Source of the DNA: Macrostomum hystrix | Taxonomy: Eukaryota > Animalia > Platyhelminthes | NCBI GenBank assembly: GCA_950097015.1 | Contig: CATNEN010000039.1 | Coordinates: 12,028,001-12,092,000, forward strand | Length of the DNA: 64,000 nt | Direction of reading: 5' to 3' | Part shown: positions 1-64,000 of the stretch, in pieces | How positions within the stretch are numbered: position 1 is the first letter of the stretch | Layout: the number at the start of each line of letters is the position of its first letter | Program-made: the position numbers and the translations under genes | Notes under the pieces: model-generated | Seen by the model: the letters and a program-made list of their open reading frames with translations, nothing else | Databases searched by the model: none | Told to the model about the DNA's origin: nothing

Positions 1-3000
1 CGCGGAATGCTGTGACAAGCACAATTTCCTCTATTTAGGAATCAGTTATAGTGACTGCTATTGCGGCAGCAGTATCATCGGATTTGAGAACAGCTCAGAG
101 ATCTGCGACAGCCTTTGTAAGAACGACGCGAAGAACTGCGGCTCCGAATCTGCTGTTACAGTTCTGCAGATAAGGGACACTGGTTCGTAATCTTCCTGTT
201 TTCCTATCCGTAAAGTTCAATTGTAAAGTGCAAAGTGCAAAAGTGCGAAACCGTTTACTATATGTAACCTCATTTATCAAGGTATCAATATTTTAGTTTG
301 CTGAAACAACCACTCGAAGGTCATAAAACAGTTTCTTACTCGTAGAAAAAGTTATGGAGGCTGGTTTTCGCCGAAAAGTGCACTATGGAGCTTAAAAAAC
401 TCTCTTATTCTGTTAAAATTCAGTGACTGTGTTTGTTTCCATATTTAGACATTTATCGATTTTTTTCAAGCTATATTTTTTAAGCATCAAATTCATATTT
501 TAATTTTTTCTGCATCAAGCTCCAGAAACAAAACAAAGCCACTCGAAAAACATATATATATTTAATTGTTGAAAAATGGAGGTTGTAGCCTAGTGTTTAG
601 GGCATCGGACTCACGACCTGAAGGTCGGGGATTCGATTCCCGACTCCACTGAAACAATTTGTGTCCTTTAGCAAGACACTTAACTCTGCATTGCTTCAGT
701 TCACCCAGCTGTTAAATGGGTACCAGCATTAGCTGGTATAATTGAAGGTGGATGTGGCGTCCCCCCAGTCCATGGACTGAACAGCTGTACGCAGGAAGCA
801 GCCTTATTGCTGAGGAGCGGGAGTGCGTCTGGGCCGAACGGGCTCAGCGTCTCGACGCCAAATGGGCGGATGTCAGCGTACTTGGCAGCTGCTGCGGCGG
901 CACGAGGGCCAACAGCAGAGGCGTGCAGGTGACTTGGGGCGCAGGTGCGAGTGACTTTCGCGTCCCAGGCCAACGGCAAACCCCAGCTCGAACGCCACCA
1001 CAGTGACGCCGTCGAACCGGCGGCAGTCGCTCCCTCCCAAGAAAGAAATTAGCATTTTGTTTTTTCTGTGGCGGATATTGTTTAAATATTTCGAGTTGTC
1101 TGCGTAGACGTTGTTTGTGTTATTATTAACGGACAAGTAAAAAATAGTCTCAAGAGTTGGGCAAATTAAATGAAAAAGAACAGCTTTGGATTTTTCGTAT
1201 ATTTTTTCTAAAAAGTTTCCCGTCCTTCCACTCCTAGTGGAAGGTCCTCGTTTCTTCGTCAGACAGAAATAACCAGCACGTGTGACTTTCTCATTACACA
1301 GACAGCCGGCCATTGCACATCGGAAACTTCAGCCAGTTGACAGCCTTTTCTAGTGGACCATACTGCTTCTTCACCGAGCAGGAGAGTGGCAGGCTCAGCG
1401 CTGCCTTCTGCAATATACCCTACTGTCGTGAGTAGTAGGCTAGTAGTTGTAGGCTAATAATTAAGATATCGCTGGTTTGTCTGTCTCAACTCCCTTCGCA
1501 CCATGCCCTCCCCCGACCGTGCATTCCGGCCTTTCCCCTTGCGTTTCAGTGGCAATAGATGGGCTTAGGGGCTGATGGTAGGGCTTCGAAGCCCTTACCC
1601 TACCCTGGGTTTTGAGTAGGTCCTTGTTCTAACAAGCAGGCGCTTATTTGATCTAGCAAGAATAAATTCTTGGTTCAAATCACATATTTTATTTTAATCA
1701 TTTTCTCTATAGTTCGCTTCAACAATAAACACAAATCATTCAGCGATTTCAAAGGACTACGATTGCATAGTGAGTTCGGAGGACAAGTCCACTGAGCAGT
1801 TGACACGGTCTCGCTACACCGGTCGGCACAATGTCACCAACACCGGTCGTCAGTGTATGCCTTGGAGTCGCGTGCGAAACATTCAGGCCGACATTGTCGC
1901 AAAGCACAGACATAGTGAGTAAGCGTTAGAAAACTCGATACAGATAGTAAATGCGCCTATGAATCCAAAGGGCCTATGAGCGCCCGAGGCTATATGAAAA
2001 AGACGACAATGATAACTATCACTCCTTGTAGCCTAGGGATTGTAGGGATAGTAGTTCTTAGATAATGCTACTAATAGTAATCCTAATACTACGTTACTGC
2101 AACTAATGCAGCAGCAACTACGTAAAAACGGTTAATTTACTTTTTATTACAGATGTTCATATAGCTGGCCAGCTGCTTGACGTCCAGATTGAGACACCAG
2201 ACGTAATTGAGGACAGTAGCGACAATTACTGCAGGCCAGCAAGCATTGCTTTAGACGCCATTGCTATTACTTCATCGAAGCGCTTCGTGTAAGCCAAGCT
2301 TTTATTACTAGCCAAGCGGAGTGAAGACATTAAATTTAATATTTAGTTTTTTTAATTTTTAGACGCGTCAATGCTGTCGTGTCGGAGGTTCCTATCTGTT
2401 TTCCTGAAGAATACTTTGTTCAAATGCAGCCACAGTCCATACTTGTTGAGACGATTCTCTCTTTGATCATCGAGAGCTGTGAAGTTCCTCTGTGTTGTAA
2501 GTTGTTCTGGGCTTCCGGTGAGAACCCCCCCCCAGCAGGAGAGAAAAATGATAGCCAAGCAGGGGTGGTGCATTCACAACCCACAAATTCAAGAATTTTC
2601 CCAATGATATACCTGAATTCCTGAATGCCTAAAATTCACAGTTTGTTTAACATTCACAAAGCCGATATTTCGCAACTATCACTTCCTCCATGAATTAAGA
2701 AATTCGGGGTTGAAGCTAAGGTGAGTTGATGACTTTGATAATTGAGACTACTTCTAACGGTGCAACCGATCTCAGACGCTGCAATGCCCAGCATTGTGGG
2801 CACCATCCGAGAGTCCGTTGGCAGCCACCTGCTGGCTAGACAGTTCGGCAGCGACCTGAGCGTCGGTCTCGCCGACTGCAGCTTCGCCGGACAAAAGTGC
2901 ACAGCCGAGCACTTTGTGACTGTCGCACATCCGCAGCTGGGCATGTGCCACCAGTTTCTGCAGCAGAAGTTCACCCACAACATGACTAGCACGCAGGTGG

Positions 3001-6000
3001 CGGAGAGTGAGTTATCAATCAAGTACTTCACGGATGCCACCGACTCCAATGGTCTGATGCTGCCCAACATTGACAGGCTGGCAGGAGTAGTGGACGGTAG
3101 CAGCGGAATTTCCGCTAGTCAAGTGGCGTTAAAGGTAAACTTTTTAGCAGCGTTTGAGTACTGCATCAGCGATTTACAGGGCCTTTGTCGCTAAATCCAC
3201 AGGCGATAGTCGTTCCGCAAAAGACCTTCCCGTGGAAATCAAAGGGCGTCGACGTAGCCACTGCTCAGCGCTTGGACATGCAGCTGAGGTTTAACAGATT
3301 CTCACGGCTCTCCACGGCAGCAAATCCATGTCTGGATGTCGCTGAATCTGTCACTTACCGGCTACCAATGTGGAAGCTATCATCGTCTGACGAGGATGAT
3401 GGGTAATGAGACTAGCGTGTCTATGCGCTTCTAGGACAGTTTTTCATAACTAGTAGATTAGCGAGAAATATATGTCAAGATTTTTATGCCTAAAGTCTTG
3501 AGAGACGCACTCAGCTCACGATATTTGAGAACGTCTGAGGGATGAGTGGCAGAGCGGTTGACGCATTTTTTACTCGCGTCGAGGTCCCCCACCTCAGCCA
3601 CATTTTTTGGTGCGCAGCCGCTGAGAGAAGGCTTGGGGGCTTGTCGTACAATTTACGCCCTTGAGGGCCAATCTCCTTGGCACAGTGAGAGTGTCAATGA
3701 GAAAGTCAGGGCAGATAAACAAACCTGCGTAAGCGTGTGCCTGCGTACAGTATCTGTGTGCGTATGTGCTCAGGAGTCAGTGAAATGGGCAGAATTGCCT
3801 TCTCGCTGGCTGCGGATCTACTGTCACCTAAAGATGTGCAAGTGCCAACAGCCCTTCTGCATTTTATATATTATTGTGATATTAATAGCATCTGTAAAAA
3901 TCAACACTTTCAAAATGCAAATAGTTGAACATTTCTTGGCAATGAAAATCAGAAAATATTTTATTCTGTGCAAACTACGTAGACTTTTTATTATATTTAT
4001 GATTGAATCAAGGACGCAAAAGTGGCGTAAGAAATTTATTTAATTCTGACCAACAATTTTAGGTTAGACTCGGACGCTCTGATCATTGAACGGACAAAAA
4101 ACTGGACTTCAAAGATTTCACTACTGCGAGATATGCTGCTGAAGCTGAATGGTTCCAGGTTGATAATTTTTTCCTTTGTAGTTTAATCGAGGCCACACTT
4201 AATTTGGGGCGCAGTCGCGTAAAGAAGGCTTGGGGGCTTGGCTTGAAATTTACGCCGTTGAGGGCCAACCTCCAAGGCACAGTGAGAGTGTACACTGCCT
4301 GATGATGAGAAGGTCACAAGGCAGATGTACACACCCTGTGTGAGCGTGTGCCTGCGTACAGTATCTGTGTGCGTGTGAGCTCAGGAGTCAGCGAAATGGG
4401 CAGAATTACCTCCTTGCTGGATGCGGGTCTTGGGTCATTAAATAATGTACCATTGCCCACAGCCCAATCGCAAATGATTTTATTATTTTTTTTCCTTTTC
4501 CTATTAGGATTTTAGCCTCGGGCTAGGGCGTCGGACTCACGAATTGTGTATTTCGAAGGTTCGATTCCCGACTCGACTGGAACAAAATTTGTCCTTTCGT
4601 AAGACATTTAGTTGAAAAACTTAAATTGGTATCACTCTAATTGCCCTTGGGGTTTGTGGTCCGACCGAGCGTAGCCTGGTTGGAGGTTAAGCCGGCGAGT
4701 TGGGGGCTTGTGCATTGGTGCGGGGGGTGCATGTACGTGGCCAGGTCGCGGGGCCGCCTCCCCCCCTTGGGGTCGGCCTTGCCAAGCCCTATTTAGTGTG
4801 TCGCGCTGCGCACCGGCGGCGTCTCTCTTTATTGAAGCTTATCAGAGGCTTATTGAACTTGCGCTCGCCGTGTCAACCGTCTGGCTTCGACTCACTGGTT
4901 TAATGTAAACTTCAATGCAAGCCCCCTAGCCTTCTCTCCGCGGCTGTGTCCCAAATTGAGGCTTTGGAATTTTTAGTTTAGAAAGCTGAATTCTGATCGT
5001 TACAGCGCCCTGACAGTCGCGGGTAGCGAATTTAAAGTATCCGACCGAGAAGACTGTGCGAACAACTTTGTTGTGCAAATTTTCATCGACAACTGCCAGT
5101 GTCTGCCACCGTTGCTGCCTATTCGTGAAGACCTGTTTCGAAAGTACAGCTACTGTTTTGACTCCACTGGCTCAGCTAAAGTTACGAGCAGCAAGGAGAA
5201 GTGCTACGTAGAACAGGTTTCAAAGATATCACAATACCGATTTGAGGCCTTTAGTGTGTGCAAATCGCCCTGTAGCACTATGGACTACAGTACCCGCTTC
5301 CTCACTTCACCATGGCCCAATTTGCGGCCTCTTCAATCTCTGGAGTTCTTGAAAAAGATGGCCGCAGACTACGGGTATCCAATCGACATCAAGGTTATGA
5401 GAGGCATTGGTAGTATCTATCACACTTATCTGAGAGCTAAGAAAATTATGGACACCCCAGCCAGCGATCGGAGCTTCGAAGAAATTCAGAGCTTCAGCAG
5501 CGAGCTGGACGACTTGCAGTGCCGCCTGTCACAGCTCACTGTTCGGGCGTATCGATCTAGAGGGGAAGAGGTGACAGAGGAACTGGCCTACCCAGCCAAG
5601 AATTTGCTGGCCGACATTGGAGGTAAAGCGTTTCTGTACTATTAATAGTAGAAAGACCAGGGGAAGTATTTCAAATACATAGCGGAGTATTTCAAATACC
5701 CCCATTTTTCTTTTTCTGTATCTCCTAAAATATTCAACTAATCGCTATGAAAATCCAGAACATGGGCTGAAGTTTTTCGCTCTACCCGATGAAACGACTT
5801 CCAGAATCACAAAAATCTTCATCGTCAAGATGTTCAACGATTCTCGCCGGGATATCAAGTGGCAAAAACCAAAAATATCCGCGTAGTGTTTCTGCTCACA
5901 AAATTTCATTTATATGTAATATGTAATATCAGCTACGAGTATCTGCTCATTATATTGATAATTATTGTATTTTTAACCAATATGGATTCGCAATAAAGGT

Positions 6001-6527
6001 TGCTAATGCATAACAATGTTAGTTATCCTTGTCACCAGGCTCTTCTACAAGAATCGATGAATATCTCGACGATTCTGACTTGGGCGGCATTGAGAGTTCG
6101 TTTCATCGTAAAATGCGGAAAGTTTTGATTCAGCTTGTCGACTTTCACGACAATCAGTCATTCGGTTTTTGAGCTGTCGTGAAGTAGGCAGTGGGCATTT
6201 GAAATACCCCTGCGGTCTTTCCCCAGGGTGAAAAATAGCTTTTTACTGTTAAGGGCTTTCTGATAGATTTTCTAGCTGCAGAACTCTATCTGATCTTCTT
6301 TAGGAGCGCTCGGTCTCTGGTCTGGAATCTCAATCCTCACGATCTGCGAGCTCCTTGAGCTGCTAATCTATCTAGGCCAGGCGCTGGATCTGCACAGACG
6401 ACAGCAGCGTCCGCAGCAGACTTCAGAGTCAGGCGACGTGGATCATTGTCAGTCGAAGCCGCAGGCTCAGTCGCTCGCTGATGCCGAGTTAGATGGCGTC
6501 GAAAAAGGAGAAATGACGTACATGTAG
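1..6527 (+). CDS. DEG/ENaC (FaNaC-like) amiloride-sensitive channel subunit with WSC and kringle domains; 5' end outside window
   Basis: Phase-consistent exons: <1-182 (WSC: ECCDKHNFLYLGISYSDCYCG...CDSLCKNDAKNCGSESAVTVL), 1302-1427 (GPYCFF...AFCNIPYC), 1744-1914 (DYDC...YTGRHNVTNTGRQCMPWS), 2153-2288 (SSDNYCR), 2363-2496 (VPICF...ESCEVPLC), 2776-3134 (DCSFAGQKC...HPQLGMCHQF), 3203-3402, 4063-4158, 5006-5622 (Cys-rich thumb, LLADIGG), 6304-6527 (ALGLWSGISILTICELLE, TM2 with GIS filter; TAG). No in-frame stop found. Confidence 0.85.
578..785 (+). mobile_element. tRNA-derived CORE-type SINE (family 1)
   Basis: tRNA-like head (GTAGCCTAGTG A-box, GATTCGATTCC B-box) followed by GTGTCCTTTAGCAAGACACTTAAC...CACCCAGCTGTTAAATGGGTACC, resembling the CORE domain; other copies at 10341-10537(-) and ~4510-4610(+). 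Confidence 0.75.
790..1040 (-). mobile_element. Remnant of the restriction-like endonuclease C-terminus of a CRE-like non-LTR retrotransposon
   Basis: Frameshifted DCRRFDGVT...LAWDAKVTRTCAPSH...AAAAKY...PFGVETLSPFGPDAL resembles the RPDG...LAWD...K..KY...PFGVET signature. Confidence 0.6.
3539..3855 (+). mobile_element. tRNA-derived SINE (family 2)
   Basis: Head GGGATGAGTGGCAGAGCGG, body CAGCCGC.GAGAGAAGGCTTGGGGGCTTGTCG...CTCAGGAGTCAG.GAAATGGGCAGAATTGCC; more than 10 copies or fragments in the window. Confidence 0.8.
4190..4470 (+). mobile_element. SINE family 2, 5'-truncated
   Basis: Same body sequence as 3539-3855 and 28390-28730. Confidence 0.75.
4510..4610 (+). mobile_element. SINE family 1 fragment
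   Basis: TAGGGCGTCGGACTCACGA...GGTTCGATTCCCGACTC...GTCCTTTCGTAAGACA matches the head at 578-680. Confidence 0.6.
5645..6228. mobile_element. Non-autonomous DNA element (MITE A)
   Basis: Imperfect TIRs GAAAGACCAGGGGAAGTATTTCAAAT / ATTTGAAATACCCCTGCGGTCTTTC; body shared with 28217-29010 and 58100-59095. Confidence 0.7.
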
Positions 6528-7334
6528 ACGAGAGCGATTGTTAAACGCTTTTAATGCACAGCTATTCAGTCTGTGGACTGTGGAGGGAAGTCGCTACGCT
6601 GACTCAAACTTCAACCCCCATGTTTTACAGCTTTGTGAACTGGGATTGTATTCTCATATGCTAAGGTGTAAACTGCCTGTAAATTCTATGTAATAATGTA
6701 ACATCTATGTAACAAAAAATTGAGCTAATTGGATAGCGCCGACACTTTCACATCCAGCCGCTCTTAAAACTCCAATCTTATTGGAGCGACAATACGAGCT
6801 CTTTATGTTGTTTGTCTCTCACTTGGTGTGTTGCCTGAGACGTCAAATATGTACTGAAAGTACAGGCCCATCATGGCCTATATTAATGTTTGAAGCCGGA
6901 TAAAAAATGTTGGACGAAATAGAAGTTACTTTTTTGTTAACTTGATTTACTCAAACTTGGGCAGGCGGGTCTCGCGGGCGAAATTGAGGTTACTTAGTTT
7001 GAAATAGAAGTTGAAAACCAATAGCAATGCGATTTTTACCAAGATATTGTTTTCCTATCGAGCCAAATTTCGGAAAGTCTCCTAAATTAATGCATTAGCT
7101 TGTTTGTTACTCTCTTTTCAACGAAAAAATAAAGGAGTACACTTAAAAAGTCCTTTTAAAGATACCTTCGGCAAACATTATTTTACAACTCTAAAGTCAA
7201 TTTAGAGGCTCACCACTCCATTCTAATTATTAAATTGCAATGTTTTTGTTAAACTTGCATTATAGTCTAAGCTAGCTGAAATGTGCATCTAAACCCTTGA
7301 ATTAGTATGCAGTTCTACGTTACACCTTTTCCCG

Positions 7335-7590
7335 TTCAATTTCAACAAATCTGCGCTGCAATTTAGACAACTTGACATTCATTTTCGACACTCTATTTTT
7401 ATACCTTCAGTTGGACGTTCAAATTAGACAAAGCTGACTTCAATTTAAACAGCAGATATTCGATTTAGACAGTTGATATTCAATTTAAACACTTCCTCAT
7501 TGAGAGCGATTTGTCTATGGTAAAATTCTAGTTCTGAGGCAAAGCACATATTCAATTTAGACACCCATCATTCAATTTAGACAGGCTCAG
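7335..7590. repeat. Cluster of TTCAATTTAGACA-like short repeats
   Basis: About 7 imperfect copies of (A)TTCAATTTA(G/A)ACA. Confidence 0.45.
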
Positions 7591-8282
7591 CTTCAGACCC
7601 TTGCTTTCCTGTCGCCTCTGCTTCTGACTTTCGGAGACAGAATTGGAGAGACTAATGTACATTCTGTAAGATACATGTACTCAGTTTATTGTCTATGGTA
7701 AGATTGAAAACCGAGATTGAGACTGTAAAGGAAAATGATTTCTGGCCTTGTGGCATTGAATTTAGCACAGATAAAACGGCGGTCGTTGAACAAGAGTGAA
7801 GGCTACTTCTGAGAATTGCTTCTTTCGTGAAGAATATCTGTCTACTAATCTAACGCACGAACATGGTGGAAGAGGTGAACGGACCGGAGTCAGAGTCGGA
7901 GTCGGAGTCAAAAGCGACCGGAAGCGACGTTGATGGCCGCATCGGGATTCTTGGCCAAATATGGGTTCTCTGTCATCATTGTCGAACTGCTGCCAGCTGG
8001 AGTCATAATGTCACTCAGCGCGCCGCTATTGATGTTGTCAGCGGCATAGTTGTTGTTCGTGTTGTGGTCGTCGCACAAAGCCAACCTCTGAAACTCGTAT
8101 CCCAGCGTCAGGCCAATGTAAATAAACAGCTCTAGCAGTTCGCAAACTGTCAGAATTGAAATGCCCGACCACAGCCCGAGAGTTCCTGGAGTGCGGAATT
8201 TCGGTATGCGAATCGAGTTGGATTCTCAGGTTGAGAAGAAGGAAGAGAAGAAATTACACCTAGCCCAGTAGGCTCAGGTCTA

Positions 8283-8572
8283 CCGTACAACTCAGACGGC
8301 TACATCCTATGCAGGCGAACAAGCAGCCGACACCCAGAGAAGCGACTGGCAGTCCTAGGCTACGCCGACGACCTGGTCCTGTTAGCCTCCACCGCCGAAG
8401 GTGCCCAACGCCTGGTTGACGGCCTCGCTGCAAGGGTTGGCCTCAAAATCAACACCAAGAAGACGGAGGTCCTCACTGTGCCTGCTGACCTGCCAGCTGA
8501 CATCCGTCTTCCCAACATGGACAGCTCGACGGCAACATCCCTATCCCGGTGTGAGCAGTTCCGGTATCTTGC
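8283..8572 (+). mobile_element. LINE reverse transcriptase fragment (RTE-like)
   Basis: RRTSSRHPEKRLAVLGYADDLVLLAS...VGLKINTKKTEVL...FRYL. Confidence 0.8.
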
Positions 8573-10340
8573 ATACGACTATTGCGACTGCATACTGTTT
8601 AGGTTGGGCCACGGGTAGGTAATGTGGGGAACGCTGTACTCTGTCATTTCACAAGGCATCATGCACCGGCTGACAGCGTCAAACTGGTACTGCAGCAGCT
8701 TCGAAATCTGCTCCCTGTAGCACATGTCGGTCTCCAGGGAGACGCTTCTGTTACTCTTCACATCGAAACAATAAGTATGATACGAGAAGAGTTCAACAGG
8801 GATAGGTAGGAATGAAGGCAAGCAGCCACAGTTGTCGATGAAGCTTCGAACTACTTGCGTATTGATGCAATCGTCTCTGTCTGCGACGTTGAACTGAGCT
8901 TCTATGTCTGGTAGTGTTCTAAAAATTAAGAACAACCAAAAACGGAAAGCTTATATATCAGCTTGGCGCTTCTATAGGTATTTGCAATAAAAATTAGAGC
9001 TACTTCTATAAAAAATATTTTTTTATACCTCGAGCTTCCTTGTATTTGAAGCTGCTCCCGAATCAGTAAAATCTTCGCCAACCAATCCGATGCTGTTGTG
9101 ATTGCGTTCAGATCGAAGCTAGTGCTGCAAAGTGAATAAATGGCACTCAGAAACAGTGTTAATAAAAGAGTAACTTTAGACGAAATTACTTTGTGGAACA
9201 ATGCTGCTCACTCTGGATCATGATTAGCCTCGGCATGCTTCCAAGAGTGCAACCTGTACTTTTGTCTCTTTGGCTCAGAGATTGGCTCAGATTTCGTGAG
9301 GCATGGCCTCGAGGCGGTGGACAGTCAAGAGACTTTATCAAACCGCAGCTGCAGATCCATGCGCTGAGAGGCGGCAACGTCGATTCCTTTTGAAGGCCAG
9401 GGAAATGTGCTCTCTGGCACAACAATTGCCTGCAGATTGCCGTGATTGCGGATTTCCATAAAAAAACTCTAAGCAAATGATAAATTATTTTTTTACTGAC
9501 CTTAAATGCAATCTGACTGCCGCCAGAGTTTGAACTTTGATGAATTAGTCGCGTAAGTTTATCTATGTTTGATACAGACTGTCTGTTGGAGTCTGTATTG
9601 TCTGTAAAGTACTTCATTGACAGCTGGCTCTGGGCCAACTGCATGCTAGTCATGTTGTAAGTAAATTGCCGGTGACGAAACTTGAGATACGTGCCCAGCT
9701 GCGGATGTCTGATATTCACAAAGTGCTCGGCGGTGCACTTTTGACCAGCAAAGCTGCACTCAACAAGGCCGATACTGAGATCGCTGCTGAACTGCTGGGC
9801 GAGCAGGTGGCTGCCGACTGAGTCCCCGATGACACCAGCAACAGTTGGCAAGTTGGAGTCTGAAATGACAAATTGTGTGAAAACCAATCTGTACTCAGGG
9901 TCTCAAAAGCTTGAAGCAATAAAAATTCTTACAGCACAGAGGGATCTCGCAAGGCTCGAAGTCAACTTCAAACAGGCCGCCGATGCCCATGACGTCAGGA
10001 AAGCAGCCAGGAACGTCTGTCATGGCCTTGGCGAATCGACTGCAATTTTTATAAGGATACGGGTAGTTACTATGAGTAGTAACATGCGACAAAATCTGAC
10101 TCTCACTGTGCCATCGGCATTCCGATGTGGGACGCTTCGTCAGATATAACTGGAGCCGATCTGCAGAAATTGTCGCTGCTACTGGCATTGAAGTCCGCAG
10201 TTTGAATGTGAAATCCCGTCAGCTTGAATGGGCCTGTAATGAGTTGAGGAATAATATAAAAAGTTTAAACAAGTACAATTTTTATTACCTACAGCACAGC
10301 CGCAGATATTGCGCGGTTTGCATCTGAAAGCTACGTACGA

Positions 10341-10537
10341 CTGTTCAGTCCATGGACTGGGTGACGTCACACCTAACCCTCAATTACCCCAGCTGATGCT
10401 GGTACCCACTCAACAGCTGAAGCAATGCAGAGTTAAGAGTCGTGCTAAAAGACACAACATGTTCCAGCGAACTACGAAATCGAGTCCCCGACCGTGAAGC
10501 ACTAACCGACGATCTAACCACTAGGCTACAACTCCCG
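10341..10537 (-). mobile_element. SINE family 1 inserted in the pseudogene kringle exon
   Basis: Reverse complement of 578-785. Confidence 0.75.
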
Positions 10538-11294
10538 TTGTATCAAACCCCAAAAGCTGAGCCAATCAAGGCTCTGTTCCCGCATAGTAACTGACTTCTC
10601 ATGAGTGCAGCCTTACTCAGCCTTGTCCTCGGAGCTCACGATACAGTCATATGCACCTGACATGGCTGCAATTACGAATTTAAGCACAAAAGTAATTCAT
10701 ATTGCTCCAGAGCCAACGAGTTTAAATGTTTTACTCACGACAAAACGGTACATCACAGAAGCCAGCATTTCGAAAGGACAGTCGAAATTGTCAGTGACGT
10801 CATCACCGGTGCTTTAAGGAACCTATCAAAGACTGTGTGCTAAAAACTGAAGCGTTTTTTGCTTTAGAAAAAAATATTTTTCAAGTCTGTACGAGCTAAC
10901 TGCATCTCTTTATTTCTAGCTTTAGACACAGCTGGGCACCCGGTCATATTGGCCGGGGAGTCTGCGAAACATGCCAGAGAGCGTTCAACAGTTTCCGTCT
11001 CAGCAGATTGGAGTGTGGCTTCATTACTGATAGTGGCACCTGAATCCCATGCCTAAATTGTTTTCTTTGCATTAATCTCTATTAGAGAGAGGGAGCAAAA
11101 TTTGAGTCGGAGGCCAGAAGGCAATTAAAATATATGTACAGTCCGACGTACAAACTTTGGTAGTTGAAGTGGTAAATATTAAAACCATGTGATGCATAAA
11201 CAATCATTCAAACTGACGCAGCAATCAAACAAATTGATTAGTTTTTAAATATGGCAAACTATCGCATGGTTTTCCAACAAGAATCACATAAAAA

Positions 11295-11480
11295 TAGGGG
11301 TGAGTGTTAGAGCGTTCTAACGTGTTTGCCTCTCGCACTAAGGTCTCTGAGCTTGATTCCACAGCGAGGCCACATAAATTTGGGGCTCGGCGGCGGAAAG
11401 AGTGATTTACGCCCTTGAGGACCAGCGAAAGTGTACAGTGTACGATAAAGTGTACAATCAAAAATGTCAGGGCAGTTATT
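11295..11480 (+). mobile_element. SINE family 2, internally deleted
   Basis: GGGTGAGTGTTAGAGCG...CTCTCGCAC...GAGCTTGATTCC...TTTACGCCCTTGAGG. Confidence 0.6.
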
Positions 11481-12199
11481 TATTTTCGACATTCGACATT
11501 TGAAACAGTCGTACGTAGCTTTCAGATGCAAACCGCGCAATATCTGCGGCTGTGCTGTAGGTAATAAAAATTGTACTTGTTTAACTATTCACGACACAGA
11601 ACGCAGTTTTTTGTTTTCAATCAATTCTACATTGTTACACGTATGCTCGTAATTGTGAGAAAGAAAAAATAGGTTCCATTTTCAAATTTGCAAATATGCT
11701 TCGAAAGAAGCACTAATGTTCTTTGACGGATGACATCGTTTCATAAAATTCAATGGCTTTAAAAAGGCTTCGTATTGGCATCCTAAAAAAACAACAAACT
11801 CAGTGGCTGGGTTATAAATGTGGCTTCGTCGCTTTTTTTATTGCGATGCCTTCTCTAAAGCAGCTCTCATGCAATCATAGGACCAGTCATTTTAAATGGG
11901 GTCGCACAGATCTTTTTCAACCGATGTCATCGTCAGAAATCTGTGATTCAGACAATGAAACAAAACAACCGGAAGGCTATTTCAATAGCTTCAGCTGCAT
12001 CAAACTGCGAGTCCTACTGGTGCGCACTAACCTATGTTTTGCAGGTGCTTTTGTTCGTGAAACTGTTGCTTCTATTCACTGAGTTTTTACTGCGCTCACC
12101 TCTCTCTTCCGGTGCCAAAAGCTGATAAAGCCTTGCGTTTCAGTCGATCTGCCTTAACTAATAGAATTTGCTCATATATTTCAGCGCACAACTGAAATC

Positions 12200-14268
12200 A
12201 TGAATCCATATTACTTGGTTTATCTAGCGAAAGTGTCCATCATAGTAGGCCTCTTGATTGGTGAGATTTCTTCGTGCAAAATATTTGATTGCCAGAGCCA
12301 CATTAAATGGCGCTTTTAAAGTCTGCGTACGGCTGTGAGTCCATGTGCTGAGAAGGCCATAACACCAACCCTAGTTTCTACCCGAGCTGATACGGGCACC
12401 AATTTTACAGCTGATGAAATTTCGTTACAACGAATGGCGGATGAAGCATGGTGACGATTTTTTGGCTTCTTTAAAGAGCTTAAAAATACAATTGTTGTTT
12501 TTTGTATTACAGACTCGTCAAGCGCCTGCGGTCTTATAGTGCGTCTCAGTGCGAGCCAGATCGTCATCAACGAGTCTTTTAGCAGCTCAGTGCTCAGTCA
12601 GACTGTCAGTTCGCTTCAAAGCTGCATTCTCTTGTGCCGCCTGAATGGCTGCGCGGCGGCGTCATTTAACGAATTCAGCAGCCTGTGCCAGCTGATTGTG
12701 CTGAGCGACGCGTCGTCCAAAGACGGTCCGCCGGAGAGCCACGCCCGTCGGGTTCTTGGCCCTGAGCCAGGCGAAAAGCTATTTTTAGTGACCGACTTTG
12801 AGCACCAATTGGTGGCCAAGATTTCTTCGAATATCAGCGTGGCCTCGCCGCAGCAAGACGGGGCCTATTCAAGCAGCCAATTTTCAGGCAACTTTTGTAC
12901 GCGAATTCATCATACGAGTACTATTAGTGTGCACTTTCACTGCGCCTTGAAGGCTTGCCCTCAAAGGATTAAATTGCTTGGCAAACCAGCCTTCTCTTCC
13001 GCGGCTGCGACCAAAACGAATTTAGCCGAGCCGCGGAATCGAGTTCAGGAACCTAAGTGTCCCTAAGTGAACACTTTAACTTTATTTGAAGTGTAACACA
13101 TATTTGCGATCTGCCATCCCATTTCCCTTTCCAGCAGCTTCATCAACTAATTCTAGAAACACTGTGCAATTGTACACTGTGCCTGCTGATGGCTGCTACC
13201 GCATCGGGGCCGGTGGAGGCCATGGTGGCTCCACGTACGGAGGTGGCATCTACACCGTCTACTCAGGCGGTCGCGGTGCCCGGATTGCAGGCAGCTTCAG
13301 CCTGAGGGCCGGCACTGAGCTGTCGATAGTCGTCGGCACTCGCGGCGGTGATGCCACTGAGGCAATCAACGACGCCGGCACTGGCGGAGGCGGCGGCAGC
13401 TTTGTGTACATCAATGCCAGTGTTCAGCTGCTGCTGGCTGCTGGTGGAGGCGGCGGTGGCGCGTTTCAGTTTGAGGGTGAGCGGAGGCGGGTCGCTTCAT
13501 ATGGAATCTCCAAAACGCGATAGATGCAACGAGCTGAAAATCGAAAATAAGTCATCCTGGGATTTTCTGCCGATAGATTCTACCCGATTTGGACAAAAAC
13601 TATTTTAAGTTGTTTCAGCATTGGAGAAAATAATAGTTTTGACTCCCGTTTTGACTAGTCGAGGCAAAAAAGTGAAAAGTGCTGTTGAAAAAGTGAAAAC
13701 AACATAGTTAGCCCAGCGGCAGCAGCGTTTGTAATCCCAGACGGCTTTAGTATCTGCGTAAATCCTGGGTCTCAAAAAAACTTCAGGCGTTCCAGGCCAG
13801 GCCGACTCCAACGGTACAAACTCACTTAGCTGGGTAACCACGGACCAGGGCTTCGGTGGCTCCTCCGGCAGACCGGTATACACAAACACAGCCGCCACAA
13901 AGAACAACAAGTACCACGGTGGTTCCGGCTCCGGCTGGCTCAGCCGAGCCAATATGACTCGGAAGGCAAGCGGTCACGGCGACCGTGGCGGAGGACGCGC
14001 CGAAGGCTGGCTGGGTGGCGCCGCTGGTGACGCCAACTCGGGTGCCGTTGGCGGCTTCGGAGGCGGCGGCGGCGGCGGAATGGCTAGCGGGGCGAGCGGC
14101 GGCGGCGGCGGCTACAGCGGCGGCGGCGCTGGCATCAGCGGTGGCATTGCTGGCGGCGGCGGTGGCTCCGCCTGCTTCGGCATTGGCTGCGTTGGCGAGA
14201 CCGGCGGCAACTTGGATAGCGAGAACGGATTTATCGTCGTGGAGAGAATCAGTAGCCAGTGCACTTGA
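12200..14268 (+). CDS. Secreted protein: signal peptide + PAN/apple-like domain + ALK/LTK-type glycine-rich domain
   Basis: Exons 12200-12260 (MNPYYLVYLAKVSIIVGLLI), 12513-~12887 (SLQSCILLCRLNGCAAASFNEFSSLCQL; donor uncertain, possibly GC), 13135-13476 (VQLYTVPADGCYRIGAGGGHGG...GSFSLRAGTELSIVVG...GGGGGSFV...LLAAGGGGG), 13787-14268 (GGFGGGGGG...GGGGGYSGG...NGFIVVE); no TM or kinase. Confidence 0.75.
12920..13060 (-). mobile_element. SINE family 2 fragment in intron
   Basis: GTGCACTTTCACTGCGCCTTGAAGG...CCGCGGAATCGAGTTCAGGAACC is the reverse of the family 2 head and body. Confidence 0.6.
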
Positions 14269-14649
14269 ACTCCTTGCTTGATGACTGAGACTTAAAAACA
14301 GGAAGCAGGTACAAGTAAAATAACTCGTCACTCGTTTGTTGGCTTTGCAAGTCGTTGTAAACTTTGTTACTCGTTTTGTCCACATTATTTTGCGACCCAG
14401 CCGCGAAGTGAAGGTTTGATTGCTCGTTGCGCGATATACGCTGATGAGGGCCAATGCCGAATGCCACCTGTGTGCATGTGTTAGCGGGATTAGCGGAACG
14501 GGTAGAAGAATAATAATAATAATTTTTGTTGCCACCTCGCTGGTTGTGGTCCCATCGTCGTCAAAACTGTGTCAATTCCAAAATCCCGCTGCATAATACT
14601 CATATTGATGTAATTTATCTAGGTTCTGATAGTTTTTAAACCTCCTCCA

Positions 14650-14990
14650 AATTTGGTAAAAATGCCCCCCGGTGTCGCCAATGCGGTCGCTGCCACCGCA
14701 GAATGAGCTTCCCCCGCCGCCCGCTGTGTTCACAGCCAGTCCGCCTCCACAACCGCTGAAGCCGCCGCCGGCGGCGCTGGTATGAAAGTCGCCTTCGCTG
14801 CCGGCGTCGAAGCCCCCAGTGCCACTGTTACCCTCGCCTTGAACGCCGCCGAGCCATCCGTCATTGATGCTGCCACCGCGATCTCCGTCAAACTTTCCGC
14901 GTCGAGTCATCTTAGCCTTGACCAGCCAGCCAGCATCCGAACCTCCTTGGGATTCGCGGATTCAAGTGCAGAGTTTGCGCCGCTCGTTCG
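14650..14990 (-). pseudogene. Degenerate inverted copy of the glycine-rich last exon of 12200-14268
   Basis: AGWLVKAKMTRRGKFDGDRGGSINDGWLGGVQGEGNSGTGGF...GGGFSG...GGGGSSFCGG aligns to SGWLSRANMTRKASGHGDRGGGRAEGWLGG...; frameshifted. Confidence 0.7.
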
Positions 14991-15093
14991 GGCCTGACCG
15001 TTCACTTCTGTTTGGAGATGAAGTTGCGAGTTTTTGGAATTTACGGAAAAAATGGAAAAAATTACAAAAGTGTTTGCGCCTATTAGTTTTTTG

Positions 15094-15324
15094 CAAGTAC
15101 CAGTTCTTTGTTGGAAACTCGTTTGAGCAACTCGGACGAGCAACTACGTCCTAGTGAACTACGAAGGCTACTGCCCCGTGACCAACGGAAACATTTGCAT
15201 GTACTTTGGCAAAAGAACCACAAACACTGAGACTTTCATGTTCAGCGGCACGCTTCGAGCTGTGGCCATCGCGAGCCAGAGCATGACCGAGGCGGAGATT
15301 CGCGAGTTCTTCACCATGGTTTGA
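15094..15324 (+). pseudogene. 3' fragment of the PAN-LamG gene (third copy)
   Basis: Matches 21149-21376 apart from a small rearrangement at ~15125-15135; no 5' part. Confidence 0.85.
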
Positions 15325-16909
15325 AGATGGCGGCAAGTGCACCAAAATGAAGTGCAGCAGAAATTTCTCAAGAGGGAAACATCACCCAGATTATCGAACT
15401 GATACAAGAACTTGTTTAACCACTTTTCCTTTCAACTTTTTATTCGATTAGTTTAAACGTGTGTGCGTGTTGTGTCTTCTGTTGCAATTCTATTTTTTGT
15501 TCTCCATTTAAACTCTTAATTAAATCTAGGCTATCTTGGCTATCGTATGGCTGCATATTGTTAATCTTTCCTTCACGCTCTGCACATTCTATCATATCTA
15601 ACTTCTGTAACCAATAAGGAAATTCCTTTCTTTTAAATATAAAATATTTTGTTTTTTTTCTATTCTTTGAAAATAAAGCAGTGACTTTTACTCAAGCATT
15701 AACTTTTTAAAGAAGTTAGGACGCTACGGCCCTTTTAAAGTTTGTCTTGATCCCCTATTAACTAAATAAACGTTTCTATGATGCAAAATAAATTCTTCTT
15801 TTTATACAATTTTAGACGTTGCAGTAATGCTGTTGGCACTGATGCCACTATTAGGTGACTGCCGAGCTTTAGCAAGCAAAGAGGCGATTTCGCGCACACA
15901 AAAAGTACGCAGTCACACGTTCACACAGGTGTGTTATGCGTTGGGATTTGGCCGTAATGGCTTCCATTCTGACCTTAGTTGAAATCTCGCAGAATGATCA
16001 CTGTGTTATCCGATGCTAACATCTAAATATTGGCTGTCTGGATTAACTTTGGCTAAGAGACGAGCAATTGTTCATTTTAATAATAAGTTTTTAGAGTTAT
16101 ATTTTAACTTGAAATAGGTTAATTTCTTTGATACAACACGTGTACCTAAAAAGCTATTACCAGCGCTTTAATTATAAAAAAACTATGAAAATTAGGCTTT
16201 TCAATTCTGCATGCCCTTACCCACTACTCGATAATTTTTGCGAGCGGTGCCACGGCATACGAGGCCACTGGGCTGCAGGACCGGGAACCGCTTCAGCATC
16301 AACAGCCGAAGCTTTTCGCTGGACTTAATGGCGCTATTGGATGGTATCCATACGCGATGGCTTCGTGTCCGTGGGCGCTCGCCTTCGAATACAAAGGTCA
16401 GCCTGCCGAGGCCCTCGGCCAAGTTGAACGAGGGCGAAAGAAAACTGTTTGACTGAATATAATTTACTGCATGCGCTTATCGACTACTCAGTAACTTGGA
16501 CGCTCACAAATCGCCAGTAGTGATGTACGAGCATCAGGCTTCTAATTTTGAGTATTTTGACGCATAGCAACGTTCTACAAGTCCCTTGTGCACGCGCCCT
16601 CAATTTGCTGCTGGCTATGACGTCTTTAACTTCATTTTTAATAGCTCTTTGCTGTCGCTTGCTTATTGCTTATTAGAGCTAATAAACGCTTCAAATTGCT
16701 TCTAGTTTTGCACACTGACAAGTTGTTTTCTAATCTCGATAAAATCTGTAATTCAGTTATGTTTTTTGGCTCTAGTTCATTGTGAATTGCTATGAAAATA
16801 ATTTTTTCATAAGTAACAAGGAATTAAACTTATACCGCTCCTTTAAGTGTCAACTGAAAAAATATATGCGAAATTTGATGGTGATCAAGGTTCTGACTCT
16901 GAGCTCAGC

Positions 16910-17620
16910 TCCAGAGAGCCTGAGAGAGCTCAACACGCCTCAGGCTTCCGCTGCTCAGCTCCTGAAAAAGTGAGCCAAGAGTTCTTCCTGTTGGAGACCT
17001 GAGACCCTTTCGTCGGGCACAATTGTAGATGGCATACCGCAGCATATCTGATTCGCAACTTTGCTGCTGTTCGTTTATCAAGCCTAACGCCAATCAGTCT
17101 AGCGAGAGCCTGACGGCCTGCATGGAGAATGGCAGCTTGGACTTGGTCTTCAAGAAGCAGCTACCAAGTCTGGGCAAGATCTCCGTCGGCCAATGGATCT
17201 CCGCCAATTCCCGAATTCTTCAGCGTCTATTTGATGTCATTGGCACCAATAGCGTCTGTTTACAGCGTGAACACCAGCCAGCTGAGAGGCTACCTGCAAT
17301 ACTCCCAGAAGATCGGAGAACACCTTGACGCCAACTAGGTACAGTTCGAATGTTGTATGGGAGTTTGACAAAGACTACATGATACTAACGGCAGAGTCGG
17401 AACTGTATCAGTGGGGATGCGAACCCCAGAAGATGAACCATCGCCCCTCAACGCTCAACTTGAAGGTCACTCTGAACCGACCTGGCACCTCGCAACCGTA
17501 GGCCCCCCATCTGCTTGAACTTCAACTCACCAGCCGGTTGTCAGTGGCTCAGCTGCAGGTACCGGCACGTCTGCAAGCTGCCTGAATGCAGCAAGCCGCA
17601 CCCCGCTCCTGGGCACCGGC
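16910..17620 (+). mobile_element. Degraded DIRS/Ngaro-type gag
   Basis: ISVGQWISANSRIL...YLQYSQKIGE...VWEFDKDY...W and ICLNFNSPAGCQWLSCRYRHVCKLPECSKPH zinc finger; stops and frameshifts. Confidence 0.55.
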
Positions 17621-17624
17621 AGAT

Positions 17625-18600
17625 CGGCTGTCGAGTTGTCGATCGTGGCCGGCTATGTGCTCTGGGTACTCGAGTCATCATCACGGACGTACTGCGCTAG
17701 GCGGTCCTGCAGGAGCTTCATCTGGCTAACTTCGGCGCCAGCCGGATGAAGGCTCTCGTCTGGTGAGCAGGAATCGATAAGGAGGTCGAGCAACTGTAGC
17801 GCAAGGACCACAAGTAGATACCTACTTTAGTAGCTTGAAGAACTTATTTAGCAGTCCTTGCTGTTGCGTACATGCGAGGAGTGCAAAGCTCACCAGTCGG
17901 ATTCGGTGCACCATTGGCTCTTCCGAAGCGAACTGTGGAGCCGCCTTTACGTGAATTCTGCTGTGCTATTTAACGGGTGCATCTAACTATTTGTTATTGA
18001 CGCTCAAAACAAATGGCCAGTAGATGTCTAACACATTTGCCAGCGGTATCATCGCTCATCTTCGACAAATTTTTTGCCACCTGGGTCTTCCTCGCCTCGA
18101 TGTCTTCGACAAGTCGAAGAAATTTCGACGATATCTCATGCAGCAAAGGTTTTCGACTTTCCAAACTTCGGCGTCTTAACATCTTGAAACTATCGAGCTA
18201 GCTAAAAGGTTCATCCAGACGCTGAAATTGCACATTAAGCAGTCCACCAGCTGCGGAGCAATGTTTCTTGCTCGCGTACATTCGACCACAGGCGGCTCTC
18301 CAAGCGAGCTGCTCTTCGGTCGTAGGTTGCGCTCCAGGGTGGACTTCATGCGGCCGTCTCTTGTGGACCAGGTGAGAATTCGCCAGGATGAAGTGGCACA
18401 AGTGGCGACGACGACCGAGATTTTTACACTCTAGCAATTGCATCCGGGTCAAGGGCTTCGGCAAGGACGCGGGCTCTCTGAAGTTGTTTTCTCGGCAGCC
18501 TGCCACTGCCTTCGACTCCTGAATATAAGGCGTTCTCAGCCAGTTTCGCATCAGCCGCAGGCTTGGAAGCGGCCGCGGACTCGATGGCAGTGCCGGAGGC
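17625..18600 (+). mobile_element. Degraded Gypsy (K02A2.6-like) integrase
   Basis: GTRVIITDVLR*AVLQELH...GASRMKAL..W*AGIDKEVE; WSRLYVNSAVLFNG; GSPSELLFGRRLRSRVDFMRP. Confidence 0.7.
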
Positions 18601-18691
18601 AGCTGCGGCTCCGTTAGCGCCGGCTTCTGTTTCGGATCTCGGATCGCTGCTAACCGAAGGGACTTGGAAAGCGGCCCAAGCGTCTTCAACT

Positions 18692-19156
18692 CGGAGGGGG
18701 TGAGTGGGTCAGCTGCTAATGTCGCTGCCTCACTTTCGAATGGTCGCTGGTTCGTTCCTCCCTCCAAGTCACGATTCTTTCGGGGCTTAGTTGGAGGTTT
18801 GCGAAGTAGTGACTTGCGGAGATGCACCTTATTCTGTGCAACCAAAGCTAATTTAAAATAGCTTAACCCCTGCCTTCTGCATTCCTGCTTGTTTGTGTTT
18901 GTGCTTGTGCGTTGGGCCGGGTGTGCACCAATGTGTACTCTCGTCCTTACCCTTCAGGCATCTAAGTCCTCCCCTGGTTTGGTCTGCTCTGTGCGGGCCT
19001 CGGGTGAGAGGCACTCTGGCTGCTGTGTGTGAGGTGCCGGTGTCCAGGGGTCCAGATGGCGCGATGGGCGACTCCCGCCTAGTTCGCCGGCCTGGGGGCA
19101 TGCCGTTCCTTCGCTTGTGCGTAAGTGCCCCAGCCCCCTGCAAATAAGTAAGTAAA
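18692..19156 (+). mobile_element. tRNA-derived SINE (family 3) with TSD
   Basis: GGGGTGAGTGGGTCAG head, GGTTCGTTCC B-box, tail CCCCCTGCAAATAAGTAAGTAAA, TSD TCTTCAACT (18683-18691 / 19157-19165); homolog at 58239-58830. Confidence 0.75.
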
Positions 19157-20368
19157 TCTTCAACTGGGGATTTTATTGACTGACAAAGCTTGGTGACTAG
19201 CTGACTGTTGAATCTGCTCTTTTTTTCTACGAGAACGAGTGGCAGCCCCAGCTCTACGATACTGTACAGTTGCCGAGCAGCGACCGTCCGTCCCTGGAAA
19301 CCACTCGGCTTCGGTGCCGAGCTGTTGCTGAGGCTTAGCGCGCTCTGCTGACGGGCGTTCTCTGCACCTGCAAAAGAAGAGACTCGGAGACTGGTTGAGA
19401 ACGTATGAGAGCCATGTCAGGTTTTGCTTTGTATGGCTGAGAAAAAGCCTAGATTGTATGGTTGAGAAGGATTTAATGGTAGTTCAGATTAATGCCCTTT
19501 ACAACGCACAACAGACGGTCAGACTGAAGGATACGCTGAGGCCCTGAGTCTTTGGAGGTGCAATTGTCCAGGACGAATGCAGCCAGTTGGTTGTCTACGA
19601 AGCAAGTAACTTTGTAATCTTGCACGACTGGGTGCGGCAGAGAGATTCTCCGCTTCATGCAATCCATACAGCTTGCTTGTTCCTCGCAGCTCCTGCAGTA
19701 TCTTGTATCGAGCTCTCTCTTGCTGTCTCGTAAAAGCGTATTTGACGTTGTCTGCGCTGAACGAGGAATTTCTGTTTGATGGTCTTCGGATGTTCTGGTC
19801 AACGAGTGTACTTAACAAAATATATTACACAGCCAAAGACAGAATAAATGTAAATTTGCTTTCTGAAAACGTTAACTCATACGAAATCCCATCAGATATG
19901 ATATATCAGCAGATCTCCATTTTTTATGACATTTTTCCTATGTAAATTTTTCTTCACAAAAAACTGCGACGTTTTTTGAAAGCCACTGCGCTACAACTGT
20001 GACGGCTCAATGTCATCAAATGTTCATTTTGATTGAATGTTATCGTTTTATACAATCTTTTTGCATTTTCTATCGTTTCTAACGTTTTCCAATCATTCCA
20101 ATCGATTTTCAAGCTCAGCTGCTGAAAGTCAGTGTGAGTCTTGAAGCGCCTAGCCCGCAGCATCCAAGCAGCTAATGAAAAATGTTTTACTGAATGCGTC
20201 TAGCACAGTGTTCGGTTTGTTTTCTAGTAACCATTAGCAATGCAAGGAAAGTTTTTAAATACTAACTCGACTGAATTCTAATTGCAGCGCACAAGTGATT
20301 ATAGCTCGATGCTTTCGTTCTATGGAACTGCTGCCATCAAGCCTGCAAATTTTATTCTGACTGCCGGA

Positions 20369-21376
20369 ATGCCAGGAAGGCTGTGGTTATTCGTTCATGC
20401 CCTCTGCCTAGTAGGGATGGCTTCGGCTATCGAGTCAGGGAAGAGCTATTTCTGGCACTCAGCAGAAGTGCAATGCGTTCCAGACAACTCGCCGATCGCA
20501 TTTGAGAGGCGGGTAGCTGTCAGCAAAGCGCATTGTTCAATGGTAGCATCGACTTTCAATCGCTTTGGCATTCTTGTGGCACAGTACAACCAGCAGTCGC
20601 GCGTGTGCAACGTCTTTTACTACCAATCGATCTGCCGCAGTCTGATTCCTGGAAATACTCCCAACTGCGCGGTGTACCTACGACTGTCAATCAATCGCGC
20701 ACTACTCAGTCCCAAACTCAACATTGTGTGGCTCGCCGATGATGTAATCAGACTGGAGAACCTTGTCTGTCAGGCCGACGAGAGCACGAACCGCCTGTAC
20801 CCTCAGAGCGTTCAGTTCACCAGTGAGGGCGCTGTGTTCGATGGTAGCCAGTCGGTAGCCATAATGAACAAGTCTAGCCTCAGCTTCGCTACTGGTCTCA
20901 CCTGGCTGATAAAGCTCAAGCGGAAGGTGCAGTGGCAGCCGTACATTGAGTTCACAACCTGCACCAACATGGCCACCACTCCGACCGTTGACGGCATCCA
21001 CATGCTCGAGTTTGGGGCTCCTCAACAACTGTACGTGAGAACCCACCGAATCACTGGGACTCTGCTGCCACTCATCTACTCCCCCTACAGATATATGTCT
21101 AACGATCCCAACGAATGGCTCACTCTCGGCTTCACTACCGATGGGTCCAGCAAGTACCAGTTCTTTGTTGGAAACTCGTTTGTAGACACGAGCAACTACG
21201 TCCTAGTGAACTACGAAGGCTACTGCCCCGTGACCAACGGAAACATTTGCATGTACTTTGGCAAAAGAACCACAAACACTGAGACTTTCATGTTCAGCGG
21301 CACGCTTCGAGCTGTGGCCATCGCGAGCCAGAGCATGACCGAGGCGGAGATTCGCGAGTTCTTCACCATGGTTTGA
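20369..21376 (+). CDS. Secreted PAN/apple-like + LamG/concanavalin-A-like protein, copy 1 (335 aa, single exon)
   Basis: Signal MPGRLWLFVHALCLVGMASA; SKAHCSMVA...YNQQSRVCNVF; GAVFDGSQSV...LTWLIKLK...EWLTLGFTTDG...FSGTLRAVAIASQSMTEAEIRE. Confidence 0.8.
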   Translation: MPGRLWLFVHALCLVGMASAIESGKSYFWHSAEVQCVPDNSPIAFERRVAVSKAHCSMVASTFNRFGILVAQYNQQSRVCNVFYYQSICRSLIPGNTPNCAVYLRLSINRALLSPKLNIVWLADDVIRLENLVCQADESTNRLYPQSVQFTSEGAVFDGSQSVAIMNKSSLSFATGLTWLIKLKRKVQWQPYIEFTTCTNMATTPTVDGIHMLEFGAPQQLYVRTHRITGTLLPLIYSPYRYMSNDPNEWLTLGFTTDGSSKYQFFVGNSFVDTSNYVLVNYEGYCPVTNGNICMYFGKRTTNTETFMFSGTLRAVAIASQSMTEAEIREFFTMV

Positions 21377-22699
21377 AGATGGTCGCTAGTGCAGCAGAAG
21401 TTTTACTAGCGGGAAACATAAAAAAATGGTCTATTACGAGACTAAACTCGTACAATAGCTCGCTTCACCTCTTTTTTCTCGATCAGTTCTAACAAAAACT
21501 AAAATTTGTTTGTGTCTTGTTGTATATTTCTAGTTATTGTTGTCCGTTAACACTCAAAGAATTTAATTTTGTCTTTCTTTTTGATGCAAATGGTTGAATT
21601 TTCATTTAAAACGCTATTTAAAACATTGTGGTTTTAATGTTGTGTCCTTTATTTTTTTAAACTTAATCATTCGGAAATTTATTTATGATAAACAATGATA
21701 AATTCGGATATATATAAGTGAAGATTACAGTCGTTTAGTCAAAATTGCAGCTGTAACCCTGCGATGAGCCTTTTCTAGGTTGCCTCAATTACTTTTTAAT
21801 ACTTCGTTTTTAATTCTAACGTTTTTTTAATTAACCTTTTGTAGTTTTCTCATGACTTTCCGGACACCCGGAATAGAATAAACGTTTGTCTGACGCAAAT
21901 TCAAGTTTTATTCTTTCCATCGGAGTTTCAGCTGGGCTGTGCAGCACTGACGCACCATCGGGTCGCACAGACACGGGGTACGCAGTCACTCGGTCACATC
22001 GCATCTGTCCCTGATTTTCTCATTGGTAGACAGTTTGCATTGGGGATGGCCCTCCTGTCTCATACTGGTCCCATTTGGAATTTGAATAAGCACTGATTGC
22101 TAAGATGCTAGATTTAAATATTTATCAGTCTCGAAAAAAAATGTTTCTGAATATTTAATCGGGCTTTGAATTAGTCGATTTTTAGATATAAAGCGTGTAC
22201 CTGGAAAGTGATTCATTCAACAGGGAATGGCCAGACAGAGATCTTTGTGATTTAGAATAGCTGTACAGACATTAAATGTCGGTGGATAGAAATTTGTTAA
22301 TTTAGGGTCATTTTAAGCCTGTTGGCATCGTAATTCTTTATGAATCCATCGTTTCTGACACATGCAGTCTCTGACACGTCACAGCGTTGACACGAGAACA
22401 TTTAGACAAGGGACCACCGTACAGCCGATTATCTGAAAAATTCAGACAAAACTCAAATGCAGCTACTTAAAGACAAACCAGACAAAGGCGCTTACAGTCA
22501 CAGTGGACATGTAAAATGTGAATATCAAGTAACAGCGTCACAAAGGAATTGTCTGCTAGGTATGCTCAACGGAACAGGCTACGATTCTGGCTAGGAGCCG
22601 AACTAGTATCCAGTTCTTGAATCCGACACTCGCAGAGACTATGCGAGTAATTGACACGTACAACAGCTACCTCAATCGGAATTTTTAATTCTTGCGCAA

Positions 22700-23460
22700 C
22701 CTCTTAGAGCAAATGCTCCATGCAGTGGGACCCAACGCCAGTGATGTATGAGGCAGACCAGGCCTACGAGCTAAGGTCTGAAATGCCTCACGCGCCTGCG
22801 GTCGCTTTTTGAGCAGGTATGACAAGAGAGTGCCCTGCGCCTTCTGGCGCTGGAATCCCTCCACGATGTCCCGTCAGCTGAGCCATGGGTACACGTCCCG
22901 CGAGTGTTCAAGGCTGACCCTAAGGCAGCCGGACAGAATGGGAAACAGCGCTAGAAGACCCACCCAGGGCCTCGGGGCCAGCTCAGGCAGATTCTTCTGA
23001 AGCTGCACCGCGATCTAGGGCCAACGGGCTCCTACACCACGCCTCCTCGCGTAGTCACGAGGGGTCAGAAGGGGGTCACGGTCTAACTCAGCTGACTATC
23101 CTCCGCTGCGAGGAGCGGAAAGCTGTCGAAGCCAAGCATGCCAAAGCATCTGAGTCCGGATTCGGGGCGCTAGCCATCTGAGTCTCCTCCGACAAAGAGG
23201 CAGCCAAGCCGCCTTACAAGCCCTTTGCCACACCACCACGTGCTCCCGGACAGTCGCTGACTGTGCCTGGCAACTCAACCTCCTGGCGCGTAGCAATACG
23301 GTGCGGCTGCGCTGGATCCCAGGGCATGCGCCAACAGACAGTCTCGCCAAGGTTGGTGGCTCTGGCTCCCTTCTGGGCCCTGCTCCCTGGTCCAGATCCC
23401 CACCATGGTCATCAACCGCGAAATTAATGGCTGGGCTGAGTCCCTCCACAGGCAATCCCG
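22700..23460 (+). mobile_element. Remnant of an RNase H-bearing non-LTR retrotransposon (R1/Loa/I-like)
   Basis: SQAALQALCHTTTCSRTVADCAWQLNLLARSNTVRLRWIPGHA...DSLAK at ~23200-23355. Confidence 0.65.
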
Positions 23461-23599
23461 TGCCGCTCAGGTTTAGAGATTATTGTCAACTATGCACTTT
23501 TCCCTGGAGAAATTTCTCCTAAACGAAAGATGCTTTTTGGTAATTTTGTCAGGTCTTCACCAAAGGTGGCTAAATCTTCAGATTAATGCAGGTCGCTTA

Positions 23600-24050
23600 C
23601 TTCTTAATTCGTTATGGAGGAATGGCTATGGAATGAGTTTCTAAGACTGTGCTTAAGCTGATCGATGTACAGGGAGAATAGCAATCGAAATTGAGGGCAC
23701 CCTTGTCTGACGCCATTAGTGATTTGCCAAGCCTCGGTTTCTGAGCTTTCTGACAGCTTGAGATGAAATTTCAGCCCTGAGTACATTCTCTTAAAATTTG
23801 TTATTATTTCTGGGTTCACAACCAACTGAATTGGGTTGTGTGCCTAGGGTTGGATACCATGTCAAAGGCGTCTTTTTTGTGAATTAATTTCAATAGGGTT
23901 GCCATGTGATCAGAAGTCAGAAGTGTGATCAGAAACCAGTTTGATTGTGGGTCATCAAAAGGACTGGTCAACGTGTCTACCTTAACAAAAATGTTTCCGA
24001 GACTAAGGCATAATTGTGAATTTTCTGAATACTTTTTACTTAACCATATT
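23600..24050 (-). mobile_element. LINE reverse transcriptase remnant
   Basis: DAFDMV...EIITNFKRMY...ITNGVRQGCP...LLFSLYIDQL. Confidence 0.7.
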
Positions 24051-24583
24051 CCCAACAGCAATAAAACATAAGCATATGCTCTAAGGCATATTTTTTCGTA
24101 CTGGATAGTGTTTTACTGAAAAACTGCGATGTGTTTTAAACGGCACTAAGTAGCACTGGGACGCGTCAACGAAACAGAATGATAATTTCGTTTGAATTTT
24201 ATCGTTCAGAAGAATCGTTTAGATGCTCTATACATTTCAAATGGCTCCTAACGTTTTCATATCATTTGGGAAAATCGATTTTCAAGCTCAGTTGCTGAAA
24301 GTCAGGCTGAGTCTTGAAGGGATTAACCTGCAGCATCTATGCAGACAATGAAATCAATTTTCACTGAGTGGGTCTAGCTCAGTTGAGTTTGTTGTCTGGA
24401 AACCATGGCAATTCAATGGAAGCTGAGCAGCAGATTAAATATACCTAACGCAATCTAAAGCTGCAGCTTTAAAAAACTAAGTCTTCTGAATTCACGTCGC
24501 TGCGCACAAGTGATTATAGCTCGATGCCTTCGATCTAAAGAGCTGCTGCCATCAAGCCTGCAAATTTTATTCTGACTGCCGGA

Positions 24584-25591
24584 ATGCCAGGAAGGCTGTG
24601 GTTATTCGTTCATGCCCTCTGCCTAGTAGGGATGGCTTCGGCTATCGAGTCAGGGAAGAGCTATTTCTGGCACTCAGCAGAAGTGCAATGCGTTCCAGAC
24701 AACTCGCCGATCGCATTTGAGAGGCGGGTAGCTGTCAGCAAAGCGCATTGTTCAATGGTAGCATCGACTTTCAATCGCTTTGGCATTCTTGTGGCACAGT
24801 ACAACCAGCAGTCGCGCGTGTGCAACGTCTTTTACTACCAATCGATCTGCCGCAGTCTGATTCCTGGAAATACTCCCAACTGCGCGGTGTACCTACGACT
24901 GTCAATCAATCGCGCACTACTCAGTCCCAAACTCAACATTGTGTGGCTCGCCGATGATGTAATCAGACTGGAGAACCTTGTCTGTCAGGCCGACGAGAGC
25001 ACGAACCGCCTGTACCCTCAGAGCGTTCAGTTCACCAGTGAGGGCGCTGTGTTCGATGGTAGCCAGTCGGTAGCCATAATGAACAAGTCCAGCCTCAGCT
25101 TCGCTACTGGTCTCACCTGGCTGATAAAGCTCAAGCGGAAGGTGCAGTGGCAGCCGTACATTGAGTTCACAACCTGCACCAACATGGCCACCACTCCGAC
25201 CGTTGACGGCATCCACATGCTCGAGTTTGGGGCTCCTCAACAACTGTACGTGAGAACCCACCGAATCACTGGGACTCTGCTGCCACTCATCTACTCCCCC
25301 TACAGATATATGTCTAACGATCCCAACGAATGGCTCACTCTCGGCTTCACTACCGATGGGTCCAGCAAGTACCAGTTCTTTGTTGGAAACTCGTTTGTAG
25401 ACACGAGCAACTACGTCCTAGTGAACTACGAAGGCTACTGCCCCGTGACCAACGGAAACATTTGCATGTACTTTGGCAAAAGAACCACAAACACTGAGAC
25501 TTTCATGTTCAGCGGCACGCTTCGAGCTGTGGCCATCGCGAGCCAGAGCATGACCGAGGCGGAGATTCGCGAGTTCTTCACCATGGTTTGA
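24584..25591 (+). CDS. Secreted PAN + LamG/ConA-like protein, copy 2
   Basis: Protein identical to 20369-21376 in the ORF track. Confidence 0.8.
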   Translation: MPGRLWLFVHALCLVGMASAIESGKSYFWHSAEVQCVPDNSPIAFERRVAVSKAHCSMVASTFNRFGILVAQYNQQSRVCNVFYYQSICRSLIPGNTPNCAVYLRLSINRALLSPKLNIVWLADDVIRLENLVCQADESTNRLYPQSVQFTSEGAVFDGSQSVAIMNKSSLSFATGLTWLIKLKRKVQWQPYIEFTTCTNMATTPTVDGIHMLEFGAPQQLYVRTHRITGTLLPLIYSPYRYMSNDPNEWLTLGFTTDGSSKYQFFVGNSFVDTSNYVLVNYEGYCPVTNGNICMYFGKRTTNTETFMFSGTLRAVAIASQSMTEAEIREFFTMV

Positions 25592-26309
25592 AGATTGTCA
25601 CGAGTGCGCCAAAATGCAGCCGAAATTTCACAAGAGATAAAAAGCAATCAAATTATTCCGACTAATACAAGAACTCGTTACTTCCCTTCTAAACCGATTC
25701 CGGCTGCAGTTTTCTTGTTAAATATTGAACAAGTGTCAAATACTTTTTTGTTTGTGTGTATTCTCGTACTGTTATTTACATTGTTCTCCGTGTTAACTCA
25801 CTGAATTTTTTGGCCTTCATTTTGCCGGCTTTTTATTGATACAGAACCATACAAACTTTGTGTTTTGCTCATTCTTTCCACAAAACCGTGTAATTTCTTG
25901 TCTCTTGCCTCAGTAACTCCAAGGAAAATTTATTTTATTTTAATTGTGATTTCGTTTCTTCGTTCACCTTCTCAAAACTAATGGGCGAAATTGCAAGATA
26001 CTGTGGCCTTCCTGCGTGGCGCGTGTGGTTAGGATTTGACTCGAACTCTGAGTCTGACGCGTTGCTTCTACTCGTATATTTATACATGGTGCCCGCTTTT
26101 GTGCTGGTCTGCTTTAGCCTATTTTATTCATCTTGCTCATCACTGCTCTTCTCGTTTATGTTGAATCTTGTTACGCCAAATATACACCTGTAATTTCTTT
26201 CTGCCAATCTATGAGTACATTTCACCATGTCTAATGGGTGTGTATGTTTGAGGAATTCAGCCAGGATGCAAAGTAGGACGACGAAAAAACGGCGTCTACA
26301 TCTACAGTA

Positions 26310-26560
26310 AAACGTGGATGCAGTTCTGCCCATCCCATTTCGCTGACTCATGAGCAAACACGCACGTAGATACCGTACAGAGGCACACGCTCACAAAGGT
26401 GTGTACTTTCTCATCGTCAGGCAGTGCACACTTCACTGTGCCTTGGAGGCTGGCCCTAAATGGCGCAAATTGCACGACAAGCCCCCAAGCCTTCTCTCCG
26501 CGGCTGCGCCCCAAATGAATGTGGCTTTGCCGCGGAATCGAGCTCAGGGACCTTGCGAGA
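26310..26560 (-). mobile_element. SINE family 2
   Basis: Reverse complement of the family 2 body. Confidence 0.75.
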
Positions 26561-26820
26561 GGCTGCAGCTGGTCAAACCTGACATCCGCGACATCCTGCT
26601 AAAGGCAGAGGATGCGGAGGCCTGCGTCCTGGAGAGCCTATGCTGTTTGTCTGCTCAGGGAAGAGGCAAATGGCCTCTATCTGCTCATCCAAGGCCCAGT
26701 GAAACTTCTAAGGGTTGGTGCGACGTGTGGGGACCCACCCCAACCCATAGGTGCAATCCTGTTCTGCGACTGCGCGCTATTTTCATTCCTGGCCCGACTA
26801 ACATCAATCCTGTAGCCTAT

Positions 26821-27362
26821 CAGGTGGGTGTGGGGTCAGGGTCACCAGGTGGGTGTGGGGTCAGGGTCACCAGGTGGGTGTGGGGTCAGGGTCACCAGGT
26901 GGGTGTGGGGTCAGGGTCACCAGGTGGGTGTGGGGTCAGGGTCACCAGGTGGGTGTTGGGTCAGGGTCACCAGGTGGGGTGTGGGGTCAGGGTCCCCAGG
27001 TGGGTGTGGGGTCAGGGTTACCAGGTGGGTGTGGGGTCAGGGTCACCAAGTGGGTGTGGGGTCAGGGTCACCAGGTGGGTGTGGGGTCAGGGTCACCAGG
27101 TGGGGTGTGGGGTCAGGGTCCCCAGGTGGGTGTGGGGTCAGGGTTACCAGGTGGGTGTGGGGTCAGGGTTACCAGGTGGGTGTGGGGTCAGGGTCACCAA
27201 GTGGGTGTGGGGTCAGGGTCACCAGGTGGGTGTGGGGTCAGGGTCACCAGGTGGGTGTTGGGTCAGGGTCACCAGGTGGGGTGTGGGGTCAGGGTCACCA
27301 GGTGGGTGTGGGGTCAGGGTCACCAGGTGGGTGTTGGGTCAGGGTCACCAGGTGGGTGTGGG
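26821..27362. repeat. 25-bp G-rich minisatellite (CAGGTGGGTGTGGGGTCAGGGTCAC), ~21 copies
   Basis: Direct inspection. Confidence 0.95.
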
Positions 27363-28216
27363 GAAAGAGTGACCAGGTGTGGTTTGAAAACAACGTAACA
27401 AAGAGATTAGATCATGTTATTATTCGCGAAGATAGCTTCTTATATTTATTACTGAATGCTTTGCAATTTAAATATATAATATAATTTTACGTATTCATAT
27501 TTAGCTGACAAAATCAACAGCTGAGCGTGATTGGTTAACTTAGTAAAAAACAGTAAAAAAACAAACAAATTACAAAGCAATTCACAATCAACTGGAAAAC
27601 TGTGCAGCCAATAACACAGAACCGAATTAATGACTTAATATTGATTATAAAAAAACTTGTCAGTTTGTCAAAATAGAAGCAATTTGAAGCGGTAATAATA
27701 ATCAACGCACAACAGCAAAGAGTGATTGAAAATGTACTTAAAGACGTCATTAAAAAACAGAAGCAACTGCTGGGTGCATAGTGACAGCAGAATGAAGGCG
27801 TGCACAAAGGACTTGTGGAACGTTGCTACCAGGCAAAATACTTAATATTAGGAGCACGATGCTCTTACAATACTACTGGAGATCTGGGGGATTCCGAGTT
27901 ATTGACTAGTGCGTAAGCGCATGCAATAAATATTCAACGAAATTTCAGTAAAAATTGCAATGGAACAGTTAGCTTTAATAAAACTTATGCTGATAAAAAT
28001 TTGATAATAAAAACATAAGATGCAGCAAAAACAAGTGCACTACTCATACTACTACTCGGATATAGATAGGCCAGTAGTAAATTACTGCAGGTATGCGTGC
28101 GTCGACAAAGGTTGAAGTTGAAAATAAAAATGGCCAGCTTGAGAGTTTCATTTTTTTGACGCTGATTGAAAACTTGCACAGTCGCGTAGATCGAAGCTTG
28201 CTCTCGTCATGTTTAA

Positions 28217-29010
28217 TAGTGGAAATACCACGGGGTATTTCAAATACCCACATTTCTATTTATTTCTGTACCTCCAAAAATATTCAACCAATCCGATGAA
28301 ACGACTTCCAGAATCACAAAACATCGGCATCGCCGAGATATTCAACGATTAACCATGTAACCATGTCGGCTACTGTCGTTGACAGGGGTCGGTGGCAGAG
28401 CGGTTATCGCGTTTGCCTCTCGCACCAAGGTCCCTAAGTTCGATTCCACGGCGAGAACACAATCATTTGGGGCGCAGCCGCGGAGAGAAGGCTTGGGGGC
28501 TTGTCGTGCAATTGACGCCCTTGAGGGCCAACCTCCAAGGCACAGTGAATTTGTACACTGCCTGACGATGAGAAAGTCAGGACAGATGTACACACCTGTG
28601 TGAGCGTGTGCCTGCGTACAGTATCTGTGTGTGTGTGTGCTCAGGAGTCAGCGAAATGGGCAGAATTGCCTCATCGCTGGCTGCGGGTCTGGTGTCACGA
28701 AATGATGTGCCATTGCCCGCAGCCCTCCACCAATTATTATTATTATTTATTATTTACTGTTTATGACTAAATTGTATTGATTTTTACACTTTTGAACCGA
28801 TATGGATTCGGCAAAACAGGTTTATACTGAGCTTATTATATCGACGATGCTGAGTCCGACGGCTTTGAAAGTTGGTTCATCGCAAAGGGCGGAAAATTTT
28901 GATTCAGATGGTGGACATTTACTAAAAAGCGGTCATTCGATTTGGGAGCTATCGTGAAATACGAGCTATGGCTGTGGCTATTTGAAATACCCCGTGGTAT
29001 TTACCCAGGG
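28217..29010. mobile_element. MITE A with nested SINE
   Basis: TIRs AAATACCACGGGGTATTTCAAATA / TATTTGAAATACCCCGTGGTATTT; body homologous to 5645-6228. Confidence 0.75.
28388..28730 (+). mobile_element. SINE family 2, near full length
   Basis: GTGGCAGAGCGG...GTTCGATTCC...GCCCGCAGCCC followed by (ATT)n. Confidence 0.85.
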
Positions 29011-29024
29011 GAAAATTAGGATGG

Positions 29025-32000
29025 TCAGGCCGCCTGCTGCTGCTGCTGCTGCTGACTGTCGAACAGGGTGCGCAAATTCTTGGCCGTTCCCTCGGCCGGC
29101 ATCTCTTCGGCGTCAATCGTAGCGGCATTCTCGCCGTCGGGGCAGTCGCGAGTCTGCTGCGGCAGGCGCACAATTCGATTGGCTGCCGCCTGGCGCTGCT
29201 GCCAGGATGTGTTTCGCAGCTCGCGCTGTCGCAGCTCGTCAGCCTCAGGGTTCGGCGGATTGGCTCCAGCCGAGGCACCCTCCTTGTCGCGCCAGAGCTG
29301 GAGAGCCGAGCGGGCGGCATTAGCCGGCGGCAGCTCGTTGTCTGGATCCGGGGCGCCGCTGCGCACAACGCCGTCGGGTAGCGGCATCGGCTGCGACTCA
29401 GACACAGTGGCGTCGCTCACCGGAGGCGAGTAGTCGAAGTCGGCGAGCTGCCTTGGCGGAGTCTTCGATACTGGCGGCTGGCGTGTTTTGTTAGTAACGG
29501 TGAAGTTGCGCATGCGAATACGAGCAGAAGCAGCCAAAGAAATGGATCAGCAATGTGTTTTACACCCAAAGCGAATTCGACATCCGAAATTGGTAGTTTA
29601 TAGGGCCATCGTTATTGTTAGAGGGTAATCTAATCATCCACGGCAGGGGTTGGCAAACTTTATTGCTTGCAGGCTAAAAAGAGAACCTAAAATACGATAG
29701 CGGGCCGCATTGACTGTAGAAATATGAGATAGGGGTGAGATGAGACAGTAGAGAGATTAGACAGGGGAGAGATGAGACAGTAGAGAGATTAGACAGGGGA
29801 GAGATGAGACAGAAGAGAGATTAGACAGGGGAGAGATGAGACAGTAGAGAGATTAGACAGGGGAGAGATGAGACTGGGGAGAGATGAGACTGGGGAGATA
29901 TTAGACAGGGGAGAGATGAGACACGGGAGAGATGAGACATGGGAGAGATGAGACACGGGAGTGATGAGACATGGGAGAGATGAGACATGGGAGAGATTAG
30001 ACAGGGGAGAGATGAGACACGGGAGAGATGAGACACGGGAGAGATTGAGACACGGGAGAGATGAGACACGGGAGAGATGAGACACGGGAGAGATGAGACA
30101 CGGGAGAGATGAGAAAGTGGAGAGATGAGACAGGGGAGATATTAGACTGGGGAGAGATGAGACAGGGGAGAGATTAGACAGGAGAGAGAAGAAACTGGGG
30201 AGAGATTAGACATGGGTTAGATGAGACACAGGAGAGATGAAGCGTAGGACAGATGAGACACATGAGAGAGACGAGACCGAGTAGAGATGATACTAAGGAA
30301 AGATGAAACAGGATACTGTAGGTGTCGAAAGGCCTAACGGGCAAGGGGCCGAAGTTCGCCAACCCCTGATCCTGATCCATGGGATATAATAGGTTATGTG
30401 GGGTCAATAGCTGGTCAACAACGCATGCAGCGAGTGCATGAATTCAGTAAAAATCTGGAACTAGGAGTACTAATGTAGATTGTGTTCGAGAATGAGACAA
30501 ATGAAAAATTAGCATGCAGAATGCAGTGTTGTCAAGACAAAACAAGCAAATACAAGTGACCGAACTGAAATAACCGGAGAGGACCTATAGTTCTTAAGCA
30601 CCCAGCACTGGTTCTCAAGCCCATCCCATTCCCGGCACGGCAAACAGTGGGGTTTGTGTGTGGGGGGAGTTTATCAATCATCAGAGCGACCGCTCCAGAC
30701 AAGATCGGCTGGTCGCTGTTGCGGCTCGTTCTCAAAGATGCCACTGTGCTCAGATAGTTCGGCCCAGATGTCAATCTGAGTTGTCGACGCGTTGTAGAGA
30801 GCAGATTTTTAGGAATAGGTTGAGAAGGGGAGAGGTGGGGGCGACTGTGTGTGAGACTGTGTGACCGAGATAAAAAACACGAAATTTGCAGGTAAAAAAT
30901 TCTCAAATATAATACGTAACTGAATTGCGTCAAGAAAATGCGAAAGTACGACAGTTTGCAGTGTCAGGTGAGGAATATAAAAAAAATGCTTAGAGTACAA
31001 TTATGAGTGCACTGTGACTTCTGTACGAAGTACAGTTTAGAGAAAAATACAATTTAACCATTAAAATATGAGAATTAATTCATAGATAGAAAAAACGGTC
31101 AGTCTAACTGACAACCTAACTGACACAGACTGAGAGACAAATTAAAAAGACTGGGCCGCGGGCAGTGGCACATCGTTTGGTGACACCAGACCCGCAGCCA
31201 GCGAGGAGGCAATTCTGCCCATTTCGCTGACTCCTGAGCACACACGCACACAGATACTGTACGCAGGCACACGCTCACACAGGTGTGAACATCGGCTCGA
31301 CTTTCTCATCATCAGGCAGTGTACAGTTTTACTGTGCCTTGGAGGTTGGCCCTCAAGAGCGTAAATTGCACGACAAGCCCCCAAGCCTTCTCTCCGCGGC
31401 TGCGCCCTTAATGAATGTGGCCTCGCCGCGGAATCGAGCTCAGGGACCTTGGCGCGGGAGGCAAATGCGTTAGACCGCTCTGCCACTCACACCCAAGACT
31501 AACTAGCAGACATGTTGAAAGTCAGACAGACAGGCAGACAGACAGGCAGACAGACAGGCAGGCAGACAGACAGGCAGACAGACAGACAGGCAGACAGAGC
31601 CGCGCTGATACCTGCTGTGCGCCAGCTGCAGAGTGGCTTCAGGCAGCCAGTCGCAGCTGCAGCGCCACAGCCAGCAGCAGAGCACACACAGCGACAGCAG
31701 CAGCAGCAGCAAAATTCACCATTCCGGGCCGACCGGCTTTGGCGGCCTCCTCCGCCTCGCGCTGCCGAAGCAGCAGCTGCCGCTTGGCCGCGCTGGCGGT
31801 GCCGCGGATGGTCGTAAGCTCGGAGTCGGCGCCGCCCTGCGACTGTACAACATCTGGCAGTAGCGGCTGCGGCTCGTTCTCGTAGACGCCGCCTTCGCCC
31901 ATCTCCAGTGCCACCGGCGCTTTGGGCTTCGGCGCTGAGCTGTTGCTGAGGCTTCGCTCGTATTGCTGACGGGCGGCCTTGGCGCCGATGAAGTCAGCGG

Positions 32001-35000
32001 AGCCGGACTGAGGATCGATGTCGAGCGGCTGCGTGCGGGGAAACAGGGTGAGAATGGCAGGTTGAGAGAGGGTGAGAATGGCGGGTTGAGAGAGGGTGAG
32101 AATGGCAGGTTGAAAGAGGGTGAGAATGGCAGGTTGAGACAGGGTGAGAATGGCAGGTTGAGACAGGGTGAGAATGGCAGGTTGAGAGAGGGTGAGAATG
32201 GCAGGTTGAGACAGGGTGAGAATGGCAGGTTGTAAGAGGGTGAGAATGGCAGGTTGAGAGAGGGTGAGAATGGCAGGTTGTAAGAGGGTGAGAATGGCAG
32301 GTTGAGACAGGGTGAGAATGGCAGGTTGTAAGAGGGTGAGAATGGCAGGTTGAGACAGGCAGAATTGGTGGGGCAGAGCTGTGTGCTGAAGCAGAGACTT
32401 TCTCACCCTGGGCCCAGCAGGCTGCTGCTGGCTACCCGCCTGTTGCCATGCTGTAACCGCCCTGTTGTAGGCTCCGGCCGGATCAAAGGCGGCCGCCTCG
32501 TCCTGGGCGCCCCAGCGGGCAACATCATCGCGCACCTCCGGGCAGTTCTCGTAGACTCCGCTGTCGTTGGCCAGTTCCAGCACAACCCGACGCTCGCCAG
32601 CCGCGGCAGCCTTCTGGGCCGCCTCGGACATGAACCGCTGCTTGGCCAGTGTGGCACACTTGCCTTCTGCGTACAGGCGGTAGTCCTCGGCAGCCGATGG
32701 ATCCGGGCGGACAACGTCGGGCAGCTGAACAGGATCGTTTTCGTAAACACCGCCTTCGCCTTCGTCAAGGCGTATCGGCTAAAAAATAGGTTAGGTTAGC
32801 ATTGTTTAAACTTCAGGCAACATTCGGCTTGAAATCTGCGGTGAGGTTTGGGGTGAAATTCGATGGGAGTTTTGGAGGGTGAGTGGCAGAGCGGTTAACG
32901 GTTAAGGCCACGCGCAGCCGCGGAGAGAAGGCTTGGGGGCTTGTCGTGCAATTTACGCCAACCTCCAAGGCACAGTGAGAGTGTACACTGCTTGACGATG
33001 AGAAAGTCAGGGCAGATGTACACACCAGTGTGAGGGTATGCCTGCGTACAGTATCTGTGCGCGTGTGTGCTCAAGGAGTAAGCGAAATGGGCAGAAATGG
33101 GCAGAACTCTACCCAGGGTAGGGTTCAGGGTGAGGTTTAGGGTAGGATTCAGGGTAGGGTTCAGGGTAGGGTTCAGGGTGAGGTTTAGGTGAGGTTCAGG
33201 GTAGGGTTCAGGGTAGGGTTGAGGGTGAGGTTCAGGGTAGGATTCAGGGTGAGGTTCAGGGTAGGATTCAGGGTAGGGTTCAGGGTAGGGTTCAGGGTGA
33301 GGTTCAGGGTAGGGTTCAGGGTGAGGTTCAGGGTAGTATTCAAGGTAGGGTTCAGGGTGAGGTTCAGGGTAGGGTTCAGGGTGAGGTTCAGGGTAGGATT
33401 CAGGGTGAGGTTCAGGGTAGGATTCAGGGTGAGGTTCAGGGTGAGGTTCAGGGTAGGGTTCAGGGTTGAGGTTCAGAGTAGGATTCAGGGTGAGGTTTAG
33501 GGTAGGATTCAGGGTAGGATTCAGGGTAGGTTTCAGGGTGAGGTTCAGGGTAGGGTTCAGGGTGAGGTTCAGGGTAGGATTCAAGGTAGGGTTCAGGGTA
33601 GGGTTCAGGGTGAGGTTCAGGGTAGGATTCAGGGTGAGGTTCAGGGTAGGGTTCAGGGCGAGGTTCAGTGTAGGATTCAGGGTGAGGTTCAGGGTAGGGT
33701 TCAGGGTAGGGTTCAGGGTGAGGTTCAGGGTAGGATTCAGGGTGAGGTTCAGGGTAGGGTTCAGGGCGAGGTTCAGTGTAGGATTCAGGGTGAGGTTCAG
33801 GGAAGGGTTCAGGGTGAGGTTCAGGGTAGGGTTCAGGGTTGACGTTCAGAGTAGTATTCAGGGTTAGGTTCAGGGTAGGATTCAGGGTAGGATTCAGGGT
33901 ATGGTTCAGGGTAGGGTTCAGGGTGAGGATTCAGTGTAGGGTTCAGGGTGAGGTGCAGGGTAGGATTCAAGGTAGGGTTCAGGGTAGGTTTCAGGGTGAG
34001 GTTCAGGGTAGGATTCAGGGTGAGGTTCAGGGTAGGGTTCAGGGTGAGGTTCAGGGTAGGATTCAGGGTAGGGTTCAGGGTGAGGTGCAGGGTAGGATTC
34101 AAGGTAGGGTTCAGGGTAGGTTTCAGGGTGAGGTTCAGGGTAGGATTCAGGGTGAGGTTCAGGGTAGGGTTCAGGGTGAGGTTCAGGGTAGGATTCAGGG
34201 TAGGGTTCAGGGTGAGATTCAGGGTAGGATTCAGGTACAATTAGGGATGAAGGGATGAGGATAAGGGTGACGAATGATATTCTCAAGCTTCTGTTCTGAG
34301 TTAAGTTACATTGCGCTTACCCGTCTCTCAACGACCTTCTGTTGCTGCGACTCTTGAAGAAATTTCTCCTTCAGCCTCTTTGTGTACTGCTGCTCGTGCT
34401 GTTCCTGAAGGCTGTTAGCTGGCTGGCCGCTGCGGACAACACCGTCGGGTAGCGGCGCCGGATCGTTCTCGTACACGGCTGTGGCAGACTGTGAGGCGAA
34501 GGTCTGTATCTCTTGCTGCAGCCGGGGAGAGAGGGAAATGGCGGGATGATTGATCAGCTGCTGAACGGATGGCGAGAGAATCGGGCTGGCGGCTGACTGA
34601 GGCGGCACGGCAGATGCAGGCGGGATTTGAGTCGAGCCAGGTGAGCAGGCGGCATGCGAGACGGCGTTGAACTGCGCGCTCATGAGCAGTTCATGAGCAG
34701 TTCATGAGCAGTTCACGAGCAGAGCATGAGCATGTATGCTCATGAGCTCAAGGCAGAAACACACAAAATGTACAGGCGAGCAAGTGTCACAACATGCTAA
34801 CGAGTTAGAGCTTATGGGATGCGACACAAATTTAAGTTGCGTTTAGTTCAATCAAAAAATTTAAAATATTTTTCAATACGTTAACAATTAAACTAAACTA
34901 AAAAACTACGAGTTGAAAAAAATGCCGAGAATGCAAATTTGTGAAAGAAAAAGAGAGGTGCACAGCAATGTCGCAGAAAAAAACGCAGACATAAGGCTTT

Positions 35001-38000
35001 GCAAGCAAAAACTACGGGACAAAAATAAAACATGTTTTGCAAAAAGCATGCAATCTTGCTTAGAGGGAGAAATATAAAAACAACGCGGTCACACATCTGC
35101 AATGTCAAACACACAGAGAGCTCAAATAGGAGGGCCAACTCACGTGTGGATCTACTTTGTTCTGTAAAGGCCGTTTGGTTTCCTCTTCGAGTGCTTTTTC
35201 CCACATCGAGCTGATGCGGGAACCCTGATTGTTATTATAGCGATGCTGGAGTTGGTGACTAGGTTTAGAAATCCCTGATTGTTATTATAGCGATGCTGGA
35301 GTTGGTGACTAGGTTTAGAAATCCCTGATTGTTATTATAGCGATGCTGGAGTTGGTGACTAGGTTTAGAAATCCCTGATTGTTATTATAGCGATGCTGGA
35401 GTTGGTGACTAGGTTTAGAAATCCCTGATTGTTATTATAGCGATGCTGGAGTTGGTGACTAGGTTTAGAAATCCCTGATTGTTATTATAGCGATGCTGGA
35501 GTTGGTGACTAGGTTTAGAAATCCCTGATTGTTATTATAGCGATGCTGGAGTTGGTGACTAGGTTTAGAAATCCCTGATTGTTATTATAGCGATGCTGGA
35601 GTTGGTGACTAGGTTTAGAAATCCCTGATTGTTATTATAGCGATGCTGGAGTTGGTGACTAGGTTTAGAAATCCCTGATTGTTATTATAGCGATGCTGGA
35701 GTTGGTGACTAGGTTTAGAAGTCCCTGATTGTTATTATAGCGATGCTGGAGTTGGTGACTAGGTTTAGAAATCCCTGATTGTTATTATTAAATGAATTTT
35801 TTTAAAACCGATGGCACAGTTTTGACAGCACTACTATTAAGTAGGCAGAGACGGGAAGTGGCAGACACATTTGGCGCTCACCGATCTAGGCCGAACGGAG
35901 CCGTTGTCCTTGGCAGGCGGCTGGTGGTTGCCATTCTGTTGCTCCATCTCGCGGAAGCGAGCAAGAACGTTGCGGCTGCTACCGGGTGCTGGGCGATCGT
36001 CCGAGTCGCCGTTGTCATAGCAACGGACAACATCTGGCGGCAGCTCCTGGGGCTGACTTTCAACAACGCCAGCGCTGCCCTCACGCGGCGGGGTGAAGCG
36101 CTTTGGCTTCTCAGAGTGCGGCCTCTCCTTCTCGCTGGTGGCTGTCTCGTAGCGATGCTTAGCCGACTGGAGGCCGGCGTAGTACACCTGTTGCAAATCC
36201 CAAAGATAGGATATTTTAATATGATATACTTACAAGATTTACAGAGGCATGTATTGTGAAACACTTGACTGGTGTGCCAACGACAAGTGATTTCAGTGAT
36301 CGTTTTTCCTCTCAGCTAGGTATGACATCAGAAATATGCCTTGGATGTCTATGGCCTAACCTCATCGATCTTCGATAACAAGTTAAGTGCAACGCGGGGA
36401 TTTTTAGCATGATTTTAGAGTTTATTAATGCCTTTCTTTGCCACAGACTGTAGAAAGCACCCAGTAATGACCACAGCCGTCTATTTCTCTGTGTCCGTAC
36501 CAAAAGTAAATAGTCTGCTACCTTCTTAGCTTAGATATGCCTATGGCCGAATAAAAACATTTGTTCACAATAGCAAGGCTGTGACTATAAGCGATCATGA
36601 AGAGGTGAAGTAGCCCTCGTTGCTGTGATTGCAACAGCTGGACTAAAAGGGAGCTATATTGTTGCCTGGCGAACAAAACAATTGTGAGCTAAACATAACA
36701 GAGAAACGTGAAATGAAGTGACAATGATATAGACTTTAATTAAGGTGAGAAGTGAAAATGCTGCTTAGCAGCTCAAATATCGAGGAAAAATATGAACCAT
36801 CTTGAGTACCCCAGACTGGAGTTGAGTCTGCTCAAGCTGGACAGTGCCAAACTCGCCGTAGGATGGGAATTCCGGAGCGCAGGACAGCTGCGCTGACACC
36901 CTGGGATGACGCGTTTCGCCACCTGATGCAAGTTTATGTTGCTTAGCAACCACCTGGGACGTATCAACCATTATTCTAGTTGGTTGCCTAGCAGAAGAGT
37001 CAGGCGAAACTATCACAAGAGGTTGAGAAGCTGCAGACAGCGGAGCAGAGACAGCCGACAATTGCATAGCAACAGGCAGTGGCAACGAAAAAGCAGCCGG
37101 AGGCTGCATGGAAACGAACTGTTGCCTAGCAACCGGAAGAAGCGATGTAATCGAACTTTGCCTAGCAACCAGTGGTCGCATAGCAACCGCCTGTTGAGCA
37201 ATAAAAAGTTCATCTACTGGCGAATGCGACTCATCGAATGACAGTTGCTTAGCAACCGTCTTTGACTCATCAGCTGGCGACTGTATTGTGGTAACCGACA
37301 GTTGCCTAGCAACCGCCTTCAGTTGAACTGTGGCCTTGGATGTTTTCGATGCGGCGAAAAACTCCGGAAGCTAAGTTAGATTTGAAACGGATAATGAGCA
37401 GGAGACCGCGTAAGTCTTTATTACGAGCGTACTATCGACTTAAGATAGCGGGTTTCTCCAGAAAATTATAGAGTGCAATTCTTGACCTTGACCTGACCTC
37501 CTTGACTTGCGTGCATCGTCAGTTTCTATTTTTAGATATAAATTTAGACCGTTCTAATTTTACCATCATGGTTCTCGTATGCCTGACAAAACTCCCTCGG
37601 CTGACGTCAGTTTCTATTTTTAGATAATAATAAAAATAGAGACCGTTCTATTTTTAGCAACACGGTTCTCGTATGCGTGTCAAAACTCCCTCGTCACGTG
37701 AACGCATAACTGACGTCAGTTTCTATTTTTAGATGCAGCAAATTATTTTGGGACTATAGTTCAAAAAATTCTTGGCACTTCTATTTTTAGCTAAAGGAAA
37801 CTGCTTTACGCTTTTTATTAGAGCAAAGGCAAGTGCACTTAAATAAGCTATTTTTTAACTCTCACCTTCTCCTTACGCTTCGACGGAGAAGCCGGTGGCT
37901 GCTCTTCGAAGGACTCAAAACGCGACTTGATGTTGCTCAGCTTTGGGACGTGGCCGCCGTTCTCAACTGACTCATCGCCGCTGCTAGCTGTGGGAAGCCA

Positions 38001-41000
38001 ATTTGATCAAATGTGTACTTTTATGTTGGCGTGTCGACAGAAAGAAATTAAACGATAGAACATTAAGCGCTGGCACATCAAACACTGGCAGGTTAATAAT
38101 TATTAAGGCATGCAAACCTAGGGCCGTGTTAACTGGTACGACATTAGCATCGCTGACACTGTAGCTGCCTGAAATATTGCATGTGGAAGGGGGAACAATA
38201 CATTAATTTGGCCCTGTCATGGATTCCAGCTTAGAGACTTAATTGCGAGCTTGATAACAATAATGCCTCACCTTTCAGCTTGAACAGTTCAATGTAGTGG
38301 GGCTGGCAATACAGTTGATTCTCCATGATGGCGAAATTTCCAACGCTGATATGAAAAATAAGGATAACAATGGGTTGGGTTTGACGAGCTCTTTAAGGAG
38401 TAGCATTTTACTAGTAATTACCTAAGCTGGCGCTGGCATTTGTGACAACGATAGCAGGCCTTATGATAGACGTGGCCATCTGAGGCCAGGCGTTCCATCG
38501 GGTACACTCTCCTGCGGCACATCTTGCAGCAGTCGGCGCCGCCCTGAGCCCGGTTAAAATAAAGTTTTATTTATGCACAATAATATGTCTACTAACAGTA
38601 GTGCTGGTGAATTCCACGAGAGAAAAATGTGCAGAAATAGAAAAAGAGAAATTATACATATACACCTAGCCCGGTTTGGGCCAGATATAGTCGGTGGAAC
38701 AATGGCTTACAAATGCTGTGTACAACTGATTAGTCTGAGGACTGGGAAGAATGCCACACACATTCCGCTATAAGATCCCATACAAGTGCTTTAAAGTAAA
38801 ATAAGCATAAATTGAATTGACTATAATCGAAACACAATGCATTTGATTAATCTAGCCGTGAAGGTAAAATGAACAGACACAGGCGCGCACAATTCTGTAG
38901 CTGATTATTGCGGCAGTTTCCATATCCGGGACTAGATTCTCGGACCAGAAGCCCATTGTTTCAATCTGTGACGAAGATAGTGGAGCCGATTTCTAGTTTC
39001 TAGCAACGCTTTGCTAATTACAACTATTAACAGTAGAACAGCAAGTGGGAGTGTTTCCCCCTCAAGAACACGGGCCAACTTTTTGTTGCGCATCTTCTGA
39101 AACAAGAATCAAGTCCCCAGCTCTGCAGACCGTCGAGATATTCAATGGTTCTGGCAGAAGGTAGGATTTTTGCCGTAAGCGCTAGTGAATTTCATACATC
39201 CCTATACAGGAATTAGCACTTCAAAATTTATCAGCATGTCACCCGAATGTGCCTGCATCATCCTACTGTTAATATTCCGTAATCGGTTCGCTAGGACATA
39301 AAGAAACGTGTAACATAAAGTGCGCCTGTATGATTCGTGCGCTAAACAACAAATTACTATCTAAAGAAGGTATATAATAATAGGAATAGACCAGCTTAGA
39401 ATAGGAATAAAAAGTCCATATGCAGCTAATTACATAGCTGGATCTGGCACACGAGGCGGTGCTGTTGTGCCTAAATAGGCTGGAGGCAGGCTTGCCGCCG
39501 TACTGTACACTGATGTCCTCCTGCAGCTGCCGCCGGTGATAAAACTCTCTCTGAGAACATGACAGCCAGATAGGTTTAGGGCTAGATATTATTTAGCCGG
39601 AGACAGTCACACAGACAGACAGACAGGTAACCAAATAATGCAGATCACTGTCTCACCTGCTGACTGAGTGTTGAATGGCTACTGTAGCCGCTCTCCATAC
39701 GACTGGACCCAACTTCGTCTCCATTAGTAGACTCGTTGGTTGCCATGGCGAAGCCGCACTGCTGACGATCCTGCTCGTCGAACTGGTCTTCTTCGTCTTG
39801 ACGGGCGCGATGGTGCAGGAGGAAGAGGAGGAGGGGTGGGTGGGGCACAGCAAACTGCAGGCAGGCGATGTCATGCGCGCGAGAACGTGGGACTTCGCAG
39901 CATTCGCCAATTATCGCAACCCCATTTAATATGGCTATGCAAGGCCTGTAAACTTACTATTTAATGCATGTACGAGCGACATTGACCCGTGACGATCAAA
40001 ATCCAGACCTAGCAAATCTAAATAATCTACGAAAGCTCCCAAAGTGTTTTCTCCGCAGAAGCCGATGTGCATAATTCCCCGCCGATGACACAGCGACCGA
40101 ACTAGTGCCATTGGGAATGCGAAAAGGATGCCGGAAATTTATTTGGGAAAATTTAAGACACACACGCCGACACATACTAGTCGCTATTCCCATCAGCCTA
40201 TCGATCGGGTACGGGAGAGAAAGGTAGAAAGAATTAAGACAGAATGATTAAATATTTAACTAGCTGGCCTCTCTATTATTAAGGAGAAAAACAATAGGGT
40301 AGTAAGGATAATAAAATCAATAATCTGAATAGTAAATGCCAACGCACTGCCGAACTATTGTATGAATAACATAGGGATGAGTGGCAGAGCGGTTCATAGC
40401 TGAGGATGGGGCTCATGGATGCTTGACTGCCTGAGGATGTGGCTGATGGATGCTTGCCTACCTGAGGATGGGGCTCATGGATGCTTGACTACCTGAGGAT
40501 GTGGCCGATAGATGCTTGACTACCTGAGGATGTGGCTGATGGATGCTTGACTACCTGAGGATGTGGCTGATGGATGCTTGACTTACCTGAGGATGGGGCT
40601 GATGGATGCTTGACTACCTGAGGATGGGGCTGATGGATGCTTGACTGCCTGAGGATGTGGCTGATGGATGCTTGACTACCTGAGGATGGGGCTGATGGAT
40701 GCTTGACTACCTGAGGATGTGGCTGATGGATGCTTGACTACCTGAGGATAGGGCTGCTGGATGCTTGGCTCTAGAAAACGGGTGCTTGATTGTCTGCGGA
40801 GTTAAATATCAGAGCGGTCTAACGCGTTTGCGTCTCGCACCAAGGTCCCTGAGCTCGATTACGCAGTGAGGCGACATTAATTTGGGGCGCAGCCGCGGAG
40901 AGAAGGCTTGGGGGCTTGTCGTACAGTTTACAAACTGGAGGGCCGACCTATAAAGCTCAGTGAAAGTGTACACTGCCTGACAATGAGAAAGCCAGGGCAG

Positions 41001-42166
41001 ATGTACACACCTGTGTGTGCATGCCTGCGTACGGTATCTGTGTGGGTGTGTGTTCAGGAGTCAGCGAAATGGGCAGAATTGCCTCCTCGCTGGCTTGCAG
41101 GTCTAGTGTCATCATATGATGCGCCAGTGGGCCCGCAGCGCTCCAGCAAAAATATTTTTTGTATGAATGGCGTCACCGGGCCACCTACAATAGGCCCTAC
41201 AAATTCTGTAGCGCAGCTAGCCACAGTGCGCAGTTCAGAATTGACTAACTGCATCAAGTAAATGTCAACTATTAAAAAACATGTGTAACAGTAGAAGCAC
41301 AGCACACAAAACATTGGTCAGCAGAAAAAATGTCATGCAATTACTTTTTGTTTTTTTATCTATGCATTTTGAGCTAGTTAAAATGGATAGGAAAAGAAAC
41401 GACAGAAAAATAGTCCTCAGAAATTCGTTTGACGAGTTAGAGCAGCGTTTGAGTCGGAGAAGCGTTTTAGCCGCTAACGATGGGTTTAAAACAACCATTT
41501 CAAGCTTCTTCTTATCTTACAAATATTTCTCTCTCTGATGACTCACCAGCAACTTGCTGATCTTCCGGCTCGAGATTCTGCTGCTGCTGACTGTCTAGAG
41601 TCCCTGGACTGACCTGCTCCAGCTGCTGAGAGTCGTTAGCTACGGCTTCCTGCAAGCGATGCAGAAAATCTAAGCGTTAAATGAGCCCAATTCAAGGCTT
41701 CATTTGTTGAAGGCAGGCATGCAAGATATAAATAACTGGCTAGAAAAATCCGGTTCCTTAAAATAAGAGTGAACTGCACTGGGCTCAAATACCAGAAAAA
41801 ATACCATTTACCATACTCGTTCAGTTCGGCCTTATCAAATATATGTGAATAATTACACGCTGTTGTAGAAGTGTCATTTACTATGAAAAGAAGAAGCAGG
41901 AGAGAGTACAGAGAGTAGACAAGATCTGGTGTGCTCATTGACAGTAACACCGTGAGAATCGTTGGCTGCCAGCTCAAGAGAATGTCTCTCTCCAGCTCCA
42001 TTACTCTTAAAAAATTGTCTGAGGAGTGCAACGATTAAATTAGCAGTTTTATAATGAAAGAAGCAAGTCTTAATAATATGCGATTCGGCAAACTTGATTC
42101 TAGTGAATTGTTGTTGCGTCATTCAAGAAAACTTGTTAGCAATCGATGGAGAACCAATCTTACCAT
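29025..42166 (-). CDS. EPLIN/LIMD2/XIRP-type LIM-domain protein with repeated YEN-P...PDVVR modules
   Basis: ATG exon ending 42164, then ~41650-41547, ~39797-39657, ~39552-39433, LIM exons ~38544-38422 ([36 protein letters not shown]) and ~38346-38272 ([25 protein letters not shown]), ~38168-38118, ~37988-37866 ([10 protein letters not shown]), ~36187-35882, exon ending ~34321, ~32778-32407, 32028-~31721, terminal exons ~30776-30675 or ~29450-29025. Some boundaries uncertain. Confidence 0.75.
29730..30300. repeat. 16-bp purine-rich minisatellite (ATGAGACACGGGAGAG and variants)
   Basis: Direct inspection; degenerates to the right. Confidence 0.9.
31150..31492 (-). mobile_element. SINE family 2, full length
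   Basis: Reverse complement from GTGAGTGGCAGAGCGGTCTAACG to GCCCGCGGCCCAG plus T-run. Confidence 0.85.
31522..31598. repeat. (CAGA/CAGG)n microsatellite
   Basis: Direct inspection. Confidence 0.85.
32045..32358. repeat. 24-bp intronic minisatellite (GGGTGAGAATGGCAGGTTGAGACA), ~13 copies
   Basis: Direct inspection. Confidence 0.95.
32876..33106 (+). mobile_element. SINE family 2, deleted and 3'-truncated
   Basis: GGGTGAGTGGCAGAGCGG...GCGAAATGGGCAGAA. Confidence 0.75.
33112..34236. repeat. 12-bp (2x6) satellite GGTTCAGGGTAG/GGTTCAGGGTGA
   Basis: Direct inspection; ~1.1 kb. Confidence 0.95.
35223..35787. repeat. 50-bp minisatellite, ~11 nearly identical copies
   Basis: CCCTGATTGTTATTATAGCGATGCTGGAGTTGGTGACTAGGTTTAGAAAT. 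Confidence 0.95.
37515..37790. repeat. Imperfect ~90-110 bp tandem repeat containing CGTCAGTTTCTATTTTTAGAT
   Basis: Three near-identical cores plus a shorter fourth. Confidence 0.6.
40374..41140 (+). mobile_element. SINE family 2 split by a minisatellite insertion
   Basis: Head GGGATGAGTGGCAGAGCGGT at 40374-40393; remainder resumes at 40810. Confidence 0.8.
40400..40770. repeat. 31-bp minisatellite (CTGAGGATGKGGCTGATGGATGCTTGACTAC), ~12 copies
   Basis: Direct inspection. Confidence 0.95.
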
Positions 42167-42393
42167 GATTCAGTGCGAATTGTTCAAATAATTTGTCCGA
42201 AGCTGCCGCTTTCAATGCGTCTTATTATGTTCAAACTAAAGAAAATAACTTTAAAGGCACGCAACAATTTTAACTGCTACAATCTATATAATGCGAGTTG
42301 TAAATGCTCGAAGTAAAAAAATCGCCTTTCGCCTTTGCTTGAAGCCAATCCAGATATGAGAAACTGGGGGGAGAGGAGCGGGGGAGGTGCTCA

Positions 42394-42406
42394 CTTTTAT
42401 TTATAG
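42394..42406 (-). promoter_or_regulatory. Candidate TATA box of the LIM gene
   Basis: CTATAAATAAAAG on the minus strand ~240 nt upstream of the ATG exon, followed by an Inr-like CCAGTT. Confidence 0.3.
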
Positions 42407-44711
42407 CCTTTCTTTCCTTTTTCACTCCTTTCTCGCTTTCTTTCTACGCCAATGTGCAGCTTCGGGGGGGTAGACGTGGAGGTTAAATGGGGGATCGCTG
42501 GTTCACGGCGAGACACTGGCGGCGCACTGGGTTTATAGGCTCCAGAGGAAAGGGAAAACTGTTGGTTTCGGAGGCCAGGCTTAAATAGGAAAATGTTAAA
42601 GCCTCCCGCCAGTCAATCCTTCACTATTCGATATTCGGGGGCAGACATTGTGCATTCAAGAAGCAAGGAAGAAAGGAAGGCGGATGCAGCATTGCAACCA
42701 GCTAGGAAAGCTGCACTACAGCTGCACGTACAGGCGGTGCACCAGCCGCATGTACTGCCAGGTGTACACTGTACACTTCACTTTTGGAAGCGAATTTTGC
42801 TGTACCAACGAAAAAGGGGAGAGAAAGGATTGGAAGGCCGGAAAAGAAAACGTTGAAAGAGAATTTCTTTCTCTTCAAACAAGCAAGCAGGCTGCAGAAT
42901 GCGGCTGTTTACAACGAATGCCAGACCGGACGCAAGCGGGAAGCGCGTCGTGTGTTTAGAGAGAGTTGGGCAGTGCGTAGGCCAACGCTACATCTGGATG
43001 GCGCATCAGAGCGCTGAAGGAATTGCGGCGATAACTCAGGCGGATTCCATTCAATTTGGCAGCAGTTAGGGGCAGTGGGCCATGCAGCATTCAACTGATG
43101 CCATTGTTTATGAGCTACGACTAACAAGTCGCCCCATATCACACATAGCCGTACTGTTAGACATTACTGACTAGCTGAACCTTTACCCTAAAATGATTTA
43201 TTAGAAATGTTTTAAATCGAATTATGCTTTTCATTTTGCTTTGCTGAGCGCTTATGAAAATGTATTTCAGCTTTTCAACTATTGTGTTATTTGGCAAAGT
43301 GGCTACTAGGTGCTGCTTGTTACAGTAGACCATTGAATGATGACCTGAGAGTGGAAACTAATTGTCTGGTGTCAAAGCTGGCTAAGATGCGTAGGTAGCA
43401 AAGTTATTGTTCCAAAAAGGAAAACGCAATGCCTATTTTTAACTCTAGTATCGTGGATTGTACTTTTACGGATTTTACTGTGTTTTGAAATGCACCATCT
43501 TGAAGTTGGAAGGCTTTATAACAAATCACTTGTTTTCGGATTTGTTTTAAATGAAACCGATTACGGATTTACTACACACAAATTTTATCAGTTTATTAAT
43601 GTAACTTTTAACTCGAAATATAATGAATGTTTTTATGTACATAGATTGCAACTTAAATTATGTGGAATAGAGGAAAAATCGGGAGGGGAAGATGGTAAAG
43701 GCAAAGCGGAGCTTGGGATCAGTCTCAAGCATAATTTCAACCTGGTTCGAGGGTTGAATGGCTGCCGGCGCCAAGTAAGCAATAAAAAAATAACGCGCCT
43801 TCATCAGAAAAAATAGCAGAAGTATTTTATAGAATTAGAAATTGCTTTACAAGTCATATAGTAGACCATTTCATTTATAAGCTAGCTATGACTACTCAAA
43901 TTATATTTTAGGCCCCACCGTGAGAATTTCATAGTCTGCTTCAAGGCTCGTCTATATGGAAAAAATTATTAACGATAGTTTTTGCTTAACGTTTAAAGGA
44001 CTTGTGATGTGTACTTTATCAATGAATTTTGGAAGAAACTAAATTCCGATGCTTAGTAAAACACTTCATCCACTAACCACTGCGGCTAATTTATATGGTT
44101 TTAGTTCAGTACAAAAGGGCTTTGAGGAAGCGGGCCTCTATAATTTTTTTAGATTTAGACAAATGAAAAGAGTAAGTTTTGCGTGCCAAGTTAAAATTCA
44201 AACGATAAAAAAGTCTGTGCAATAGAATTCTCTACACCAGTTGTGTGGCATTTAGCTTATTTGCTACAGTCACTATAGATACACGTGTGTGTGTAAATTT
44301 CAGTTTTGCTGCAGGCATGCTGACTTTGCTGATAAATTTTCTGTTGAAAATGTTTAGTTTACCAGTAGACTAGAATAGTAGACAAACAAATTGCTTTTAG
44401 TCAGTGCGCTGCAATTGTGAAGAGAAGTGATAAAATTGTTCCTCATTTAATGTAAAACTGCAGTGTGAAAGCAGATAAATGACAACACTAAATTATATAA
44501 ACATAGGCAGGAAGGAAGTTTTACGTGCGTCTTATTATTTACGTCTTATCGAGTCAGTAGAGACTACTCTACCTACCCAGCAGTGATTGCTAACCTCACA
44601 CGGACAGGACGACAACAAGATTTCAGTTTATGAAGAAACAATGGTGACGACGAAATCAATTCATAGATAAGGTTACAACATCGAATCAAAGCTGATAATG
44701 AATCTTTATTA

Positions 44712-47700
44712 TTATACCAGATCTAAACCCGGCGACAGTGTCGCCCTGATGGTCAAGCAGGGCTTCGCTGAGGCGGCGGTGGCCGCTTCCGCAAGAGCGG
44801 TCAGATCGGACTCATCCTCGCTGGACACAATGTCCGCTGCAATCACCTGGTGGCTTAGCATCTGCTCAAGCAGCGGCGATTCAGGAGTTTCAAGTAGCCC
44901 AATCTCGGGCTCAAGATAAGGCAGCTGAAGCTCTTCATCCGTAATATTCTGGCTACCGTCCTGTGTGTTTTTTGTACAACAATTATCGCCAAATAGAATT
45001 TACAGCTTATTGAATAAAAGTTTTACTTTACGATGCTTTTCCCTCTACTTATTTGAGTAGGCTGATGCGAGCTCGCATTTTTGTGAATAATTATCAGAGA
45101 ACTACAAAAAGTGGGCTGCCTAAAAACTTAGGATTATTGACTTGACGTGAGCGACGTTATGTCAGTAAGTGAGTAATTCTAGCTAGGTGCAATGAGTATC
45201 AATGAGTATCATCAGCACACGTAAGCAACAACGAGTGCTGCTAAAAAACCTGATGATCAACATGGGACTTGGGAGTTTAAAGCGAGGCTGCATAGAACTG
45301 CATCGGTGAGTCATAAATGCGCGGAGATATGGCAACGAAGGAAGGGAGGAAAGAGGGTATATGACCACGGCCCGTGGGGAATAGGCAACCGGATTAGAGG
45401 GAAAACCCAGAGGGTGAGCAAGATAGGGGGGATAAGGCCAGATAGGAAATGTACATTCAATCTGCACAAGGGGCAGGGCGGGACAGAGTTTAGAAGAAGA
45501 AATTATTGCAAACCCTATGCAATGCAGGCAACATTAGTATTAAGAAAAACTATATCCCGGCCTTCCTGTCTGCCCTATGAATCACTGGCTGCAATATCTT
45601 ATAATCTGTATATGGCATGCATATACAGAATAGTTAGCCATTACTCATTTATACTCCTACGTATAATATTGCAGACCCAATAATACCTAATGGCCTAGAT
45701 AGAAGACAAAGGTCCCATAGTCATAAGCTAGGTGAAATGTTTGCACCAATTTTCAAACATTTCAAGTCTGGAACAGACAAAGATTTCACAGTCACACTAA
45801 ACCAAACCAATATTTCTAAGTCAAAGATTCGGAAATGCTAGCCATTCTTACCGTGGTCGTTCATTAATAATCAATGCAAGCTTCTACAATATTAATACTG
45901 AGTTTAGAATTGTGAACCGCCACGCCCATGTTGATTCAATATACAGAGCGGATATATATCACCAAGAAGTGCAGGACATGTCTGACGACAGAGAAAAATC
46001 TACTATTAGCATAGTAGAACGGTAGAGCAATAAACAAAAATGTGAAATACAGGACAATGTCAAAATAGCACAAAATAACATACAAAGATAAACTAAATTA
46101 GAATTTATGCAAATATTATAGACGATTAATCAATAGACTAATTGCTAAGTACAGGTTGACAAAGGCGTGTCTAATTTAATAGTGCAAAGACAAATTGATA
46201 ATCGACAGTAGAGGCAATACATATTGAATAAGAAGACCACAACATGGAATGGTCTAGAGCTACCATCACGAACAACCCTAGCATTTAGCGGGCATACCAG
46301 TGGCCTTCATTACCTGGCTAGCATCGGTGTCTGCACCCAGGCGGCCAATAATTTCAATGTTGGGCCGGTTGAAATAGCGACTAGCCCAGTGCTCGGTCTC
46401 CTCACGTTTGCTCACTAGAGACTTGTCGCCAAAGTAAAATGTTTTAGAGTCGGCCGCGCTGGCAGTCGGCTTCGAGCCAGAAGACACTGGCGGCGGCGCC
46501 CTGCCTGGCGGTTGTTGTTGTTGCTGCTGCTGCTGCTGCTGTTTTTGTTGTTGTTGTTGCTCTTGTTGCTGTTGGTATCGACGCAATCGACTGACAACGG
46601 AGTCATGCGCAGAAGTAGCCGCGCTAGCTTGAGGTGTCGGCTGCTGCTGCTGAGACTGCTCAGGCTGTCGATACTGTTGATGATAAGCTGCTCTGACTTC
46701 AACTGGCTGCCGCTGCGGTTGCGGTTGCTGCTCCTGGAAGCGACTAGCCAGAGCGCGCACTTTGCCGGTGCGAATCGGATTTGATTCGCTGGGCGCGGCA
46801 TTATAAGTGTAGGACAGGTTTCTAGGCGACGCGTTCTCCGCGTACCAGAATGACTCCGGCTGCTGCTCCTGCTCCTGCTGCTGCTGCTGATTCTCATCGG
46901 AGGAATGCTGCAGCTGATTATTGGGTTCAGGATAGATAAGAGTGTGCCGAAGCAATTCAAAGCTGGGCTCGGCGTCCAGGGTCTCGTCTGCATCGCCGTC
47001 ATCGTCCGAGGCCGCGCCAGCAGGGGCTGGGCTGATGAAGCCGAATTTGAGCGGCTGAAACTTGCGCACCGGATATTCCACGCTAGAAACTACAGCCGCA
47101 GGGCCGTCGGGAGTTAGCCGCTGTCTGGAGGTTAGGTCGTTCTCCTCCTGCTGCACTAGAACCTCCAAAATCGGGTGGCGCAAAGCAGCTTCCGGCTCGC
47201 TGGTCTGAAAGTAGATGTTCTTTTTTAGCCAGTACTGGATGCGCTGGTTTACTTCGTGGTCCTCGGGCAGCTTCTCGCCGGGCCGCGGTGCAGGATTAGT
47301 GCCGAAGATCTCGTCCAAGTTTATGTCTGTCACTGACCGATCTTTTCGCACCTTCTCCGGTAGCACCATGATGTCGCTGGAGTTGCTGAAGCTCTTCTCT
47401 GAGCCACCGGCAGCAGCGCCAACCCCACCGTTACTGGATGTCTGCGGCTTGCGAACTAGAACAACCTTTTTGTATGGGTGCTCGATCTTCAACGCCAGCT
47501 TCGGTTGCGGCTGCGGTTGTCGGATACTTTCGCCAGCAGCTGCCGCCTCCTCTTCCAGACTGGTGCCATCCTGCGAAGTTCCGTCATGAGAGGAAGGAGC
47601 TAAGTTTTCAGCCACAGCGGCTTCTTCATCGTCAAAGGAGCCGGCGGAATTCGGAGTGCGCAATCGCCTACCAAACTGTGCAGTGGGCGGGTGCAGGGAT

Positions 47701-50187
47701 CCTACCCTACTCGCACTGTCCGTGTGCATATCAGCGCTGCTCGACGGCCGCCGTTCGGTCGCTTGTGTTAACACGAAATGTGCCGCAGCGTTTCTTTCGT
47801 GCACGAAACTTACCTGCTGGCTGGGCTGCAGGTGACGCAGAGCATCATCGACGACATCGGCTGGACGCGACCTGACCGCCCGCTTCGGTCTGATAAGCTC
47901 CGTATTAGCCGACGCATCTTCAGTAAGAGAGTCCTCATCCATGCTACGCTGTCTTTCATGCTGCTGCGGCTCCTGCTCCTGTTTCTGTTTCTGCTGGGGC
48001 CGCTGCGGCGAGCTGCCGCCGCTGCGGTAGCCAGACGTTGTAGTATTGCTTTGGCTCGGCTCACGGCCAGCCGCTTTGCTGGATGAGGACGCCTTTGTAA
48101 TGTTGGTAGGCCGGCTGGGCACGAGGCGAACCCGGGGAGCGGGTTGGTATTTCTTCTCGGCAGCCGGCCGCAGTCCCGGCGCCATCTTGGTCCGGTTGTA
48201 GCTCTGCCGCCTGGCGGCAGGGGGAGAGAACTGCAGACTAGTTGAATAGCCCCCGGCAGTGCCGATAGGATTTGTGCCCTGGTCTGGCAGCGTCTGCGTT
48301 GCGTGCGTCATCACAGGCTGGGCTAGATGAACCGTCACAGGCGATGTGGCCGTGGAAGCATTCGACCGGCATACTGGCGCAGCAGGTGGCGGGGAGGTTC
48401 CGCGCGTGATGCTTTGCCTGGAGCCGCGTTGGCCGAAGCTGCCTTTGCCAACATCGGCAACGTCTGCGCCGTTTAGGCTGTCATCGGATAGGGAACGGCG
48501 CAGATCTGGCTCGCTGCGCGTCAAACTGCGGGGCGTTTGGCTGGCCACGGCCTCCGAGGCGCCGGCGGCGGCTCTCTGACGCTGGCTCTGCTGTTGTCTG
48601 GCGGGACTCCGCCTTCTGGTGGGGCTAGGCGAGGCGGACAGATTGGCGGAGGAGGCGGGCGGCTGCGACTGAGCTTGGCGGAGAAGATTGTCAACACTGC
48701 CAGAGAACTGGCTGCGACTCTGAGGCGATTTGTACAACTCGCGAGCCGCCTTTAATCGGCGCATCCGCATTGGCTCGCCACTGCCGCCGGCTGATAGGGC
48801 GTCGCCGGCTGGATAGAAGGGCCGCCCCGATGCAGCACCGACCGACCTAGCTGGCTCGTAGTCTTCGTCGGTAGCCCAGGGCGGCCGGGTTCCATACAGC
48901 TGCTGCTGTTGCTGACGCTGCCTAGCGCCGCGAGACTCAACACGCGGCGGCGCGTCAATCATTCGATCGCCGCCGCTGGTGCGACGCGAGCCGGCGCCTC
49001 GGTGGCTAGCTGAGCCGGTGCAGCTATGCACGGGGTAGTTTTTTGGCGAAATCGGACTGCGGCCTGGCACCACTTGGCGACTCCGATGACCAGCAGGCAG
49101 GCTAGTGACGGAGCGAGATTTAGTCTTAGAAAGCTCGCCGTCAGTTGGCAATGCTGCCGACGGCTTTGGCTTCCTCGCTGCAGACTGCGACGTTGGGGTC
49201 GTCGGCTGCGGCCTGACCTCGGCGGCCAGATTCGGCGTCGACTTGGCCAGCTGGGAGGCCCTGGCGCCGGAGGAGATGGGCATGCCTGAGGATGCACGGA
49301 GCTGGTGAAAGGGTGTCGGCTGTCTTAGCCGAGATTTTCGCAGTGTAACTGTGCCTCCAGGCTCGACGCTGCCGAGCTGCGGTTCGGTTCGCACGGTGTA
49401 GGTTGCTGCGGAAGCTAGACTGGCGGAGTCCTCCTCAGATAGTTTATCTGTCGAGGCAGCCGACTGTCTCTGCAAAGCGCATTAGCCGCGGCTAAAGTAC
49501 ACAATTTAACGTACTAATCAGCCTTTTCAATCGAATTTAAAACAGCCGACACCGTAGGAGCCTTGAATTTCGCAAAAATAACTTACACCGAGTGGAACAA
49601 AAGGCGAAACCACACCAAGGTGTCTTAATGTCCACAAACACAACGGAGATAGACTTCTTAAATCAAGCGCGAGGCAGCACACCGAGGCAATCGAGAGAAG
49701 TTACTTTGAATTTCGCGAGTGCTGGCTACGAGAGAGAAAAAATCGTCTGATACAAACAACCAGATACCGAGGAATTGGAATTTCATTGGAAAACAGCTGC
49801 AGTTATCAACTGTGTATTCATATCTGTGTGCATTATGTCCAAGGCTTATTAACAACAATGTAGCTTGGGGCTCCGTTTAGCAGCAAACGCAAATAAAAAG
49901 CGCGGTCGTGACAAACAGCACGGCCTGTCCAGTACACATTATCTATCGGTACTGGACATGCTATTTTAGTCCATAACGTAGCTATAACTTTCGCAATTTA
50001 ATAGATAGTTTCGATGGCAAAGCCCTATCTTCCAAGCTCTAAATCGGTACGTAGGGATACACGATACATACTCGTAACTGTTGGGTAGGAAACTTATCAA
50101 AGCCAGAACCGTTTATATCACATTTTATTTTACCTTGGCAACAACGGCTTTTGTCAACGAGTCGAATGGGCGATAGACGCCAGCAAC
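44712..50187 (-). CDS. Uncharacterised low-complexity (S/P/Q/R-rich) protein; 5' end unresolved
   Basis: Phase-0 exons 50187-50134, 49469-46314 (most of the 1065-aa ORF) and 44960-44712 (stop followed directly by AATAAA); no recognisable domain. Confidence 0.7.
45230..45470 (-). mobile_element. Possible DIRS-like terminal repeat
   Basis: Pyrimidine-rich LTR-like stretch ending GCGCATTTATGACTCACCG; resemblance only. Confidence 0.25.
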
Positions 50188-51566
50188 CTATGGTAAATAA
50201 GGTTAGCTAAAATTTTAGCTCATGATAAAAAACTTTCTCCGCATTTTAGTTAGTTAGTCCGGCAGGCTATTGAATGTGTTGATTGTGCAAGATACTCTCA
50301 GATACTTATATAACAGAGCAGACGAGATTCAGAGGAAATCAGACAATATAAGGATTACAAATTTCACCAACGGTGCACTTTAGTAAAATGTATTATTGGC
50401 CAGTTTTACCGGTTCTAAAGAAAGAAGACATTTATTCTTAAGTCAACGACAGTGGTGTAAAAAACATTAAATATTTAGTGCAAGTTGTAAAGAAACACGT
50501 TTATGATTTAATAATAACTCAGAAAGAGGTAAATTGAATGTACAAACTAGCCGATGAAAACAGGTAATAGTTTTAACAAATGTGCCAGCTTAAAGTGCAA
50601 CAAAGACGGAATGCTGGTGACGAAAATTATAAATACAAGAAAATGAATGACAGGTGCCGCTGTGACTGAAAAACTTACAGACAATGCGCTTGCTTAGACG
50701 CAACAATTGTGCTCGATGTGACAAGGTGTTTCGCAATAGCTAACAGGTGAATTGAACGCCGTTCAGATATAATAGCCAGACTATATGCGGGTTCGCGGGC
50801 GAGAAATATTGATCGAGTTTTAATTAAAATCTATATCTAGGCATCCTAAATGAGCCCCGAATTTCTTTACCAACAAACACAGCAAGCGGTTTTAGGTTTT
50901 AAAAGAAGCAATGCATTTATAGCTAAGCTGTGTTGCATACTCACCAGCACTCCAAGTGTAAGCCAGGAACAACGCCCCTAGTTGCGTCTACCCTAGTCCC
51001 CTTAGCCAACAAATTGTCAGATAGCGTAGAGCAATGAGAAGTGAAATGAGGAGTGAAAAGGGCTTTTTCCCTTCGACTGACTTCTTGGGAAGGGGTGGGT
51101 ACAGTTGAAACAGTAGCAAAAATGCCGATTTGCGCACAGCTATACTCAGTTGTTGAGTTCTATTTTTTTAACAGTTTGGGACCTTCTCCCGATAGTAGCA
51201 TTCGCTAAAGAAAAAATATGTTTGCGGTAGGAGCATTGTGCGCACAAGAAACTGCTAGCACGAAATTCTGTAGAAGCAGCAAAGGAAAGAGAAAGCATTC
51301 AACAGACAAAGTGCAGTTAAACAGCTTATCTGTGGCATCGAAAATAGCTCGATTGATTTGTCTTAGGAGAAAGAATTTTGCTTAGCTAAAATTACAATCA
51401 AATACTCAGTCCGTTCTGGTCTCTAGAACATTTAAAATGCAAGAACCAGCACAACCATGTATAATAATATGGAAAAATAATAGCTAGATGTAGCTCCTCA
51501 AAGTATAATAATCATAATTTATGCTGGAAGGCGTGGGAATAAAGTTTACCGAAGCTAAGTTTCTAG

Positions 51567-51991
51567 ACCCTGTAAAAAATGCAGCTGCTTCTTCGGCGGG
51601 TTTTTTGTGCAAAATAGGAGTGGAATCTACCAAAATCCCCCTATCTCGCAAGAGTTAAAGAAACCACCCAGGAAGCAGCCGATGTAACCGTAAATTGTGC
51701 GGAAACAGCCGAAGAATCACTTGAACCAGTGGCCCATGGGACAACCAAAGAATTATTTACGGGCGATTCCTCGGCGGTTTCTGAGCGTGGAATCTTCCGA
51801 ACTGGAGGATTCTTTGGGTGATTCCATTTCGCCACCAAGAAGCACCGAGAAAACGCCCAGTTGGGTAGATTCTAAGCATGGAATCATCCGATTGGTATGT
51901 TTCTAGCGTTCGGCTGTTTCTTTTTCTGGAAACACCACATATTCATTCCAACTGGAATCACCCAAAGAAACATCCCTATTTTTTAGCGGGG
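51567..51991. mobile_element. Possible non-autonomous DNA element with GGAATC subterminal repeats
   Basis: Ends CCCTGTAAAAAAT / ATTTTTTAGCGGG; many GGAATCNNCC motifs in both orientations. Confidence 0.3.
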
Positions 51992-53091
51992 ATCTGTGTT
52001 GTATATCTTCAAAGCACTTGTCAAATATAGGATGTGTTGTGCATGCATGTCACAGTGTACACGTGTGTTTTATGAAGTGGAAAAGTAGCTAATTCTGATT
52101 TTCCCTCTCCCCGATCAAGTAGAAGCAGATCAACATTTGGCTGGGGGAGGGGAGGCAAAAAACAAGTAGGACCACCATTAACAACACAAGAAGGACTAAA
52201 AAATGACAGTAGCTATGCCTTAGATTTCATACAGTTAAATAAACAGGACAGTAAAGTTTTGGGACTCACATTTAAGTTGATCTCGGACACATTTGCCATA
52301 GGATTGGCTTCATTGTCTAAATCCAACAAACTGTCCACTGTGGCCATTGCTGGAAAATTCAAATTAATCAAATTTAAAACTTCAATTACAAACACATACA
52401 ATGTACTGTTAATGCCTTGCTTTAATAGCTATGGAAAAATAATCACAATCATAAAGCTGTTATAATATGTTATAATATGACCAATAAAAATTTAGAGGAA
52501 TAAGTAAGAAAAGTCACTTTGACTTATTGACTTTAGGCAGATGAAGCCAATAGATTTCAAATATACACAAAATTGTAATGATTGATAAGATTTTCAGCAC
52601 CCTATGAGCTTATCTCATCTAATAGGCATTTTAACTGAACGTATTTGGCAGAAAAGTATAGGCAGAAAAGTAAAAAAAAAATAAATAATTTGTTAATTGT
52701 GTCATCTATACACACTATAATACTCTTTGAAAAAAAAAATAACTCCTCAAAAAAGCAAGACATGGTCTGCAGACTTAACTTTTTCCTGTTGGGATTATTG
52801 ATAAGATCAACAAAAACAAATTATACTATCAAACAAACACTATTTTACAATCTGCTTTTAGAAAGACTTGTAGTTAACTACAAATTCCTTCAGTTCACTT
52901 AGCTGTTATATAGACATTAGCTTCAGCTACGAAGCTAATTGAAGGTGGGCCACTATAGGCTTGTAGGCCTATATAAATGGATAGGAAAGCTACATTTCTA
53001 GTCATCAGTGTGGATAAGCTTTCTATTATTATCATAGCTAGTATAGTTTTATTTGTTTATCTATCTAATTATCTATATCTATATGTTTTAT

Positions 53092-53663
53092 GGCAGAGCT
53101 TATTCCCATGGTCCCGTGCCGATAATTTCAATTTTATCCACACGGTTCTGTTCTTTGAAACGAGGCCCTTTCAGGTTTGAACGTTTTGTTGAACCATCGA
53201 GCCAATAGATCGACAAAGTTGCCAGTGTGTTACGACAGTGTTCTACATTTCGACCTACACATTCATTAACCGACATTAATGTCATCCTGTTTAATTATTT
53301 TAATAACAACTTACTAAATATTTTGTCATCGTTACGTGTTTTCATTCGAATTGTATTGACTTAAAAAGTAAAAAGTCTATCAAAGAAAATCATACGAGTC
53401 AAACAGCAGAATTCTAGTCAGCACCAAACTCGTCACACATATTATACATCGTTGTTACTATTTTACATTACGCATTGATAGTGTACACTATACACTATAC
53501 TCTGACAAAGCAAAAGCCTTATGCTCAGAGAAGAATAGGTAGGGACTTGAAAGTAGACCTATTCATACAAGCTGACCGTGTGGATAAGCAGAAAATTATC
53601 GGCATGGATCCATGTGGATAAAATTGAAATTATCGGCACGGGACCATGGGAATAAGCACTTCC
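53092..53663. mobile_element. Mutator-like MITE
   Basis: ~50-bp TIR (GCTTATTCCCATGGTCCCGTGCCGATAATTTCAATTTTATCCACA is a perfect match), GG...CC ends, 9-bp TSD ATGTTTTAT (53083-53091 / 53664-53672). Confidence 0.9.
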
Positions 53664-55569
53664 ATGTTTTATTTATATTTTTATCATCTCTAACAATTAC
53701 TTCAAGAACCAATACACAGTGAGTAGCTTATGATTTCCTAAATTAATTATAAAATTATTTCATAAAATATTACCACAATTGCTAGAATTAATACAAATTT
53801 AGTAGTTTTATATAAAAAAAGAAAAATGCTAAACATAAAATACATGATCATGATGTACATGCTTTAACTAGCCTACTGTAAGTCCAATTAGTACTCACTA
53901 TTTAAAACTTCAATTACAAACACATACAATGTACTGTTAATGCCTTGCTTTAATAGCTATGGAAAAATAAAGCGGAATAAAACGGAAGATTTACTAGGCC
54001 TAGAAATAGATTTAGAAGCTACATAAAGTTGATTACAGCTGAATAAAAATACCATGTGCAGTTAAAAAGCAGTTAATATAATTGCTATTCCTTGAATATC
54101 TATGTATAACAACATATATGGTATTGCTCAGTAACCCAAGATCAGGGCTTAAGATAATAACAACAAAAAAATTAACTACAAATTTGTAGTTAACTAGGCC
54201 TACAAATTCCTTCAGTTCACTTAGCTGTTATATAGACATTAGCTTCAGCTACATGTTAACATCTATATGTCTATATAACAAATAAAAAAAAGTTAAAAAT
54301 CTCATCAAAAACTTTAATAATCACATATTGTTACATTTTTTACAATTCACAAGAACACTAAAAAGGTATTAATATGCTTAATGAATATGTAGAGAGATAA
54401 GGGTAAGAGAGAGTTGAATTAAATTTAAAAAATTCACTTGGAAGCAAATAGCCTACTCCACTGCAAAAAAGAAAGATTCTTCCAATGGCAGTTTTGCATA
54501 GTATAGTAAGTCATTTGGCTCAGATGAATATACTTAATAGGCCCGATATTGTCGGATTCATTTGAATCAAACTGTTTTATACGTCAAGATTCTTTATATC
54601 CTGCAAAGTTTACCGGAGATTCGTGCTGCTAAAAAATTAAATTCTTTTTCGTTAAAGTTTACAGATTAGAACAAAACTTAATATATTTGCTTCTAAGGAT
54701 GCTGACATTCAAGTCTGAATTTTAAGGTCTCCTTGAAACAGTTTAAGGTACGTATTGATGTTAACCCTGTACAGATAATCATTACTAGTAAAAAGCGAAA
54801 ACATGTATATTAACGACGTGTTTGTTCGCTGCTCTTCCATGCATGTGACAGTGAAAAGCAATCAGAAAAATAGAATATCATCTTTAGTATATTGTCATAA
54901 AGAAAAGATAAGATACAGTATTTTGACATTTGACCTTAAAAGACCATGACCTTTTCGCCCGGCGGGCAGAAAGTCTTTAATAATTAATGGCCATAGATTA
55001 ATAATTAGTGCTCACTAGAAAATGGCCACGACGAGTAGAAATAGCTAACTGAGGCAAAATGTCTATGGCACAATAAATTGATACCCATGCTTTGTAGGCG
55101 TTAATAGTGAGAAGATTTAAAGTTTGGAGGCCTCGACAGAAGCAGGAAGGGCGAGGTGATGGCGCGGTTGAGGAAGGGGAAAACAGCAAAAATCGCGGCG
55201 AAAAGGAACGACGGGAAGGCGGAAAGAGGAACAGAAGATGGCATATGGGTGGCCGGCCGAGGCGCAGAACTGTGTACCGAGGAGCTCAGTGTTCAGCTCC
55301 AAAGAGAGCTGGTTGCACGATCGTAGTGGAAGTGCTCGAACTGAGTGCCGCTTTAATTTGGTAGCCGGTGATGTGGCGTGATGTGGTGTGCAAAGAACCA
55401 CCAATAACTCGCATCGTACGAAGTAAAAATTGTAATACGAGGTCTCGTACGTCGCGCGGACCTGGCTAAATCTCGTCGCAGGCTCCCGATTTCGGCAGTC
55501 GGCACCGGCAAGGTGCACCGAGTTCGTATGCTATCCCGACGCGGCTGGGAGCGCTGACGCCATTCCAGC

Positions 55570-55720
55570 ACTCACCCCTGGCAAGGCTGTATCTGGCCCA
55601 CTGGCTGACTCACGGCTACGCCGATGATATCGCAAGGTGTACCAAAGGCAGTGACCTACGCGAGCTGCTAGCGCTGATCAAGCAGGCCATCCAACGGATC
55701 GGGTTTGGGCTTGCGACATG
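55570..55720 (+). mobile_element. Small non-LTR RT fragment
   Basis: LTHGYADDIA...LRELLALIKQAIQRI. Confidence 0.45.
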
Positions 55721-55855
55721 AGCACTGATCTCAAATAATCCAGAAGCGAAAGCTGCCACTTTAACAGAGATTGAGCTGTGATCATGATCGCACCCTTTAT
55801 CTCTCGCTGCTTGGCCGCCCTAACAGGCAAGAACTGATGGAGGAGAGCATAAAAT

Positions 55856-56082
55856 ACCTGTGCGAGTGCTCAGTCATCTTACAGATGGAGGAAGAGAGCT
55901 TGAGCACCTGTGCGAGAGCTCAATCATCTTACAGATGGAGGAAGAGAGCTTGAACACCTGTGCGAGTGCTCAATCATCTTACAGATGGAGGAAGAGAGCT
56001 TGAACACCTGTGCGAGTGCTCAATCATCTTACAGATGGAGGAAGAGAGCTTGAGCACCTGTACGAGTGCCCAGTCATCTTAC
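55856..56082. repeat. 50-bp minisatellite, ~4.5 copies
   Basis: ACCTGTGCGAGTGCTCAATCATCTTACAGATGGAGGAAGAGAGCTTGARC. Confidence 0.9.
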
Positions 56083-56390
56083 GGATTAAACAGCCGAGTT
56101 AACATGCACGTAAATATATTTTATAGTATATTTCACAGTAAATTTTCACGTGTCCTGAAAATCAATCATAAATTAAGGAATTGAGAATCTGCATATATAT
56201 ATTATAATCAGAGAGCAATTATATATTGGCGACATTCTAAACTTGAGATGAGAAATTAAAAAACATTTTAATAATCTGCAAAAAAAACTCGTCAGTTTTT
56301 GCTTAAATGGTAAATCCGCGTTTGAGTTGTCGTTTCTAATTATATCAACAAGGATGACAGCCAGCTACTGCTGCAACACTTATATTCACT

Positions 56391-59344
56391 TCACTTCTTC
56401 GGGGGAGCCTTGCTTCCGTAAAGAATGCGGTTCATCTGGGCGTTCTGCTCGTCCATCTTAGCGTTAGTCCGGTCAGTCTTGACCGACATTCGCTCCAGCT
56501 GGCCGTTCTGCCTGTCGATTTCACCGCCGAGGCCCATGGCCAACTGCTTCAGCCGGCCCATGCCTTGCTCCATCTCGCCCAGGTTTTCGCTGAAGGCTTT
56601 ATCGTAGGTCGTCTGTGGCTGCTGCTGCTGCTGCTGCTGCTGATAGCCTGTAGCTCCGGCAGCGGGTGCGCCAAAGCCGAAAGCGGGCTCCTTCGATAAC
56701 AATAGAGATTGACAAAAGGTTGAAATTGGCAACCAGTTTCTCAACTGGGGAACCAGTTCCTGAACCAACTAGGGAACCAGTTCCTGAACCAGCTACGGAA
56801 CAGTTCCTGAACCAACTAGGGAACCAGTTCCTGAACCAACTAGGGAACCAATTCCTGAACCAGCTGGGTAACCAGTTCCTGAACCAACTAGGGAACCAGT
56901 TCCTGAACCAACTAGGGAACCAGTTCCTGAACCAGCTACGGAACAGTTCCTGAACCAGCTACGGAACAGTTCCTGAACCAACTAGGGAACCAGTTCCTGA
57001 ACCAGCTACGGAACAGTTCCTGAACCAACTAGGGAACCAGTTCCTGAACCAGCTACGGAACAGTTCCTGAACCAACTAGGGAACCAGTTCCTGAACCAAC
57101 TAGGGAACCAATTCCTGAACCAACTAGGGAACCAGTTCCTGAACCAACTAGGGAACCAGTTCCTGAACCAACTAGGGAACCAGTTCCTGAACCAACTAGG
57201 GAACCAGTTCCTGAACCAGCTGGGGAACCAGTTCCTGAACCAACTAGGGAACCAATTCCTGAACCAGCTGGGTAACCAGTTCCTGAACCAGCTACGGAAC
57301 AGTTCCTGAACCAACTAGGGAACCAGTTCCTGAACCAGCTACGGAACAGTTCCTGAACCAACTAGGGAACCAGTTCCTGAACCAGCTACGGAACAGTTCC
57401 TGAACCAACTAGGGAACCAGTTCCTGAACCAACTAGGGAACCAGTTCCTGAACCAACTAGGGAACCAATTCCTGAACCAACTAGGGAACCAGTTCCTGAA
57501 CCAACTAGGGAACCAATTCCTGAACCAGCTGGGTAACCAGTTCCTGAACCAGCTACGGAACAGTTCCTGAACCAACTAGGGAACCAGGTAAAACTTGGTA
57601 ACCAGCTGTGAAGGCAGGCTCACCTGAGTGGCAACCCTCCTGGCTTCAGCGGTAGAGCTGATAGCCATTGCCTTGTCAAGGCTAGCCCCAGCCGGCTCGT
57701 ACTGCTGGCCGGCCTGGGGTCCGCGCTTCTTAGCCGAGTCACCGCGGAACCAATTCTTGACTCCGCCGAACATTGAGCTCAGACTGTTGATGTGCCGCTG
57801 TGACTCCTTCTGAACAGCATCGATGTGGTCGAGTTTCTCCTCTGTGCGATTCAGCACTTCGCCCTGCCTCACCAGCTCCTGGGCGGTGTCCACTCCAATG
57901 CGCTCGCTGCTGAACATCGACTGTAGAGCGCGTCGCTGCGTCTCCAGTTGACGATCTTGAGAGGCCTGGTAAAAAAACAGTTTGAGCAGCAGCTAATTAT
58001 ATGACGAGGCAGATAATAGTTTTACTCATACCGTGTCTCAGCTCACAAACGCACGCGGATACTGAACGCAGGCACACACTCACACAGGGGTGCAAATTTG
58101 CCCAAACCGAATGACCGATTTTATGTGAATGTCCGAAACATGGATAACAATTTTCCGCTCTTAACGATGAACCAATTTTTAAAGTATCGTCGAGATAATC
58201 AGCGATTCTTGTCGAAGATCCTGGTGACAAGGACTGGTAAGGGGGCGAGTGGGTCAGCGGCTAACGTCGCTGCCTCGCACTCCAAAGGACGCTAGTTCGA
58301 TTCTCCCTTCAAGTCACGATTAATTTCGGGACTTGTTGGGGAGTTTGGACAGTAGCGACCGGCGGAGGTGCACCATATTTCGTGCAATCAAAGCTTGAAA
58401 TAATAGCTTCGCTCCTACCTTCTGTGTGCCTGTTCTGCGTTGTGTGAGTTGTGTGCGTTGGCACTGGGGCGTGAGACATTGCGGGGGTGGCTGGAGGGCG
58501 GGTGTACACCGCCGCGCGCTTTCTGGACTTCCGTCAGCGCGATTGGATAAGTGTACACTCATCACCCGGCCCCCCCTGAGGACTGATTTCTTATCAGCCT
58601 TCCGCCCCGGCTTGGTCTGCTATGTGCGTGTGGGGCTGGGGTGGGGGACACTGCTGCCTATTCTGGGTGCCTCCTGCCCACCCCGGCTGGTCTGTGCTGC
58701 TGTGTGTGGTGCCTGCTCAGGGGAGGCGGCGCGATGGGCGCTAAGCGCCTAGTTTGCCGGTCTGGGGGCGTGCCGCTCCGTCGCTTGTGCGACAAGTGCC
58801 CCGGGCCCCCTGCAAATAGATAGAGATAGAGACAAGGACTGGTCCAAGTTATCCATACAAAATCCAAGTTAACAATAATAGCCGACATGGTTACATGATG
58901 ACATTTTGTGAACAGAAAAATTATGCCTTTTTGGTGGTTTTTGTCAGCAGATACCCTCGACGTTGAATATCTCGACGATGCAGATGTCTTGTGATCCTGA
59001 AGGTGTTTCATCGGATAGAGCGGAAAATTTGAGCCCGTGTTCTGGATTTCATGGCGATTGGTTGAGCATTTTAGGAGATGCAGAAAAAAAGAATAAATTT
59101 AAATTCAATCGGCCTTGCCGCGGATTCGAGCTTAGGAACCTCGGTGCGAGAATGGGACGGGGCAACTGACCTGTATCTGATGCTGCATCGTTGGCCGACC
59201 GTCATAGCCGCCAGGGTTGTAGGAGGAGAAGTTGCTCGCTTGCCGATCCTGCCCAGTCTCGAATGGGTTCTTACTGCCGCCGCCGCCGCCGCCGCCGAAT
59301 GGGTTCTTGTCCTCAGTGTAGAATGGGTTTCTACTGTCGGACAT
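56391..59344 (-). CDS. SNAP29: Synaptosomal-associated protein 29 (Qbc-SNARE)
   Basis: Exons 59344-59171 (three NPF motifs), 57965-57624 ([24 protein letters not shown]...[10 protein letters not shown]), 56690-56391 ([21 protein letters not shown]); no palmitoylation Cys cluster. Confidence 0.9.
56745..57587. repeat. 24-bp (2x12) minisatellite GAACCAGTTCCTGAACCAACTAGG filling SNAP29 intron 2
   Basis: Direct inspection. Confidence 0.95.
58100..59095 (-). mobile_element. MITE A body (TIRs eroded) in SNAP29 intron 1
   Basis: Reverse complement of 5700-6170 segments, e.g. CCTGGTGACAAGGA and TTCATCGGATAGAGCGGAAAA. Confidence 0.65.
58239..58830 (+). mobile_element. SINE family 3 with 13-bp TSD
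   Basis: TSD GACAAGGACTGGT (58226-58238 / 58831-58843); homologous to 18692-19156. Confidence 0.85.
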
Positions 59345-59884
59345 TGCTTAGAAATCAAATACTGGCTGAAAAATTAGTGTCGAATCAGACGCCAATTTTT
59401 TTTGGGCGAAAGAAATTTGAAAAATAAACTCTGAAGAGGGACAGAATGAGCGGACTTGCTTTGTTAATTCTCAAATCTAGCCTGTACAGGGGTACAATGT
59501 AACGGCTGTACGTTTGAACTGCATTTGAGTTTATTCTAAAAATAGCCCCTGCCTGCACGTAAGAGCTCACGGCACAGTGTGTCATGAGGTGAGTCACAAA
59601 ATCTACGAGTAATATTAAAACAACAAGCCCTAACTAAGCCCTACATTTCGAGCCCTGCACGAGATGCGAACTCGCGACGACTTTCTGGTTTTGCACAGAG
59701 TTGCAATAAAAAAAAACTATCGAAAAACACGTCAATTCACAATGGTATATTTAAAAAAACATCTCCCACATAAAATGCTAACAGATCCCCGGCAACACAT
59801 TCTGCAAAAGTGAAAAATTCAACACATGTCAACCAGCAATTATGGCACACGTAGCACTTCAGTGAAAGATAAAAATATAGTAAA

Positions 59885-60650
59885 ACACTGTCCACTAGAC
59901 ATTTCTCAAACTGTCCACTAGACATTTCTCAAACTGTCCACAATACATTTCTCAAACTGTACACTAGATATACATTTCTCAAACTGTCCACTAGACATTT
60001 CTCAAACTGTCCACTAGACATTTCTCAAACTGTCCACTAGACATTTCTCAAACTGTCCACAATACATTTCTCAAACTGTCCACTAGACATTTCTCAAACT
60101 GTCCACTAGACATTTCTCAAACTGTCCACAAGACATTTCTCAAACTGTCCACAAGACATTTCTCAAACTGTCCACAAGACATTTTTTAAAACTGTCCACA
60201 ATACATTTCTCAAACTGTCCACAATACATTTCTCAAACTGTCCACAATACATTTCTCAAACTGTCCACAAGACATTTCTCAAACTGTCCACAATACATTT
60301 CTCAAACTGTCCACTAGACATTTCTCAAACTGTACACTAGACATTTCTCAAACTGTCCACTAGACATTTCTCAAACTGTCCACTAGACATTTCTCAAACT
60401 GTCCACAATACATTTCTCAAACTATCCACAAGATATACATTTCTCAAACTGTCCACTAGATATACATTTCTCAAACTGTCCACTAGACATTTCTCAAACT
60501 GTCCACAATACATTTCTCAAACTGTCCACAAGACATTTCTCAAACTGTCCACAAGACATTTCTCAAACTGTCCACAAGACATTTCTCAAACTGTCCACAA
60601 GACATTTCTCAAACTGTCCACAAGACATTTCTCAAACTGTCCACTAGATA
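59885..60650. repeat. 23-bp minisatellite ACTGTCCACTAGACATTTCTCAA, ~33 copies
   Basis: Direct inspection; begins ~25 nt downstream of the DHPS stop. Confidence 0.95.
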
Positions 60651-60674
60651 TTATCAGACTGATCAGCTCAGGCA

Positions 60675-62867
60675 TCAAGCAGTCGGCCCATCCGTGGCCT
60701 TCTGTGTGGCCACCCGTTTCGCAAAGGTCTGAGCAACAATGAGCGGAAAGGCCAATGTGGCGTCTGAGTAGACTTTCACTGGAGCGGCGCTAAGTCGAAT
60801 CTTGCCCCAGCTGATTGCCTCGTCTGGCCTGGCGCCGGAGTCGCTGCCATCGAACTCCTGGCCGGTGTTGACGAACACGGCGTAGTCGGCTCCGTTTCGC
60901 ATCAGGTTGGCATTGCAGGTGTGGTGCTTGACAACGCCGCCACCGAGGACAATCATGCCGGTGTTCCTGGAGAACACAGCCTGAAGATTGATCAACCGGA
61001 TGTCCTCGATCAGGTCTAGGATTAAGCCAGGATTCTGGAAGCTGTGAAAGTACAATACATCGCCGCAGGCGCCGTCAGTTATTGACGGACAGAAGACAGG
61101 AATGCCATTCTTGTAGCACCAGTAGAGAACGGAGTCCGGGTTGTTGATTTCCCTGCGGGCAAATAATTGCCACAATTGACATCAGAGAGATGACTGAATG
61201 ACATCAGAGATGACTGAATGACATCAGAGATGACTGAATGACACCAGAGAGACTACTGATTGACATCAGAGATGACTGAATGACATCAGAGATGACTGAA
61301 TGACATCAGAGATGACTGAATGACACCAGAGAGACTACTGATTGACATCAGAGATGACTGAATGACATCAGAGATGACTGAATGACATCAGAGATGACTG
61401 AATGACATCAGAGATGACTGAATGACATAGAGATGACTGAATGACATCAGAGATGACTGAATGACATCAGAGATGACTGAATGACATCAGAGATGACTGA
61501 ATGACACCAGAGAGGTGACTGAATGACCGAATATATACTAAACTCTTAGCAATAAAGTACAGAAGTCAGGAAAAATGAGTTGAATACCCACCTGCCAAGT
61601 CGATGTATCAGCTTTGAAGGTGTCCAGTTAAGCTTCTGCTCATTTTGCTCAGCCAGCATAGTATTGAGAATTGGCATAAGCCAGGTTTCAAAGGCAACAT
61701 AGTTCTTGTTTGGCACTAGGAGGTTGCCAATCCGATTGATGCCATTCTGGCGCAGTTCAGCTCCGGGCCAGCGATGAAAGTCGCCAATGAATGTCGGGTG
61801 CATGCACTTGATCAGGTCCTCCTCAACAGCGCCACCAGTGGTGACCAGGACATCAACGAGATTGTGTTCAACCAGATAGCGAATTGATTCTCGCACGCCG
61901 CTTGAAATCATGTTGGAGGTGAAGGCTAAGAAGATGGTGCAGTTTGTGCGATCGCGGCCGTAAGGATTTGGATTGGACAGCTCAGACATGCCGGCACTGT
62001 CCCCCTGAGCACCAACTGCCGGATCGGAGAACTTGCAGTCCAGCATGCGATTGATTTCGTCTATGGCCAGGGCTAGGTTGGTGGCCTGGCGATTGGATGG
62101 ACAACTCAACTGCTGTGTCTGTTTACTCAACTGCTGTGTCTGTTTACTCAACTGCCGTGTCTGTTTACTCAACTGCCGTGTCTGTTTACTCAACTGCCGT
62201 GTTTGTTTACTCAACTGCTGTGTCTGTTTACTCAACTTCCGTGTCTGTTTACTCAACTGCCGTGTCTGTTTACTCAACTGCTGTGTCTGTTTACTCAACT
62301 GCTGTGTCTGTTTACTCAACTGCCGTGTCTGTTTACTCAACTGCTGTGTCTGTTTACTCAACTGCTGTGTCTGTTTACTCAACTGCCGTGTCTGTTTACT
62401 CAACTGCCGTGTCTGTCTACTCAACTGCCGTGTCTGTTTACTCAACTGCCGTGTCTGTCTACTCAACTGCCGTGTCTGTTTACTCAACTGCCGTGTCTGT
62501 CTACTCAACTGCCGTGTCTGTCTACTCAACTGCCGTGTCTGTTTACTCAACTGCCGTGTCTGTCTACTCAACTGCCGTGTCTGTTTACTCAACTGCCGTC
62601 TCTGTTTACTCAACTACCGTGTCTGTTTACTCAACTACCGTGTCTGTTTACTCAACAGTTTATTAACAAACGGAACCAAAGACGGTGGCTCACCTGGAAG
62701 CCGGTGGTCGCAAAGGATTTCATCAGCGCGTCCAGACTGCCACCATCGGGCGCATTGAAGTCGTGACCGCGAACCGGAGCCTCAACGCCCAGCGGCAGCT
62801 GGCCAGAAGCCATCAGCACCGCCTGCTGGCTTATCTGCGGTGGCTGCTGCGGATGCCGATTCGACAT
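60675..62867 (-). CDS. DHPS: Deoxyhypusine synthase
   Basis: Exons 62867-62694 (VRGHDFN...TTGFQ), 62085-61592 (ATNLA...FTSNMISSG...[13 protein letters not shown]...[10 protein letters not shown]), 61152-60675 (PSITDG...GGGVVKHH...[20 protein letters not shown]). Confidence 0.97.
61177..61527. repeat. 20-bp minisatellite TGACATCAGAGATGACTGAA in DHPS intron 2
   Basis: Direct inspection. Confidence 0.95.
62102..62656. repeat. 21-bp minisatellite ACTCAACTGCCGTGTCTGTTT in DHPS intron 1
   Basis: Direct inspection. Confidence 0.95.
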
Positions 62868-62939
62868 GACGCTGAAACGGACCATAGAGTCAGTTGGATG
62901 AATTAGGACTCAAATTGACTCGATATCTGATGCGTCAGC

Positions 62940-63388
62940 TAGCTCAGCATGGTGTACTCAGGGTGAGCTCAGCATGGTGTACTCAGGGTGAGCTCAGCAT
63001 GGTGTACTCAGGGTGAGCTCAGCATGGTGTACTCAGGGTGAGCTCAGCATAGTGTACTCAGGGTGAGCTCAGCATGGTGTACTCAGGGTGAGCTCAGCAT
63101 GGTGTACTCAGGGTGAGCTCAGCATGGTGTACTCAGGGTGAGCTCAGCATGGTGTACTCAGAGTGAGCTCAGCATGGTGTACTCAGGGTGAGCTCAGCAT
63201 GGTGTACTCAGGGTGAGCTCAGCATGGTGTACTCAGGGTGAGCTCAGCATGGTGTACTCAGGGTGAACTCAGCATGGTGTACTCAACTAGCTCAGCATGG
63301 TGTACTCAACTAGCTCAGCATGGTGTACTCAACTAGCTCAGCATGGAGTACTCAGGGACTCAACTAGCTCAGCAAGGAGTACTCAGGG
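62940..63388. repeat. 25-bp minisatellite AGCTCAGCATGGTGTACTCAGGGTG upstream of DHPS
   Basis: Direct inspection. Confidence 0.95.
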
Positions 63389-63637
63389 ACTCATCTCATA
63401 TCGTAAAAAACGGACACTGAGTCATTCACTGCAACATAGCAAAATCACTTTCTGTGACACACCAATGAGGTTGTTGTCTCCAGGTTTTTAAAACAAAACC
63501 AAACAAGGCTTACTTTCAAAAGTAACGAGAACACTTTACAACGATAAAATTTGAAAGACTAGAAAATCAAACATTTTTTGGCACAGATTTGAAGCCACTA
63601 AATATCAGTTTCTATGAGATTGATTGAGGATAACCAA

Positions 63638-64000
63638 TCAATCGATCTTATCTCTCGGATCTAGCCGGCGTCGCTTCATCCTGTCGGTTAGCAGCAACCC
63701 GACGGCCAGCGGACAGGCCACCGCCGCCGACAACAGCGCTGCCGTCACCTGACTAGGCGCTTCGAAGCCTACGCCGCCACCAAAAGCGGCCTCTATAACA
63801 CCGCCAAGCAACGGAGCCAACAGGCGCGCCAAAGAGTTCACGGACTGCGAAGCGCCCATCGCGTCGGCCAGAGCGTCTGGAGCAGCTCCGCCGCCCAGCC
63901 TTCGCCTAATCAGCGACGGATAAGCGTCTCTGGCCAGGCCGTTAAAGAAGCTGAGAGGAGCCTGGGCGGCGCAGAACTCGGCCAGATTGGCGACTAAGCC
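63638..64000 (-). CDS. Last exon of an MFS transporter (MFSD9/SLC22A18-like), partial
   Basis: AMGASQSVNSLARLLAPLLGG motif plus a final hydrophobic helix; frame open to the window edge. Confidence 0.7.
   Translation of the reverse strand, partial: GLVANLAEFCAAQAPLSFFNGLARDAYPSLIRRRLGGGAAPDALADAMGASQSVNSLARLLAPLLGGVIEAAFGGGVGFEAPSQVTAALLSAAVACPLAVGLLLTDRMKRRRLDPRDKID

What the first reader, a model, noticed from the sequence alone, without database searches (positions are those of the whole stretch)
1..6527. DEG/ENaC channel carrying WSC and kringle domains in its extracellular loop
Seen: manual splicing gives one uninterrupted frame, WSC -> half kringle -> full kringle (C1 DYDC, C2 TGRQCMPW, C3 DNYCR, C4 VPICF, C5 ESC, C6 VPLC) -> DEG/ENaC palm/thumb -> TM2 (GLWSGIS). 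The ORF track misses this because the exons are short. Established: the region preceding the C-x-F-x-G-x-x-C motif is the variable finger domain that governs ligand or protease gating in ENaC/ASIC/FaNaC; WSC is a putative glycan-binding module; kringles bind proteins or lysine; kringle + WSC is the Kremen receptor pairing. Inference: an ion channel with grafted receptor modules, possibly gated by a glycan or protein ligand or tethered to matrix. I do not recall a characterised channel with this architecture, but unannotated flatworm homologs may exist.
Basis: partly seen in the sequence, partly recalled or inferred. Interest (0 to 1): 0.88.

Follow-up and report, generated by a model that had tools for sequence, protein, structure and literature searches.

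The report
Sodium channel carrying kringle-WSC-kringle arm
A flatworm gene encodes a DEG/ENaC sodium-channel subunit whose outer "finger" is extended by about 390 residues (a kringle split open by a sugar-binding-type WSC domain, then a second kringle). The design is kept in at least 11 sister genes and in Macrostomum lignano transcripts, but its function has never been studied.

Summary
Window 1-6527 carries the last ten exons of a 12-exon, 1047-codon gene. All 11 introns are GT-AG and the frame is unbroken. The two missing exons lie 0.7-1.6 kb upstream of the window. Exon 1 has the start codon, the HG motif and TM1. Exon 2 is the N-terminal two-thirds of a kringle.

Profile comparison places exon 2 on kringle columns 2-64 and exon 4 on columns 65-87. 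A second, divergent kringle (three exons) follows, then the channel core up to TM2 with a G-I-S filter.

The same exon order recurs at 11 loci in this genome. It also occurs in transcript-derived M. lignano proteins (PAA82974.1, PAA47210.1) named only "WSC domain-containing". Cassette exons are under purifying selection. The cassette sits where ENaC has its protease-sensing GRIP domain.

Its function is inferred only; my reading is a docking or tether arm. No RNA run was listed for this species, structure prediction failed, and I found no paper on this design. The scan had already reported paralogous copies elsewhere in this genome.

Verdict: a new variant of a known channel family.

The parts
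1..182 (+). 3' part of exon 3, the WSC domain. The exon starts at L006:9898, 103 nt before the window. It is phase 1-1, 285 nt, with 10 Cys.
   Evidence: The complete exon (L001:1400-1681) scores 31.2 bits for Pfam WSC, above the 27.8 cut-off, covering profile positions 2-81 of 82. The exon-family profile best matches the Kremen-1 WSC in the PDB, 2e-8. Splice sites.
579..794 (.). Dispersed short repeat inside intron 3. It is not part of the gene product.
   Evidence: At least 40 copies at 91-97% identity on many contigs. ARAGORN finds no tRNA.
1302..1427 (+). Exon 4: C-terminal third of kringle 1 (C4, C5, C6; GPYCF...FCNIPYC). Phase 1-1.
   Evidence: The family profile A3 hits only kringle C-terminal thirds in the PDB (19 of 19 hits). 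hhalign against this genome's kringles: columns 65-87, E 2.2e-5, probability 76%. G, P and 3 Cys are invariant in 10 paralogs.
1744..1914 (+). Exon 5: kringle 2, first part (C1 YDC, Y-x-G, C2-x-x-W). Phase 1-1.
   Evidence: Pfam Kringle E 0.007. Profile A2: the 60 PDB hits shown (of 69) are all kringle proteins, best 1.3e-6. hhalign columns 9-33, E 1.1e-7, probability 94%.
2153..2288 (+). Exon 6: kringle 2, middle part (DNYCRP = C3). Phase 1 to 2.
   Evidence: hhalign of A9 against kringles: columns 46-60, E 3.5e-4, weak. T, D and C-R are invariant in 5 paralogs.
2363..2496 (+). Exon 7: kringle 2, last part (VPICF = C4, ESC = C5, VPLC = C6). Phase 2 to 1.
   Evidence: hhalign of A10 against kringles: columns 76-87, E 9e-4, weak. 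The contiguous M. lignano counterpart P0027 aligns with kringle columns 8-87 in one piece, E 3.2e-4.
2776..3134 (+). Exon 8: the channel core resumes (C-S-F-A-G-Q-K-C ... G-M-C-H-Q-F).
   Evidence: Pfam ASC positions 148-205. Aligns with gamma-ENaC residues 257-307, LVTCFFDGVSC...GNCYTF. 64% identical to M. lignano P0002.
3203..3402 (+). Exon 9: channel extracellular core.
   Evidence: 62% identical to P0002 residues 943-1008. Present in the paralogs. Splice sites.
4063..4158 (+). Exon 10: short linker exon of the extracellular domain.
   Evidence: In-frame GT-AG exon that is needed to keep the frame. It matches no paralog at E 1e-3, so it is the least certain exon.
5006..5622 (+). Exon 11: Cys-rich thumb and palm, up to LLADIGG.
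   Evidence: Pfam ASC E 4.4e-10, positions 296-436. In 1.84 billion representative proteins it finds only M. lignano relatives plus one unrelated weak hit. In this genome it matches only the cassette-bearing loci and their remnants.
6304..6527 (+). Exon 12: TM2 (GALGLWSGISILTICELLELLIY, with the G-I-S filter position), cytosolic tail and stop TAG.
   Evidence: Pfam ASC positions 438-455. The sequence is read directly. Stop and phase.
8103..10839 (-). Degraded paralog lying tail-to-tail with the gene. It is not part of the gene.
   Evidence: tblastn finds TM2, thumb, core and kringle-2 pieces. There is an in-frame stop in the exon-9 equivalent, a lost core Cys, and only short fragments of the TM1, kringle-1 C-part and kringle-2 first exons.

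Best explanation
SHOWN. This is an intact 12-exon gene for a DEG/ENaC channel subunit of 1047 codons.
- Order along the protein: cytosolic N-terminus with the HG motif, TM1, the start of the finger, kringle 1 N-part, WSC, kringle 1 C-part, kringle 2, the rest of the extracellular core, TM2 with a G-x-S filter, and a cytosolic tail.
- The roughly 390-residue cassette lies between the two membrane helices, so it is extracellular. It occupies the finger position, where ENaC has its GRIP domain and FaNaC its peptide pocket.
- The WSC domain is nested in a surface loop of kringle 1, exactly between kringle profile columns 64 and 65.
- The cassette is bounded by phase-1 introns, and four of its six exons are phase 1-1. 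That is the signature of exon shuffling of extracellular modules. This genome is rich in both modules.
- The cassette was acquired once. That happened before the subfamily diversified and before this species split from Macrostomum lignano. Tandem duplication then amplified it to at least 11 loci.

INFERRED. The cassette is a docking arm on the gating-critical finger. It binds an extracellular glycan-bearing or protein partner, either soluble or in the matrix. Through the finger, that binding either gates or modulates the Na+ pore, or anchors the channel as a tether for force.

My odds are about 0.85 for the gene and architecture, and about 0.4 for a docking or tether role that affects gating.
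For: Gene model:
- All 11 introns are GT-AG, the CDS is 3144 nt with no in-frame stop, and intron 1 is only 76 nt.

Channel core:
- Pfam ASC matches exon 1 (2e-15, positions 1-109) and exons 8, 11 and 12.
- The motifs TAHGLGR, FPDVYIC, CSFAGQKC and GLWSGISILTICE are read directly.
- Exon 1 aligns with FaNaC1 7-88, PPK26 70-153 and alpha-ENaC 55-143. Exon 8 aligns with gamma-ENaC 257-307. The cassette therefore replaces ASC profile positions of about 110-147, which is the finger.

Modules:
- WSC is above the Pfam cut-off and its best solved match is the Kremen-1 WSC, 2e-8.
- Split kringle: the exon-2 family maps to kringle columns 2-64 (E 4.8e-6, probability 86%). The exon-4 family maps to columns 65-87 (E 2.2e-5).
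- Each half has 3 invariant Cys. In kringles all three disulfides join the first three Cys to the last three (established knowledge).
- Kringle 2.

One gene rather than two:
- The same exon order occurs at 11 loci on 4 contigs.
- M. lignano PAA82974.1 (1052 aa), PAA47210.1 (1091 aa) and others carry TM1, cassette and TM2 in one ORF.
- That annotation is built from RNA-seq-based transcript assemblies (PMC5730564).

Selection and age:
- Between tandem copies A and B, pN is 0.16-0.49 against pS 0.49-1.05 in every cassette exon.
- Cassette exons are 42-65% identical to M. lignano P0002, the same range as the core exons.
- The two species' sequences interleave in the tree of the thumb exon; starred branches force at least 3 changes.

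Module supply:
- The genome holds at least 150 scored WSC matches (436 candidates) and 28 kringle matches.
Against: - There is no RNA evidence for this species or this copy; no RNA run was listed.
- Kringle never reaches Pfam's cut-off of 34.3 bits. It scores 16-24 bits even in whole M. lignano proteins.
- The exon-2 family profile finds no kringle in the PDB by sequence.
- No 3D support was obtained. AlphaFold2 of P0009 with a 6-sequence alignment gave pLDDT 33, and the WSC model was too weak for a fold match.
- Skipping all six cassette exons, or any of the phase 1-1 exons, would keep the frame. Cassette-free isoforms are therefore possible.
- Exon 10 (4063-4158) has no detectable paralog match.
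- The kringles lack the acidic pair after C-R-N-P that forms the lysine-binding site of plasminogen kringles (read), so classical lysine binding is unlikely.
- Nothing here measures binding, gating or expression.
Confidence: 0.8

Rival explanations
1. There are two genes. The WSC and kringle exons would belong to a separate secreted protein that sits between, or inside an intron of, the two halves of an ordinary channel gene.
For: No transcript data exist for this species. Exon 1 (ending in phase 1) could splice in frame directly to exon 8.
Against: - Only 76 nt separate exon 1 from exon 2, and there is no Met or signal-peptide exon or stop codon anywhere in the cassette.
- The order TM1-cassette-core is identical at 11 loci.
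- The kringle N-part exon occurs nowhere in the genome except just downstream of a TM1 exon.
- M. lignano transcript-derived ORFs read through from TM1 to TM2.
Confidence: 0.03
2. The cassette is optional. It would be included only in minor or tissue-specific isoforms, while the main product is a plain channel. Alternatively, single modules such as WSC could be skipped to give different arms.
For: Exons 2, 3, 4 and 5 are each phase 1-1, and the whole block of exons 2-7 is phase 1-1, so any such skip keeps the frame. M. lignano P0011 and P0021 lack the WSC and the kringle-1 C-part.
Against: Cassette exons show pN well below pS and are as conserved between species as the core. Full-length M. lignano models include the cassette. 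P0011 and P0021 may be a different paralog or an imperfect model.
Confidence: 0.12
3. The cassette has no role in gating or docking. It would be a structural or quality-control ornament, for example for folding, trafficking, subunit sorting among the many paralogs, or shielding of the finger.
For: No canonical lysine-binding residues are present. Among paralogs the cassette diverges at the same rate as the core rather than faster, which does not look like a ligand arms race.
Against: The cassette sits on the finger, the part that controls gating in ENaC, ASIC and FaNaC (established knowledge; positions). About 390 residues with 22 Cys kept under purifying selection in at least 11 genes and two species is costly for an ornament.
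Confidence: 0.2
4. The cassette is a protease-controlled lid like the ENaC GRIP domain, and cleavage within it opens the channel.
For: The position is the same as GRIP. Gene B has R-E-R-R-R just before C2 of kringle 1.
Against: The basic motif is not conserved in the paralogs: copy A has Q-L-R-R and the others have none. Disulfide-locked kringle and WSC folds would not be released by one cut.
Confidence: 0.04

Closest known systems
DEG/ENaC channels with solved structures (FaNaC1 8ON7/7YVB, ASIC1/ASIC5, ENaC 6WTH, PPK26 9PZN)
   Same: Shared features are the HG motif, two transmembrane helices, the post-TM1 F-P-x-V-x-x-C motif, C-x-F-x-G-x-x-C, a Cys-rich thumb and the G-x-S filter in TM2. FaNaC is the best sequence match for the M. 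lignano relative P0009 (7.9e-12).
   Different: To my knowledge (not tested here), none of these has a recognisable foreign module in the finger. Here about 390 residues of kringle[WSC]-kringle are inserted there.
ENaC GRIP domain (gating relief of inhibition by proteolysis) in the finger
   Same: The location is the same, between the post-TM1 strands and the C-x-F-x-G-x-x-C strand (gamma-ENaC 257-307 aligns with exon 8). It is a lineage-specific insertion that controls gating.
   Different: GRIP is a beta-rich insert with excisable inhibitory tracts. Here the insert is made of disulfide-rich receptor modules, and no conserved furin site is present.
Kremen-1/2 (Dickkopf co-receptors: kringle-WSC-CUB-TM)
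   Same: Both combine kringle and WSC modules. The Kremen-1 WSC is the best solved match of the WSC exon family (2e-8).
   Different: In Kremen the modules are in series and followed by a CUB domain on a single-pass receptor. Here the WSC is nested inside the kringle, a second kringle follows, there is no CUB, and the carrier is an ion channel.
Macrostomum lignano PAA82974.1, PAA59863.1, PAA47210.1, PAA85180.1, PAA46972.1 and A0A1I8IV52 (named hypothetical or 'WSC domain-containing protein')
   Same: They have the same architecture from TM1 to TM2. Per-exon identity to the closest of them, P0002 (A0A1I8IV52), is 42-65% and is lower to the others. They fall into the same orthology groups.
   Different: They come from another species, are uncharacterised, and are not described as channels with a kringle/WSC arm in any paper I could search. 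The M. lignano channels tested by Dandamudi et al. 2022 are other genes.
Yeast Wsc1 and polycystin-1 (WSC-bearing surface sensors). This comparison rests on my own knowledge, apart from PDB 7PZ2 appearing as a hit.
   Same: In both, a WSC module sits on a membrane sensor linked to wall or matrix sensing. 7PZ2 (the Wsc1 mechanosensor domain) matches the WSC here.
   Different: Those proteins are not pore-forming DEG/ENaC subunits, and no kringle is involved.

Membership tests
DEG/ENaC (Pfam ASC, PF00858) | Significant match to the ASC profile across the protein | tested here: met
   Exon 1 scores 57.1 bits and exon 11 scores 39.6 bits, both above the 23.6 cut-off. Exons 8 and 12 give weak collinear hits.
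DEG/ENaC (Pfam ASC, PF00858) | Cytosolic HG motif followed by TM1 and the post-TM1 F-P-x-V-x-x-C motif | tested here: met
   TAHGLGR, LIWVTFLMGTYSGFAYHVYTLF and FPDVYIC are read in L006:8408-8897. This stretch aligns with FaNaC1, PPK26 and alpha-ENaC.
DEG/ENaC (Pfam ASC, PF00858) | TM2 with the G/S-x-S selectivity filter and conserved acidic residues | tested here: met
   LLADIGGALGLWSGISILTICELLELLIY across exons 11 and 12. The codon spanning the junction was worked out by hand.
DEG/ENaC (Pfam ASC, PF00858) | Trimeric, amiloride-sensitive, Na+-selective channel | not testable with these tools
   This needs expression and electrophysiology.
Kringle (PF00051) | Score above Pfam's gathering cut-off (34.3 bits) | tested here: not met
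   Exon 5 scores 17.1 bits. Whole M. lignano relatives score 16-24 bits. The window's own exons could only be tested singly.
Kringle (PF00051) | Profile-level homology to bona fide kringles, collinear over the domain | tested here: met
   Against 17 canonical kringles of the same genome: exon 2 maps to columns 2-64 (4.8e-6), exon 4 to 65-87 (2.2e-5), exon 5 to 9-33 (1.1e-7), exon 6 to 46-60 (3.5e-4) and exon 7 to 76-87 (9e-4). The PDB hits of the exon 4 and exon 5 profiles (all 19, and the 60 shown of 69) are all kringles.
Kringle (PF00051) | Six Cys in the 1-6, 2-4, 3-5 pattern, with Y-x-G, C-x-x-W, C-R and P-x-C landmarks | tested here: met
   Kringle 1 has 3 + 3 invariant Cys in exons 2 and 4. 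Kringle 2 has 2 + 1 + 3 in exons 5-7. The disulfide pairing itself is inferred.
Kringle (PF00051) | Kringle three-dimensional fold | tested here: inconclusive
   AlphaFold2 of P0009 gave pLDDT 33. The two-chain test of exon 2 with exon 4 gave no answer.
WSC (PF01822) | Score above Pfam's cut-off (27.8 bits) over the whole domain | tested here: met
   31.2 bits, covering profile positions 2-81 of 82, for L001:1400-1681. Copy A scores 35.1 bits.
WSC (PF01822) | Similarity to a solved WSC domain | tested here: met
   The family profile matches the Kremen-1 WSC at 2e-8 and yeast Wsc1 (7PZ2) at 6e-5. The AlphaFold2 model was too weak for a fold match.
Kremen receptors | Serial kringle-WSC-CUB ectodomain on a single-pass membrane protein | tested here: not met
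   No CUB hit appears in any exon or relative. The WSC is nested rather than serial, and the carrier has two TM helices of the ASC type.

The most novel reading that the evidence does not exclude
The kringle[WSC]-kringle arm is the channel's own ligand sensor. On this reading, these would be DEG/ENaC channels opened or closed directly when a glycan or protein (from matrix, mucus, a partner or prey) docks on a receptor-type module grafted onto the finger. That would be a gating mode not known in this family. The roughly 11 paralogs would read different ligands.
Probability: 0.2. Interest if true: 0.85.

Novelty: new variant of a known kind. Interest (0 to 1): 0.64.

Why it matters
- DEG/ENaC channels are gated through their finger by protons, peptides, proteases or force. 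How the finger acquires new inputs is an open question.
- Here nature has grafted ready-made receptor modules onto that exact spot. The result has been kept for a long time and in many copies.
- This gives a natural test of modular gating, using deletion or swapping of the arm.
- It is a candidate direct link between glycan or matrix recognition and an ion current.
- It is also a clean example of exon shuffling into a channel's gating domain, and of one small disulfide domain nested inside another.
- M. lignano has RNAi, in situ and transgenesis tools, so the question can be tested.

Tried and rejected
1. Every exon was searched singly by reference.
2. AlphaFold2 of the M. lignano relative P0009 with six database sequences gave mean pLDDT 32.7 and is unusable.
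3. I tried to deepen that alignment with exon fragments (A1, A6, A7). MAFFT scattered the fragments, so these alignments were not used.
4. The two-chain prediction of exon 2 with exon 4 gave no answer, score 0.00. It is not evidence either way.
5. AlphaFold2 of the WSC exon gave pLDDT 61, and Foldseek against the PDB found nothing below E 2.7.
6. The exon-2 family profile found no kringle in the PDB. Its comparison with the exon-5 profile was weak, with only 15 columns around C-x-x-W.
7. The ESM Atlas search on the exon-2 equivalent of P0009 returned only ASC clusters and was uninformative.
8. No RNA sequencing run was listed.
10. Paper searches for kringle or WSC together with ENaC/degenerin, and for the M. 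lignano gene ids, found nothing relevant.
11. The word-based homolog search on the cassette of P0009 found only P0009 and P0022.


Full report
WHAT IS THERE

I fixed every boundary by hand and then by script. The in-window exons are ..182, 1302-1427, 1744-1914, 2153-2288, 2363-2496, 2776-3134, 3203-3402, 4063-4158, 5006-5622 and 6304-6527. All introns are GT..AG, no exon has an in-frame stop, and the stop is TAG at 6525-6527.

The window is G000:C39:12028001-12092000. I fetched the 40 kb upstream of it. Locus L006 is C39:12018001-12028000 and holds the missing 5' end.
- Exon 1 is L006:8408-8897. It carries the ATG, then F-C-G-Y-T-T-A-H-G-L-G-R (the HG motif), a hydrophobic TM1, and F-P-D-V-Y-I-C.
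- A 76-nt intron follows.
- Exon 2 is L006:8974-9279.
- Exon 3 starts at L006:9898 and runs into window base 182.
- The CDS is 3144 nt, giving 1047 residues, similar to the 1052 residues of the M. lignano relative P0009.

Every search used single exons by reference, so the whole-protein tests for this copy were left out.

THE CHANNEL CORE

Pfam ASC matches exon 1 (57 bits, profile positions 1-109). It also matches exon 8 (positions 148-205), exon 11 (39.6 bits, positions 296-436) and exon 12 (positions 438-455).

Exon 1 aligns with FaNaC1 7-88, PPK26 70-153 and alpha-ENaC 55-143. Exon 8 aligns with gamma-ENaC 257-307 over C-x-F-x-G-x-x-C...G-x-C-Y/H-x-F. TM2 reads G-A-L-G-L-W-S-G-I-S-I-L-T-I-C-E-L-L-E, which has the G-x-S filter and the acidic residues typical of the family.

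The cassette therefore replaces ASC profile positions of about 110-147. By established knowledge of the ASIC, ENaC and FaNaC structures, this is the finger. In ENaC it is the site of the GRIP domain and in FaNaC it is the site of the peptide pocket.

THE CASSETTE

WSC. The complete exon 3 passes Pfam's cut-off (31.2 against 27.8 bits, positions 2-81 of 82). A profile of ten paralogous exons (A11) best matches the WSC of Kremen-1 (2e-8) and then yeast Wsc1.

Kringle 2. This is exons 5-7.
- Pfam is weak (E 0.007).
- A profile of the exon-5 family (A2) hits kringle proteins only among the 60 PDB matches shown, best 1.3e-6.
- I built a reference alignment (A8) from 17 canonical single-exon kringles of this same genome.
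- hhalign places exon 5 on columns 9-33 (E 1.1e-7, probability 94%).
- It places exon 6 on columns 46-60 (3.5e-4) and exon 7 on columns 76-87 (9e-4). The last two are weak singly, but all three are collinear.
- The M. lignano database entry P0027 is exactly this domain in one piece. It aligns with kringle columns 8-87. Its nearest named ESM Atlas clusters are all kringle at scores of 0.85-0.87, which is a lead only.

Kringle 1 is split.
- The exon-4 family (A3; G-P-Y-C-F...C-N-I-P-F/Y-C, with G, P and three Cys invariant) hits only the C-terminal thirds of kringles in the PDB. It maps to A8 columns 65-87 (E 2.2e-5).
- The exon-2 family (A4; C-R-x-T-x-x-G-x-E-Y-x-G ... C-x-x-W-N ... R-C-R-x-P, with three invariant Cys) maps to columns 2-64 (E 4.8e-6, probability 86%).
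- The two halves abut exactly at columns 64/65, and the WSC exon lies between them.
- In kringles the three disulfides (1-6, 2-4, 3-5) each link one of the first three Cys to one of the last three. Exon 2 and exon 4 each carry three Cys, an odd number, while the WSC exon carries ten. This fits one kringle with the WSC looped out after C-R-x-P.

I could not confirm this in 3D. AlphaFold2 of P0009 failed (pLDDT 33), the two-chain test gave no answer, and the alignment could not be deepened.

ONE GENE, AND A FAMILY

- The kringle-1 N-part exon occurs 11 times in the genome, always just downstream of an ASC TM1 exon.
- After fetching those loci, tblastn with each exon shows the same collinear order throughout: TM1, kringle N-part, WSC, kringle C-part, kringle 2, core, thumb, TM2. 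The loci are three on C39, five on C25, two on C8 and one on C30.
- The thumb exon type is found only at these loci and their remnants.
- Copy A lies immediately upstream, from L004:8401 to L006:about 7400.
- An HMMER scan of 1.84 billion representative proteins with exon 11 found 15 proteins. Fourteen are from Macrostomum lignano and one is unrelated noise.
- Several of these (PAA82974.1, PAA59863.1, PAA47210.1, PAA85180.1, A0A1I8IV52) have ASC plus WSC by Pfam. On alignment they show the whole order from TM1 to TM2.
- The GenBank annotation of that genome was made from an RNA-seq-based, genome-guided transcript assembly (PMC5730564). In a relative, the single-mRNA architecture therefore has transcript support.
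- For this species none was listed. An earlier scan note (s1-316719) reports RNA for another copy, which I did not check.

SELECTION AND HISTORY

- Between copies A and B, every cassette exon has pN (0.16-0.49) well below pS (0.49-1.05, mostly saturated), like the core exons.
- Against M. lignano P0002, cassette exons are 42-65% identical and core exons 48-64%.
- I built a maximum-likelihood tree of the thumb exon from the 11 loci and nine M. lignano proteins. I left out P0014 (noise) and short fragments. The tree interleaves the two species in at least four groups, and starred branches force at least three label changes.
- Members of three different groups (P0002, P0009, P0026) carry the full cassette.
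- The simplest reading is one acquisition before the subfamily radiated and before the species split.
- The cassette's outer introns are phase 1, and exons 2-5 are each phase 1-1. This is the class typical of shuffled extracellular modules (established knowledge, Patthy).
- The genome is very rich in WSC exons (at least 150 scored of 436 candidates) and has 28 kringle matches.

HOW IT LIKELY WORKS

Shown: the arm is extracellular. It lies between TM1 and TM2, holds 22 Cys, and carries 8 of the 11 N-x-S/T sites. It sits on the finger.

Inferred: because the finger transmits ligand, protease and probably force signals to the pore in other family members, the arm most likely docks an outside partner. 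It would then either gate or modulate the channel or tether it.
- WSC modules bind glycans or cell-wall polymers and occur in mechanosensors such as Wsc1 and polycystin-1 (my own knowledge).
- Kringles bind proteins. Here they lack the acidic pair of the lysine-binding site, so classical lysine binding is unlikely.
- I put about 0.4 on a docking or tether role that affects gating, about 0.2 on a merely structural or sorting role, about 0.12 on the arm being optional through exon skipping, and less on protease control.

COMPARISON AND NOVELTY

It is a member of DEG/ENaC, since all testable defining features are met. It is not a Kremen: there is no CUB, the modules are not in series, and the membrane topology differs.

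I found no paper describing kringle or WSC modules in a DEG/ENaC channel. The M. lignano channels tested in oocytes by Dandamudi et al. are other genes. The architecture is present, unremarked, in public M. lignano entries.

The scan had already flagged paralogous copies in this genome. One of those notes said that no full-length database protein has the design. I found that several do.

Noticed in passing
window:8103-10839 (- strand): A degraded paralog lies tail-to-tail with the gene. TM2, thumb, core and kringle-2 pieces are recognisable. There is an in-frame stop in the exon-9 equivalent, a lost core Cys (G-T-Y-L-K-F in place of G-M-C-H-K-F), and only 9-21-residue fragments of the TM1, kringle-1 C-part and kringle-2 first exons. 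It is probably a pseudogene.
   Followed up: partly
L006:6790-7380 (C39:12024790-12025380): After TM2, the upstream copy A has about 24 in-frame tandem copies of a 24-nt unit encoding D-G-D-G-V-A-R-R, which forms a long repetitive cytosolic tail. Gene B has no such repeat.
   Followed up: no
L004:1117-1437 (C39:12009117-12009437): An orphan copy of the TM1 exon (about 61-66% identical to gene B's). No cassette or core exons follow it before copy A, so it is probably a remnant of a further tandem copy.
   Followed up: partly
window:579-794: A short dispersed repeat in intron 3 with at least 40 copies at 91-97% identity on many contigs, including an array on C25 near 8.76-8.93 Mb. ARAGORN finds no tRNA in it.
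   Followed up: partly
window:3599-3854 and 4196-4465; also L006:about 9400-9700: A second repeat family (about 83% identical copies) sits in introns 9 and 10, and by eye a similar sequence lies in intron 2.
   Followed up: no
G000:C7:5915512-5935527 and G000:C1:8450513-8502454: Very large arrays of WSC-domain exons. The C7 array repeats with a period of about 1.7 kb and has identical scores in each unit. WSC is a massively expanded module in this genome.
   Followed up: no
G000:C38:9498977-9509508: A gene or cluster with at least 13 consecutive canonical kringle matches on one strand.
   Followed up: no
G000:C8:3892023-3894100 (L015:3023-5100): A short family member with TM1, thumb and TM2 pieces but no clear cassette or first core exon (only one marginal kringle N-part-like match, E 0.006). 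The thumb match has 3 TGA and 1 TAG inside. It is probably a decayed copy.
   Followed up: no
G000:C25:5184133-5184411 (L011:7133-7411): The kringle-1 N-part exon of one C25 paralog contains an in-frame TAG. That copy may be inactive.
   Followed up: no
L006:about 9105-9120: Gene B has R-E-R-R-R, a furin-like basic run, just before the second Cys of kringle 1. Copy A has Q-L-R-R and the other paralogs have none, so it is probably chance.
   Followed up: partly
whole genome G000: At least 91 matches to the DEG/ENaC TM1 exon, many in open frames of 550-700 residues. The channel family as a whole is greatly expanded here, mostly as genes with few introns and no cassette.
   Followed up: no
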